Virus record (IMG/VR): IMGVR_UViG_2534682252_000027
Span: 1 to 5,329 of that record
From: a virus
Taxonomy: Duplodnaviria; Heunggongvirae; Uroviricota; Caudoviricetes
Direction: 5' to 3' (one strand)
DNA: 5,329 nt
In this document: one piece after another, positions 1-5,329 of the stretch
How the letters are laid out: each line of letters starts with the position of its first letter
Position numbering within the stretch: the stretch's first letter is position 1
Notes under the pieces: generated by a model
What the model saw: only the letters and a program-made list of their open reading frames with translations
What the model was told of the DNA's origin: nothing
The model's database searches: none
Position numbers and translations under genes: made by a program

Positions 1-200
1 GCCTTACGCCGGTCTTCTTTAATCTTGAAATACAGGTTCGTCAGATATGTCAGCAGCCCAAACAGCAGACTCCCCAGCACGCCTATTGCCGCCCACTGAG
101 ACGGGGAAACCCTGTCCAGCAACTGCAGGAACCAGTAGCCCGTTCCCACCGCTGACGTGGTGTATGACACACCTGTTGTGATTTTTTCCATCTGGTACAT
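1..200 (-). CDS. S: Class II holin (pinholin) S, S21/933W-like; start present, 3' end runs off the window
   Basis: Minus-strand translation from ATG at 198-200 gives [66 protein letters not shown]..., with two hydrophobic segments and the [13 protein letters not shown] motif I recall from phage 21 S21 / 933W S. Second in-frame ATG at 189-191 (dual-start pattern). GGAG Shine-Dalgarno in GGGAGACGGGGT just upstream. The track ORF 19..216 is a different frame of the same DNA. Confidence 0.85.
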
Positions 201-234
201 ACCCCGTCTCCCGCAATCCGGAAGCTCACAACAT

Positions 235-265
235 GAAAAAGGCCAGCAGCTGTTTACTGATGGCC
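235..265 (-). terminator. Putative intrinsic terminator between the 90-aa ORF and the holin gene
   Basis: Minus-strand RNA GGCCAUCAG-UAAACAG-CUGCUGGCC (9-bp stem with one mismatch, 7-nt loop) followed by UUUUUC. On the plus strand the same hairpin has no downstream T-run. Confidence 0.45.
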
Positions 266-276
266 CTGACTCCCCG

Positions 277-549
277 TTACAGCATCATGACCGATTCGGG
301 TTGAGGTTCAGTCGCATCGGCGACCGGTGATTCAGGCTGAACTTCACCGCTCTCTGCGGTGGTATCTCCCGCTTCAGTCGGTGGCTCTGCCTGTACACCA
401 AGCAGTTCATCCAGAATGGCATCCACTTCTGCATCAAGACGCGCTTCCAGGTTATGGCGAAGTTTCTGTTTCAGTGCGCTCCGGACTTCTTCAGAGCGCA
501 GGACGTCCTTCACTGCCTCTGCAGTGACCAGGGATGTAATTTCTGACAT
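277..549 (-). CDS. Hypothetical 90-aa acidic protein ([30 protein letters not shown]..., Glu/Asp/Pro-rich C-terminus)
   Basis: ATG at 547-549, stop TAA at 277-279. Protein-like composition with a predicted amphipathic helical N-terminal half and an acidic tail, and E. coli-like codon choice (CTG, GAA). The track's longer 148-aa version (GTG at 721-723) adds an Arg/Pro/Ser/Gly-rich N-terminus that looks like out-of-frame translation. Only a weak SD (GAGAAAA). Confidence 0.5.
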
Positions 550-589
550 GGGATTTTCTCGTCGAAAGGTGTGATTAAGAAAGTTGCCG

Positions 590-769
590 CTAAATGAGCG
601 GCTCTTCGGGTTTGCTTCCGGCTGACTGACTGGCGCTGATTTTCTCAGCGGCCCTTTTGTCAATCTGTCTGCGCCAGAAGTCACGCATGGCCCTGTACCC
701 ACCCGAAAGGAGATACAGCACACAGACCACCGTACAGAAGTACAGCATTAACTGGTTCAGAAATGTCAT
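590..769 (-). CDS. Hypothetical 59-aa small membrane protein (MTFLNQLMLYFCTVVCVLYLLSGGYRAMRDFWRRQIDKRAAEKISASQSAGSKPEEPLI)
   Basis: ATG at 767-769 preceded by GGAAAG (ACGGAAAGAAATTATG); stop TAG at 590-592. One hydrophobic helix followed by a basic then acidic tail. Below the 60-aa cutoff of the ORF track, so found by hand translation. It overlaps the implausible N-terminal extension of ORF 277..723 in another frame. Confidence 0.4.
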   Translation of the reverse strand: MTFLNQLMLYFCTVVCVLYLLSGGYRAMRDFWRRQIDKRAAEKISASQSAGSKPEEPLI

Positions 770-866
770 AATTTCTTTCCGTTATTGTTGACAATAAGAA
801 CTGTTTTCATTAAAAACCAGAGTACGAAAGTATCGTTCCTTTATTTTTTCTCCATAGGTATCACCA

Positions 867-902
867 CCGCCAGCGTCCATTCCTGTCGCTGGCGGTTTTT
901 TT
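867..902 (+). terminator. Strong plus-strand rho-independent terminator abutting the nanS-p stop codon
   Basis: CCGCCAGCG (867-875) / loop tccattcctgt / CGCTGGCGG (887-895), a 9-bp GC-rich stem followed by seven T (896-902). On the minus strand the hairpin is preceded by A7 and followed by UGGUGAUACC, so it is not a good minus-strand terminator. Confidence 0.55.
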
Positions 903-903
903 A

Positions 904-2841
904 TCATGCCGCAGTGTCTGTGCTGTTCACTTCCACCGCAATGCTGTCTATCAGTACCGGGTAAGTCGCACCTCTGGTAATGTCTGTCACATGCAGTTTA
1001 TCCGCCGCAAAGGCACTGACCGGTGACTGCGTCAGCGTGAACGGTGTGCCATCCTGACCATCAATAACCGGCGTCACCTGCAGGCTGTTATTCCCGGCAA
1101 AGCGGAAAGCCAGCGTATGCCATTCGTTATCAAATGCGCCAAAGGTTCCCAGTTTCAGGTTGTTTGTCGCCACTTTCGCATTGTGGTACATCACATTCAG
1201 GTCTTTTGCATCTGTCTGGATGTAGAACGCTGCCAGCAGGTTATTCCCCCCGTCTCCGGTCAGGGCAACGCCCTGTGGCAGTGAAGATACCGGCCAGTAA
1301 AACGCCATAACATACTGGTTCGCAGCCAGCGCTCCCGAAACCTTAAAGCGGCAGCGAATCTGCCCCCCTTTCTGTAACAGAGCCGCACCGTTGCCCGCGG
1401 CGTACTCCAGCACCCAGCTGCTTTTACCGGCTTCCTTGGTCAGCTTCACTGCCTTACCTCCGGTTCCCTCCGCATCGCTGACCACTTCTGCCCTGCCGCC
1501 ACTGGCTGACCATCCCTGTACTTTCAGGCTTCCCTCTGACTCGCTGGCAAGGTAAGAGAGCAGTGTTGTGACGCCTGTGGCTTCTGCACCGGAAGGCGAT
1601 GACGGGCGCACCTCTGATACTGTCGATGATGCCCCCGCGTTTAGCGCCACTCTTCCCGCATGGCGCAAAATCGCCGTTGCCAGACGGTCGGAAATAATCC
1701 CGCGGCGAGCCCATGAACTGAAATGGCTCGCCCTGTCCTGTGACGTCCAGGTGGCTGAGCTGTCACGCCATTTCGAACCGTAATATCCGATACCCGGAAT
1801 GTCCGGGTCTTCTTCCGGTTTGTTCGTCGGCACATTCACCCCGTTCTCATCCGTCATGAACGGTACGAAATGGATATTCTTTTCCGTTTTGTTTTTATAG
1901 CTGCCATACACCGTCTGGTACGTGGATTCGTTCTTCTGCTTCCAGAAATACGTCGTGTCCCCGCATATCCAGGGAACACCGCCAGCAGAGCCACCGACGC
2001 ACTGGCCTGCCATATCCGCCAGGTCTGCACGGAATTTATCAACCAGCGCACCAAACTGTGCGGCGTGATTTACCGGCGTACCGCCAAAATCAAATTCCCC
2101 CTGCATCCACACCACGGCAAACAGCACATTTTTCGGATTCTTCTTCAGTGCTGCTTTTGTTCGACCGATAAGGTCCTTATACAGCGGCTTGTCCACACCC
2201 CAGCGGGTTGAATTCTCCGAGGCACCACTCGCGTCACTGTATGTGCCATCGGCTCCGGTGGTGAACGCTGAACCACCACGACAGCACGGAACCAGCAGAA
2301 TGCCCGCATTCGCCGGTATAAACGGCAGCAGTTTTTTGGCGATATGCAGCCCTTGCCCCACGGTTCCGTACTGCCCCTTTGACAGGTCCGCTTTCGGATG
2401 GTTAAGGCGGCTCATGTCCTGCACATCATGCAGACAATGGTCCGCCGGAATGATGTCGTTATATTTACAGGCGACACCGCCCGGTGTCACCGTACTGCGA
2501 CGCGCTAACTGTTTAATACGTGGATCAGGGCTGTCGAATGTATCCGGCAATGGCAGTCCCTCACCGTATGACATACCATTGGACTGACCAGCAAGCGCGA
2601 TCACATAGTAATATTCTGGCGCAACAGAAGGCGCTGAGGTCGTCGGACGGTTGCCTGGCTCCTCTGGTGATGAGATGCTCCCCTCACTCACAACTGGCTG
2701 GATGAACTCCGCACCATAACCAGCTGTCGAAATCAGCGCACTACCATAAGGCTGCCACCCTTCCTTCAGTTTTTGAGTTATTCGTTTCGCAAGGTCTGAC
2801 GGCGACGCCGCCCTGACAACATCATAGTGTTTAAATGCCAT
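904..2841 (-). CDS. nanS: Prophage-encoded sialate (9-O-acetyl-N-acetylneuraminic acid) O-acetylesterase, NanS-p type; N-terminal DUF1737-like region + SASA/SGNH esterase domain + C-terminal domain
   Basis: 645-aa ORF with ATG at 2839-2841 preceded by GGGAGGA; double stop TGATAA. N-terminus MAFKHYDVVRAASPSDLAKRITQKLKEGWQPYG and esterase motif YYYVIALAGQSNGMSYG (catalytic Ser in GQSN) match my recollection of the 645-aa NanS-p proteins found downstream of stx in Stx phages such as 933W. Position upstream of the lysis cassette is the same. Confidence 0.9.
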   Translation of the reverse strand: MAFKHYDVVRAASPSDLAKRITQKLKEGWQPYGSALISTAGYGAEFIQPVVSEGSISSPEEPGNRPTTSAPSVAPEYYYVIALAGQSNGMSYGEGLPLPDTFDSPDPRIKQLARRSTVTPGGVACKYNDIIPADHCLHDVQDMSRLNHPKADLSKGQYGTVGQGLHIAKKLLPFIPANAGILLVPCCRGGSAFTTGADGTYSDASGASENSTRWGVDKPLYKDLIGRTKAALKKNPKNVLFAVVWMQGEFDFGGTPVNHAAQFGALVDKFRADLADMAGQCVGGSAGGVPWICGDTTYFWKQKNESTYQTVYGSYKNKTEKNIHFVPFMTDENGVNVPTNKPEEDPDIPGIGYYGSKWRDSSATWTSQDRASHFSSWARRGIISDRLATAILRHAGRVALNAGASSTVSEVRPSSPSGAEATGVTTLLSYLASESEGSLKVQGWSASGGRAEVVSDAEGTGGKAVKLTKEAGKSSWVLEYAAGNGAALLQKGGQIRCRFKVSGALAANQYVMAFYWPVSSLPQGVALTGDGGNNLLAAFYIQTDAKDLNVMYHNAKVATNNLKLGTFGAFDNEWHTLAFRFAGNNSLQVTPVIDGQDGTPFTLTQSPVSAFAADKLHVTDITRGATYPVLIDSIAVEVNSTDTAA

Positions 2842-3034
2842 GAATCCTCCCGGCCGGGATAATATTGTGAGTAAAATAAGGAGCGGGCTGAAGTCCGGAA
2901 GTTACAGGACAATGGCAGAAGGGAGACTACAGCCCGCAATTCGAAAAAGGTCGCGCAGTTGCGCAGAGTGATTACTATAGGGTATTATTCGCCAGCTGAA
3001 ATATTACTTCACGTTTCATTGTTTATTCCTTGCC

Positions 3035-3062
3035 GCCCGCGTCTCCCAGCGCGGGCTTTTTT
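3035..3062 (+). terminator. Plus-strand rho-independent terminator
   Basis: GCCCGCG (3035-3041) / loop tctcccag / CGCGGGC (3050-3056), a 7-bp all-GC stem followed by TTTTTT (3057-3062). No U-run follows it on the minus strand. Confidence 0.55.
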
Positions 3063-3066
3063 GTCC

Positions 3067-3093
3067 ATAAGAAAGCCCCTCCGGAGAGGGGCT
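3067..3093 (-). terminator. Minus-strand intrinsic terminator, convergent with the 3035-3062 terminator
   Basis: Minus-strand RNA AGCCCCUC-UCCG-GAGGGGCU (8-bp stem, 4-nt loop; plus coordinates 3074-3093) followed by UUCUUAU (3067-3073). Confidence 0.45.
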
Positions 3094-3510
3094 GGAGAGT
3101 GGCGCTATGTGCCATTGCATGGTGCCGGGTGCCTCCCGGTGAATTCAGTATCAGCACCTGAATCCGCGATTATCACATATACCTGGTTGCTGATTGCCCC
3201 TCCGCACAGGGGGATTCACCATGCAGTAGTATTTTTAATAAACAGTAAACAAAAAAATCAAGCATTATGCAGGCTGTTTCTTTTTATCACCGGCCACAGC
3301 AATACCACAATGCCGCAGACCAGAGCGCCATCAGTCAGTACCAACATTATCCTGCTGGTGAAATCCATCATCACCATCACTAAAAGCAGGATCACAACAG
3401 CAAGCAGACACAGTTTATAAAACAATGTTCAGAAAACGCATTCAGCATGCCTAAGGTTCTATTCCTACGAATAGCCAACTTGCAACTTAAAATATTATTT
3501 ATGCAGCCAA

Positions 3511-4269
3511 TTAAATTCTGGTCCTTACAATATCAACCTGAAGATTCTTATCTTGTGCTGATTGATAAATCACAAACCTTTTACTACCTGCATTGAAAGA
3601 AGTAGACAAAACCAGACAATTATCATAACGAGCAAGAACATAATACCAACCATCATTATAATTAATCATTTCATATTCTTTCTTAAACTGTGGTTTGTAA
3701 TATCCTGTCAGAAATGAAAAAAGCCAGAAATATGCCACAAAAGCAATCATCACAATCTCAAAAAAATGCTTTTTTATAAATGGCTTATCATAGAAGCATG
3801 ATACCGATAAAAATCGCCCATAAGATCTTATCGAAGTTGTAACCGCCAGCGCAATCGCTGCTGACAGTAGCAAAAGAGGTACCTGAATCTTCTGTCTCAA
3901 TATAGAAAACTCAATAATTGCCGGCACAAACAATAATTCCACAGCAAAATAAAGGCGAAATACATTTAGCTCTTGCATAGAATGTTTTCTTTTCACTGCG
4001 AAAAAGAATACAACACCAATACCCCAACCGATAAGAAATATAGCAATGACGATAACTGCAAAAAATAAACTTCTGGCAACATCATCAACACCTGCACCTA
4101 CAATCCACCATGGGAAGCCGTAGTAAAAAGAAGTACCCCATCCATAGAAATAAGCACTCCCCCATCCAAGGCATCCCATGTAGGCAATAAAAAGTGAAGA
4201 ACTCCTGAGCAGCGCACCATCCTTCATAACCACCCCAATACAAGATGATAACATTGGCTTACAACTCAT
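3511..4269 (-). CDS. Hypothetical AT-rich polytopic inner-membrane protein (~5 predicted TM helices + ~60-aa hydrophilic C-terminal tail); family not recognised; cargo (moron) gene in the Q-to-lysis slot
   Basis: Longest ORF is 252 aa from ATG 4267-4269, which has no SD. The in-frame ATG at 4225-4227 (Met15) follows GGGGTGG and is the more likely start (238 aa). Hydrophobic stretches: LFIAYMGCLGWG, LFFAVIVIAIFLIGWGIGVVFFFAV, VFRLYFAVELLFVPAIIEFSIL, VPLLLLSAAIALAVTTSI, FFEIVMIAFVAYFWLFSFLTG. Hand-counted 60-nt samples are about 32-33% G+C, against about 47-65% in nanS-p samples. It lies immediately downstream of the lambda-like late promoter. Confidence 0.75.
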   Translation of the reverse strand: MSCKPMLSSCIGVVMKDGALLRSSSLFIAYMGCLGWGSAYFYGWGTSFYYGFPWWIVGAGVDDVARSLFFAVIVIAIFLIGWGIGVVFFFAVKRKHSMQELNVFRLYFAVELLFVPAIIEFSILRQKIQVPLLLLSAAIALAVTTSIRSYGRFLSVSCFYDKPFIKKHFFEIVMIAFVAYFWLFSFLTGYYKPQFKKEYEMINYNDGWYYVLARYDNCLVLSTSFNAGSKRFVIYQSAQDKNLQVDIVRTRI

Positions 4270-4429
4270 AACAAAAGCAATTCAATGCCGTCAAGAGGTT
4301 ACAGGCTAAAAAAACTCTATTACATTGCAGTCAGCATGTTTACTACACAAATACAATTCAGAGCATAAAAACTACTCGGCGGCAGGTTATTGAGACTCAT
4401 CAATGACATGTAAAAAACGCCCATTATTG

Positions 4430-4470
4430 GTGTCAAGTTTCCCCAAAGTTATTCAAAAAGTCAATATTAT
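4430..4470 (-). promoter_or_regulatory. Lambda-like late promoter pR' with presumed Q-utilisation (qut) region
   Basis: Minus strand TTGACT (4459-4464) - 17 bp TTTTGAATAACTTTGGG - GAAACT (4436-4441) - TGACACCAATAATGGG. This aligns with lambda pR' as I recall it (TTGACT TATTGAATAAAATTGGG TAAATT TGACTCAACGATGGG). It sits about 45 bp after the Q stop, as in lambda. The -10 hexamer is diverged. Confidence 0.5.
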
Positions 4471-4506
4471 GCCGTTAATATGTTGCCATCCGTGGCAATC
4501 ATGGCG

Positions 4507-5130
4507 CTAACGTGTGATCGCATTCAAAATGTTGTCTGCGATTGACTCTTCCTTGTGGCATTGCACAACCAGAGCGTCATACAGCGGCTTAACAGTGCGT
4601 GACCAGGTGGGTTGGGTAAGGTTTGGGATTAGCATCGTCACAGCGCGATATGCGGCGCTTGCTGGCATTCTTGAATAACCGACGCCTTTACATCTTCCGC
4701 ACTCTTTCTCAGCAACTATCCCCCACTGCTCTGTTTTGGCTATATCAACCGCACGGCCTGTACCGTGGCAATCTCTGCATCTTGCGCCCGGCGTAGCGGC
4801 ACTACGGCAATAATCCGCATAAGCGAATGTTGCGAGCACTTGCAGTACCTTTGCCTTAGTATTTCCTTCAAGCTTTGCCACGCCACGGTATTTCCCCGAT
4901 ACCTTGTGTGCAAATTGCATCAGATAGTTGATAGCCTTTTGTTTGTCGTTCTGGCTTAGTTCATGCTTACCGCAGAATGCAGCCATTCCGAATCCGGCTT
5001 GTGATTGCGCCATCCCCATAGCAGCCATCACATCAGTACCGGAAAGAGAGTCAGAAGCCGTGGCCCGTGGTGAGTCGCTCATCATCGGGCTTTTTGGCGA
5101 ATGAAATTTAGCTACGCTTTCGAGTCTCAT
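4507..5130 (-). CDS. Q: Late-gene antitermination protein Q (lambda-type)
   Basis: 207 aa, [44 protein letters not shown]...[12 protein letters not shown]...[21 protein letters not shown]...[13 protein letters not shown]. Near-identical over its full length to lambda Q as I recall it, including the Cys-rich zinc-binding motifs. ATG at 5128-5130, stop TAG at 4507-4509. Confidence 0.93.
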
Positions 5131-5329
5131 GCGCCTTCTCCCTGTACCTGAATCAATGTGAGGTTTCCGCAGAACACTGCGCCGGTATCTATATACATCT
5201 GGTTGGCAAATTTGAGTGGTTTCACTGCTGGCGTATGACCAAAGATGAACGTGTCCGCGCCTTTGATTTCTTTCACGATCCCGTCTTGTGAGTTGCTGAT
5301 TCGTTCGCGGTTCCAGATTACCTGCTGAT
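5127..5329 (-). CDS. ninI: Ser/Thr protein phosphatase, lambda NinI (orf221)-like; C-terminal fragment, 5' end outside the window
   Basis: Minus-strand frame ending at TGA 5127-5129 translates to ...[66 protein letters not shown]. The GHTP motif and the position immediately upstream of Q match the lambda nin region. Its stop overlaps the Q start in ATGA. Confidence 0.8.

Follow-up and report, generated by a model that had tools for sequence, protein, structure and literature searches.

The window analysed here, a 5,329-nucleotide stretch that is the entire draft contig AMTQ01000045.1 (GCA_000302735.1) in reverse-complemented form, derives with a probability of roughly 0.85 from a lambdoid prophage of an STEC/EPEC-type E. 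coli, of which it covers the late-regulatory and moron region. It is an ordinary lambda-like late region with a widespread and already published layout, and the site that holds the toxin in Stx phages is filled here by a pair of membrane-protein genes that is itself common, along with two genes for small RNAs, one of them a candidate. The NinI C-terminus, Q, pR'/qut, the low-GC membrane-protein gene, nanS-p, DUF1378, DUF826 and a phage-21-type pinholin all lie on the minus strand (Table 1). The initial annotation described a lambda-type segment joined to a phage-21-type one; its mosaicism stands, with lambda, 434-type and Stx-phage homology in successive segments, but its boundaries do not, as lambda homology reaches to about 4432, 434-type homology spans 4388..3196 and Stx-phage homology begins inside the STnc100 gene (3141..3115).

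Table 1. Features of the window, with positions, strand and supporting evidence
Feature	Position	Strand	Support
NinI-type Ser/Thr phosphatase, C-terminal fragment	5127..5329	-	phrog_246 (NinI-like phosphatase family), E=3.5e-31; gene call in locus L008
Lambda-type late antiterminator Q, 207 aa	4507..5130	-	PF03589, E=1.2e-57
pR' late promoter with lambda-type qut	4420..4464	-	alignment to lambda 44552-44595; sequence reading
Decayed leader-terminator remnant	4367..4385	-	4-bp stem then U5; -2.2 kcal/mol, z about 0
Candidate cargo (moron) promoter 1	4294..4265	-	TTGACG (4294..4289), 18 nt, TGtTATGAG (4273..4265); consensus scan and reading
Candidate cargo (moron) promoter 2	4274..4245	-	TTGTTA (4274..4269), 18 nt, TATCAT (4250..4245), preceded by TG; consensus scan and reading
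Cargo gene 1, PF27470 ('TfpB') inner-membrane protein, 238 aa	3511..4227	-	phrog_1521, E=1e-153; PF27470 label on identical gene call
Cargo gene 2, DUF3927/TciB-like small membrane peptide, 55 aa, TTG start	3258..3425	-	PF13064, E=1.4e-13; phrog_1470, E=2.7e-19
STnc100-family sRNA gene, chimeric	3063..3250	-	RF02076, 140.3 bits vs gathering score 47
Candidate convergent anti-sRNA-like gene, AgvB/AsxR position	2996..3064	+	terminator scan; fold -18.7 kcal/mol, z=-3.4
nanS-p type sialate O-acetylesterase, 645 aa	904..2841	-	DUF1737 + SASA + DUF6645
DUF1378 small protein, 59 aa	590..769	-	PF07125, E=2e-39; gene call in L008
DUF826 protein, 90 aa	277..549	-	PF05696, E=1e-28; 90-aa gene called in L008, L003 and L005
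Class II holin, phage 21/933W pinholin type	1..200	-	PF04971 'Bacteriophage P21 holin S', E=2.4e-32

Late control and the occupant of the moron site

The lambda-like character proposed earlier for Q and the NinI fragment is borne out. Q shares 203 of its 207 residues with lambda Q (98.1%; the changes are L135Q, R138I, V140A and V205I) and is identical as a protein to the Q of E2348/69, while the DNA of the Q region is 96.4% identical to lambda 43687-44584. The NinI gene, which is cut by the contig end and whose stop codon overlaps the Q start, is 97.5-98.5% identical in DNA to those of strain 122, phage 434 and the Stx2a prophages. The pR' promoter comprises a -35 element TTGACT (4464..4459), a 17-nt spacer with the QBE and a -10 element GAAACT (4441..4436), followed by a likely +1 at about 4429 and a -10-like AATAAT (4428..4423); this pR'/qut segment is identical in O157, E2348/69 and 2B8. 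Homology to lambda pR' suggests that the site is active as a promoter and supports pausing, and its -10 variant is predicted to be weaker than that of lambda. By the same analogy, the lambda-type Q would act at the pR'/qut that directly follows its gene and would render RNA polymerase resistant to terminators, so that transcription would cross the moron site and continue into nanS-p, DUF1378, DUF826 and the pinholin/SAR-endolysin lysis cassette. We encountered no evidence against this proposed architecture.

The moron site is where Stx phages hold tRNAs and stxAB; in the window it harbors a low-GC cassette coding for the PF27470 protein, predicted to span the membrane five times, and the DUF3927/TciB-like peptide. 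The Stx-phage gene order recognized earlier, here without stx or tRNA genes, is recovered, and the cargo takes the position that stx has in the Stx2a prophage L005. ARAGORN and Rfam detected no tRNA genes in the window, tblastn of the window with Stx2A/B gave a best E-value of 3.2, and blastn with the tRNA-stx2AB slot returned no match. The interval between Q and the cargo gene, previously given as 237 bp, holds for the first ATG of the longest ORF at 4269; since the Met conserved among homologs lies at 4227 (a PGAP-style start is at 4254), the gap is instead 279 bp and the protein has 238 residues.

The first cargo gene has a low GC content (31-38%), and its product differs by one substitution (I140T) from WP_001302581.1 of O157:H7, E2348/69 and phage 434. 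Its predicted structure (AF2, pLDDT 79.9) has five TM helices followed by a C-terminal five-stranded β domain. Its homologs are all annotated as 'hypothetical'; sequence searches of PADLOC, NCBIfam and the PDB gave no match, and structure searches recovered only generic helical bundles. The peptide encoded by the second gene is identical to the DUF3927 protein of O157:H7. The cassette might be a lysogenic-conversion moron, most likely with a role at the cell envelope, for example in superinfection exclusion. As there is no convincing terminator between the cargo and pR', its own promoter, pR' or both may drive its expression. Moron character is also backed by the low GC content of the cargo, the lack of a preceding terminator and the promoter-like sequence conserved in an ETEC homolog.

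Downstream of nanS-p, the longer GTG-initiated ORF that extends DUF826 from 723 is probably not used. The S21-type pinholin of the initial annotation is confirmed by its Pfam match; the first 66 of its 71 codons are present, including a dual-start MYQM motif, with the rest lost at the contig end, and these 66 residues are identical to the holin of strain 122. In L009, a 99.9%-identical extension, the holin is followed by an intact-looking lysozyme with a SAR-like N-terminus (YGLSAVVLALIAAGASAP). The combination of lambda-type Q with a class II holin was considered as a special pairing and set aside as routine, the same order being found in O157:H7, 2B8 and E2348/69 (in the last without the esterase).

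The STnc100 junction and its distribution

On its downstream side the cassette is bordered by a convergent pair of sRNAs of the kind typical for the site, with STnc100 in the sense orientation and a candidate in the AgvB/AsxR position on the opposite strand. The initial annotation recognized a single cargo gene; the PF27470 gene stands, but it belongs to a cassette in which the DUF3927/TciB-like ORF, STnc100 and the candidate convergent sRNA had been missed. The STnc100 gene ends in an intrinsic terminator (3093..3074, hairpin -17.3 kcal/mol), the first strong one encountered after pR'; a terminator scan of the minus strand from 4507 to 3094 found no terminator-like site. The convergent candidate has a hairpin at its 5' end and a GC-rich terminator (3035..3056) with a U6 tail, and shares its position and terminator architecture with AgvB in L004 and AsxR in L005. 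It has no Rfam AgvB or AsxR match, and its sequence is identical in strain 122 and phi296.

STnc100 itself is chimeric, its 5' part being of the O157-prophage type and its 3' part of the phi296/Stx-phage type. All 218 informative sites from 3500 to 3143 are O157-type and all 155 from 3114 to 2700 are phi296-type, with a conserved 27-bp core at 3141..3115. As read from these alignments, one homologous crossover in this core links two modules, a Q-cargo one of the O157/E2348 type and a nanS-p-lysis one of the Stx-phage/phi296 type.

Of 5426 complete E. coli genomes, 682 carry the cargo cassette, as do phages 434 and 2B8. The junction between lambda-type Q and the cargo is covered to at least 80% in 572 genomes, and is 100% identical among the best-matching genomes listed (O157:H7, O26, O103).

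Alternative readings of the region

The join could be an assembly artifact, in which two prophages of one strain, an O157-type one with the cargo and a phi296/Stx-type one, were mis-joined via the 27-bp core of STnc100, so that the recombinant would be absent in vivo. The window is a whole draft contig with repeats at both ends, the switch falls exactly within a short identical segment, and the join occurs in none of the 5426 complete genomes (best full-length match 86%), nor does any long contig carry the exact recombinant. Against this, three different NCBI draft assemblies (GCA_000302735.1, GCA_012731875.1 and GCA_043794665.1) share the join at 99.9% identity. Most current assemblers use k-mers longer than the 27-bp core, and at repeats they end a contig instead of spanning the repeat. 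We consider a mis-join very improbable. A reading of the region as part of a cryptic, defective prophage remnant, its layout being without present function, is somewhat less improbable, though still unlikely. Many degraded lambdoid prophages reside in EHEC, and matches to the window number 2 per genome in the median and 18 at most; in O157:H7, IS elements and a truncated endolysin gene come after the counterpart region, and our view is confined to 5.3 kb. However, all eight ORFs are intact and full length save where a contig end truncates them, the right-hand module shares 99.65% identity with its counterpart in phi296, whose record is a complete phage genome, and the lysozyme gene into which L009 runs on appears intact.

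A further possibility is that the cassette is strictly late and Q-dependent, expressed like stx2 upon induction only and not as a moron in the lysogen. It lies in sense orientation downstream of pR' with no gene between, and in phage 434 the orthologous leader terminator is a good one (-12.5 kcal/mol, U8, z=-3.5), which would make the cassette Q-dependent there. Yet this terminator has decayed in O157 and 2B8 as in the window, where at -2.2 kcal/mol it is no better than shuffled sequence; the fold of the leader as a whole has z=-0.17. Moreover, the ORF is immediately preceded by promoter-like sites, with conservation beside a non-phage homolog: TTGACG...TTGTTATG is kept upstream of the 59%-identical ETEC cargo homolog, with homology reaching window position 4298. 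The strongly deviant GC content is likewise typical of morons with their own expression signals, a concept of Juhala et al. 2000 as it is cited in PMC4104026. Strictly late expression is hence the less favored option, if one to be taken seriously, and a moron with expression of its own is preferred.

Relationship to known prophages and phages

The initial annotation had set mosaicism against collinearity with a single known phage. The gene order is collinear, cargo included, but no single record is collinear in nucleotides, because the protein encoded by the nanS-p allele shares just 53% identity with that of the O157/434 allele, against 99.4-99.7% with those of the Stx2a prophages and phi296. 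Among the closest layouts is that of the lambdoid O157:H7 ATCC 35150 prophage (NZ_CP038405.1 ~1,230,280-1,235,440), which shares NinI (preceded by NinG), lambda-type Q, an identical pR'/qut, PF27470, DUF3927, STnc100, an esterase and a class II holin, and aligns contiguously with window 5329..2734 at 95.2%. It differs in its esterase (53%), in having AgvB as the antisense sRNA, in lacking DUF1378 and DUF826 and in the other-type STnc100 3' part. Counterparts of this layout occur in E2348/69 (without the esterase), O26 and O103.

Phages 2B8 (NC_049952) and 434 (OL657226) of the genus Alegriavirus carry the same cassette between Q and the SASA esterase with pinholin/endolysin. Phage 2B8 has lambda-type Q and pR' as in the window and matches 5328..3196 at 97.6%, whereas 434 matches 4388..3196 at 96.8%, has a Q82-type antiterminator and retains a strong terminator ahead of the cargo. 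In both phages tciB is followed by a divergent sRNA variant that Rfam does not call as STnc100 and that is possibly of the PasD type, DUF1378 and DUF826 genes are absent, and the esterase has about 71% DNA identity to that of the window (IS-interrupted in 2B8). The lambda late region (J02459 43.2-46.5 kb) shares NinI, Q and the pR' -35 and QBE, with homology ending near the pR' +1; it has its own 6S RNA with tR', orf-64, class I holin S105/S107 and soluble endolysin, and lacks cargo, esterase and pinholin.

In Stx2a prophages and the stx-negative Traversvirus phi296 (PV189400), the stretch from the STnc100 3' part to the pinholin is shared at 98.7-99.7% (window 3148/2966..1; 97-99.7% across the Stx2a phages and phi296 for 3148..1) and the slot boundaries are the same. 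Unlike the window, they encode a 163-aa antiterminator Q family protein and hold three tRNA genes plus stx2AB or nothing in place of TfpB/TciB. The order in the Stx2a prophage L005 is Q, three tRNAs, stx2AB, STnc100, AsxR, nanS-p, DUF1378, DUF826 and S. STnc100 directly follows stx2B there and follows the tRNAs in phi296; a distance of 75 nt after stx2 has been reported (PMC12370729). The reading of the cargo as an alternative occupant of the toxin slot holds for its position, which is that of stx, but the idea is not new: Tree et al. 2014 described the pR' moron insertion site as Q, pR', a moron CDS, a convergent sRNA pair and a conserved phage ORF (PMC4104026). The window is the same in principle, with only its antisense sRNA escaping the AgvB/AsxR models. 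Stx2 is one occupant of this site, in Sp5, and Sp3, Sp4, Sp9, Sp10, Sp11, Sp15 and Sp17 are organized alike (PMC4104026).

Gene content and the cargo protein

The window corresponds to the complete 5329-bp draft contig AMTQ01000045.1 (GCA_000302735.1), reverse-complemented, and the minus strand of the window carries all the substantial ORFs. ORF, family, tRNA and stx searches reproduce the gene content and order of the initial annotation, which had read a lambda-type Q and an S21-type pinholin in an Stx-phage layout devoid of stx and tRNA genes; as these searches agree, that observation is confirmed. ARAGORN and Rfam both report no tRNA gene in the window, the best tblastn match to Stx2A/B of an Stx2a prophage has an E-value of 3.2, and blastn with a tRNA-stx2AB slot gives no match, so that we rejected leftover Stx or tRNA sequence in the slot, i.e. 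the site between the late promoter pR' and the sRNA pair upstream of nanS-p. Two details require revision. The methionine conserved among homologs of the cargo lies at 4227, preceded by GGGGTGG, and therefore the cargo protein has 238 residues and the Q-to-cargo spacer measures 279 bp rather than the 237 bp given earlier. Further, the cargo is not a single gene, as it also includes the gene for a DUF3927/TciB-like peptide (tciB) and sRNAs. A 41-codon ORF at 782..907 (-), overlapping the nanS-p stop, is annotated in both the source assembly and the stx-negative phage phi296; it has no family match and is probably spurious.

Features of the window, with coordinates read in the direction of transcription
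Feature	Coordinates	Strand	Family or model match
NinI phosphatase, C-terminal fragment	5329..5127	-	phrog_246
Q	5130..4507	-	PF03589, E=1.2e-57
Cargo ORF (tfpB), 252 codons, low GC	4269..3511	-	phrog_1521
DUF3927/TciB-like ORF, 55 aa	3425..3258	-	
STnc100 sRNA	3250..3063	-	RF02076, 140.3 bits (gathering 47), model positions 1-206/206
Candidate anti-sRNA, ~69 nt, GC-rich hairpin and U6, convergent to STnc100	2996..3064	+	
nanS-p	2841..904	-	DUF1737, SASA and DUF6645
DUF1378	769..590	-	
DUF826	549..277	-	
Phage 21 holin S protein	first 66 codons, past window start	-	PF04971

The cargo protein is assigned to PF27470 ('TfpB') by a precomputed label carried by the identical gene call of the source contig and by all 104 homolog clusters. 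It differs by a single substitution, I140T, from WP_001302581.1, a protein common to O157:H7, EPEC E2348/69 and phage 434. An AF2 model built from a 44-sequence alignment (pLDDT 79.9, pTM 0.73) predicts a polytopic membrane protein with five long transmembrane helices and a C-terminal five-stranded β domain, which charge counts, under the positive-inside rule, would place in the periplasm. Neither our local Pfam copy (which has no PF27470 model), NCBIfam nor PADLOC contains a match that bears on its function; profile searches against PDB sequences return nothing at E<=10, and structure searches with the model recover only generic helical bundles. Likewise, PADLOC-DB models compared with the cargo, TciB-like, nanS-p, DUF1378 and DUF826 proteins yield no family at E<=0.1. 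Profile searches of 1.84 billion proteins indicate a small family of 75 representatives at 50% identity, found in Enterobacteriaceae and, as distant relatives, in Pasteurellaceae and Neisseria, all of them unnamed. Literature searches for TfpB, TciB, DUF3927 and the protein accessions retrieved no relevant publication and no source for the Pfam name 'TfpB', and a search on the late region of phage 434 retrieved no paper. As a best guess, held with low confidence, the cargo might provide an envelope function expressed in the lysogen, such as superinfection exclusion.

Several homologs occur in other genomic settings. In ETEC-type contigs (L013-L015) a 59%-identical PF27470 homolog (gene at 5001-5714), present on >1000 contigs, and the heat-labile enterotoxin genes eltA/eltB are ~870 bp apart and divergently transcribed, with the STb gene and IS elements nearby; homology to the window DNA continues for ~70 bp on the upstream side of the ORF and reaches a promoter-like TTGACG...TTGTTATG stretch. 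The 46%-identical Salmonella homolog (L012, gene 5001-5717, 2681 member sequences) has a chromosomal, non-prophage setting with no STnc100 near it, and adjoins, in divergent orientation, a gene for a 408-aa Sif and GDSL-lipase protein resembling the effector SseJ. In Yersinia enterocolitica (L016-L018) a 45%-identical homolog follows a Q of the unrelated family PF06530 and starts exactly 279 bp past the Q stop, a distance equal to that in the window, with intergenic sequences that do not align.

The probable recombination join and its sRNA genes

A three-way alignment over 3500..2700 compares the window with the O157-prophage type and the phi296/Stx-phage type. Of the informative sites, the 218 from 3500 to 3143 all match the O157-prophage type and the 155 from 3114 to 2700 all match the phi296/Stx-phage type. 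The single switch falls inside the 27-bp CACCGGGAGGCACCCGGCACCATGCAA (3141..3115), which is the same in both parents and lies in the conserved core of STnc100. By its site pattern the join appears to be a textbook single homologous crossover. As a result, nanS-p here is the Stx-phage allele, with 99.4-99.7% identity to that allele and only 53% to the one normally linked to the cargo.

The same pattern might be produced by an assembly chimera, and none of the 5426 complete genomes searched contains the join, the best full-length match among them reaching 86%. However, two more draft assemblies (L009 and L010), independent of the source, have it at 99.9% identity, so that a chimera is unlikely; we regard the allele combination as one more recombinant made at the conserved sRNA linker.

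Over 3148..1 or 2966..1 the window is 97-99.7% identical to Stx2a phages and prophages and to phi296, an stx-negative Traversvirus. The nanS-p - DUF1378 - DUF826 - S module that follows the slot is the one found in Stx-converting phages, with 98.7-99.7% identity to Stx2a prophages and phi296. The holin matches PF04971 with E=2.4e-32 over profile positions 1-62 of 64 and shows the dual start MYQM; over the 66 codons present it agrees fully with the holin of strain 122, which has 71 residues. The holin's partner lies beyond the window; in L009, which extends this sequence at 99.9% identity, the next gene encodes a PF00959 lysozyme whose Ala/Gly-rich hydrophobic N-terminal segment makes it a candidate SAR endolysin.

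STnc100 begins eight bases past the TciB-like ORF and ends in a strong terminator hairpin (-17.3 kcal/mol). The RNA predicted to face it folds at -18.7 kcal/mol (z=-3.4) and is identical in strain 122 and phi296. The AgvB and AsxR models (RF02702/RF02703) find no match in 2850..3300 even at E<=10, while at the equivalent position the AgvB model reaches 96.5 bits in an O157:H7 prophage and the AsxR model 88.1 bits in an Stx2a prophage. As the sequence reads, the element shares with these anti-sRNAs a convergent orientation, placement in the interval between moron and conserved ORF, a length of ~50-70 nt and a terminal hairpin with U-tract, making it a candidate third variant of the anti-sRNA at this position. 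A possible promoter lies upstream of it (TTGCGC, 18 nt, TATTAT).

STnc100 is connected with the PasD sRNAs in a 2026 preprint, which also describes linkage of these sRNAs with Q and esterase genes. The sRNA that follows tciB in phages 434 (L001 4598-4860) and 2B8 and in EPEC E2348/69 (L019 5115-5400) is a divergent variant, sharing only a 5' 'GCATGGTGAATCC' box and not called as STnc100 by Rfam; on published synteny, it is probably of the PasD type. On the opposite strand, in antisense orientation immediately past the nanS-p stop, 827..904 (+) matches the Rfam model of the EHEC sRNA Esr41 over its full length but weakly (28 bits, gathering score 102, E=0.027), with a small hairpin and T-run at its end (883..895); it could be a divergent relative, or simply a terminator. 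Other weak Rfam matches (snoZ30, anti-hemB, OmrA-B and others) were put down to chance or to terminators.

Q, pR' and expression of the cassette

Q matches the Antiterm profile PF03589 over its full length (192.5 bits, cut-off 26.7), has 203 of 207 residues identical to lambda Q and is identical to Q of EPEC E2348/69. Alignment to lambda suggests that a cognate pR' accompanies it: the -35 TTGACT is that of lambda, the 17-nt spacer holds the Q-binding element (QBE) with 3 substitutions, the -10 is GAAACT against TAAATT in lambda, and a -10-like putative pause element, AATAAT, lies at ~+2..+7 of the transcript. Relative to lambda, a cluster of substitutions (L135Q, R138I, V140A) occupies Q codons 135-140 (4717..4735); the O157 and E2348/69 prophages have the same cluster and the same QBE (4442..4458) as the window, and phage 2B8 combines that QBE with a variant cluster (L135Q, W136L, V140A, with R138 kept). 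The two sets of substitutions may represent protein-DNA co-variation. Given the homology to lambda, Q would load onto RNA polymerase at pR'/qut and render it terminator-resistant, and late transcription would then extend to nanS-p and the pinholin/endolysin genes.

The cargo cassette has a GC content of 31-38%, against 50-54% in its flanks, and is absent from the equivalent site in lambda, strain 122 and phi296. It thus has the placement and composition of a moron in the sense of Juhala and Hendrix, an extra, compositionally deviant gene set between conserved phage genes. Promoter-like candidate sites are readable at 4294..4245, directly upstream of the cargo, with the STnc100 terminator downstream; together, the low GC content and these sites fit the moron reading.

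The cassette could also be transcribed from pR' itself. Phage 434 has an intact leader terminator ahead of its cassette (L001 3482-3507, -12.5 kcal/mol, U8), whereas the orthologous hairpin in the window, O157 and 2B8 (4367..4385 (-) in the window) is decayed, at -2.2 kcal/mol with U5. A terminator scan and the leader fold reveal no other terminator between pR' and STnc100. A hidden tR' ahead of the cargo was rejected, given no terminator-like site, a leader that folds no better than its shuffles and that candidate hairpin of -2.2 kcal/mol. An ancestral leader terminator, kept in phage 434, would then have been lost in the lambda-Q-linked module; the pR' transcript of the lysogen would cross tfpB/tciB to the STnc100 terminator, which would be the real tR', and the cargo would be a constitutive pR' leader. 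STnc100 would in turn be a 3'-end product of this transcript and a functional counterpart of lambda 6S RNA or StxS, and Q would have to overcome its terminator for nanS-p and lysis to switch on. We consider this reading as a whole rather unlikely, at roughly one chance in four.

The slot downstream of pR' in lambdoid prophages

The cargo cassette occurs in 682 of the 5426 complete E. coli genomes, and the lambda-Q-to-cargo junction is covered to at least 80% in 572; among the matches listed, the best, in O157:H7, O26 and O103, are 100% identical. The architecture is known from earlier work and very widespread, and the window alone matters little. It does, however, supply one more illustration that lambdoid prophages have, downstream of Q/pR', an exchangeable cargo slot flanked by conserved sRNA genes, and indicates that a 27-bp conserved sRNA core suffices for whole modules to be exchanged between phages with and without a toxin. 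For annotation, the cargo is best described as a TfpB/DUF3927 cassette with sRNAs and the conserved start at 4227. The tfpB/DUF3927 pair, very common in EHEC/EPEC prophages, would be a sensible choice for screens of superinfection exclusion or envelope phenotypes.

Comparison with individual phages brings out the mosaic. The lambda match (96.4%) is limited to 5329..4432, i.e. NinI, Q and pR' to about the transcription start, whereas phage 2B8 matches 5328..3196 at 97.6% and phage 434 matches 4388..3196 at 96.8%, its cassette lying behind a Q82-like antiterminator, within the region annotated as '434B nonhomology'. An O157:H7 prophage shows a contiguous 95.2% match to 5329..2734, in the order NinG - NinI - Q - hypothetical - DUF3927 - STnc100 - AgvB - esterase - class II holin. 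Exactly this slot arrangement was described by Tree et al. 2014 (PMC4104026), with Stx2 in Sp5 as one occupant and Sp3, Sp4, Sp9, Sp10, Sp11, Sp15 and Sp17 organised likewise; hence the proposal of the initial annotation that the cargo is an alternative occupant of the toxin slot is correct, but restates published knowledge. Overall, the interpretation given there finds partial support. An Stx-converting phage would be marked by ileZ/argN/argO-type tRNAs between Q and the slot and stxA/stxB downstream of Q/pR', and STnc100 is independently reported 75 nt downstream of stx2 (PMC12370729). The slot contains three tRNAs and stx2AB in the Stx2a prophage, tRNAs only in phi296 and one tRNA in strain 122, while the window has neither tRNAs nor stx genes, and instead a cargo that is free of RIP or SLT_beta Pfam matches.

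Follow-up and report, generated by a model that had tools for sequence, protein, structure and literature searches.

What are the two small open reading frames between the nanS-p esterase gene and the holin gene of this phage, and what might their products do? The window, that is, the whole stretch of 5,329 nt that was analysed, carries both on the minus strand, and the ORF listing bears out the positions given in an earlier sequence-only reading. A 59-codon frame with an ATG start occupies positions 590 to 769, and a 90-codon frame occupies positions 277 to 549, where it begins at an internal ATG (position 549) of a mechanically listed 148-aa ORF that starts with GTG (277 to 723, minus strand). 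The stop codon of the 59-codon frame (590) and the ATG at 549 are separated by 40 nt (550 to 589), not by the 41 nt counted at first. The upstream gene encodes the 645-aa NanS-p sialate O-acetylesterase (904 to 2841, minus strand; Pfam DUF1737, SASA and DUF6645). Directly downstream is the 5' part of a gene for a P21-type class II holin of the pinholin family (1 to 200, minus strand; PF04971, 111 bits), which has the dual-start motif MYQMEK with ATGs at 200 and 191, leaves the window at its left edge, and is labelled S or class II holin in 933W, Sakai and RefSeq. Phages 933W and VT2-Sakai share bases 150 to 950 with 100% identity, and this segment has matches in 323 phage records. In O157:H7, RefSeq annotates exactly these two CDSs at the same coordinates, flanked by the genes for the NanS-p esterase and a class II holin of the P21 type. 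The locus belongs to a lambdoid prophage of the Stx-phage type, in whose Q-dependent late region the pair lies between nanS-p and the P21-type holin gene.

The sequence-only reading could name no family for either product, and a Pfam search supplied both names. The 59-aa product matches DUF1378 (PF07125) with 134 bits and an E value of 2e-39, its residues 1-59 aligning with positions 1-59 of the 59-position model, and it matches PHROG 494 with an E value of 9.6e-41. The 90-aa product matches DUF826 (PF05696) with 101.6 bits and an E value of 2.6e-29 (residues 1-68 on model positions 1-70 of 75) and PHROG 311 with an E value of 2.2e-37. Both products score above the Pfam gathering cut-off, which is 25 bits for each of the two models, and they are almost certainly genuine members of DUF1378 and DUF826. 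Both genes are already annotated in public genomes, and their existence is not new. Named members are WP_000143458.1 and VT2-Sakai H0119 ('933W Orf25') for DUF1378/PHROG 494, where the window copy is DNA-identical to 933W and Sakai, and WP_001290212.1, 933W L0106 and VT2-Sakai H0120 for DUF826/PHROG 311, from which the window product does not differ either.

The DUF1378 family is small: a search of 1.84 billion proteins gave only 39 representative clusters at E ≤ 0.001. Two scans of species-representative genomes yielded no relatives, and scans of viral contigs with the most divergent DUF1378 representatives (P0250, P0256 and P0244) gave no matches. NCBIfam holds no model that matches either protein, and the holin and antiholin families in Pfam and PHROGs do not match either of them at E ≤ 0.01. 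Profile searches against PDB sequences returned insignificant matches only (TRAP-gamma, E 0.07; a tail spike, E 0.24). For the DUF826 model, Foldseek returned none in the PDB and none below E = 3 in BFVD, the two-helix model being too simple to inform. In the literature searched, a single paper names both DUFs at this locus, without a function, and the search found no expression or phenotype data for DUF1378 or DUF826. The label 'head completion protein', given to DUF826 in some phage records, is unsupported by Pfam, PHROGs and structure.

Substitution patterns indicate that both frames are under purifying selection and that the shifted frames are not. The dN/dS of DUF1378 is 0.28 overall and 0.16 in its transmembrane part, and that of DUF826 is 0.24 for codons 1-50, which form the helical core, and 0.56 in the tail; the shifted frames of both genes give values of 0.9-2.3. 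In-frame disruption in homologues, which had been named at the outset as a finding that would speak against the frames, was looked for in DUF1378, and all 124 of the 124 collected copies are intact, and each begins with ATG. Of 82 DUF1378-DUF826 pairs, 80 keep the 40-nt spacing. The proposal that DUF826 truly starts at the internal ATG holds up as well: the PF05696 match begins at residue 59 of the 148-aa ORF, RefSeq uses the 90-aa form, and the extension frame has a dN/dS of 1.03, compared with 0.31 for the DUF1378 frame over the same bases. The upstream extension (550 to 723, minus strand) is a non-coding stretch made up of the 40-nt spacer and a reading of the 3' end of DUF1378 in another frame. 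Because it evolves neutrally, the true start is the internal ATG. Diverged homologues such as locus L099 lack the extension, and the DUF826 ORF there begins at its own ATG. By the same comparison, the database entries of 127-154 aa and PHROG 8301 are start-codon over-calls. We also considered a natural DUF1378-DUF826 fusion (PHROG 8301 and the sequence P0128) and rejected it: the long forms result from start codons called too far upstream, in a frame that evolves neutrally, and P0128, a singleton, looks like the product of a frameshift.

The predicted anatomy of the two proteins agrees with the first description of them as a single-pass membrane peptide and an acidic helical protein. The 19-residue Kyte-Doolittle hydropathy of DUF1378 reaches its maximum of 1.98 at residues 3-21, no charged residue occurs in residues 1-25, and residues 26-45 carry a net charge of +3.8. 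AlphaFold2 models the peptide as one helix (residues 2-50), whose transmembrane part would span approximately residues 3-24 and close in a conserved SGGY motif (conserved helix LLYFCtvVCvLYLlSGGY). The invariant columns L9, Y10, F11, V15, L18, Y19, L20, G23, G24 and Y25 come from an alignment (A3) that takes in a Stenotrophomonas phage homologue. DUF1378 is thus predicted to be a bitopic inner-membrane peptide, N-out/C-in, with a basic helix (net charge about +4) at the cytoplasmic face. Against the marks of a holin-type protein, the transmembrane helix and the basic tail are present, but adjacency to lysis genes is found in the lambdoid and spanin contexts only.

The 90-aa DUF826 product has a pI of 4.2 and a net charge of -13. 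Its AlphaFold2 model shows two helices (residues 10-17 and 20-49) and disorder from about residue 50, with pLDDT below 50 at residues 55-59 and 61-84. The tail is acidic and rich in Pro and Glu and ends in a conserved M-M-L/M tip, M89 being among the invariant positions of the alignment. DUF826 is predicted to be a soluble, very acidic protein, in which a short core of two helices is followed by a flexible acidic tail with a hydrophobic tip. The tail is lineage-specific, and copies beside tail-fibre genes lack it and are approximately 57 aa long if read from an internal Met.

The survey of genomic neighbourhoods shows that DUF1378 and DUF826 form a mobile cassette, which is always co-directional with and behind late-region genes in the four settings covered. 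Lambdoid phages have the order esterase, DUF1378, DUF826, holin. Mu-like prophages have esterase, DUF1378, DUF826 and then com/mom, with the cassette lying between the gin invertase gene and com/mom or a cytosine methyltransferase gene. The order is swapped in the third setting, where tail-fibre assembly genes are followed by DUF826 and then DUF1378, and in the fourth DUF1378 stands alone after a spanin gene with an ATGA start/stop overlap. No lysis gene was found near the cassette in the Mu-like and tail-fibre-assembly contexts. The suggestion that these are conserved lambdoid ORFs of unknown function is therefore accurate as far as conservation and function go, but too narrow in host phage, given the Mu-like, tail-fibre and spanin loci. 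DUF1378 ends a cassette of pinholin, SAR-endolysin and Rz-Rz1 genes in Stenotrophomonas phage BUCT709 and in metagenomic contigs similar to it, and its ATG overlaps the Rz stop codon there. DUF1378 also follows the spanins at loci L084, L086 and L088, whose holins and endolysins differ in sequence and size and were classed by reading the sequences rather than by family search.

DUF826 is present at 113 of 122 DUF1378 loci. The linkage of the two genes outlasts rearrangement, because their order is inverted at loci L089, L090 and L092 and they nevertheless remain paired. Among 126 non-duplicate loci sampled, the NanS-p esterase lies upstream of the pair in 103 and a holin immediately downstream in 74, and in the sampled enterobacterial loci with DUF1378 before DUF826, the esterase precedes the pair wherever upstream sequence is present. 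Within 5,426 E. coli genomes, the pair matches 1,052 and the 3' end of the esterase gene 1,053, the two having been counted separately and their genome overlap not compared. In E. coli, the pair seems to be linked to NanS-p no less tightly than to the holin. The neighbouring holin, for its part, occurs without the cassette. The probe covering bases 150 to 950 is carried over at least 80% of its length by only 987 of 2,440 matching genomes, and the pair is missing from prophages whose holin belongs to the same class II family (approximately 90% identity over the matched start). At the collinear locus L124, Q, a hypothetical protein and DUF3927 are joined directly to the holin, and esterase, DUF1378 and DUF826 are all missing. 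Because of this partial carriage of the probe and the holin of L124 that stands without the pair, we conclude that P21-type lysis does not depend on the pair.

Our preferred reading, to which we give a probability of roughly 35%, makes the pair a late accessory that is anchored in the membrane, can be dispensed with and perhaps has a role in modulating lysis. The cassette would be made late in the lytic cycle on a transcript shared with the lysis genes, and the DUF1378 peptide would be anchored in the inner membrane. The basic helix on its cytoplasmic side would, in enterobacterial phages, recruit the acidic partner DUF826, the two proteins having complementary charges, and the complex would act on a membrane-associated step of late infection. 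The likeliest such step would be the timing or efficiency of envelope disruption driven by holin and spanins, with the pair not counted among the core lysis proteins. Late expression is inferred from position, since in each of the four contexts the genes run in the same direction as late genes and follow them directly; a search of the minus strand upstream of the pair (770 to 903) for sigma-70 promoter-like sites gave none.

The lysis-timing role suggested by the sequence-only reading is plausible, and the evidence on it points in two directions. Translational coupling of DUF1378 to spanin genes in some phages speaks for it, and against it stand the position of the pair far from any lysis gene in the Mu-like and tail-fibre settings and the prophages that have a holin of this class II family but not the pair. 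Among the accessory regulators of lysis, the T4 antiholin RI with its cofactor RIII, P1 LydB and the phage 21 antiholin S21-71 represent the combination of a membrane protein and a small soluble partner. The DUF1378/DUF826 pair likewise consists of a small membrane protein and a small soluble protein by lysis genes and, like these regulators, is dispensable for lysis itself, with a fitting position in two of the four contexts. However, no similarity in sequence or fold to these proteins was found, and the pair also occurs far from lysis genes. A bolder version, which we regard as unlikely, is that DUF1378 represents an unrecognised class of lysis accessory, membrane-tethered and kept in a fixed ratio to spanins or holin, which together with DUF826 in enterobacterial phages would set the timing or completeness of envelope disruption; the flexible acidic tail of DUF826, with its M-M-L tip, would then be a peptide to which a membrane-associated protein of host or phage docks, or a decoy for such a protein.

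The same distribution also suits a cargo gene unrelated to lysis, and the strongest competitor, possible though somewhat less probable than a late accessory, is moron-type cargo with a host-directed or exclusion role. The membrane peptide, alone or together with DUF826, would then protect the lysogen or the infected cell, for instance by keeping out the DNA of other phages or by binding and modulating a host inner-membrane protein. Classic morons have their own promoter and terminator and are expressed from the prophage, and lambda bor, for example, is carried directly after Rz. The slots that the cassette occupies (between stx/nanS-p and S, directly after Rz, after tail fibres, and beside com/mom and methyltransferase genes), its patchy distribution and its block exchange between prophages are shared with bor, lom, stx and nanS-p. 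One genome can carry up to seven copies of it. It travels with accessory elements, namely NanS-p and sRNA genes, and the holin of L124 does without it. DUF826 is followed by a terminator-like hairpin and TTTTTC (239 to 267, minus strand), read from the sequence between the DUF826 stop codon (277) and the holin start (200), but at -16.5 kcal/mol this is no more stable than shuffled sequences (z = -1.4; 19 of 200 shuffles equally stable), which makes it weak evidence for a terminator. No promoter-like site was found upstream, and the PADLOC defence models contain no family that matches either protein at E ≤ 1. The ATGA overlap with Rz weighs against cargo expressed apart from the lytic genes, at least in the phages that have it, and would therefore place DUF1378 expression there with the late lytic genes. 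A partnership with the esterase draws on the tight linkage described above, and we consider it rather improbable. It holds that pair and esterase form one functional unit, in which the pair aids the localisation, release or activity of NanS-p, a protein without a signal peptide. The order esterase, DUF1378, DUF826 is kept on unrelated lambdoid and Mu-like backbones despite differing esterase N-termini, the trio is in or out as one block relative to L124, and the two separately made E. coli counts are nearly equal. However, where DUF1378 follows spanins or tail-fibre assembly genes, no esterase accompanies it, and some loci have both DUF826 and DUF1378 but no esterase. Neighbouring genes between conserved recombination flanks are moreover co-inherited without a functional link, and no mechanism is known for such a partner role.

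The idea of a toxin-like peptide with a partner, raised by the sequence-only reading, found no support, and we rate it as very improbable. In its type I form, the 59-aa peptide would act as a membrane toxin, and a divergent Esr41-like sRNA encoded upstream, or else the acidic protein, would restrain it. The peptide is small and hydrophobic, and a candidate sRNA lies at 827 to 904 on the opposite strand, with a promoter-like TTGACA-17-TAAAAA 19-47 nt from the DUF1378 start codon; the late transcript, if made, would be fully complementary to it. This arrangement is comparable to ZorO-OrzO and TisB-IstR-1, which are type I toxins with divergent sRNA antitoxins. However, the Esr41-like Rfam match in the window (28 bits) is far below the gathering score of 102, and a joint scan of six other loci found no such RNA at E ≤ 0.5, the ORF listing giving a window-type DUF1378 start in only three of the six (L099, L115 and L125). 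The sRNA pairing is not consistent across loci or contexts: elsewhere DUF1378 is coupled to Rz, its ATG lying over the Rz stop codon, or follows tail-fibre genes, which leaves no room for an antisense gene. The cytoplasmic tail and the protein partner are conserved, unlike in typical type I toxins, late-gene coupling sets DUF1378 apart from ZorO-OrzO and TisB-IstR-1, and up to seven intact copies coexist in one genome.

The position of the pair gives the late-accessory reading its interest, as in major EHEC phages these genes separate the Shiga-toxin/NanS-p cargo from the lysis genes, and approximately one in five complete E. coli genomes match them, in up to seven places each. If the pair tunes lysis, it would affect when toxin and phage are released; under the bolder version, the moment of toxin release could depend in part on the pair in Shiga-toxin phages, where it directly follows stx and nanS-p. 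The directly usable results are a clean gene model, the evidence that the long database entries are over-calls, and a map of four contexts that narrows the experiments worth doing. The region between the two genes contains a further element, the hairpin GCCGCT-cattt-AGCGGC (586 to 602, minus strand), which lies astride the DUF1378 stop codon and was reported as a terminator-like site in the scan. Its folding energy is -11.2 kcal/mol (z = -3.2 relative to shuffled sequences), and it may serve as an attenuator, or as an element for processing or stability, between the two genes.

The two small ORFs, at 769..590 and 549..277 on the minus strand, are real genes that belong to two catalogued protein families, are under purifying selection and occur in four genomic contexts. 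The ORF listing confirms the 59-aa ORF (590..769) and, within the 148-aa ORF (277..723), an internal ATG at 549, as the sequence-only reading had described them; the spacer, given there as 41 nt, measures 40 nt. That reading could name no family for either protein. The Pfam search now identifies the 59-mer as full-length DUF1378 (PF07125, 134 bits, model 1-59/59; PHROG 494) and the 90-mer as DUF826 (PF05696, 101.6 bits; PHROG 311), so that all testable defining features of the two families were found. Both features are already annotated: in E. coli O157:H7, RefSeq places the same two CDSs (WP_000143458.1, 'DUF1378 family protein'; WP_001290212.1, 'DUF826 domain-containing protein') between 'SASA family carbohydrate esterase' and 'class II holin family protein', and VT2-Sakai names them H0119 ('933W Orf25') and H0120 ('L0106'). 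NCBIfam has a model for neither protein, and PADLOC, PDB sequence profiles and Foldseek give no significant matches for the two. The DUF1378 family is small, with only 39 clusters reaching E <= 0.001 when 1.84 billion representative proteins were searched exhaustively with a profile, and has a conserved core, LLYF(C/S)..V(C/S).LYL.(S/A)GG(Y/W), with a basic segment after it. Word-indexed searches with both proteins match Escherichia and Shigella almost exclusively. Only one paper names both DUFs here; it lists the two, lying between nanS-p and S in Stx2a phages, solely as ORFs of unknown function, and literature queries with locus tags, accessions and Pfam identifiers returned nothing useful on the pair. 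The DUF826 gene is labelled 'head completion protein' in some recent phage submissions (records H82, H84 and H98), a label that finds no support in Pfam or PHROGs, in the structure prediction or in the neighbouring genes.

Coding was examined on 136 related loci, drawn from E. coli genomes, metagenomes, IMG/VR and phage records. Each of the 124 DUF1378 copies that tblastn located is intact and has an ATG start, and the 40-nt spacing is retained in 80 of 82 pairs. Nei-Gojobori dN/dS values, from 28 DUF1378 and 33 DUF826 alleles, show purifying selection in both annotated frames. For DUF1378 the ratio is 0.28 (0.16 in the TM part), with 0.92 and 1.87 in the two shifted frames; for DUF826 codons 1-50 it is 0.24, with 2.1 and 2.3 in the shifted frames, and the acidic tail gives 0.56. 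Where the 148-aa ORF overlaps DUF1378, the DUF1378 frame gives 0.31 and the 148-aa frame 1.03; the extension frame is open in many alleles, yet evolves neutrally. In diverged homologues such as locus L099, the DUF826 ORF starts at its own ATG and the open extension is absent, indicating that the internal ATG at 549, proposed earlier as the true start, is the right choice. The N-terminal extension of the long DUF826 entries comes from reading the 3' end of DUF1378 and the spacer (550-723, minus strand) out of frame. The 127-154-aa 'DUF826' database entries, including the extended 'DUF826 domain-containing protein' records P0132, P0134, P0137, P0140, P0148, P0154 and P0177, and PHROG 8301 (139 positions) are therefore over-calls. 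A separate 103-aa database protein, P0221, joins the first 37 holin residues to DUF826 from residue 25 on, and is probably a deletion or recombination product of neighbouring genes in some prophage.

The predicted properties agree with the earlier description of a single-TM peptide and a helical, acidic protein. Residues 1-25 of the 59-mer are uncharged and hydrophobic (Kyte-Doolittle maximum 1.98 at residues 3-21) and residues 26-45 are basic (net charge +3.8), so by the positive-inside rule DUF1378 is predicted to be an N-out/C-in single-pass peptide; its AlphaFold2 model is a single helix, 2-50. The 90-mer (pI 4.2, net charge -13) has AlphaFold2-predicted helices at 10-17 and 20-49 (pLDDT 88-97), is non-helical from about residue 50 and falls below pLDDT 50 at 55-59 and 61-84; it is predicted to be a soluble, acidic protein with a disordered tail. 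This tail is variable except for a constant hydrophobic tip at its end, DMMM, VMML, GTML or STMM in 33 alleles with M89 invariant (277-300, minus strand), which is absent from the tail-less DUF826 homologues adjoining tail-fibre genes. The tip has the look of a short docking motif carried by a flexible linker.

Every gene of interest lies on the minus strand of the window. In transcription direction, the C-terminal end of a Ser/Thr phosphatase-like ORF (5276..5127) and the Q antiterminator (5130..4507) precede an AT-rich island (4269..3258), the STnc100 sRNA (3250..3063), the NanS-p sialate O-acetylesterase (2841..904), the pair (769..277) and a P21-type class II holin, which starts at 200 or 191 and continues past the window edge. 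The island has a GC content of 0.34-0.40 versus 0.49-0.59 elsewhere and looks like a cargo block acquired separately. It encodes a 252-aa multi-TM ORF, which matches PHROG 1521 and has no match in Pfam, NCBIfam or PADLOC, and a 55-aa DUF3927 peptide (PHROG 1470, 'TciB-like inhibition of cell division or resistance to colicin'). Over bases 150-950 the identity to 933W, VT2-Sakai, Stx2 converting phages I and II and many more is 100%, and this segment matches 323 phage records (305 over at least 80% of the query). The window as a whole is a mosaic: none of the complete E. coli genomes in the collection covers 80% of it at one site (best, 63% at 99.5%). The holin has two in-frame starts 3 codons apart (191-200, minus strand; MYQMEK...), an arrangement shared with the lambda S and phage 21 S21 holin/antiholin pairs, in which dual starts are known.

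The new part of the analysis is the context survey. Reference proteins and HMMs served to score the neighbours at 126 non-duplicate loci, a sample biased by the queries used, and four arrangements were found. The lambdoid order, NanS-p, DUF1378, DUF826, P21-type holin and SAR endolysin, occurs at 74 loci, at 4 of which the contig ends before the esterase. Another 33 loci, some ended early by the contig, carry esterase and pair with no P21-type holin within 900 nt. Those read through run from a tail-fibre invertible segment and gin invertase to a NanS-like esterase, whose N-terminus differs from that of NanS-p, then DUF1378 and DUF826, and finally a Com-like zinc-ribbon ORF, accompanied by a Mom-like or cytosine-methyltransferase gene; this is the layout of a Mu-like right end. 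In the tail-fibre context, the pair is inverted (tail fibre, tail-fibre assembly, DUF826, DUF1378, Dam-like methylase; 3 loci with the pair, 4 with DUF1378 alone) and DUF826 lacks the acidic tail, at about 57 aa from an internal Met. At 12 loci, DUF1378 alone follows holin, endolysin and Rz/Rz1. Its ATG overlaps the Rz stop (ATGA) in Stenotrophomonas phage vB_SmeS_BUCT709, and locus L086 shows a similar overlap with an Rz1-like ORF. Holins and endolysins of these spanin cassettes vary in size and sequence; as classed by reading the sequences rather than by family search, they combine a P21-type pinholin or an 89-aa holin with SAR lysozyme, or a 112-aa holin with a 237-aa muramidase-like or a 209-aa GH19-like enzyme. 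The useful outputs of the analysis are this map of contexts and the corrected gene model.

The two genes are linked, DUF826 accompanying DUF1378 at 113 of 122 DUF1378 loci, and the pairing persists through the order swap; DUF1378 is also found without DUF826. Because the cassette is in every context co-directional with the late genes and directly behind them, and no sigma-70-like promoter was found upstream of the pair in the window, late expression is the simplest expectation. A terminator-like hairpin 3' of DUF826 is no more stable than shuffles (z = -1.4). The pair appears dispensable for P21-type lysis, since only 987 of 2440 probe-matching genomes carry most of the 150-950 probe and, in locus L124 (strain AMSHJX01), the same Q, hypothetical protein and DUF3927 genes are joined straight to the holin, the esterase/DUF1378/DUF826 block being absent.

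The spanin-coupled and holin-adjacent contexts lead us to rank first, at a probability of roughly 0.35, a role of the pair as an accessory of lysis timing or efficiency. The basic cytoplasmic helix of DUF1378 would tether DUF826 to the inner membrane, and the complex may act on a membrane-associated late step. T4 RI/RIII and P1 LydB are alike in general layout only, a small membrane and a small soluble protein near lysis genes, and homology is absent. A cargo function independent of lysis, in which the pair would act in exclusion or modulate a membrane protein of the host, is possible but somewhat unlikely; the pair resembles morons in position and block-wise presence or absence, but no promoter of its own was found. 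A NanS-p-linked role is more doubtful. In E. coli the pair seems to track NanS-p closely by a comparison of totals, matching 1052 of 5426 complete genomes against 1053 for the esterase 3' end, at up to 7 and 9 places per genome, respectively. Such tracking need not imply a functional link, because these neighbouring genes are enclosed by conserved recombination flanks. The Mu-like loci do show joint movement of the trio. The toxin-like peptide raised by the sequence-only reading, as a type I toxin, is ranked last and is very improbable, because DUF1378 has a conserved protein partner, its translation is coupled to that of Rz in some phages, and the sRNA nearby is not conserved across contexts, a joint scan of six other loci (E <= 0.5) detecting none. 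Part of the probability is assigned to none of these four readings.

This candidate sRNA, of about 80 nt, lies on the plus strand of the nanS-p/DUF1378 spacer (788-904), opposite to the genes, and would be complementary to the late transcript. It has a promoter-like site, TTGACA (788-793), 17 nt and TAAAAA (811-816), a strong 3' terminator hairpin with U7 (fold z = -4.8) and a full-length, sub-threshold Rfam match to Esr41 at 827-904 (28 bits vs gathering score 102), with which it has the UUUUCUCCAU stretch in common. Zhu, Shabalina and Storz (bioRxiv 2026, 10.64898/2026.05.13.724894) locate PasA/PasC sRNAs in the interval from the sialate esterase to the holin/lysozyme operon, and the position of the candidate matches. 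A 41-aa ORF (782-907, minus strand), annotated in several phage records (VT2-Sakai H0118, '933W Orf24') and not in RefSeq, overlaps the nanS-p stop; it spans the antisense of the candidate and its terminator and is probably not a gene. Just upstream of nanS-p, STnc100 (3063-3250, minus strand; a full-length match to Rfam RF02076 at 140 bits) has a terminator-like hairpin at its end (3093-3074), and a second such site lies on the other strand (3035-3056). In EPEC prophages, the same preprint describes an esterase flanked by STnc100-like (PasD-type) and PasA/C-type sRNAs (10.64898/2026.05.13.724894), the arrangement that STnc100 and the candidate would give here.

Follow-up and report, generated by a model that had tools for sequence, protein, structure and literature searches.

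Gene order and the facing terminators

The window, i.e. the whole stretch of DNA analysed here, comprises 5,329 nucleotides (positions 1 to 5,329 of IMG/VR virus record IMGVR_UViG_2534682252_000027). On the minus strand, its gene content is that of the late-regulatory region of a lambdoid, Stx-type prophage; late transcription is assigned to this strand because of the orientation of the antiterminator gene Q. The following features were located:

904-2841, minus strand: nanS-p-type esterase (DUF1737 + SASA + DUF6645; Pfam; phage annotation 'NanS')
2835-2863, plus strand: promoter-like site ATGCCA-17-GATAAT (promoter scan)
2871-2994, plus strand: candidate 5' extension of a longer sRNA isoform, antisense to the nanS-p 5' UTR (promoter-like site, homologue size)
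2959-2988, plus strand: conserved sigma-70-type promoter (-35 TTGCGC at 2959-2964, 18-bp spacer, -10 TATTAT at 2983-2988)
2995-3062, plus strand: core (short form, ~68 nt) of an EcOnc08/21/42-type Hfq-binding sRNA (match to covariance model R1; 5' end predicted)
3028-3034, plus strand: seed CCUUGCC, single-stranded, directly 5' of the terminator
3035-3062, plus strand: intrinsic terminator of the plus-strand sRNA (8-bp G+C-rich stem, 6-nt loop, T6)
3063-3066, no strand: spacer GTCC, 4 bp between the two transcript ends (read from the sequence)
3063-3250, minus strand: STnc100 sRNA gene (Rfam RF02076), same strand as the late PR' operon
3067-3093, minus strand: intrinsic terminator of STnc100 (8-bp stem, tetraloop, UUCUUAU tail)
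3258-3425, minus strand: DUF3927 small membrane protein ORF (Pfam PF13064, E 1.4e-13; RefSeq annotation at homologous loci)
3511-4269, minus strand: cargo ('moron') ORF, 252 aa (no Pfam family)
4507-5130, minus strand: antiterminator Q (Pfam PF03589, E 1.2e-57)

Both terminators are located in a non-coding stretch of 416 bp between the DUF3927 and nanS-p genes. The product of the cargo ORF is hydrophobic and apparently a multi-pass membrane protein. EPEC PP2 and O157 prophages carry the same cargo gene, likewise flanked by Q and DUF3927, with the annotation 'hypothetical protein' (WP_001302581.1). The nanS-p gene is the 'conserved hypothetical phage ORF' bordering the sRNA pair; beyond it, toward the lysis genes, the ORFs for DUF1378 and DUF826 were identified (Pfam).

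Positions 1-3148 of the window share 99.7% identity with Traversvirus phages induced from EHEC, and the remainder, to the right of 3148, matches EHEC and EPEC prophages. The end of the Stx-type/Traversvirus match at ~3148 is a mosaic joint within the STnc100 gene. A second mosaic joint lies at 3052-3066; O157 strains are near-identical to the window rightward from ~3067 and diverge leftward.

The plus-strand hairpin is formed by the stem arms GCCCGCGT (3035-3042) and GCGCGGGC (3049-3056), with the loop CTCCCA (3043-3048) between them and T6 (3057-3062) behind them. The minus-strand hairpin includes the arms AGCCCCTC (3093-3086) and GAGGGGCT (3081-3074), the loop TCCG (3085-3082) and the tail UUCUUAU (3073-3067), which is an imperfect U-tract. 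The sequence-only reading of this DNA had described back-to-back terminators that face each other 4 bp apart, at 3035-3062 (+) and 3067-3093 (-); these coordinates and the GTCC spacer were read from the sequence as claimed. That reading had made its case depend on the stability of the stems, which was evident on folding: -16.9 kcal/mol for the plus-strand hairpin (z -3.4) and -18.0 kcal/mol for the minus-strand hairpin (z -3.1), with none of 200 shuffles equally stable in either case. In a scan of the window, the two hairpins were the strongest terminator-like sites, with 8 pairs each, 7 and 6 of them G-C. The total number of such sites was 12 vs 5.4 ± 2.5 in shuffles. Neither hairpin has a U-run on its opposite strand; therefore, each terminates in one direction only, and a single bidirectional terminator was rejected.

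An additional sRNA-like element was observed on the anti-late strand at 827-904 (+). Its strong terminator, CCGCCAGCG...CGCTGGCGG followed by T7, abuts the nanS-p stop codon in convergent orientation, and the segment 820-905 folds at -24.7 kcal/mol (z -4.6). The element displays a weak match to Rfam Esr41 (28 bits vs a threshold of 102). Two EPEC sequences, the PasC region and the stop-proximal element of PP2, align to its terminator and tail. With this element at its stop codon, nanS-p is flanked on either side by plus-strand sRNA genes.

The two small RNAs

The search of the window against all Rfam families (cmscan) revealed one strong match, STnc100 (140.3 bits, E 5.8e-32, gathering score 47), which spans model positions 1-206 of 206. 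Its terminal helix coincides with the minus-strand hairpin; this terminator therefore belongs to an sRNA, a point missed by the sequence-only reading. The 188-nt STnc100 RNA folds at -69.8 kcal/mol (z -3.4). STnc100 is present at the same position in Sakai Sp4, Sakai Sp15 (176.7 bits), EPEC PP6, and O157 AC-5, and EcOnc05 of Sakai Sp4 is an STnc100 copy (138 bits). Among the STnc100 homologues in Sakai, EcOnc05 is an Hfq-bound RNA of ~222 nt and EcOnc27 has a size of ~235/247 nt (Tree et al., 2014; PMC4104026). A homologue was also detected by RT-PCR in STEC vesicles. The promoter scan identified no promoter for STnc100 in the window; on inspection, the sole candidate upstream of 3258 was a weak CATAAT whose -35 is poor. 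The RNA may be processed from the DUF3927 transcript instead of being made from its own promoter.

A common ancestor was proposed for STnc100 and PasD (Zhu, Shabalina and Storz, 2026), and PasD2 in EPEC PP2 shares the synteny of the window STnc100 downstream of Q, moron, and DUF3927. However, the PasD seed UGUGAG, known from RIL-seq targets, is absent from the minus-strand RNA of the window (3250-3063), and EPEC PasD2 falls below the STnc100 gathering score. On these two grounds of sequence, the minus-strand RNA belongs to STnc100 proper, not to PasD.

The plus-strand RNA is, by homology, a member of the EcOnc08/21/42 (EPEC IGR sRNA) group. Namely, window positions 2842-3070 are ~93% identical, over 229 aligned nt, to the EPEC locus NC_011601 1444797-1444978(-), with an identical seed, the same terminator, strand, and neighbours; the two sequences differ by a single substitution in the terminator loop and by a few more within the 5' part. 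The identity to the Sakai Sp4 and Sp15 loci (A2, A3) is also ~93%. The EPEC E2348/69 RNA 'E2348C_1409.E2348C_1408.IGR', with the 3' end ...CCUUGCGCCCGCGUCUCCCUGCGCGGGCUUUUUUU, was reported in the supplement of Pearl Mizrahi et al. (2021; PMC8550237). It is encoded in prophage PP6 and listed as EPEC-unique, with EcOnc08, EcOnc21, and EcOnc42 as homologues (Table S6). Its RIL-seq chimeras include those with the cfa 5'UTR (767), the dppA 5'UTR (197), pcm (118), perA (30), tir (29), and espC (26), and also with emrA and a LEE gene; it invariably occupied the second position of the chimera, the usual pattern for Hfq sRNAs (PMC8550237). The heptamer CCUUGCC of the window, nearly invariant in the variant alignment, is identical to the seed of this homologue and complementary to its target motif GGCAAGG/GGCAGGG (PMC8550237). 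GGCARGG is not enriched in the window itself (4 sites vs 1.8 ± 1.5 expected), and one of these sites is the seed's own complement.

EcOnc08, EcOnc21, and EcOnc42 of E. coli O157 Sakai were identified by Hfq crosslinking (CRAC) and northern analysis (Tree et al., 2014, Table S2; PMC4104026). In Sakai Sp4, EcOnc05 (+, ~222 nt) faces EcOnc08 and EcOnc21 (-, ~271 nt) (PMC4104026), and this pair lies just upstream of ECs_1088, the nanS-p homologue. The Hfq peak of EcOnc08 (73 nt) aligns to window positions ~2989-3061 and that of EcOnc21 to ~2898-2983, both on the plus strand. The ECs_2972-stx1B interval of the Stx1 prophage Sp15 can be aligned to the window through both terminators and the spacer. 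EcOnc42, located 3' of toxin genes (Sy et al., 2020), is encoded on the plus strand of Sp15; its peak falls at window positions 2763-2845 or 2898-2980, the coordinates in Table S2 being those of an older Sakai version. The layout, i.e. antisense to PR', divergent from nanS-p/DUF6645, and convergent with STnc100, is the same in the window, EPEC PP6, Sakai Sp4, and Sp15.

The family of the plus-strand sRNA has no Rfam model, and RefSeq contains no annotation of this sRNA. Among all Rfam families, the only plus-strand match in the window was anti-hemB at 3033-3093 (19 bits vs a threshold of 49.5, E 0.47), which was rejected as chance; it fits the two adjacent hairpins. PasB was also rejected as the identity of the plus-strand RNA, being encoded in the tail-gene region of EPEC PP6 with an unrelated sequence. 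The 225-bp stretch 2842-3066 was found in 1356 of 5426 complete E. coli genomes and is 100% identical in many O26, O103, O111, O145, and O157 genomes. In phage vB_EcoP_phi296 (PV189400.1; L128 5867-6162), two short plus-strand 'hypothetical protein' CDSs are annotated where the sRNA pair lies; they are probably spurious calls that cover the sRNA genes.

The promoter of the plus-strand RNA was not flagged by a simple scan because its -35 box, TTGCGC, is weak and matches only three of six consensus positions. Its boxes, TTGCGC (or TTGCAA) and TATTAT, are conserved in loci with an upstream flank unrelated to nanS-p (L045, L093, L032), and homology across the variants, including these three, starts at the TTGCGC/TTGCAA box. 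The window promoter also aligns column for column with the AgvB promoter of O157 AC-5 (A5). The AgvB 5' end was mapped by RACE (Tree et al., 2014; PMC4104026), and the AgvB Rfam match in AC-5 starts 6 nt past the -10. By analogy, the window RNA is predicted to start near 2994-2996, most closely at about 2995, and to be ~68 nt long, which fits the 73-nt Hfq peak of EcOnc08. The published sizes of homologues are longer, namely 182 nt in EPEC (PMC8550237) and ~271 nt on Sakai northerns (PMC4104026), which speaks against a single 5' end at the predicted position. The promoter-like site ATGCCA-17-GATAAT could give a form of ~190 nt, and the EPEC size estimate of 182 nt places a 5' end at ~2882 in window coordinates. 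The candidate 5' extension, 2871-2994, is less conserved than the core. Within it, at 2880-2925 (+), the GGA motifs AAGGAG, CCGGAAG, CAGGACA, and AGGGAGA resemble CsrA-binding sites.

The anti-sRNAs AgvB and AsxR (RF02702/RF02703) share with the window RNA the slot and strand, the convergence with STnc100, and the promoter. O157:H7 AC-5 has near-identical copies of the window's cargo gene, DUF3927, and STnc100, and there AgvB occupies the slot of the window sRNA, abutting STnc100. The alignment with AC-5 thus places the window RNA in the antisense slot behind a TTGCGC...TA(A/T)(A/T)AT promoter, as in AgvB/AsxR. The body of the window RNA, however, is unlike theirs: it lacks the GcvB-mimic CACAACA and the 42-nt 3' domain conserved among the anti-sRNAs, and the published partners of its homologue are mRNAs, not a core sRNA. 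Membership in AgvB/AsxR was rejected, with no window match at E values up to 1 and a score of 96.5 bits for AgvB in AC-5 as the positive control. Another candidate for an antisense-slot RNA was observed in EPEC PP4. The RIL-seq hub 'E2348C_1013' (NC_011601 1060613-1060672, minus strand), with 537 chimeras with the nlpD IGR and 263 with the entC 5'UTR, lies just downstream of PasD1 and is convergent with it, and thus resembles a further sRNA of the antisense slot that was recorded as a CDS.

Conservation and covariation of the junction

The comparison included 125 STnc100-bearing segments, i.e. 120 IMG/VR viral stretches with the STnc100 core, the annotated E. coli loci, and the window, which gave 31 distinct junction variants. 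Both hairpins are kept in all 31 despite differing stem sequences, and are therefore not chance structures. The stems include GCCCGCG, ACCGCTC, and GCCCGUA on one side and GCCCCUC, GGCUCCUC, and GGCCCCAC on the other; the folding energies range from -13.5 to -19.6 kcal/mol for the sense hairpin and from -10.4 to -16.9 kcal/mol for the antisense hairpin. The length of the spacer is similar in all variants. The partner opposite STnc100 was of EcOnc08 type in 42 segments and of AsxR/AgvB type in 22; the other class, 59 of the 125, had neither partner type or a disrupted STnc100.

The covariance model R1, built on the ~69-nt core of the plus-strand sRNA, detected this RNA in 42 of 100 sources. The match in the window (2995-3063) scored 94.5 bits (E 1.6e-20), and those in the reference loci L003, L004, and L005 scored 95.7-100.3 bits. 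In the covariance-model alignment of 18 distinct sequences, the plus-strand terminator helix is 90.8% paired, and three of its eight pairs change on both sides. Its covariation score was 0.263 vs 0.125 ± 0.021 in shuffles, none of 500 reaching this value, and slid controls were far below it. A plain MAFFT/RNAalifold alignment of 14 variants placed the ACCGCTC...GAGCGGT stems one column off register and under-counted the pairs, which was corrected in the covariance-model alignment.

One variant departs in the 5' arm. The plus-strand terminator of Sakai Sp15 (L004 ~9308-9336) carries a C-to-A change (GCCAGCG), which lowers the stability of the hairpin from about -16.7 to -10.5 kcal/mol. Termination of EcOnc42 may be leakier in Sp15 than that of the window copy.

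Interpretation of the convergent pair

We consider it very likely that the junction consists of two separate sRNA genes, arranged tail to tail at the moron site downstream of Q/PR', with the hairpins as their Rho-independent terminators. In the present analysis, this reading draws on the hairpins and their stability, the covariation, Rfam membership, the homology to detected RNAs, and the conservation of promoter and seed; Hfq binding, northern sizes, and RIL-seq partners are taken from the cited papers. We infer that the pair is expressed in this prophage. The late-operon strand would give STnc100 (~190 nt, 3250-3063), and the opposite strand an EcOnc08/21/42-type sRNA from its own sigma-70 promoter, with a ~68-nt core and the seed adjoining the terminator. 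In the lysogen, each terminator would define the 3' end of its sRNA, and the hairpin with its U-tail would represent the usual Hfq-binding module. The minus-strand terminator would also halt cargo/DUF3927 transcripts unmodified by Q. After induction, Q-modified polymerase from PR' would presumably read through it into nanS-p and the lysis genes. Judging by the EPEC homologue, the plus-strand RNA may act in trans with Hfq on GGCAAGG-like mRNA sites such as those in the cfa and dppA 5' UTRs, pcm, and tir.

This interpretation modifies several claims made from the sequence alone. The expectation that a plus-strand terminator implies antisense or small-RNA transcription was borne out, since homologous loci yield Hfq-bound RNAs on that strand. 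The alternative that it is a relic of a lost gene is contradicted by the conserved promoter, seed, and terminator of the plus-strand unit. The minus-strand terminator would indeed stop unmodified cargo transcripts, as proposed; primarily, however, it is the 3' end of the ~190-nt STnc100 sRNA, nor does it directly follow the cargo gene, because the DUF3927 ORF also lies between that gene and STnc100. The view of the pair as a module boundary agrees with the break in homology at ~3148 and with the presence of different RNAs, in different prophages, in the antisense slot left of the spacer.

A simpler explanation would regard the hairpins as mere insulators, the minus-strand one being the cargo-gene terminator and the plus-strand one a lost-gene relic or an antisense guard, with no functional sRNAs. 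Both hairpins are good terminators located where inter-phage homology breaks, and the classical moron consists of promoter, gene, and terminator. Yet a full-length STnc100 match has the minus-strand hairpin as its terminal helix, the plus-strand unit retains its promoter, seed, and covarying terminator across diverged loci, and the homologues are Hfq-bound and form RIL-seq chimeras, which makes the absence of functional sRNAs highly improbable. We give even less credit to a small protein, e.g. the 43-aa ORF at 2840-2971, whose mRNA the plus-strand terminator would end. This 43-codon ORF starts with ATG, and a phage annotation pipeline called short CDSs here; its frame is nonetheless broken by single-base indels in homologues (A2, A11, A10/A15), the ATG is the reverse of the nanS-p start and lacks a preceding Shine-Dalgarno sequence, and the conserved part lies downstream of the ORF.

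Some more weight, though still little, is due to the possibility that the plus-strand RNA acts mainly in cis, with trans targets being secondary. In this case, a long isoform of 182-271 nt, lying antisense to the 5' UTR and start of nanS-p, would pair with the Q-antiterminated late transcript and modulate the expression of nanS-p or lysis genes or the stability of the late transcript. The experimentally reported forms are the longer ones, 2842-3062 is perfectly complementary to any read-through late transcript, the promoter-like site at 2835-2863 overlaps the nanS-p start codon, and the second plus-strand sRNA-like element abuts the nanS-p stop codon. Against a primarily cis role, the conserved module begins at the internal promoter and is present where the upstream flank is unrelated to nanS-p, as in the three loci named above; the window and O157 AC-5 show little conservation in the 5' extension; and trans partners captured via the 3' seed are abundant in RIL-seq. 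We regard this reading as unlikely.

The arrangement of two separate, convergent sRNA genes agrees with published work. The PR' moron site was reported to have 'carried convergent sRNA genes', AsxR with EcOnc27 behind stx2B being one example, and the presence of related but non-identical sRNAs at the moron position was already remarked (Tree et al., 2014, Mol Cell 55:199; PMC4104026). [quoted passage not shown] Both Sakai Sp4 (EcOnc05 with EcOnc08/21) and Sp15 (EcOnc42) can be aligned to it base for base. It differs in that the moron is an uncharacterised 252-aa membrane ORF plus DUF3927, vs stx or tRNAs, which is nothing essential. The finding is thus a rediscovery of the published convergent-sRNA architecture, and both RNA families are already in the literature (2014, 2021, 2026).

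A wider reading, which we offer only tentatively, is that the antisense slot is a cassette-exchange site, where recombination at conserved ends swaps sRNA bodies, and that, in addition, the Q-antiterminated nanS-p/lysis transcript is a cis target of the long isoform. The bodies of AgvB, AsxR, EcOnc03, and the EcOnc08-type RNA may be interchangeable units set between a constant promoter (TTGCGC-18-TATTAT or TAAAAT) and a constant terminator-spacer-terminator junction. The comparison with O157 AC-5, which shares the cargo gene, DUF3927, STnc100, and the promoter with the window and differs in the sRNA body, fits the cassette reading. If true, cassette exchange would uncouple the swapping of regulatory specificities by prophages from the cargo gene.

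As a discovery, the convergent pair matters little because the architecture and both RNA families were already published, but it is of some value for annotation. The plus-strand sRNA has so far remained a gap in both RefSeq and Rfam, and the ~69-nt covariance model, which separates it cleanly from AgvB/AsxR, could seed an Rfam family. The conserved promoter predicts a short primary transcript beside the published forms of 182 and ~271 nt. In EPEC, prophage sRNAs contact virulence and core mRNAs (tir, perA, espC, cfa, and dppA); correct annotation of these RNAs is therefore useful for work on EHEC and EPEC.

Follow-up and report, generated by a model that had tools for sequence, protein, structure and literature searches.

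An AT-rich block behind the Q gene of a lambdoid prophage is probably a moron cassette in a promoter-proximal late-operon slot

Overview

The AT-rich island studied here is probably a moron cassette occupying the promoter-proximal slot of a late operon, with a low G+C content that is a trait of the gene family it carries; the probability of this reading is put at about 80%. The feature is genuine but unremarkable; it is widespread and old, not a new arrival. The sequence analyzed, referred to below as the window, is a stretch of 5,329 nucleotides. Along its minus strand lie a lambda-type Q gene, the late promoter pR' with its Q-binding site, a TfpB-family gene, a DUF3927 gene, the STnc100 sRNA gene and nanS-p, in that order.

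Base composition

The block from 3390 to 4506 contains 36.9% G+C, against 53.2% for positions 1-3389 and 50.4% for 4507-5329, a deficit of about 10 binomial standard errors relative to the flanks. In sliding windows of 200 nt, the G+C fraction falls from 0.54 (3001-3200) to 0.295 (3601-3800) and is back at 0.515 by 4501-4700. When two change points were fitted by maximum likelihood, the island came out at 3227-4484, with a gain of 51.6 nats of log-likelihood over a uniform model; the 2-log-unit support intervals are 3206-3235 for the left edge and 4467-4568 for the right edge. The sharp drop reported in the first-pass annotation is thus seen by both methods, and the four 60-nt hand counts on which it rested were reproduced almost exactly (31.7% at 3601-3660, 33.3% at 3901-3960, 46.7% at 2101-2160 and 65.0% at 1441-1500). 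The right edge given there, at the Q stop codon (4507-4509), also stands, whereas the left edge at 3390 does not: the fit sets it near 3227, about 165 bp further left. The block does begin directly after Q and does contain pR', as had been described; however, positions 4432-4506 are native lambda promoter DNA with 40% G+C and lie outside the insert. This lambda origin, the DUF3927 gene and the STnc100 sRNA had been missed.

Compared with its flanks (50-53% G+C), the block is compositionally foreign, as first proposed. The GC3 of the membrane-protein reading frame is 0.31, against 0.49 in Q and 0.59 in nanS-p, and the non-coding leader and spacer of the island contain 36-37% G+C; therefore, the drop is more than an amino-acid effect. 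Re-encoding TfpB with host or phage-local codon usage gave 46% G+C; the actual gene has 36.7%, and the genes on either side have about 54%. The low G+C of tfpB thus has two sources of roughly equal weight: a protein rich in hydrophobic and aromatic residues, and synonymous codons biased toward AT. The neighboring DUF3927 gene (44.6% G+C) is AT-rich at codon position 2 only and has a normal GC3 (0.57), so its AT-richness is derived from amino-acid composition.

Genes of the island and its flanks

The core of the island is the tfpB-family gene (3511-4227, minus strand; 36.7% G+C), which encodes an inner-membrane protein of 238 aa starting at ATG 4227 (phrog_1521, E 1e-153). Longer reading frames start at 4254 (the RefSeq version, 247 aa) and at 4269 (252 aa), and the Met equivalent to 4227 is the start in nearly all TfpB homologues. 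This conserved start codon follows a Shine-Dalgarno sequence, GGGGUGG (4236-4230). The Pfam copy used predates the PF27470 model and gave no direct hmmscan match for the window protein; all 103 homologues carry a precomputed PF27470 'TfpB' domain. Across 94% of its length, the protein encoded in the window shares 59% identity with a cluster that includes 'protein tfpB [E. coli EPECa12]'. The family is narrow, with 72 matching proteins among 1.84 billion cluster representatives in a profile search.

An AlphaFold2 model of TfpB built from 25 sequences contains about 6 helices and a C-terminal 5-strand domain (mean pLDDT 60.9, pTM 0.39); its conserved N-terminus has a pLDDT below 50, and the model was judged too poor for a fold search. 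PADLOC returned no match for TfpB or for the DUF3927 protein, and NCBIfam gave none either; a role as a defence system was therefore rejected. A literature search on TciB, DUF3927 and TfpB in phages returned nothing relevant, the TfpB matches being to an unrelated type IV pilus protein. The best guess is that TfpB is an envelope protein of lysogenic conversion.

The second gene of the cassette (3258-3425, minus strand) encodes a small membrane protein of 55 aa with a TTG start. It matches PF13064 (51 bits against a cut-off of 25, E 1.4e-13) and phrog_1470, 'TciB-like' (E 2.7e-19), and carries the RefSeq annotation 'DUF3927 family protein'. The name 'TciB-like' comes from TciB of phage P1, the function of which is itself only predicted. 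Linkage of tfpB to DUF3927 is confined to the lambdoid cassette. An obligate pair was considered and rejected, since diverged tfpB homologues occur without a DUF3927 neighbor.

Downstream lie an STnc100 (PasD-related) prophage sRNA gene (3063-3250, minus strand; Rfam RF02076, 140.3 bits against a gathering score of 47, E 5.8e-32) and, as the downstream flank, a nanS-p type sialate O-acetylesterase gene of 645 aa (904-2841, minus strand; Pfam DUF1737, SASA and DUF6645; 55.3% G+C). On the other side, the gene for the lambda-type late antiterminator Q (4507-5130, minus strand; 207 aa; Pfam Antiterm PF03589, 192.5 bits; 50.8% G+C) flanks the island and lies outside it. No tRNA genes of the kind found in Stx phages, and no integrase or transposase gene, were found in the window.

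Boundaries and distribution of the cassette

The exchangeable AT-rich cargo, which is absent from lambda and from the Stx phages compared, occupies 3227-4431. Homology to lambda covers 4432-5329 at 96.4% DNA identity and stops at 4432; on the other side, positions 1-3148 are 99.7% identical to phages of the Stx family, and homology to the Stx1 phage 75/02 stops at 3226. The break at 3226/3227 coincides with the left compositional boundary of the likelihood fit. An insertion or replacement relative to related phages, which had been suspected, is supported by these two breakpoints. Phages 434 and 2B8 and an O26 prophage share 3196-4388 or 3196-5329 with the window, and the 5' hairpin of STnc100 (3196-3212), which is duplicated, marks the left recombination joint of the cassette. 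Neither direct nor inverted repeats flank the cassette at 3227 or 4432. An islet carried by a transposon or integrase was rejected on account of the missing terminal repeats at these two positions and the lack of a mobility gene in the window.

The cassette is present in phages 434 and 2B8 and in O26 and O157 prophages, absent from lambda, and found in 682 of 5,426 complete E. coli genomes; none of the complete E. coli genomes carried at least 80% of the window in one place. The copy in phage 434 is 97-99% identical, and this phage came, according to its record, from a Paris sewer in the late 1950s. Furthermore, the cassette stands behind two unrelated types of Q, Q82-like in phage 434 and lambda-type in the window.

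Among the closest known systems is phage 434 (GenBank OL657226.1), in which CPT_434_68, a 'putative membrane protein', and CPT_434_69, 'TciB', lie in the '434B nonhomology' region and form the same cassette. DNA identity is 96.8% over 3196-4388, and the TfpB proteins are 99.6% identical. Gene order is conserved as well, and in both cases an STnc100-like region and a SASA esterase gene come next. The two differ upstream: phage 434 has a Q82-like antiterminator and a strong terminator before the membrane-protein gene, whereas the window has a lambda-type Q and a decayed terminator. In the phage 434 late region, the structural and lysis regions contain 48-60% G+C, and the orthologous 1.2-kb block falls in the lowest 5% of windows; low G+C throughout the late region of a relative, which would have spoken against a distinct island, was thus not seen. 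About 5 comparable AT-rich islands exist in phage 434, each above accessory genes such as those for NleC effectors and LpxR.

The same slot, downstream of Q and pR' and upstream of STnc100, nanS-p and the holin gene, is used in Shiga-toxin phages (Shigella phage 75/02 Stx and the 933W type). It holds stxAB in the Stx1 phage 75/02, where homology to the window picks up again at 3226, some 100 nt past stxB, and tRNA genes with other DNA in phi296. Expression of stxAB is Q-dependent during induction. The stxAB cargo encodes a secreted AB5 toxin and is often accompanied by tRNA genes, whereas that of the window consists of unrelated membrane proteins and includes no toxin. In Stx2 phages, the same sRNA has been reported 75 nt downstream of stx2 (PMC12370729).

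The cassette has a patchy presence between conserved genes and a G+C content unlike that of its flanks, which are properties of a moron. Known lambdoid morons include bor and lom of lambda and those of HK97 and HK022. Morons typically differ from their flanks in composition, as reportedly described by Juhala et al. (2000) and Hendrix et al. (2000). A candidate promoter of its own and a terminator downstream may add to the resemblance of the window cassette to these morons. The cassette differs from them in lying inside the pR' leader, in having the terminator of an sRNA gene as its nearest strong one, and in that its expression in the lysogen is only predicted.

Late promoter and terminators

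The late promoter and Q-binding site (4420-4464, minus strand) were identified by alignment to lambda pR', and their function is inferred from homology. The -35 element TTGACT (4464-4459) is identical to that of lambda, the 17-nt spacer holds the Q-binding element, and the -10 element is GAAACT (4441-4436), with a predicted start near 4429. A pause element follows at 4428-4420, a -10-like AATAAT with GGG where lambda has AACGAT with GGG. The lambda qut string, as quoted in the annotation of phage mEp234, matches at 17 of 21 positions, and the pR' sequence is identical in the plaque-forming phage 2B8 and in O26 and O157 prophages. Judging from these elements, late control appears to be of the lambda type, with Q, pR' and qut all in place. 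The lambda pR' fires constitutively, and qut is the site at which Q acts.

Phage 434 has a good intrinsic terminator in the leader (CCCGCU-GCCG-AGUGGG-U8, dG -13.3 kcal/mol, z -3.3). Its orthologue in the window is a decayed hairpin with U5 at 4367-4385 (minus strand), reduced to a 4-bp stem (dG -5.1, z 0), and the weak version is found in 4 of 4 copies linked to a lambda Q. No strong intrinsic terminator corresponding to tR' was found shortly downstream of pR', and no terminator-like site between 4429 and 3093. A remnant of lambda tR' in the leader, suggested by strings shared in a MAFFT alignment, was rejected because the local alignment score (17) equals that of shuffled sequences (17.4 ± 2.5). 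The first strong minus-strand terminator downstream of pR' is that of STnc100 (3093-3074, dG -19.8, z -3.4). Weak U-tracts at 4371-4367 and near 4310 could still give partial termination.

A candidate sigma-70 promoter for the cassette gene is located at 4245-4274 (minus strand), with TTGTTA, 18 nt and TG-n-TATCAT; it matches 9 of 12 consensus positions and has an extended -10 TG, and the start would lie near 4238. Matches of 9/12 in 2800-4600 were no commoner than in shuffled sequence (4, with an expectation of 5.0). Just upstream of this predicted promoter lies another conserved block, CTTGACG...TTTGTTATG, which is common to the copy on an ETEC plasmid. The candidate promoter and the terminator at 3093-3074, both of them consensus matches only, flank the cargo.

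The TfpB family and the origin of its low G+C

Diverged TfpB homologues are located in other prophages, ETEC plasmids, the Shigella plasmid pWR501, Salmonella and Citrobacter. At 39-68% amino-acid identity and in six genomic contexts, all of them have 32-41% G+C, which indicates that low G+C has persisted over a long divergence. Thus, the low G+C appears, from these sequence comparisons, to be an inherited and stable property of the tfpB family and no mark of recency. Relatives of TfpB also occur in Pasteurellaceae and Neisseria.

The relatives outside phage late operons share the composition of the window gene and differ in setting. STM1630 of Salmonella Typhimurium is a TfpB-family protein of 238 aa with 46% identity, encoded in a single-gene islet of 36.7% G+C between steB and sseJ; this islet is chromosomal and lacks both an upstream Q or pR' and a DUF3927 partner, whereas the window gene is prophage cargo. 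STM1630 is the same gene as the TfpB homologue P0075: it is 717 bp, adjoins sseJ, and a published primer translates to NSSMLLAYLGGLGWGS, which are residues of P0075. The tfpB of ETEC plasmids, next to eltAB, and the homologue on pWR501 belong to the same Pfam family at 56-59% identity and are also AT-rich single genes beside virulence cargo; they are plasmid-borne, flanked by insertion sequences and outside phage late control.

Across about 1.26 kb, the island has about 63% A+T, compared with about 47-50% in its flanks. An A+T content well above the genome average over several hundred bp is also found in H-NS-silenced xenogeneic DNA, and overall AT-richness is the main determinant of H-NS binding. 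The high-affinity H-NS motif TCGATAAATT had 5 matches in the window with at most 2 mismatches, against 4.9 expected, and 2 of these were in the island; this is a weak test. No H-NS ChIP data were found for a strain carrying the cassette, and the multi-strain E. coli study in PMC4720273 covers SE11, SE15 and K-12. For STM1630, an H-NS-binding site has been reported, with expression from its own promoter that is restricted to SPI-2-inducing medium and macrophages (PMC6785131 S1 Text). The gene is free of transposon insertions, yet a deletion mutant grows normally; the ST313 lineage no longer has its promoter, and a deletion made in strain 4/74 alters intramacrophage replication (PMC6785131 S1 Text).

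The AT-richness may, alternatively, be kept by selection: low G+C together with rare codons would throttle a potentially toxic membrane protein and recruit H-NS, with conditional switch-on by host, stress or induction. Low G+C is conserved in every context and host examined across deep divergence, the gene has about 8 rare codons per 100, and the Salmonella homologue, with its H-NS binding, conditional expression, lost ST313 promoter and 4/74 deletion phenotype, behaves as such an account would predict. However, the frequency of rare codons in Q is similar (7.2 per 100), and the pattern is indistinguishable here from that of continual horizontal flux among AT-rich mobile DNA. Selection is thus regarded as a possible explanation, held tentatively.

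The first-pass annotation had read the block as recently acquired DNA. Such DNA would come from a low-GC donor, would not yet be ameliorated, and would be silenced by H-NS and expressed conditionally in the lysogen. The reach of the drop into synonymous sites (GC3 0.31) and non-coding DNA agrees with this, as do the conditionally expressed, reportedly H-NS-bound STM1630 and the occurrence of distant TfpB relatives in Pasteurellaceae, which are low-GC organisms. Recency, however, is contradicted by the presence of the cassette in phages 434 and 2B8 and in the 682 complete genomes, behind two Q types, and by homologues within Enterobacterales that at 39-68% identity are equally AT-rich; the H-NS motif, moreover, is not enriched. 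A recent origin is accordingly improbable and that part of the claim was abandoned. The H-NS part is compatible with an old cassette as well, the contradiction being limited to recency.

Least likely of all is an origin without foreign DNA, in which a hydrophobic membrane protein gene and AT-rich promoter DNA would suffice: the fall to about 46% on re-encoding with host codons, the normal GC3 of the DUF3927 gene and the 40% G+C of the native promoter DNA at 4432-4506 speak for it, but the observed value lies nine points below the codon-neutral expectation, the leader and spacer are as AT-rich as the gene, and the difference in GC3 (0.31 vs 0.49-0.59 in neighboring genes) and the coincidence of the block with homology breakpoints rule it out as a complete explanation.

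A model for exchange and expression

A moron cassette in a shared slot remains the preferred explanation. The slot would be the promoter-proximal position of a Q-dependent late operon in a lambdoid prophage, the same one that holds stxAB in Shiga-toxin phages, and the borders of the cassette would be the conserved pR' with its Q-binding site and, at the far end, the conserved 5' hairpin of STnc100. Such borders may let homologous recombination shuffle the cassette among phages with differing Q genes and lysis modules.

During induction, Q-modified RNA polymerase starting at pR' would transcribe the cassette and, beyond it, STnc100, nanS-p and the lysis genes. In a lysogen, tfpB may be transcribed from its predicted own promoter, from read-through of the constitutive pR', or from both; read-through is conceivable because the window version has no convincing intrinsic terminator before tfpB. 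By analogy with STM1630, H-NS would probably bind this AT-rich DNA and hold expression in the lysogen at a low or conditional level.

A more speculative scheme, which we consider rather doubtful, concerns the prophages with a lambda-type Q. Where the cassette lacks the 434 terminator, the constitutive pR' would make a single RNA of about 1.37 kb, containing tfpB, DUF3927 and STnc100, in ordinary lysogens. The STnc100 terminator (3093-3074) would then serve as the functional tR' that guards the lysis genes, and STnc100 itself would derive from the 3' end of the late leader transcript. Expression of the membrane proteins would be gated by H-NS or Rho and not by a terminator hairpin. If this were true, STnc100 would be analogous to the 6S RNA of lambda or to StxS.

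Implications

Members of the TfpB family recur as AT-rich single genes beside toxins and effectors, in the stx slot, next to eltAB, between sseJ and steB, near LpxR and on Shigella plasmids such as pWR501. In lambdoid prophages, the slot used for Shiga toxin circulates non-toxin cargo as well, and a sharp drop of G+C in this slot would mark a modular cassette rather than a recent event. The version with a lambda-type Q, which has no recognizable tR' before its cargo, may provide a simple system for exploring how cargo adjacent to pR' stays quiet in lysogens.

Base composition and boundaries of the island

The low G+C content of the block described in the first-pass annotation was borne out. 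Its four 60-nt counts were reproduced almost exactly (31.7%, 33.3%, 46.7% and 65.0%), and positions 3390-4506 contain 36.9% G+C, against 53.2% at 1-3389 and 50.4% at 4507-5329. In a 200-nt sliding window, the G+C fraction reaches its minimum of 0.295 at 3601-3800 and is back at 0.515 by 4501-4700. A two-change-point likelihood fit gained 51.6 nats over a uniform model and set the limits of the island at 3227 (support interval 3206-3235) and 4484 (support interval 4467-4568). Thus, the right edge agrees with the earlier description, just past the Q stop codon (4507-4509); the left edge, formerly set at 3390, is displaced outward by about 165 bp. Synonymous sites are also AT-shifted (GC3 of 0.31 in the main ORF, compared with 0.49 for Q and 0.59 for nanS-p), and the non-coding DNA of the island is likewise low, at 36-37% G+C. 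A late region of uniformly low G+C content, which would have argued against a distinct island, was not found in the related phage 434: its structural and lysis regions have 48-60% G+C, and the orthologous block is among the lowest 5% of its 1.2-kb windows.

Alignment to related phages located the insertion boundaries. Homology with lambda extends from 5329 to 4432, ending a few bases past the -10 box of the late promoter pR', and that with the Stx-family Shigella phage 75/02 extends from position 1 to 3226, so that the left compositional edge (3227) is also a homology break. Another Stx-family phage, phi296, matches 1-3148 (99.7%); the match of phage 434 spans 3196-4388, that of phage 2B8 and of an O26:H11 prophage 3196-5329, and that of an O157:H7 prophage 2734-5329. 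Because of these limits, the cargo-specific sequence is 3227-4431. Positions 4432-4506 (40% G+C), previously counted in the block, are native lambda promoter DNA outside the insert. No direct or inverted repeats were seen at the island edges. The end of stxB in 75/02 lies about 100 nt past the homology limit, so stxAB occupies the same slot.

The left joint, at 3196, coincides with the hairpin GCCCCTCCGCACAGGGG, which is duplicated within the STnc100 sRNA gene. Since this upstream hairpin is where the homology of 434, 2B8 and O26 starts, the recombination joint of the cassette lies inside the sRNA gene; the STnc100 gene and pR' are conserved linkers serving homologous exchange. The two near-identical STnc100 hairpins, at 3075-3091 and 3196-3212, have the form GCCCCTCCG(G/C)A(G/C)AGGGG. 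The mosaic as a whole, sought as a single locus covering at least 80% of the window, occurs in none of the complete E. coli genomes of the collection, and the window is therefore one particular recombinant of common modules. Its right part (3150-5329) matches O157, O26 and 2B8-type prophages. It is a rare or unsampled recombinant, with the joint at about 3148-3196.

Genes and elements of the window

All genes lie on the minus strand, as do the elements described here unless stated otherwise. The first is a ninI fragment, followed by a lambda-type Q (5130-4507), which scores 192.5 bits with Pfam Antiterm; the block around it, 4432-5329, has 96.4% DNA identity to lambda. The promoter pR' has a -35 box TTGACT (4464-4459), a 17-nt spacer and a -10 box GAAACT (4441-4436). 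Downstream of it, AATAAT-GGG replaces the lambda pause element AACGAT-GGG; the plaque-forming phage 2B8 has an identical pR' sequence. The membrane-protein ORF, listed as 4269-3511 (252 aa; phrog_1521, E 1e-153), probably encodes 238 aa from ATG 4227, the start matching the Met used by nearly all of its homologues. These homologues bear the TfpB domain of a recent Pfam model, PF27470, and one source gives the name "protein tfpB" to a member of the ETEC cluster. The cassette also contains a 55-aa DUF3927 gene (3425-3258; 51 bits, cut-off 25; PHROG name "TciB-like"), which adjoins tfpB in this lambdoid cassette only and has a normal GC3 of 0.57. STnc100 follows at 3250-3063 (Rfam 140 bits, gathering score 47) with a strong terminal terminator at 3093-3074 (dG -19.8, z -3.4), and then the nanS-p esterase gene at 2841-904. 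No tRNA genes were found in the window, and no literature describing TfpB or DUF3927 in phages was found.

On the plus strand, a promoter-like ATGCCA-17-GATAAT (2835-2863) is located at the start codon of nanS-p and reads into the 5' UTR of that gene in the antisense direction. A strong terminator, GCCCGCG...CGCGGGC plus T6, lies downstream at 3035-3056. Their arrangement suggests a transcript of about 190 nt, antisense and convergent with STnc100. Rfam gave no above-threshold match on this strand at 2835-3062. Just past the stop codon of nanS-p, on the strand opposite that gene (plus strand, 827-904), is a weak match to the EHEC sRNA Esr41, with 28 bits, below the gathering score of 102 (E 0.027).

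Probable transcription of the cassette

By general lambda biology, Q-modified polymerase from pR' would, upon induction, transcribe the cassette and continue across STnc100, nanS-p and the lysis genes. In the lysogen, tfpB could be transcribed from its own predicted promoter, TTGTTA-18-TGnTATCAT (4274-4245), upstream of ATG 4227, which is preceded by a Shine-Dalgarno sequence, GGGGUGG. The window and the ETEC copy have a conserved block in common, CTTGACG...TTTGTTATG. Read-through from pR' may be a second route. No terminator-like site was found between pR' and 3093. Phage 434 has a good intrinsic terminator before tfpB (4665-4690 of its locus; dG -13.3, z -3.3, U8), and the window orthologue (4367-4385) has decayed to a 4-bp stem plus U5 (dG -5.1, z 0). 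Several substitutions and a 4-T deletion mark the decayed version in all four lambda-Q-linked copies (window, 2B8, O26 and O157), and the intact one in 434 accompanies a Q82-like Q; the state of the terminator thus tracks Q type in the copies examined. That no tR' can be recognised ahead of the cargo in lambda-Q versions is the only less ordinary point, and a novel reading built on it has a low probability.

The cassette resembles morons in its variable presence and deviant composition; for the further moron trait of a promoter and terminator of its own, there are predicted sites. It resembles stx cargo in its slot and, presumably, its late control, but shows no sequence relationship to it and has no toxin gene. 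In phage 434, the same cassette is already annotated as "putative membrane protein" and "TciB" within the "434B nonhomology" region; its genes are labelled "hypothetical protein" and "DUF3927 family protein" in RefSeq genomes.

The TfpB family and H-NS

TfpB belongs to a narrow family: in a profile search, 1.84 billion cluster representatives yielded 72 matching proteins. Its homologues, at 39-68% amino acid identity, are AT-rich in every context examined (32-41% G+C, GC3 0.25-0.45): other prophage late regions beside LpxR (four loci), ETEC plasmids beside eltAB and STb (three loci), a Salmonella islet beside sseJ and steB, Shigella plasmid pWR501 (31.7% G+C, GC3 0.25, flanks 47-51%), an IS-rich island and Citrobacter rodentium. 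Single AT-rich genes of this family repeatedly adjoin toxins or effectors (eltAB and STb, sseJ and steB, LpxR), and 106 Shigella plasmid records also contain family members. The farthest relatives, in Pasteurellaceae and Neisseria, hint at a low-GC origin. Re-encoded with host or phage-local codon usage, TfpB would have about 46% G+C; thus about half of the drop from about 54% reflects amino acid composition and about half AT-biased codons.

The proposal that the block is an H-NS target gains indirect support from the Salmonella homologue STM1630, a 717-bp gene adjoining sseJ whose published deletion primer translates to NSSMLLAYLGGLGWGS, matching this homologue in our alignment. An H-NS-binding site has been reported in STM1630, with reference to Dillon et al. 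2010; the gene requires its own -10 box, its expression is confined to cells in SPI-2-inducing medium or within macrophages, and it carries no transposon insertions, yet its deletion mutant grows normally in LB (PMC6785131 S1 Text). Network analysis groups it with SPI-2 regulon genes (PMC2639726). The high-affinity H-NS motif is not enriched in the window. Given the H-NS site and conditional expression of STM1630, H-NS likely binds the equally AT-rich E. coli copy.

Spread and age of the cassette

The first-pass annotation took the block for recently acquired foreign DNA. Its composition is indeed foreign-like; recency is not supported. All the diverged homologues examined are AT-rich, and the full-length cassette occurs in 682 complete E. 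coli genomes out of 5,426, including many Shiga-toxin-producing serogroups (e.g. O26, O103, O145 and O157). It is also present in phage 434 (record source, Paris sewer, late 1950s), and it is joined to Q genes of two unrelated types. Just two distinct phages among 50,697 phage records, 434 and 2B8, encode a TfpB homologue; 2B8 is represented by two records. The cassette is frequent in resident prophages and rare in isolated phages. Phage 434 contains about five comparable AT-rich islands, every one over accessory genes, which is the usual pattern of moron cargo.

What the first reader, a model, noticed from the sequence alone, without database searches (positions are those of the whole stretch)
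3511..4269. Unrecognised AT-rich polytopic membrane protein in the slot that holds stx in Shiga-toxin phages
Seen: a 238-252 aa ORF with about five hydrophobic helices, an unusual Gly/aromatic-rich segment (GWGSAYFYGWGTSFYYGFPWW) and a hydrophilic ~60-aa C-terminal tail (YYKPQFKKEYEMINYNDGWYYVLARYDNCLVLSTSFNAGSKRFVIYQSAQDKNLQVDIVRTRI). I see no motif of a family I can name. It is about one-third G+C inside a roughly 50% G+C prophage backbone. Established: the gap between Q/pR' and the lysis cassette is a classic moron site in lambdoid phages (stx in Stx phages) and is transcribed at high level after induction. Inference: this is horizontally acquired cargo with a host-facing role. Candidates are superinfection exclusion or abortive-infection defence, a membrane-active effector, or an envelope-modifying function. 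None is demonstrated.
Basis: partly seen in the sequence, partly recalled or inferred. Interest (0 to 1): 0.8.

Follow-up and report, generated by a model that had tools for sequence, protein, structure and literature searches.

The report
TfpB-family membrane protein, prophage cargo gene
The ORF is a real, strongly conserved inner-membrane protein gene carried as foreign cargo where Shiga-toxin phages carry stx, but it belongs to a catalogued family (Pfam TfpB, also in phage 434 and Salmonella STM1630) whose function nobody has shown.

Summary
Window 3511-4227 (- strand) encodes a 238-aa protein. It has five predicted membrane helices and a roughly 55-residue C-terminal beta domain. Its G+C is 36.5%, against 51-55% in the flanking genes. 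It is the first gene after a lambda-type pR'/qut site, and it fills the position that tRNAs plus stx2AB fill in an Stx2a phage.

It is not unrecognised. It is 99.6% identical to phage 434 gene 68, matches PHROG 1521, and near-identical proteins carry the Pfam label PF27470 "TfpB". Relatives include the Moraxella pilin-locus ORF tfpB (29% identity, E 3e-23) and Salmonella STM1630 (46%). Intact copies also sit on Shigella pINV and next to eltAB on ETEC plasmids.

dN/dS of 0.05-0.10 shows purifying selection. A promoter-like block travels with the gene. There is no significant match to PADLOC, PDB or viral structure libraries, and no catalytic motif or conserved partner gene.

Best reading: a stand-alone lysogenic-conversion protein acting at the periplasmic face of the inner membrane. 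Entry exclusion is the leading specific guess and is untested. Moderate interest, because the family is known but its function is open.

The parts
3511..4227 (-). CDS of the TfpB-family (PF27470, PHROG 1521) inner-membrane protein, 238 aa. The 252-aa and 247-aa versions are upstream extensions that homologues do not support.
4230..4236 (-). Shine-Dalgarno-like GGGGTGG ahead of ATG 4227
   Evidence: sequence; GG conserved
4245..4298 (-). Promoter-like block that travels with the gene. It contains CCTCTTGACG (TTGACG at 4294-4289), TTTGTTATG (4275-4267) and TATCAT (4250-4245). It is conserved even in the ETEC plasmid copy, whose synonymous sites are saturated.
   Evidence: Function as a promoter is inferred, not shown.
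4436..4464 (-). Lambda-type late promoter pR' with a qut-like site: TTGACT followed by TTTTGAATAACTTTGGGGAAA, 17 of 21 matches to lambda qut. The ORF is the first gene downstream.
   Evidence: mapped from the annotation of phage mEp234
3196..4388 (-). AT-rich cargo block shared as a unit with phage 434, E. albertii and Escherichia sp. MOD1. It comprises an upstream leader, the TfpB-family gene, the DUF3927 gene and the start of the sRNA.
3258..3425 (-). Small membrane ORF (55 aa here, 52 aa in RefSeq) of family DUF3927. It is called TciB after phage P1 tciB. It accompanies the TfpB gene only in the close Escherichia lineage.
3063..3250 (-). STnc100-family small RNA (Rfam RF02076), full length at 140 bits. 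It is part of the backbone shared with Stx phages downstream of stx2B. Its 3' end carries the terminator-like hairpin at 3093-3074.
4507..5130 (-). Late antiterminator Q (Pfam Antiterm PF03589), the upstream flank of the slot
904..2841 (-). nanS-p type sialate O-acetylesterase (DUF1737 + SASA + DUF6645), the downstream flank of the slot

Best explanation
Identity, which is well supported: the ORF is a member of the TfpB family (Pfam PF27470). It is a 238-aa protein carried as a self-contained moron (a cargo gene added to a phage genome). The unit consists of its own promoter-like block, the gene, in this lineage a small DUF3927 membrane ORF, and then the backbone sRNA and terminator. It was inserted just downstream of pR'/qut of a lambdoid prophage.

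How it works, which is inferred: it inserts in the inner membrane with the N-terminus in the cytoplasm. It has five helices and a small, membrane-proximal, SH3-like beta domain in the periplasm. It has no catalytic motif and no conserved partner gene. It therefore most likely acts by binding a conserved host or incoming component at the periplasmic face of the inner membrane.

The most likely specific role is lysogenic conversion that blocks something from crossing or assembling at that membrane, such as superinfection exclusion of phage DNA or tolerance to imported toxins. It would be expressed from its own promoter in the lysogen and more strongly from pR' after induction. Some pathogens have kept the gene after the surrounding phage decayed: Salmonella STM1630, Shigella pINV and ETEC LT plasmids.
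For: Identity:
- PHROG 1521 matches at E 1e-153.
- Proteins 99% identical carry the PF27470 TfpB label.
- Phage 434 gene 68 is 99.6% identical.
- Moraxella 'protein tfpB' matches at E 3e-23, 29% identity over 220 residues.
- STM1630 is 46% identical. Its identity with P0074 was confirmed by gene length, its position beside sseJ and a published primer sequence.

Real and constrained:
- dN/dS is 0.05-0.10 in prophage and chromosomal copies alike.

Moron architecture:
- G+C is 0.365 against 0.51-0.55 in the flanks.
- The cargo block has sharp homology breaks at about 4388 and 3196.
- An upstream block is conserved despite dS of about 2.
- The gene follows two unrelated Q families.
- In a Rodentibacter prophage it lies in the early region near the repressor.

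Topology and site of action:
- Ten K/R residues lie in the N-terminus and loops 79-88 and 134-154. Three lie in the other loops.
- Six of the seven positions conserved at >=90% across 51 family members map to the predicted periplasmic half: A25, Y26, G37, P39, G175 and Y195.

Stand-alone action:
- Neighbours differ in every genus.
- DUF3927 is present only in the close Escherichia lineage.

Non-enzymatic:
- There are no family-wide polar invariants.
- There are no Pfam, NCBIfam or PDB hits.
Against: No exclusion phenotype has been measured.
- There is no similarity to any PADLOC model, to PHROGs annotated as exclusion, or to BFVD or PDB folds.
- The published phenotypes of the Salmonella homologue point to the animal host rather than to phages. 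It is expressed in SPI-2-inducing medium and in macrophages. Signature-tagged mutants were attenuated in calves and chicks. The deletion raises intramacrophage fold replication in strain 4/74.
- The founding Moraxella member lies inside the type IV pilin inversion locus, which suggests a pilus-related role.
- The topology comes from charge counting and an AlphaFold model with pLDDT 78, not from experiment.
- The promoter scan as a whole found no more sites than shuffled sequence gives.
Confidence: 0.4

Rival explanations
1. Host-adaptation or virulence-associated envelope factor. The protein changes envelope physiology in the animal host, for example growth restraint, stress tolerance or surface-structure output, and is kept for that reason. 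Phage carriage would be only its vehicle.
For: STM1630 is bound by H-NS and is expressed in SPI-2-inducing medium and inside macrophages. Signature-tagged mutants were attenuated in calves and chicks. Its promoter is inactivated in invasive ST313, and the gene is absent from S. Typhi.

Intact copies persist on 106 Shigella plasmid records among IS debris. Copies sit next to eltAB on ETEC plasmids and next to sseJ/steB in Salmonella. Relatives occur in mucosal pathogens such as H. ducreyi, Mannheimia, Pasteurella, Moraxella and Neisseria.
Against: The phenotypes are weak or inconsistent. There is no growth defect in LB, and the deletion increases intramacrophage replication in 4/74. The hypermotility seen in a screen is not among the phenotypes confirmed with clean deletions.

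Linkage to virulence genes may only reflect shared delivery through the same phage slot. AT-rich DNA silenced by H-NS is often derepressed under SPI-2 conditions whatever its function.
Confidence: 0.25
2. Pilin or pseudopilin accessory protein. Like TfpY/FimB-like proteins, it would bind the membrane-anchored pilin pool and modulate assembly of type IV pili or a related type II secretion pseudopilus.
For: The family is named after Moraxella tfpB, which lies directly between pilin cassettes of the invertible pilin locus. Loci L027 and L030 show both orientations, one of which places tfpB downstream of the complete pilin gene.

TfpY-like accessory proteins are of similar size (235-245 aa), have a cytoplasmic N-terminus, membrane helices and a periplasmic C-terminal domain, and bind pilins (PMC11841053).
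Against: No pilin gene lies near the homologues in E. coli, Salmonella, Shigella, Yersinia, H. ducreyi, Neisseria zoodegmatis, Mannheimia or Rodentibacter.

The architecture differs. TfpY-like proteins have three membrane helices and a larger domain of two beta sheets. This protein has five helices and one small beta domain.

The TfpY paper does not list Moraxella TfpB. Homology between the two families was not tested here.
Confidence: 0.12
3. Phage late-function accessory. This would be a membrane protein made from pR' that tunes lysis timing or membrane state during lytic growth, such as an antiholin-like or lysis-regulating protein.
For: It is the first ORF downstream of pR'/qut and upstream of the lysis genes. 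It is membrane-embedded.
Against: It is absent from most lambdoid phages. Only phage 434 and 2B8 among 50,697 phage records carry it. It is foreign in composition.

It is under purifying selection in chromosomes and plasmids that have no lysis genes. It is much larger than holins. Phage 434B, which lost this region, is a viable phage.
Confidence: 0.06

Closest known systems
Phage 434 gene 68 (CPT_434_68, UMO75332.1, 'putative membrane protein'); RefSeq WP_001302581.1 'hypothetical protein'
   Same: It is essentially the same gene, at 99.6% amino-acid identity. It has the same position after Q and before the DUF3927 'TciB' ORF and a SASA esterase.
   Different: Those records annotate a 247-aa product. 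Homologue alignment favours 238 aa. Phage 434 has a different, Q82-like Q. No function is assigned in either record.
Moraxella TfpB, the namesake of Pfam PF27470: an ORF in the type IV pilin inversion region
   Same: Identity is 29% over 220 residues, E 3e-23. The two share the N-terminal AYxYGWG...YxGYPWW motif, the ARSL motif, the membrane helices and a C-terminal beta domain.
   Different: It is 261 aa and chromosomal, flanked by pilin cassettes rather than phage genes. I found no report of a tested function. That the name derives from Moraxella pilin-inversion work (Fulks et al. 1990) is my recollection and was not verified in the paper library.
Salmonella Typhimurium STM1630
   Same: It is 238 aa, 46% identical and in the same family. 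It is AT-rich, horizontally acquired and bound by H-NS.
   Different: It is fixed in the chromosome between the effector genes steB and sseJ. It is expressed under SPI-2 conditions. Its phenotypes relate to the animal host, and its function is still described as unknown.
TfpY/FimB-like pilin accessory proteins (P. aeruginosa TfpX, TfpY, TfpZ; D. nodosus FimB)
   Same: They are of similar size, with a cytoplasmic N-terminus, membrane helices and a periplasmic C-terminal domain. They have no recognisable catalytic domain. The Moraxella TfpB gene occupies the pilin-adjacent position that these genes occupy.
   Different: They have three rather than five helices and a larger periplasmic domain with two sheets. 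Sequence or fold homology was not tested here, and there is no pilin linkage in the window.
Inner-membrane superinfection-exclusion proteins of temperate and virulent phages (P22 SieA, T4 Imm, HK97 gp15). This is a functional analogy drawn from general knowledge.
   Same: They are single-gene, non-enzymatic inner-membrane proteins carried at moron sites, and they act at the periplasmic face to stop DNA entry.
   Different: No sequence or fold similarity was detected. This protein is larger and has a distinct beta domain. No exclusion phenotype is known for any family member.

Membership tests
Pfam PF27470 (TfpB) | Significant sequence similarity to family members, including the namesake Moraxella TfpB | tested here: met
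   Proteins 94-100% identical to the window protein carry the precomputed PF27470 label. BLASTP to Moraxella 'protein tfpB' P0364 gives E 3e-23. A profile search recovers only this family.
Pfam PF27470 (TfpB) | Score above the gathering threshold of the PF27470 HMM itself | not testable with these tools
   The local Pfam-A copy lacks PF27470. hmmscan returned only sub-threshold noise.
Pfam PF27470 (TfpB) | Shared architecture: about 235-260 aa, the N-terminal AYxYGWG...YYGxPWW motif, four or five membrane helices and a short C-terminal beta domain | tested here: met
   Alignments A1, A3, A4 and A6 and the AlphaFold model.
PHROG 1521 (phage protein family, unknown function) | Full-length HMM match | tested here: met
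   E 1e-153, profile positions 1-222 of 222.
Known anti-phage defence or exclusion proteins (PADLOC-DB v2; PHROGs annotated as exclusion) | HMM match to any defence-system component | tested here: not met
   PADLOC gave no families at E<=10. All PHROG hits are of unknown function.
TfpY/FimB-like pilin accessory proteins | Gene immediately downstream of a major pilin gene | tested here: not met
   The window has no pilin gene. The feature is met only for the Moraxella relative.
TfpY/FimB-like pilin accessory proteins | Three N-terminal membrane helices plus a periplasmic domain of a mixed sheet and an antiparallel sheet (PMC11841053) | tested here: not met
   The model has five helices and a single five-strand beta domain of about 55 residues.
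TfpY/FimB-like pilin accessory proteins | Sequence or profile homology to TfpX, TfpY or TfpZ | not tested
Holins and lysis-cassette membrane proteins | Small (about 70-150 aa) protein with one to four membrane helices, encoded with the endolysin and spanin genes and restricted to phages | tested here: not met
   The protein is 238 aa and is separated from the lysis genes by DUF3927, an sRNA and nanS-p. Family members sit in non-phage chromosomal and plasmid contexts.
MscS-like mechanosensitive channels | Structural match of the membrane helices plus the beta domain | tested here: not met

The most novel reading that the evidence does not exclude
The TfpB family is a previously uncharacterised class of single-gene inner-membrane modulators carried by mobile elements. 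These proteins would bind a conserved membrane-anchored periplasmic target, such as pilin-like proteins or a phage or colicin import component. They would control what assembles at or crosses the inner membrane. The same module would then have been co-opted repeatedly next to virulence cargo: the stx slot in EHEC prophages, eltAB in ETEC, sseJ/steB in Salmonella under SPI-2 control, and Shigella pINV.
Probability: 0.2. Interest if true: 0.65.

Novelty: already known. Interest (0 to 1): 0.4.

Why it matters
The gene is common and well conserved, and it keeps turning up beside major enteric virulence loci.
- At least 682 of 5426 complete E. coli genomes carry at least 80% of the 1.2-kb query, which spans the end of Q, this gene and most of the DUF3927 ORF.
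- It is under strong purifying selection.
- It sits in the stx slot of EHEC-type prophages, beside LT genes on ETEC plasmids, on the Shigella virulence plasmid, and between two SPI-2 effectors in Salmonella.

No function is known for any family member. Classical phage 434 carries the gene, so there is a ready genetic system: a 434 lysogen against 434B, which lacks the region. A simple expression, plating and topology study could assign a function to a whole Pfam family. It could also settle whether this is phage defence, host adaptation or pilus biology.

The finding is not a new kind of element. The sequence, the family and the slot are all catalogued.

Tried and rejected
Searches that found nothing useful:
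- Pfam, NCBIfam and PADLOC scans of the protein gave only sub-threshold noise or nothing. A Pfam scan of all 51 family members gave no consistent family.
- A PDB sequence profile search gave 0 hits at E<=10.
- The first AlphaFold run used 33 close homologues and was too poor to use (pLDDT 59). Adding distant members raised it to 77.8.

Literature:
- Searches for TciB, TfpB, accession numbers and tfpB with enterotoxin or Moraxella found nothing relevant.
- Schlor et al. 2000, on the regions flanking eltAB, is not held.

Other dead ends:
- The search for related loci failed with the wide alignment. With the narrow alignment it returned only six loci.
- Folding the leader 4300-4470 gave no convincing tR' hairpin (z +1.6). 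Dependence on Q therefore rests on the phage 434 record's terminator annotation.

Ideas rejected:
- The 252-aa and 247-aa starts are not supported by homologues, and ATG 4269 lies inside the conserved promoter-like block.
- DUF3927 is not an obligate partner.
- The ORF is not a chance ORF or pseudogene.
- It is not a holin or an MscS-like channel (see the membership tests).

Full report
**1. What is in the window**

All genes run on the - strand. In order they are:
- the end of a NinI-like phosphatase gene;
- the late antiterminator Q, 4507-5130 (Pfam Antiterm, E 1e-57);
- the ORF in question;
- a small ORF at 3258-3425 (DUF3927, E 1e-13);
- a nanS-p type esterase at 904-2841 (DUF1737 + SASA + DUF6645);
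- DUF1378 and DUF826 ORFs.

Sliding-window G+C falls to 0.31-0.41 between about 3300 and 4500. It is 0.50-0.60 over Q and most of nanS-p. The ORF has G+C 0.365 and GC3 0.31. Q has 0.51 and nanS-p 0.55.

**2.

The true start is most likely ATG 4227, giving 238 aa. Full-length homologues from Escherichia, Shigella, Citrobacter, Cronobacter, Klebsiella, Enterobacter, Salmonella and Yersinia are 237-238 aa and start at this position. GGGGTGG lies at 4236-4230. The upstream ATG at 4269 lies inside a conserved non-coding block.

Hydropathy gives clear membrane segments at 53-78, 88-110, 114-133 and 155-176, plus an aromatic/Gly-rich helix at about 10-36.

A first AlphaFold run on 33 close homologues was poor (pLDDT 59). 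With 51 sequences including distant relatives, the model reached pLDDT 77.8 and pTM 0.71. It shows helices 10-36, 47-78, 89-111, 116-136 and 155-181, followed by five strands at 184-235.

**3. The slot**

By transfer from the annotated phage mEp234, a lambda-type pR' with a qut-like site lies at 4436-4464. It reads TTGACT followed by TTTTGAATAACTTTGGGGAAA, which matches 17 of 21 positions of lambda qut. The ORF is the first gene downstream of it.

In Stx2a phage LC645409 the order is NinG, Q (PF06530), three tRNAs, stx2A (RIP), stx2B (SLT_beta), about 350 bp shared with this window at 99%, and then nanS-p. The ORF and the DUF3927 ORF therefore occupy the place that the tRNAs and stx occupy there.

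The cargo block, about 4388 to 3196, is shared as a unit with phage 434, E. albertii and Escherichia sp. MOD1. In Yersinia the gene follows a Q of the other family, PF06530. This is the behaviour of a mobile moron.

**4. It is a real gene with its own upstream signals**

Nei-Gojobori dN/dS values are as follows:

| Comparison | dS | dN/dS |
|---|---|---|
| Window vs E. albertii copy | 0.25 | 0.06 |
| Window vs Escherichia sp. MOD1 | 0.31 | 0.10 |
| Among Salmonella subspecies | 0.60-0.77 | 0.05-0.07 |

The ETEC plasmid copy is saturated at synonymous sites (dS about 2). Even so, the upstream block is retained: CCTCTTGACG, then 13 bases, then TTTGTTATG, then TAT.A. This gives two overlapping sigma-70-like arrangements:
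- TTGACG at 4294-4289 with TGtTATGAG;
- TTGTTA at 4274-4269 with TATCAT at 4250-4245.

That this block is a promoter is an inference. The promoter scan as a whole found no more sites than shuffled sequence gives. I could not find a convincing tR' hairpin in the leader. The phage 434 record annotates a terminator at the position equivalent to window 4365-4390.

**5. What it is**

It is not unrecognised.
- It is 99.6% identical to phage 434 gene 68, 'putative membrane protein', and 97.5% identical to phage 2B8 gp58.
- RefSeq calls it a hypothetical protein, WP_001302581.1.
- It matches PHROG 1521 at E 1e-153.
- Proteins 94-100% identical carry the precomputed label Pfam PF27470, named TfpB. That model is absent from the local Pfam copy.

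The name could be traced. One E. coli fragment and a Shigella dysenteriae plasmid gene are annotated 'tfpB'. A profile of intermediate relatives recovered Moraxella 'protein tfpB' (P0364, 261 aa, PF27470). It is 29% identical to the window protein over 220 residues, E 3e-23. It lies between pilin cassettes of the pilin inversion locus, and both orientations are present among the loci.

The family is small: 71 clusters at 50% identity among 1.84 billion proteins. It is confined to host-associated Proteobacteria:
- Enterobacterales;
- Pasteurellaceae (H. ducreyi, Mannheimia, Pasteurella, Avibacterium, Gallibacterium, Actinobacillus, Rodentibacter);
- Neisseria;
- Moraxella.

The low G+C of the E. 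coli gene fits an origin in such low-G+C taxa. This is an inference.

**6. Contexts**

No gene neighbour is conserved across the family:

| Organism or element | Context |
|---|---|
| Salmonella (P0074 = STM1630) | Between sseJ and steB. Confirmed by its 717-bp length, its position and a published deletion primer that encodes NSSMLLAYLGGLGWG |
| ETEC plasmids | Divergent from eltAB and flanked by IS elements |
| Shigella pINV | Intact but isolated among IS elements; 106 Shigella plasmid records |
| H. ducreyi | Between an rpoH-like gene and mqo |
| Neisseria zoodegmatis | Among housekeeping genes |
| Mannheimia | Beside a YadA-like adhesin gene |
| Rodentibacter | Early region of a prophage, near the repressor |
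| Klebsiella, Enterobacter, Mangrovibacter | Small islands |

The DUF3927 ORF is called TciB after phage P1 tciB. It accompanies the gene only in the close Escherichia lineage, and it occurs alone in P1, P7, SJ46 and other phages. It is not an obligate partner.

**7. Structure and function searches**

- PADLOC: no hit.
- PDB sequence profile: no hit.
- Foldseek against PDB and BFVD: nothing at E<=1e-3. The non-significant top hits are MscS, and for the C-terminal domain SH3-like barrels such as the HIV integrase C-terminal domain.
- AFDB50: unavailable.

Across 51 family members only A15, A25, Y26, G37, P39, G175 and Y195 are conserved at >=90%. None is a typical catalytic residue.

Counting charges supports a topology with the N-terminus inside and the C-terminus outside. 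Ten K/R residues lie in the N-terminus and loops 79-88 and 134-154. Three lie in the other loops. In that topology, six of the seven conserved positions and the beta domain lie on the periplasmic side.

**8. Published data on the family**

STM1630 is described as a gene of unknown function (PMC6785131 S1 text). The same text reports:
- it is bound by H-NS;
- it is expressed in SPI-2-inducing medium and in macrophages in strain 4/74;
- it is silent in ST313 because of two SNPs in the -10 element;
- it is absent from S. Typhi;
- signature-tagged mutants were attenuated in calves and chicks;
- a clean deletion has no LB growth defect and shows increased intramacrophage fold replication in 4/74.

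A screen reported hypermotility. The follow-up with clean deletions does not list STM1630 among the confirmed phenotypes.

TfpY/FimB-like pilin accessory proteins (PMC11841053) are a positional and architectural analogue of Moraxella TfpB. They differ in having three helices and a larger periplasmic domain. That paper does not mention TfpB. Homology between the two families remains untested.

**9. Interpretation**

Shown:
- family identity;
- cargo status and position;
- purifying selection;
- stand-alone distribution on mobile elements;
- absence of matches to characterised systems.

Inferred:
- the topology;
- the periplasmic site of action;
- a non-enzymatic, binding-type mechanism;
- an autonomous promoter.

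My best specific guess is lysogenic conversion that blocks entry or assembly at the inner membrane, meaning superinfection exclusion or tolerance to imported toxins. I put this at about 0.3-0.4. The rivals are:
- a host-adaptation envelope role, about 0.25, favoured by the Salmonella data;
- a pilin or pseudopilin accessory role, about 0.12, favoured by the Moraxella locus;
- a phage late or lysis accessory role, about 0.06, disfavoured by the non-phage copies and by viable phage 434B, which lacks the region.

**10. Verdict**

The gene and its family are already catalogued, so this is not a new kind of element, but no member has a demonstrated function. It is abundant: at least 682 of 5426 complete E. 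coli genomes carry at least 80% of the 1.2-kb query, which spans the end of Q, this gene and most of the DUF3927 ORF. It is strongly constrained, it recurs beside virulence loci, and the phage 434 system is tractable. These make it a reasonable target for experiment and of moderate interest.

Noticed in passing
window 3063-3250 (- strand): A full-length match to the Rfam sRNA family STnc100 (RF02076; 140 bits against a gathering score of 47). It lies directly after the DUF3927 ORF and ends at the terminator-like hairpin 3093-3074. The same segment lies immediately downstream of stx2B in an Stx2a phage. From memory, that is where the EHEC prophage anti-sRNA AsxR maps, but I did not verify this.
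   Followed up: partly
L008-L012 (ETEC plasmids), gene at 5001-5714; eltAB at 2987-4134: A TfpB-family gene, 59% identical to the window protein, lies about 870 bp from eltA and divergent to it, flanked by IS elements. It keeps the promoter-like block seen upstream of the prophage copy. This looks like a relic of a lambdoid late-region cargo slot beside the LT toxin genes.
   Followed up: partly
L018 (Shigella flexneri M90T pWR100, record positions 166806-167522); 106 Shigella plasmid records: An intact 238-aa family member persists on the Shigella virulence plasmid among IS debris. It has no phage genes or DUF3927 ORF nearby.
   Followed up: partly
L027 and L030 (Moraxella), tfpB at 5001-5786 and 1560-2345: The two loci show the pilin inversion segment in opposite orientations. 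tfpB is co-directional with and downstream of the complete pilin gene in one, and convergent with it in the other. Its expression may therefore switch together with pilin type.
   Followed up: no
L016/L017 (Enterobacter mori-like) and L004 (Salmonella): Distant and close family members both sit next to a frmR-like repressor gene and a zinc alcohol dehydrogenase gene. This suggests a recurrent or ancient chromosomal insertion site.
   Followed up: no
L021 (contig JAIITD010000172.1, labelled as a Veillonella sp. MAG): This 3-kb contig matches the window's Q and its partial nanS-p and DUF3927 stretches, and its TfpB copy is 99.6-100% identical. It is almost certainly an E. coli prophage contig mis-binned into a Veillonella genome.
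   Followed up: no
window 3258-3425 compared with RefSeq and phage 434 (equivalent to 3267-3425): The DUF3927 ORF is 55 aa here but 52 aa in strain E2865 and phage 434, because of a difference at the 3' end. It starts at TTG with no obvious Shine-Dalgarno sequence.
   Followed up: no
window 3035-3093, both strands: Two back-to-back G+C-rich hairpins with T runs on opposite strands form a bidirectional terminator-like element between the sRNA and nanS-p. The element is conserved in Stx phages.
   Followed up: no

Follow-up and report, generated by a model that had tools for sequence, protein, structure and literature searches.

In the textbook Q switch a terminator stands directly after a promoter described as constitutive, and the genes downstream, including those of the Stx toxins, stay silent until Q is available. 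The late promoter pR' of phage lambda has been assigned as TTGACT-tattgaataaaattggg-TAAATT-tgactc-A(+1) (PMC4604602). The -10-like pause element AACGAT occupies positions +1 to +6 of the transcript and is followed by GGG, a discriminator-like sequence, and by a pause at +16 (PMC4005639). pR' has been described as constitutively active in lambda and is predicted to be so in Stx phages, and its terminated product is the 6S RNA in lambda and StxS in Stx phages (PMC7547250).

Here, we describe a late control region of the lambda type in a viral stretch of DNA of 5,329 nt (the window), the relevant genes of which all lie on the minus strand. In the order of transcription these are:

before Q, minus strand: NinI-type phosphatase gene, end only, first in transcription order
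4507..5130, minus strand: Q antiterminator gene of the lambda family, 207 aa (Pfam PF03589, E 1.2e-57)
4270-4506, minus strand: intergenic region between the Q gene and the cargo ORF, with pR' and the leader
3511..4269, minus strand: cargo ORF, membrane protein of unknown function, 252 aa as read (phrog_1521, phrog_14371)
3258..3425, minus strand: second cargo ORF, DUF3927/TciB-like, 55 aa (PF13064, E 1.4e-13; phrog_1470, TciB-like moron)
904..2841, minus strand: NanS-p-like SASA/DUF6645 esterase gene, 645 aa (Pfam DUF6645, DUF1737, SASA)
3' of the esterase gene, minus strand: DUF1378 gene, DUF826 gene and start of the holin gene

As a whole, the window (1-5329) is a mosaic of differently related segments. 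Positions 1-3148 share 99.7% identity with the esterase/lysis module of O111:H8 prophages and of phages such as phi296, positions 4200-4560 have a 100% identical counterpart in an O157:H7 prophage, and at most 63% of the window is found in one place in any complete E. coli genome or phage record searched.

The Q protein is identical to lambda Q in 203 of 207 residues (98%), and its stop codon at 4507 lies 43 nt upstream of the pR' -35 hexamer. Three arm-tip residues (135, 138, 140) differ from lambda Q. Across the loci L003-L191 the arm tip (codons 135-140, window 4705-4729, adjoining E134) is a small polymorphic patch, in which the variants QWGIVA, QWGRVV, LWGRVV, LWGRVA and QLGRVA were seen, mixing freely with different pR' alleles. 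A co-variation of these residues with an altered qut can be dismissed, as QWGIVA, QWGRVV, LWGRVV and LWGRVA all occur with the GAAACT promoter described below. Since arm-tip variants and promoter variants pair freely, nothing points to a specially adapted Q.

In a blastn comparison with lambda (NC_001416), window positions 5216-4432, which span Q and pR', correspond to lambda 43800-44584 with 96% identity over 785 nt, and no match is found past window position 4432. A preceding sequence-only reading of the window had recognized a likeness to lambda pR' in the -35 hexamer, the spacer and the block downstream, and had read the -10 hexamer as GAAACT rather than TAAATT. The similarity to lambda pR' is indeed significant, the elements are in register, and the hexamer GAAACT is found at 4441-4436. 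The elements of the promoter are:

4459..4464, minus strand: pR' -35 hexamer TTGACT, identical to lambda and in register
4442..4458, minus strand: 17-nt spacer TTTTGAATAACTTTGGG, expected from the lambda alignment to carry the Q binding element
4436..4441, minus strand: pR' -10 hexamer GAAACT, placed by the lambda alignment
4431..4436, minus strand: -35-like element TTGACA, just upstream of the pause element
4423..4428, minus strand: sigma-dependent pause element AATAAT, aligned with lambda AACGAT at +1 to +6
4420..4422, minus strand: GGG, directly after the pause element, as in lambda

Read in succession, the promoter consists of TTGACT, TTTTGAATAACTTTGGG, GAAACT, TGACACC, AATAAT and GGG. Judged from this sequence, it is a lambda-type late promoter with a putative Q-loading site and an intact architecture, and transcription is predicted to start at about 4428. 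The lambda-family Q gene, the pR'-homologous sigma-70 promoter and the pause element with GGG, which together mark a lambda-type Q cassette, are all present, and so are late genes downstream, namely those for the esterase, DUF1378, DUF826 and the holin; no intrinsic terminator stands between the promoter and the gene that follows it. The -10 hexamer agrees with the consensus at three of six positions, compared with four of six for TAAATT of lambda. With its G at -12 and these three matches the basal activity of pR' may therefore be low. A consensus promoter scan leaves this pR' below threshold and uncalled, and pR' keeps the -35 hexamer, -11A and -7T.

The spacer differs from that of lambda (TATTGAATAAAATTGGG) by three substitutions, and the form that contains the predicted Q binding element is TTTTGAATAACTTTGGGG. 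This element shows four differences from lambda, including the base at -12 in the -10 hexamer. Every lambda-Q locus sampled has TTGAATAA and TGGG unchanged, and three central spacer positions vary. Reported Q contacts at positions 1-4 and 11-13 of a 13-bp site would fit this pattern of invariant flanks and a variable centre. Further differences concern the pause region: the -35-like element, TTGACA in the window and TTGACT in lambda, is separated from the pause element by 2 bp instead of the 1 bp of lambda, a spacing also present in one HK97-type locus (L175), and AATAAT is nearer to the consensus than AACGAT of lambda.

Between 4428 and the ATG at 4269 the leader measures 159 nt, in accordance with the approximately 160 nt given before, and the three U-runs that had been described in it, U6, U5 and U7, are all present. 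It is composed as follows:

4389..4419, minus strand: junction segment of 31 nt, including the U6 run 4412-4417, which aligns with neither lambda nor 434
4417-4412, minus strand: U6 run, at about +12 to +17
4367..4388, minus strand: decayed 434/Q82-type promoter-proximal terminator, AACCTGCCGCCGAGTAG-TTTTT, homologous to the 434 terminator
4371-4367, minus strand: U5 run, the middle U-run, GAGUAGUUUUUAUG
4270..4366, minus strand: remainder of the 434-type leader, including the U7 run (local alignment to the 434 leader, score 92)
4314-4308, minus strand: U7 run

In the transcript, homology to lambda extends to about +9. The sequence from 4388 onward has its homologue in the phage 434 late leader, part of a cassette with a Q82-type Q, and shares 90-100% identity with it. 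In a megablast search against phage genomes, phage 434 (OL657226) matched window 4371-3400 with 98.8% identity, and phage Lambda_2B8 matched window 4520-3400 with 98.5% identity; the only matching record of phage 82 (X92588) ends at the Q stop codon. According to these alignments, a lambda-type Q/pR' cassette is joined, a few bases past the pause element, to a 434/Q82-type late leader.

The sequence-only reading had proposed another origin, namely the lambda 6S RNA region, with a tR' that might be weak or rearranged. Such a leader, in which tR' would have been split by insertions, is very improbable. The words GTAATAG and AGCCTG, on which the likeness was based, do stand in the same order in the lambda tR' loop and in window 4321-4302, but they occur in the leader of phage 434 as well. 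When the leader was aligned locally with lambda 44596-44790, the top score was 11; shuffled sequences averaged 9.6 (sd 1.5), and 457 of 2000 attained this score, which places the alignment at chance level. Neither homology to lambda 44596-44780 nor a long tR' hairpin, as expected of a member of the lambda 6S/tR' group, is found in the leader, and no Rfam family matches the leader itself. The resemblance to 6S RNA thus comes down to short common words, and the leader is homologous to the phage 434 late leader, which follows a Q82-type Q, instead.

Two smaller features of the leader were also noted. An ORF of 34 codons at 4320-4424 (minus strand) starts at an ATG in the pause element (AATAATGGG) and reads MGVFYMSLMSLNNLPPSSFYALNCICVVNMLTAM. 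It lacks a ribosome-binding site, and roughly every second substitution in the sister allele is synonymous, so that a gene is improbable here. At 4280-4294 (minus strand), TTGACGGCATTGAAT resembles the pR' -35 hexamer plus the start of the Q-binding spacer, with TTGAC-N4-TTGAAT compared with TTGAC-N3-TTGAAT in pR' and 0.01 such boxes expected per window by chance. We give this second pR'-like box (4294-4280) no weight, because its spacing is one off, it was noticed post hoc and no acceptable -10 hexamer follows.

The homology of the leader to phage 434 begins at the annotated 434 terminator (42034-42059, AACCCGCTGCCGAGTGGGTTTTTTTT), and therefore the middle U-run is the relic of a 434/Q82-type terminator. 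In the alignment, AACCCGCTGCCGAGTGGGTTTTTTTTATGC of 434 stands opposite AACCTGCCGCCGAGTAG----TTTTTATGC of the window. Relative to the intact 434 hairpin (AAACCCGCTGCCGAGTGGGTTTTTTTT), the relic carries three substitutions, all of them in the stem, and a 4-nt deletion, and its U-tract is a U5 instead of a U8. It folds with -2.2 kcal/mol (z -0.13), compared with -12.5 (z -3.5) for 434 and -26.4 for lambda tR'. Regarding the GC-rich stem and U-tract of a 434/Q82-type terminator, the position is homologous and the stem is lost, and thus no intrinsic terminator is left between pR' and the cargo. The hairpins before the three U-runs reach -1.7, -2.2 and -2.2 kcal/mol, all inside the shuffle range, so that the failure to fold a convincing GC-rich stem before any U-run, as reported from the sequence alone, is reproduced. 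The terminator scan finds no sense-strand site in 4428-4270, in line with the earlier claim that pR' feeds directly into the cargo gene.

The leader could nevertheless shut the cargo off without Q if the relic with its U5, the U6 at the pause position, the U7, or Rho acting on 159-200 nt of untranslated RNA jointly stopped most polymerases, and the locus would then be an ordinary pR'-tR' switch. Three U-runs do lie within 160 nt, the U6 coincides with the pause of lambda polymerase at +16 (PMC4005639), and with a cargo start at M15 (see below) the leader would be untranslated. However, all three hairpins are at shuffle level, the terminator scan is negative and the whole leader folds no better than its shuffles (MFE z -1.34). 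The obvious GC-rich terminators of lambda-, HK97- and 434-type leaders have no counterpart here. Moreover, with 25 C against 33 G in 159 nt and a C/G ratio below 1 in every 78-nt window, the leader is C-poor, unlike rut sites, and no rut-like tract is therefore apparent; accordingly, a Rho site in the leader was rejected. We consider a block of this kind improbable, although weak termination may occur, be it through Rho, at the relic or at the U6 in the expected pause position. A conserved leader structure was rejected too: the few natural variants give an ATTGA/TCAAT stem no support, and one allele breaks it.

The loss of the hairpin is not confined to the window. An IMG/VR scan for the cargo leader yielded 103 contigs, which were sorted together with reference loci into two classes, 65 loci with lambda-type Q, pR' and the decayed hairpin, and 41 loci with Q82-type Q and the intact 434-type hairpin. 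When each copy was folded, in a tally that counts some contigs more than once, all lambda-type records gave -2.2 and the Q82-type records -12.5, with one at -6.2, so that hairpin decay and Q type are perfectly associated. The 31-nt junction segment is confined in IMG/VR to the lambda-Q class with the decayed hairpin, and a scan of IMG/VR for this segment found no lambda-type copy with an intact hairpin; the extra matches to the 17-mer pattern in IMG/VR are unrelated sequences. Overall, lambda-Q loci carry at least four unrelated leaders, all branching from the conserved core just past ATGG. An obvious GC-rich terminator is part of both the lambda-type and the HK97-type leader, and the decayed-hairpin class is the exception. 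Within this class the -10 hexamer is polymorphic, with GAAACT dominant and TAAATT and TAAGTT also present, whereas all other lambda-Q loci sampled retain TAAATT. Since few lineages are involved, this restriction of the polymorphism to one class of sequences is only suggestive.

The arrangement is also frequent in bacterial genomes. Of 5426 complete E. coli genomes, 572 (about 10%) contain the 361-nt region at ≥80% coverage, and 558 records reach ≥99% identity. Among the matches listed, which are mostly from O157:H7, 17 full-length ones come from O157:H7, O145 and O111 strains and from strains without a given serotype. Phage Lambda_2B8 has an identical promoter and leader and is among the sequenced phages of a study in which temperate phages were plaque-purified from culture supernatants (PMC6969025). 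Therefore, a viable phage appears to use the decayed-hairpin arrangement. In Lambda_2B8 (L003 4053-6030) the esterase gene after the cargo is truncated and followed by a gene annotated as mobile element protein, and thus late transcription apparently has to pass this element.

With the promoter-proximal hairpin decayed, the next RNA features on the sense strand lie behind the second cargo ORF:

3063..3250, minus strand: STnc100/PasD-family sRNA (Rfam RF02076, 140.3 bits against a gathering score of 47)
3093-3074, minus strand: first strong sense-strand terminator after pR' in the terminator scan (-22.6 kcal/mol, z -4.67)
2952..2965, minus strand: second, weaker terminator-like hairpin, before the esterase gene

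The STnc100 match covers the full length of the model (positions 1-206 of 206) and lies directly 3' of the DUF3927 gene. STnc100 is related to the prophage sRNA PasD, which has been reported beside lambda-family Q genes (bioRxiv 10.64898/2026.05.13.724894). The hairpin 3093-3074, with the core GCCCCTCTCCGGAGGGGC, is the 3' terminator of the STnc100 match and separates the two cargo genes from the esterase and lysis genes. Its U-tract is interrupted (UUUCUUAU), and it is weaker than the O157 allele. The hairpin 2965-2952 is homologous to a stronger hairpin of the O157 copy (L004 7588-7609). The three contexts examined agree in that the first strong sense terminator comes after the DUF3927 gene and before the esterase gene, at 3093-3074 in the window, at L003 3940-3958 in 2B8 and at L004 7469-7490 in O157:H7. 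The esterase gene, annotated as NanS or SASA esterase in related phages, is the first gene past the terminators and is followed by the lysis module. Among the window, 2B8, O157 and 434, STnc100 follows DUF3927 only in the window and the O157 copy. The suggestion that tR' is weak or rearranged here, or lies elsewhere, hence holds in part, since the promoter-proximal hairpin has decayed and effective termination is predicted about 1.3 kb downstream (3093-3074), but the relic is that of 434 and not of lambda tR'.

The surroundings of the sRNA deserve a short description. The first approximately 150 nt of STnc100 are identical to the O157:H7 copy, and divergence sets in from about 3112. On the plus strand, 3035-3056 is a strong terminator-like hairpin with a U6, convergent with the STnc100 terminator. 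At this position the O157:H7 copy encodes the antisense-strand sRNA AgvB (RF02702). Because the window sequence is different there and matches no Rfam family, an undescribed sRNA could occupy the AgvB position in the window. A weak match, over the full length of the EHEC sRNA Esr41, is found at 827-904 (plus strand; 28 bits, E 0.027, gathering score 102). Its end is a terminator-like hairpin with a U7 (883-895), between the esterase and DUF1378 genes. Esr41 has been reported near PasD loci, and 827-904 may be a diverged relative or a chance match.

For the cargo ORF no Pfam and no PADLOC match was obtained. Both phrog_1521 and phrog_14371 are of unknown function, the profile of phrog_14371 starts at residue 15, and the Lambda_2B8 annotation of the cargo begins at M15 as well. 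A start at M15 (4227) is likelier than one at the ATG at 4269. A search of the literature on tciB and phage 434 found nothing relevant. Close to the start of the ORF a candidate promoter of its own is located:

4245..4274, minus strand: candidate internal promoter TTGTTA-18-TG-TATCAT, a match in the consensus scan only (9/12 with TG)

The cargo might thus be expressed mainly from this site (4274-4245), with translation from M15, in which case the weakened pR' would add little in the lysogen and the loss of the hairpin would be neutral drift, tolerated because the downstream terminators still shield the lysis genes. The extended -10-like site is the sole promoter-like match near the ORF, is kept in the 434, 2B8 and O157 copies, and lies upstream of residue 15, where the PHROG profiles and the 2B8 annotation begin. 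As the same cargo stands behind an intact terminator in 434-type phages, its expression there should not depend on read-through, so that a promoter of its own may exist, and such a promoter would explain cargo expression in 434-type phages. Drift would also agree with a hairpin region that has diverged about as much as the flanking leader and has no compensatory changes, and with several -10 alleles in the decayed-hairpin class only. On the other hand, the region holds three promoter-like matches against a shuffle mean of 4.3, pR' has kept its -35, -11A and -7T, and the plaque-forming Lambda_2B8 presumably needs the identical pR' for its late genes. An internal promoter would, moreover, be compatible with read-through from pR'. 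Taken as the main source of cargo expression, it seems to us possible but rather doubtful.

Read-through from pR' is the explanation that we regard as probable, with moderate confidence. The locus would be a mosaic of a lambda-like Q and its cognate pR'/qut, joined to a 434/Q82-type leader that brought the two-gene moron, and the promoter-proximal terminator of the 434 module would have lost its stem in this lineage. RNA polymerase starting from pR' at about 4428 would pause at AATAAT and, without Q, read on through both cargo genes. It would then be stopped mainly at the strong hairpin 3093-3074, the STnc100/PasD-family terminator, and also at the weaker hairpin 2965-2952, and only Q-modified polymerase would reach the esterase and lysis genes. 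Cargo expression would thus be independent of Q, which would be needed only further downstream, and its level would be set by a -10 hexamer weaker than that of lambda. As the terminators are found only after the cargo, the working tR' would in effect be shifted downstream of it. Promoter activity, Q loading and read-through are in all these steps predictions from the arrangement of elements.

More tentatively, and as we think rather unlikely, the loss of the terminator might itself be functional. pR' would then constitutively make a lysogen transcript of about 1.35 kb in place of the 6S RNA, which would encode two conversion proteins. Its 3' end would be released as an Hfq-type STnc100/PasD RNA, the terminator of which would serve as the Q-controlled gate, that is the working tR', for the esterase and lysis genes. 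GAAACT would in this case be the tuning of a productive constitutive promoter.

The sequence is common and has been deposited many times, and all of its parts belong to known families. A literature search found no described natural lambda-Q cassette with a decayed proximal terminator and with cargo and an sRNA before the working terminator, and the locus appears to be a natural lambda-Q cassette without a proximal terminator, in which termination is regained only after a two-gene moron and an sRNA. If read-through takes place, a late-operon moron could in this simple way turn into a lysogenic-conversion gene with no need for a new promoter, and the terminator of an sRNA would become the gate for the lysis genes. 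The natural alleles (-10 hexamers GAAACT, TAAATT and TAAGTT; AATAAT; the 2-bp spacing) could then be used to probe the requirements for Q loading. If it does not, the locus is only another mosaic junction. For specialists in phage transcription it is a testable case and no surprise of principle.

Compared with the known systems, the window is closest to the Q-pR'-qut-tR' cassette of lambda in its upstream part. Both have nearly the same Q (98% identical), the same -35 hexamer, the same 17-bp spacer length and the same layout of -35-like element, -10-like pause element and GGG, with the promoter directly past the Q stop codon and late lysis genes downstream. The window differs from lambda in the -10 hexamer GAAACT, the three spacer substitutions, the AATAAT pause element and one extra base. 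Its transcript diverges wholly past about +9, forms neither the 194-nt 6S RNA nor a tR' hairpin, and has two cargo genes and an sRNA ahead of the first strong terminator. The HK97/HK022-type cassettes share the Q family and a nearly identical pR'/qut core and likewise diverge from lambda just past ATGG, but their leader is short and contains a clear GC-rich terminator (GCCCTGAG...CTCGGGGC-TTTTT), whereas the class of the window has none. With the 434B region of phage 434 the window has in common the leader from the terminator onward (about 90-100% identity), the cargo ORF, the DUF3927/TciB gene and the gene order with the SASA esterase next. In 434, however, Q and promoter are of the unrelated Q82 family, the cargo follows a Q82-like antiterminator gene, the terminator, the stem of which is destroyed in the window, is intact (-12.5 kcal/mol, U8), and no STnc100 match lies downstream. 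The pR'-StxS-tR' unit of Stx phages has a late promoter that is predicted to be constitutive, and its Q-independent transcript ends at an intrinsic terminator and gives rise to an Hfq-binding sRNA (PMC7547250). Stx phages and the window are alike in carrying a moron, stx in the former and membrane proteins in the latter, in the late operon before the esterase/lysis genes, and they differ in the Q family and in the sRNA family, which is STnc100/PasD in the window. In Stx phages the terminator precedes the toxin genes, and toxin production therefore depends on Q, whereas in the window the terminator follows the cargo.
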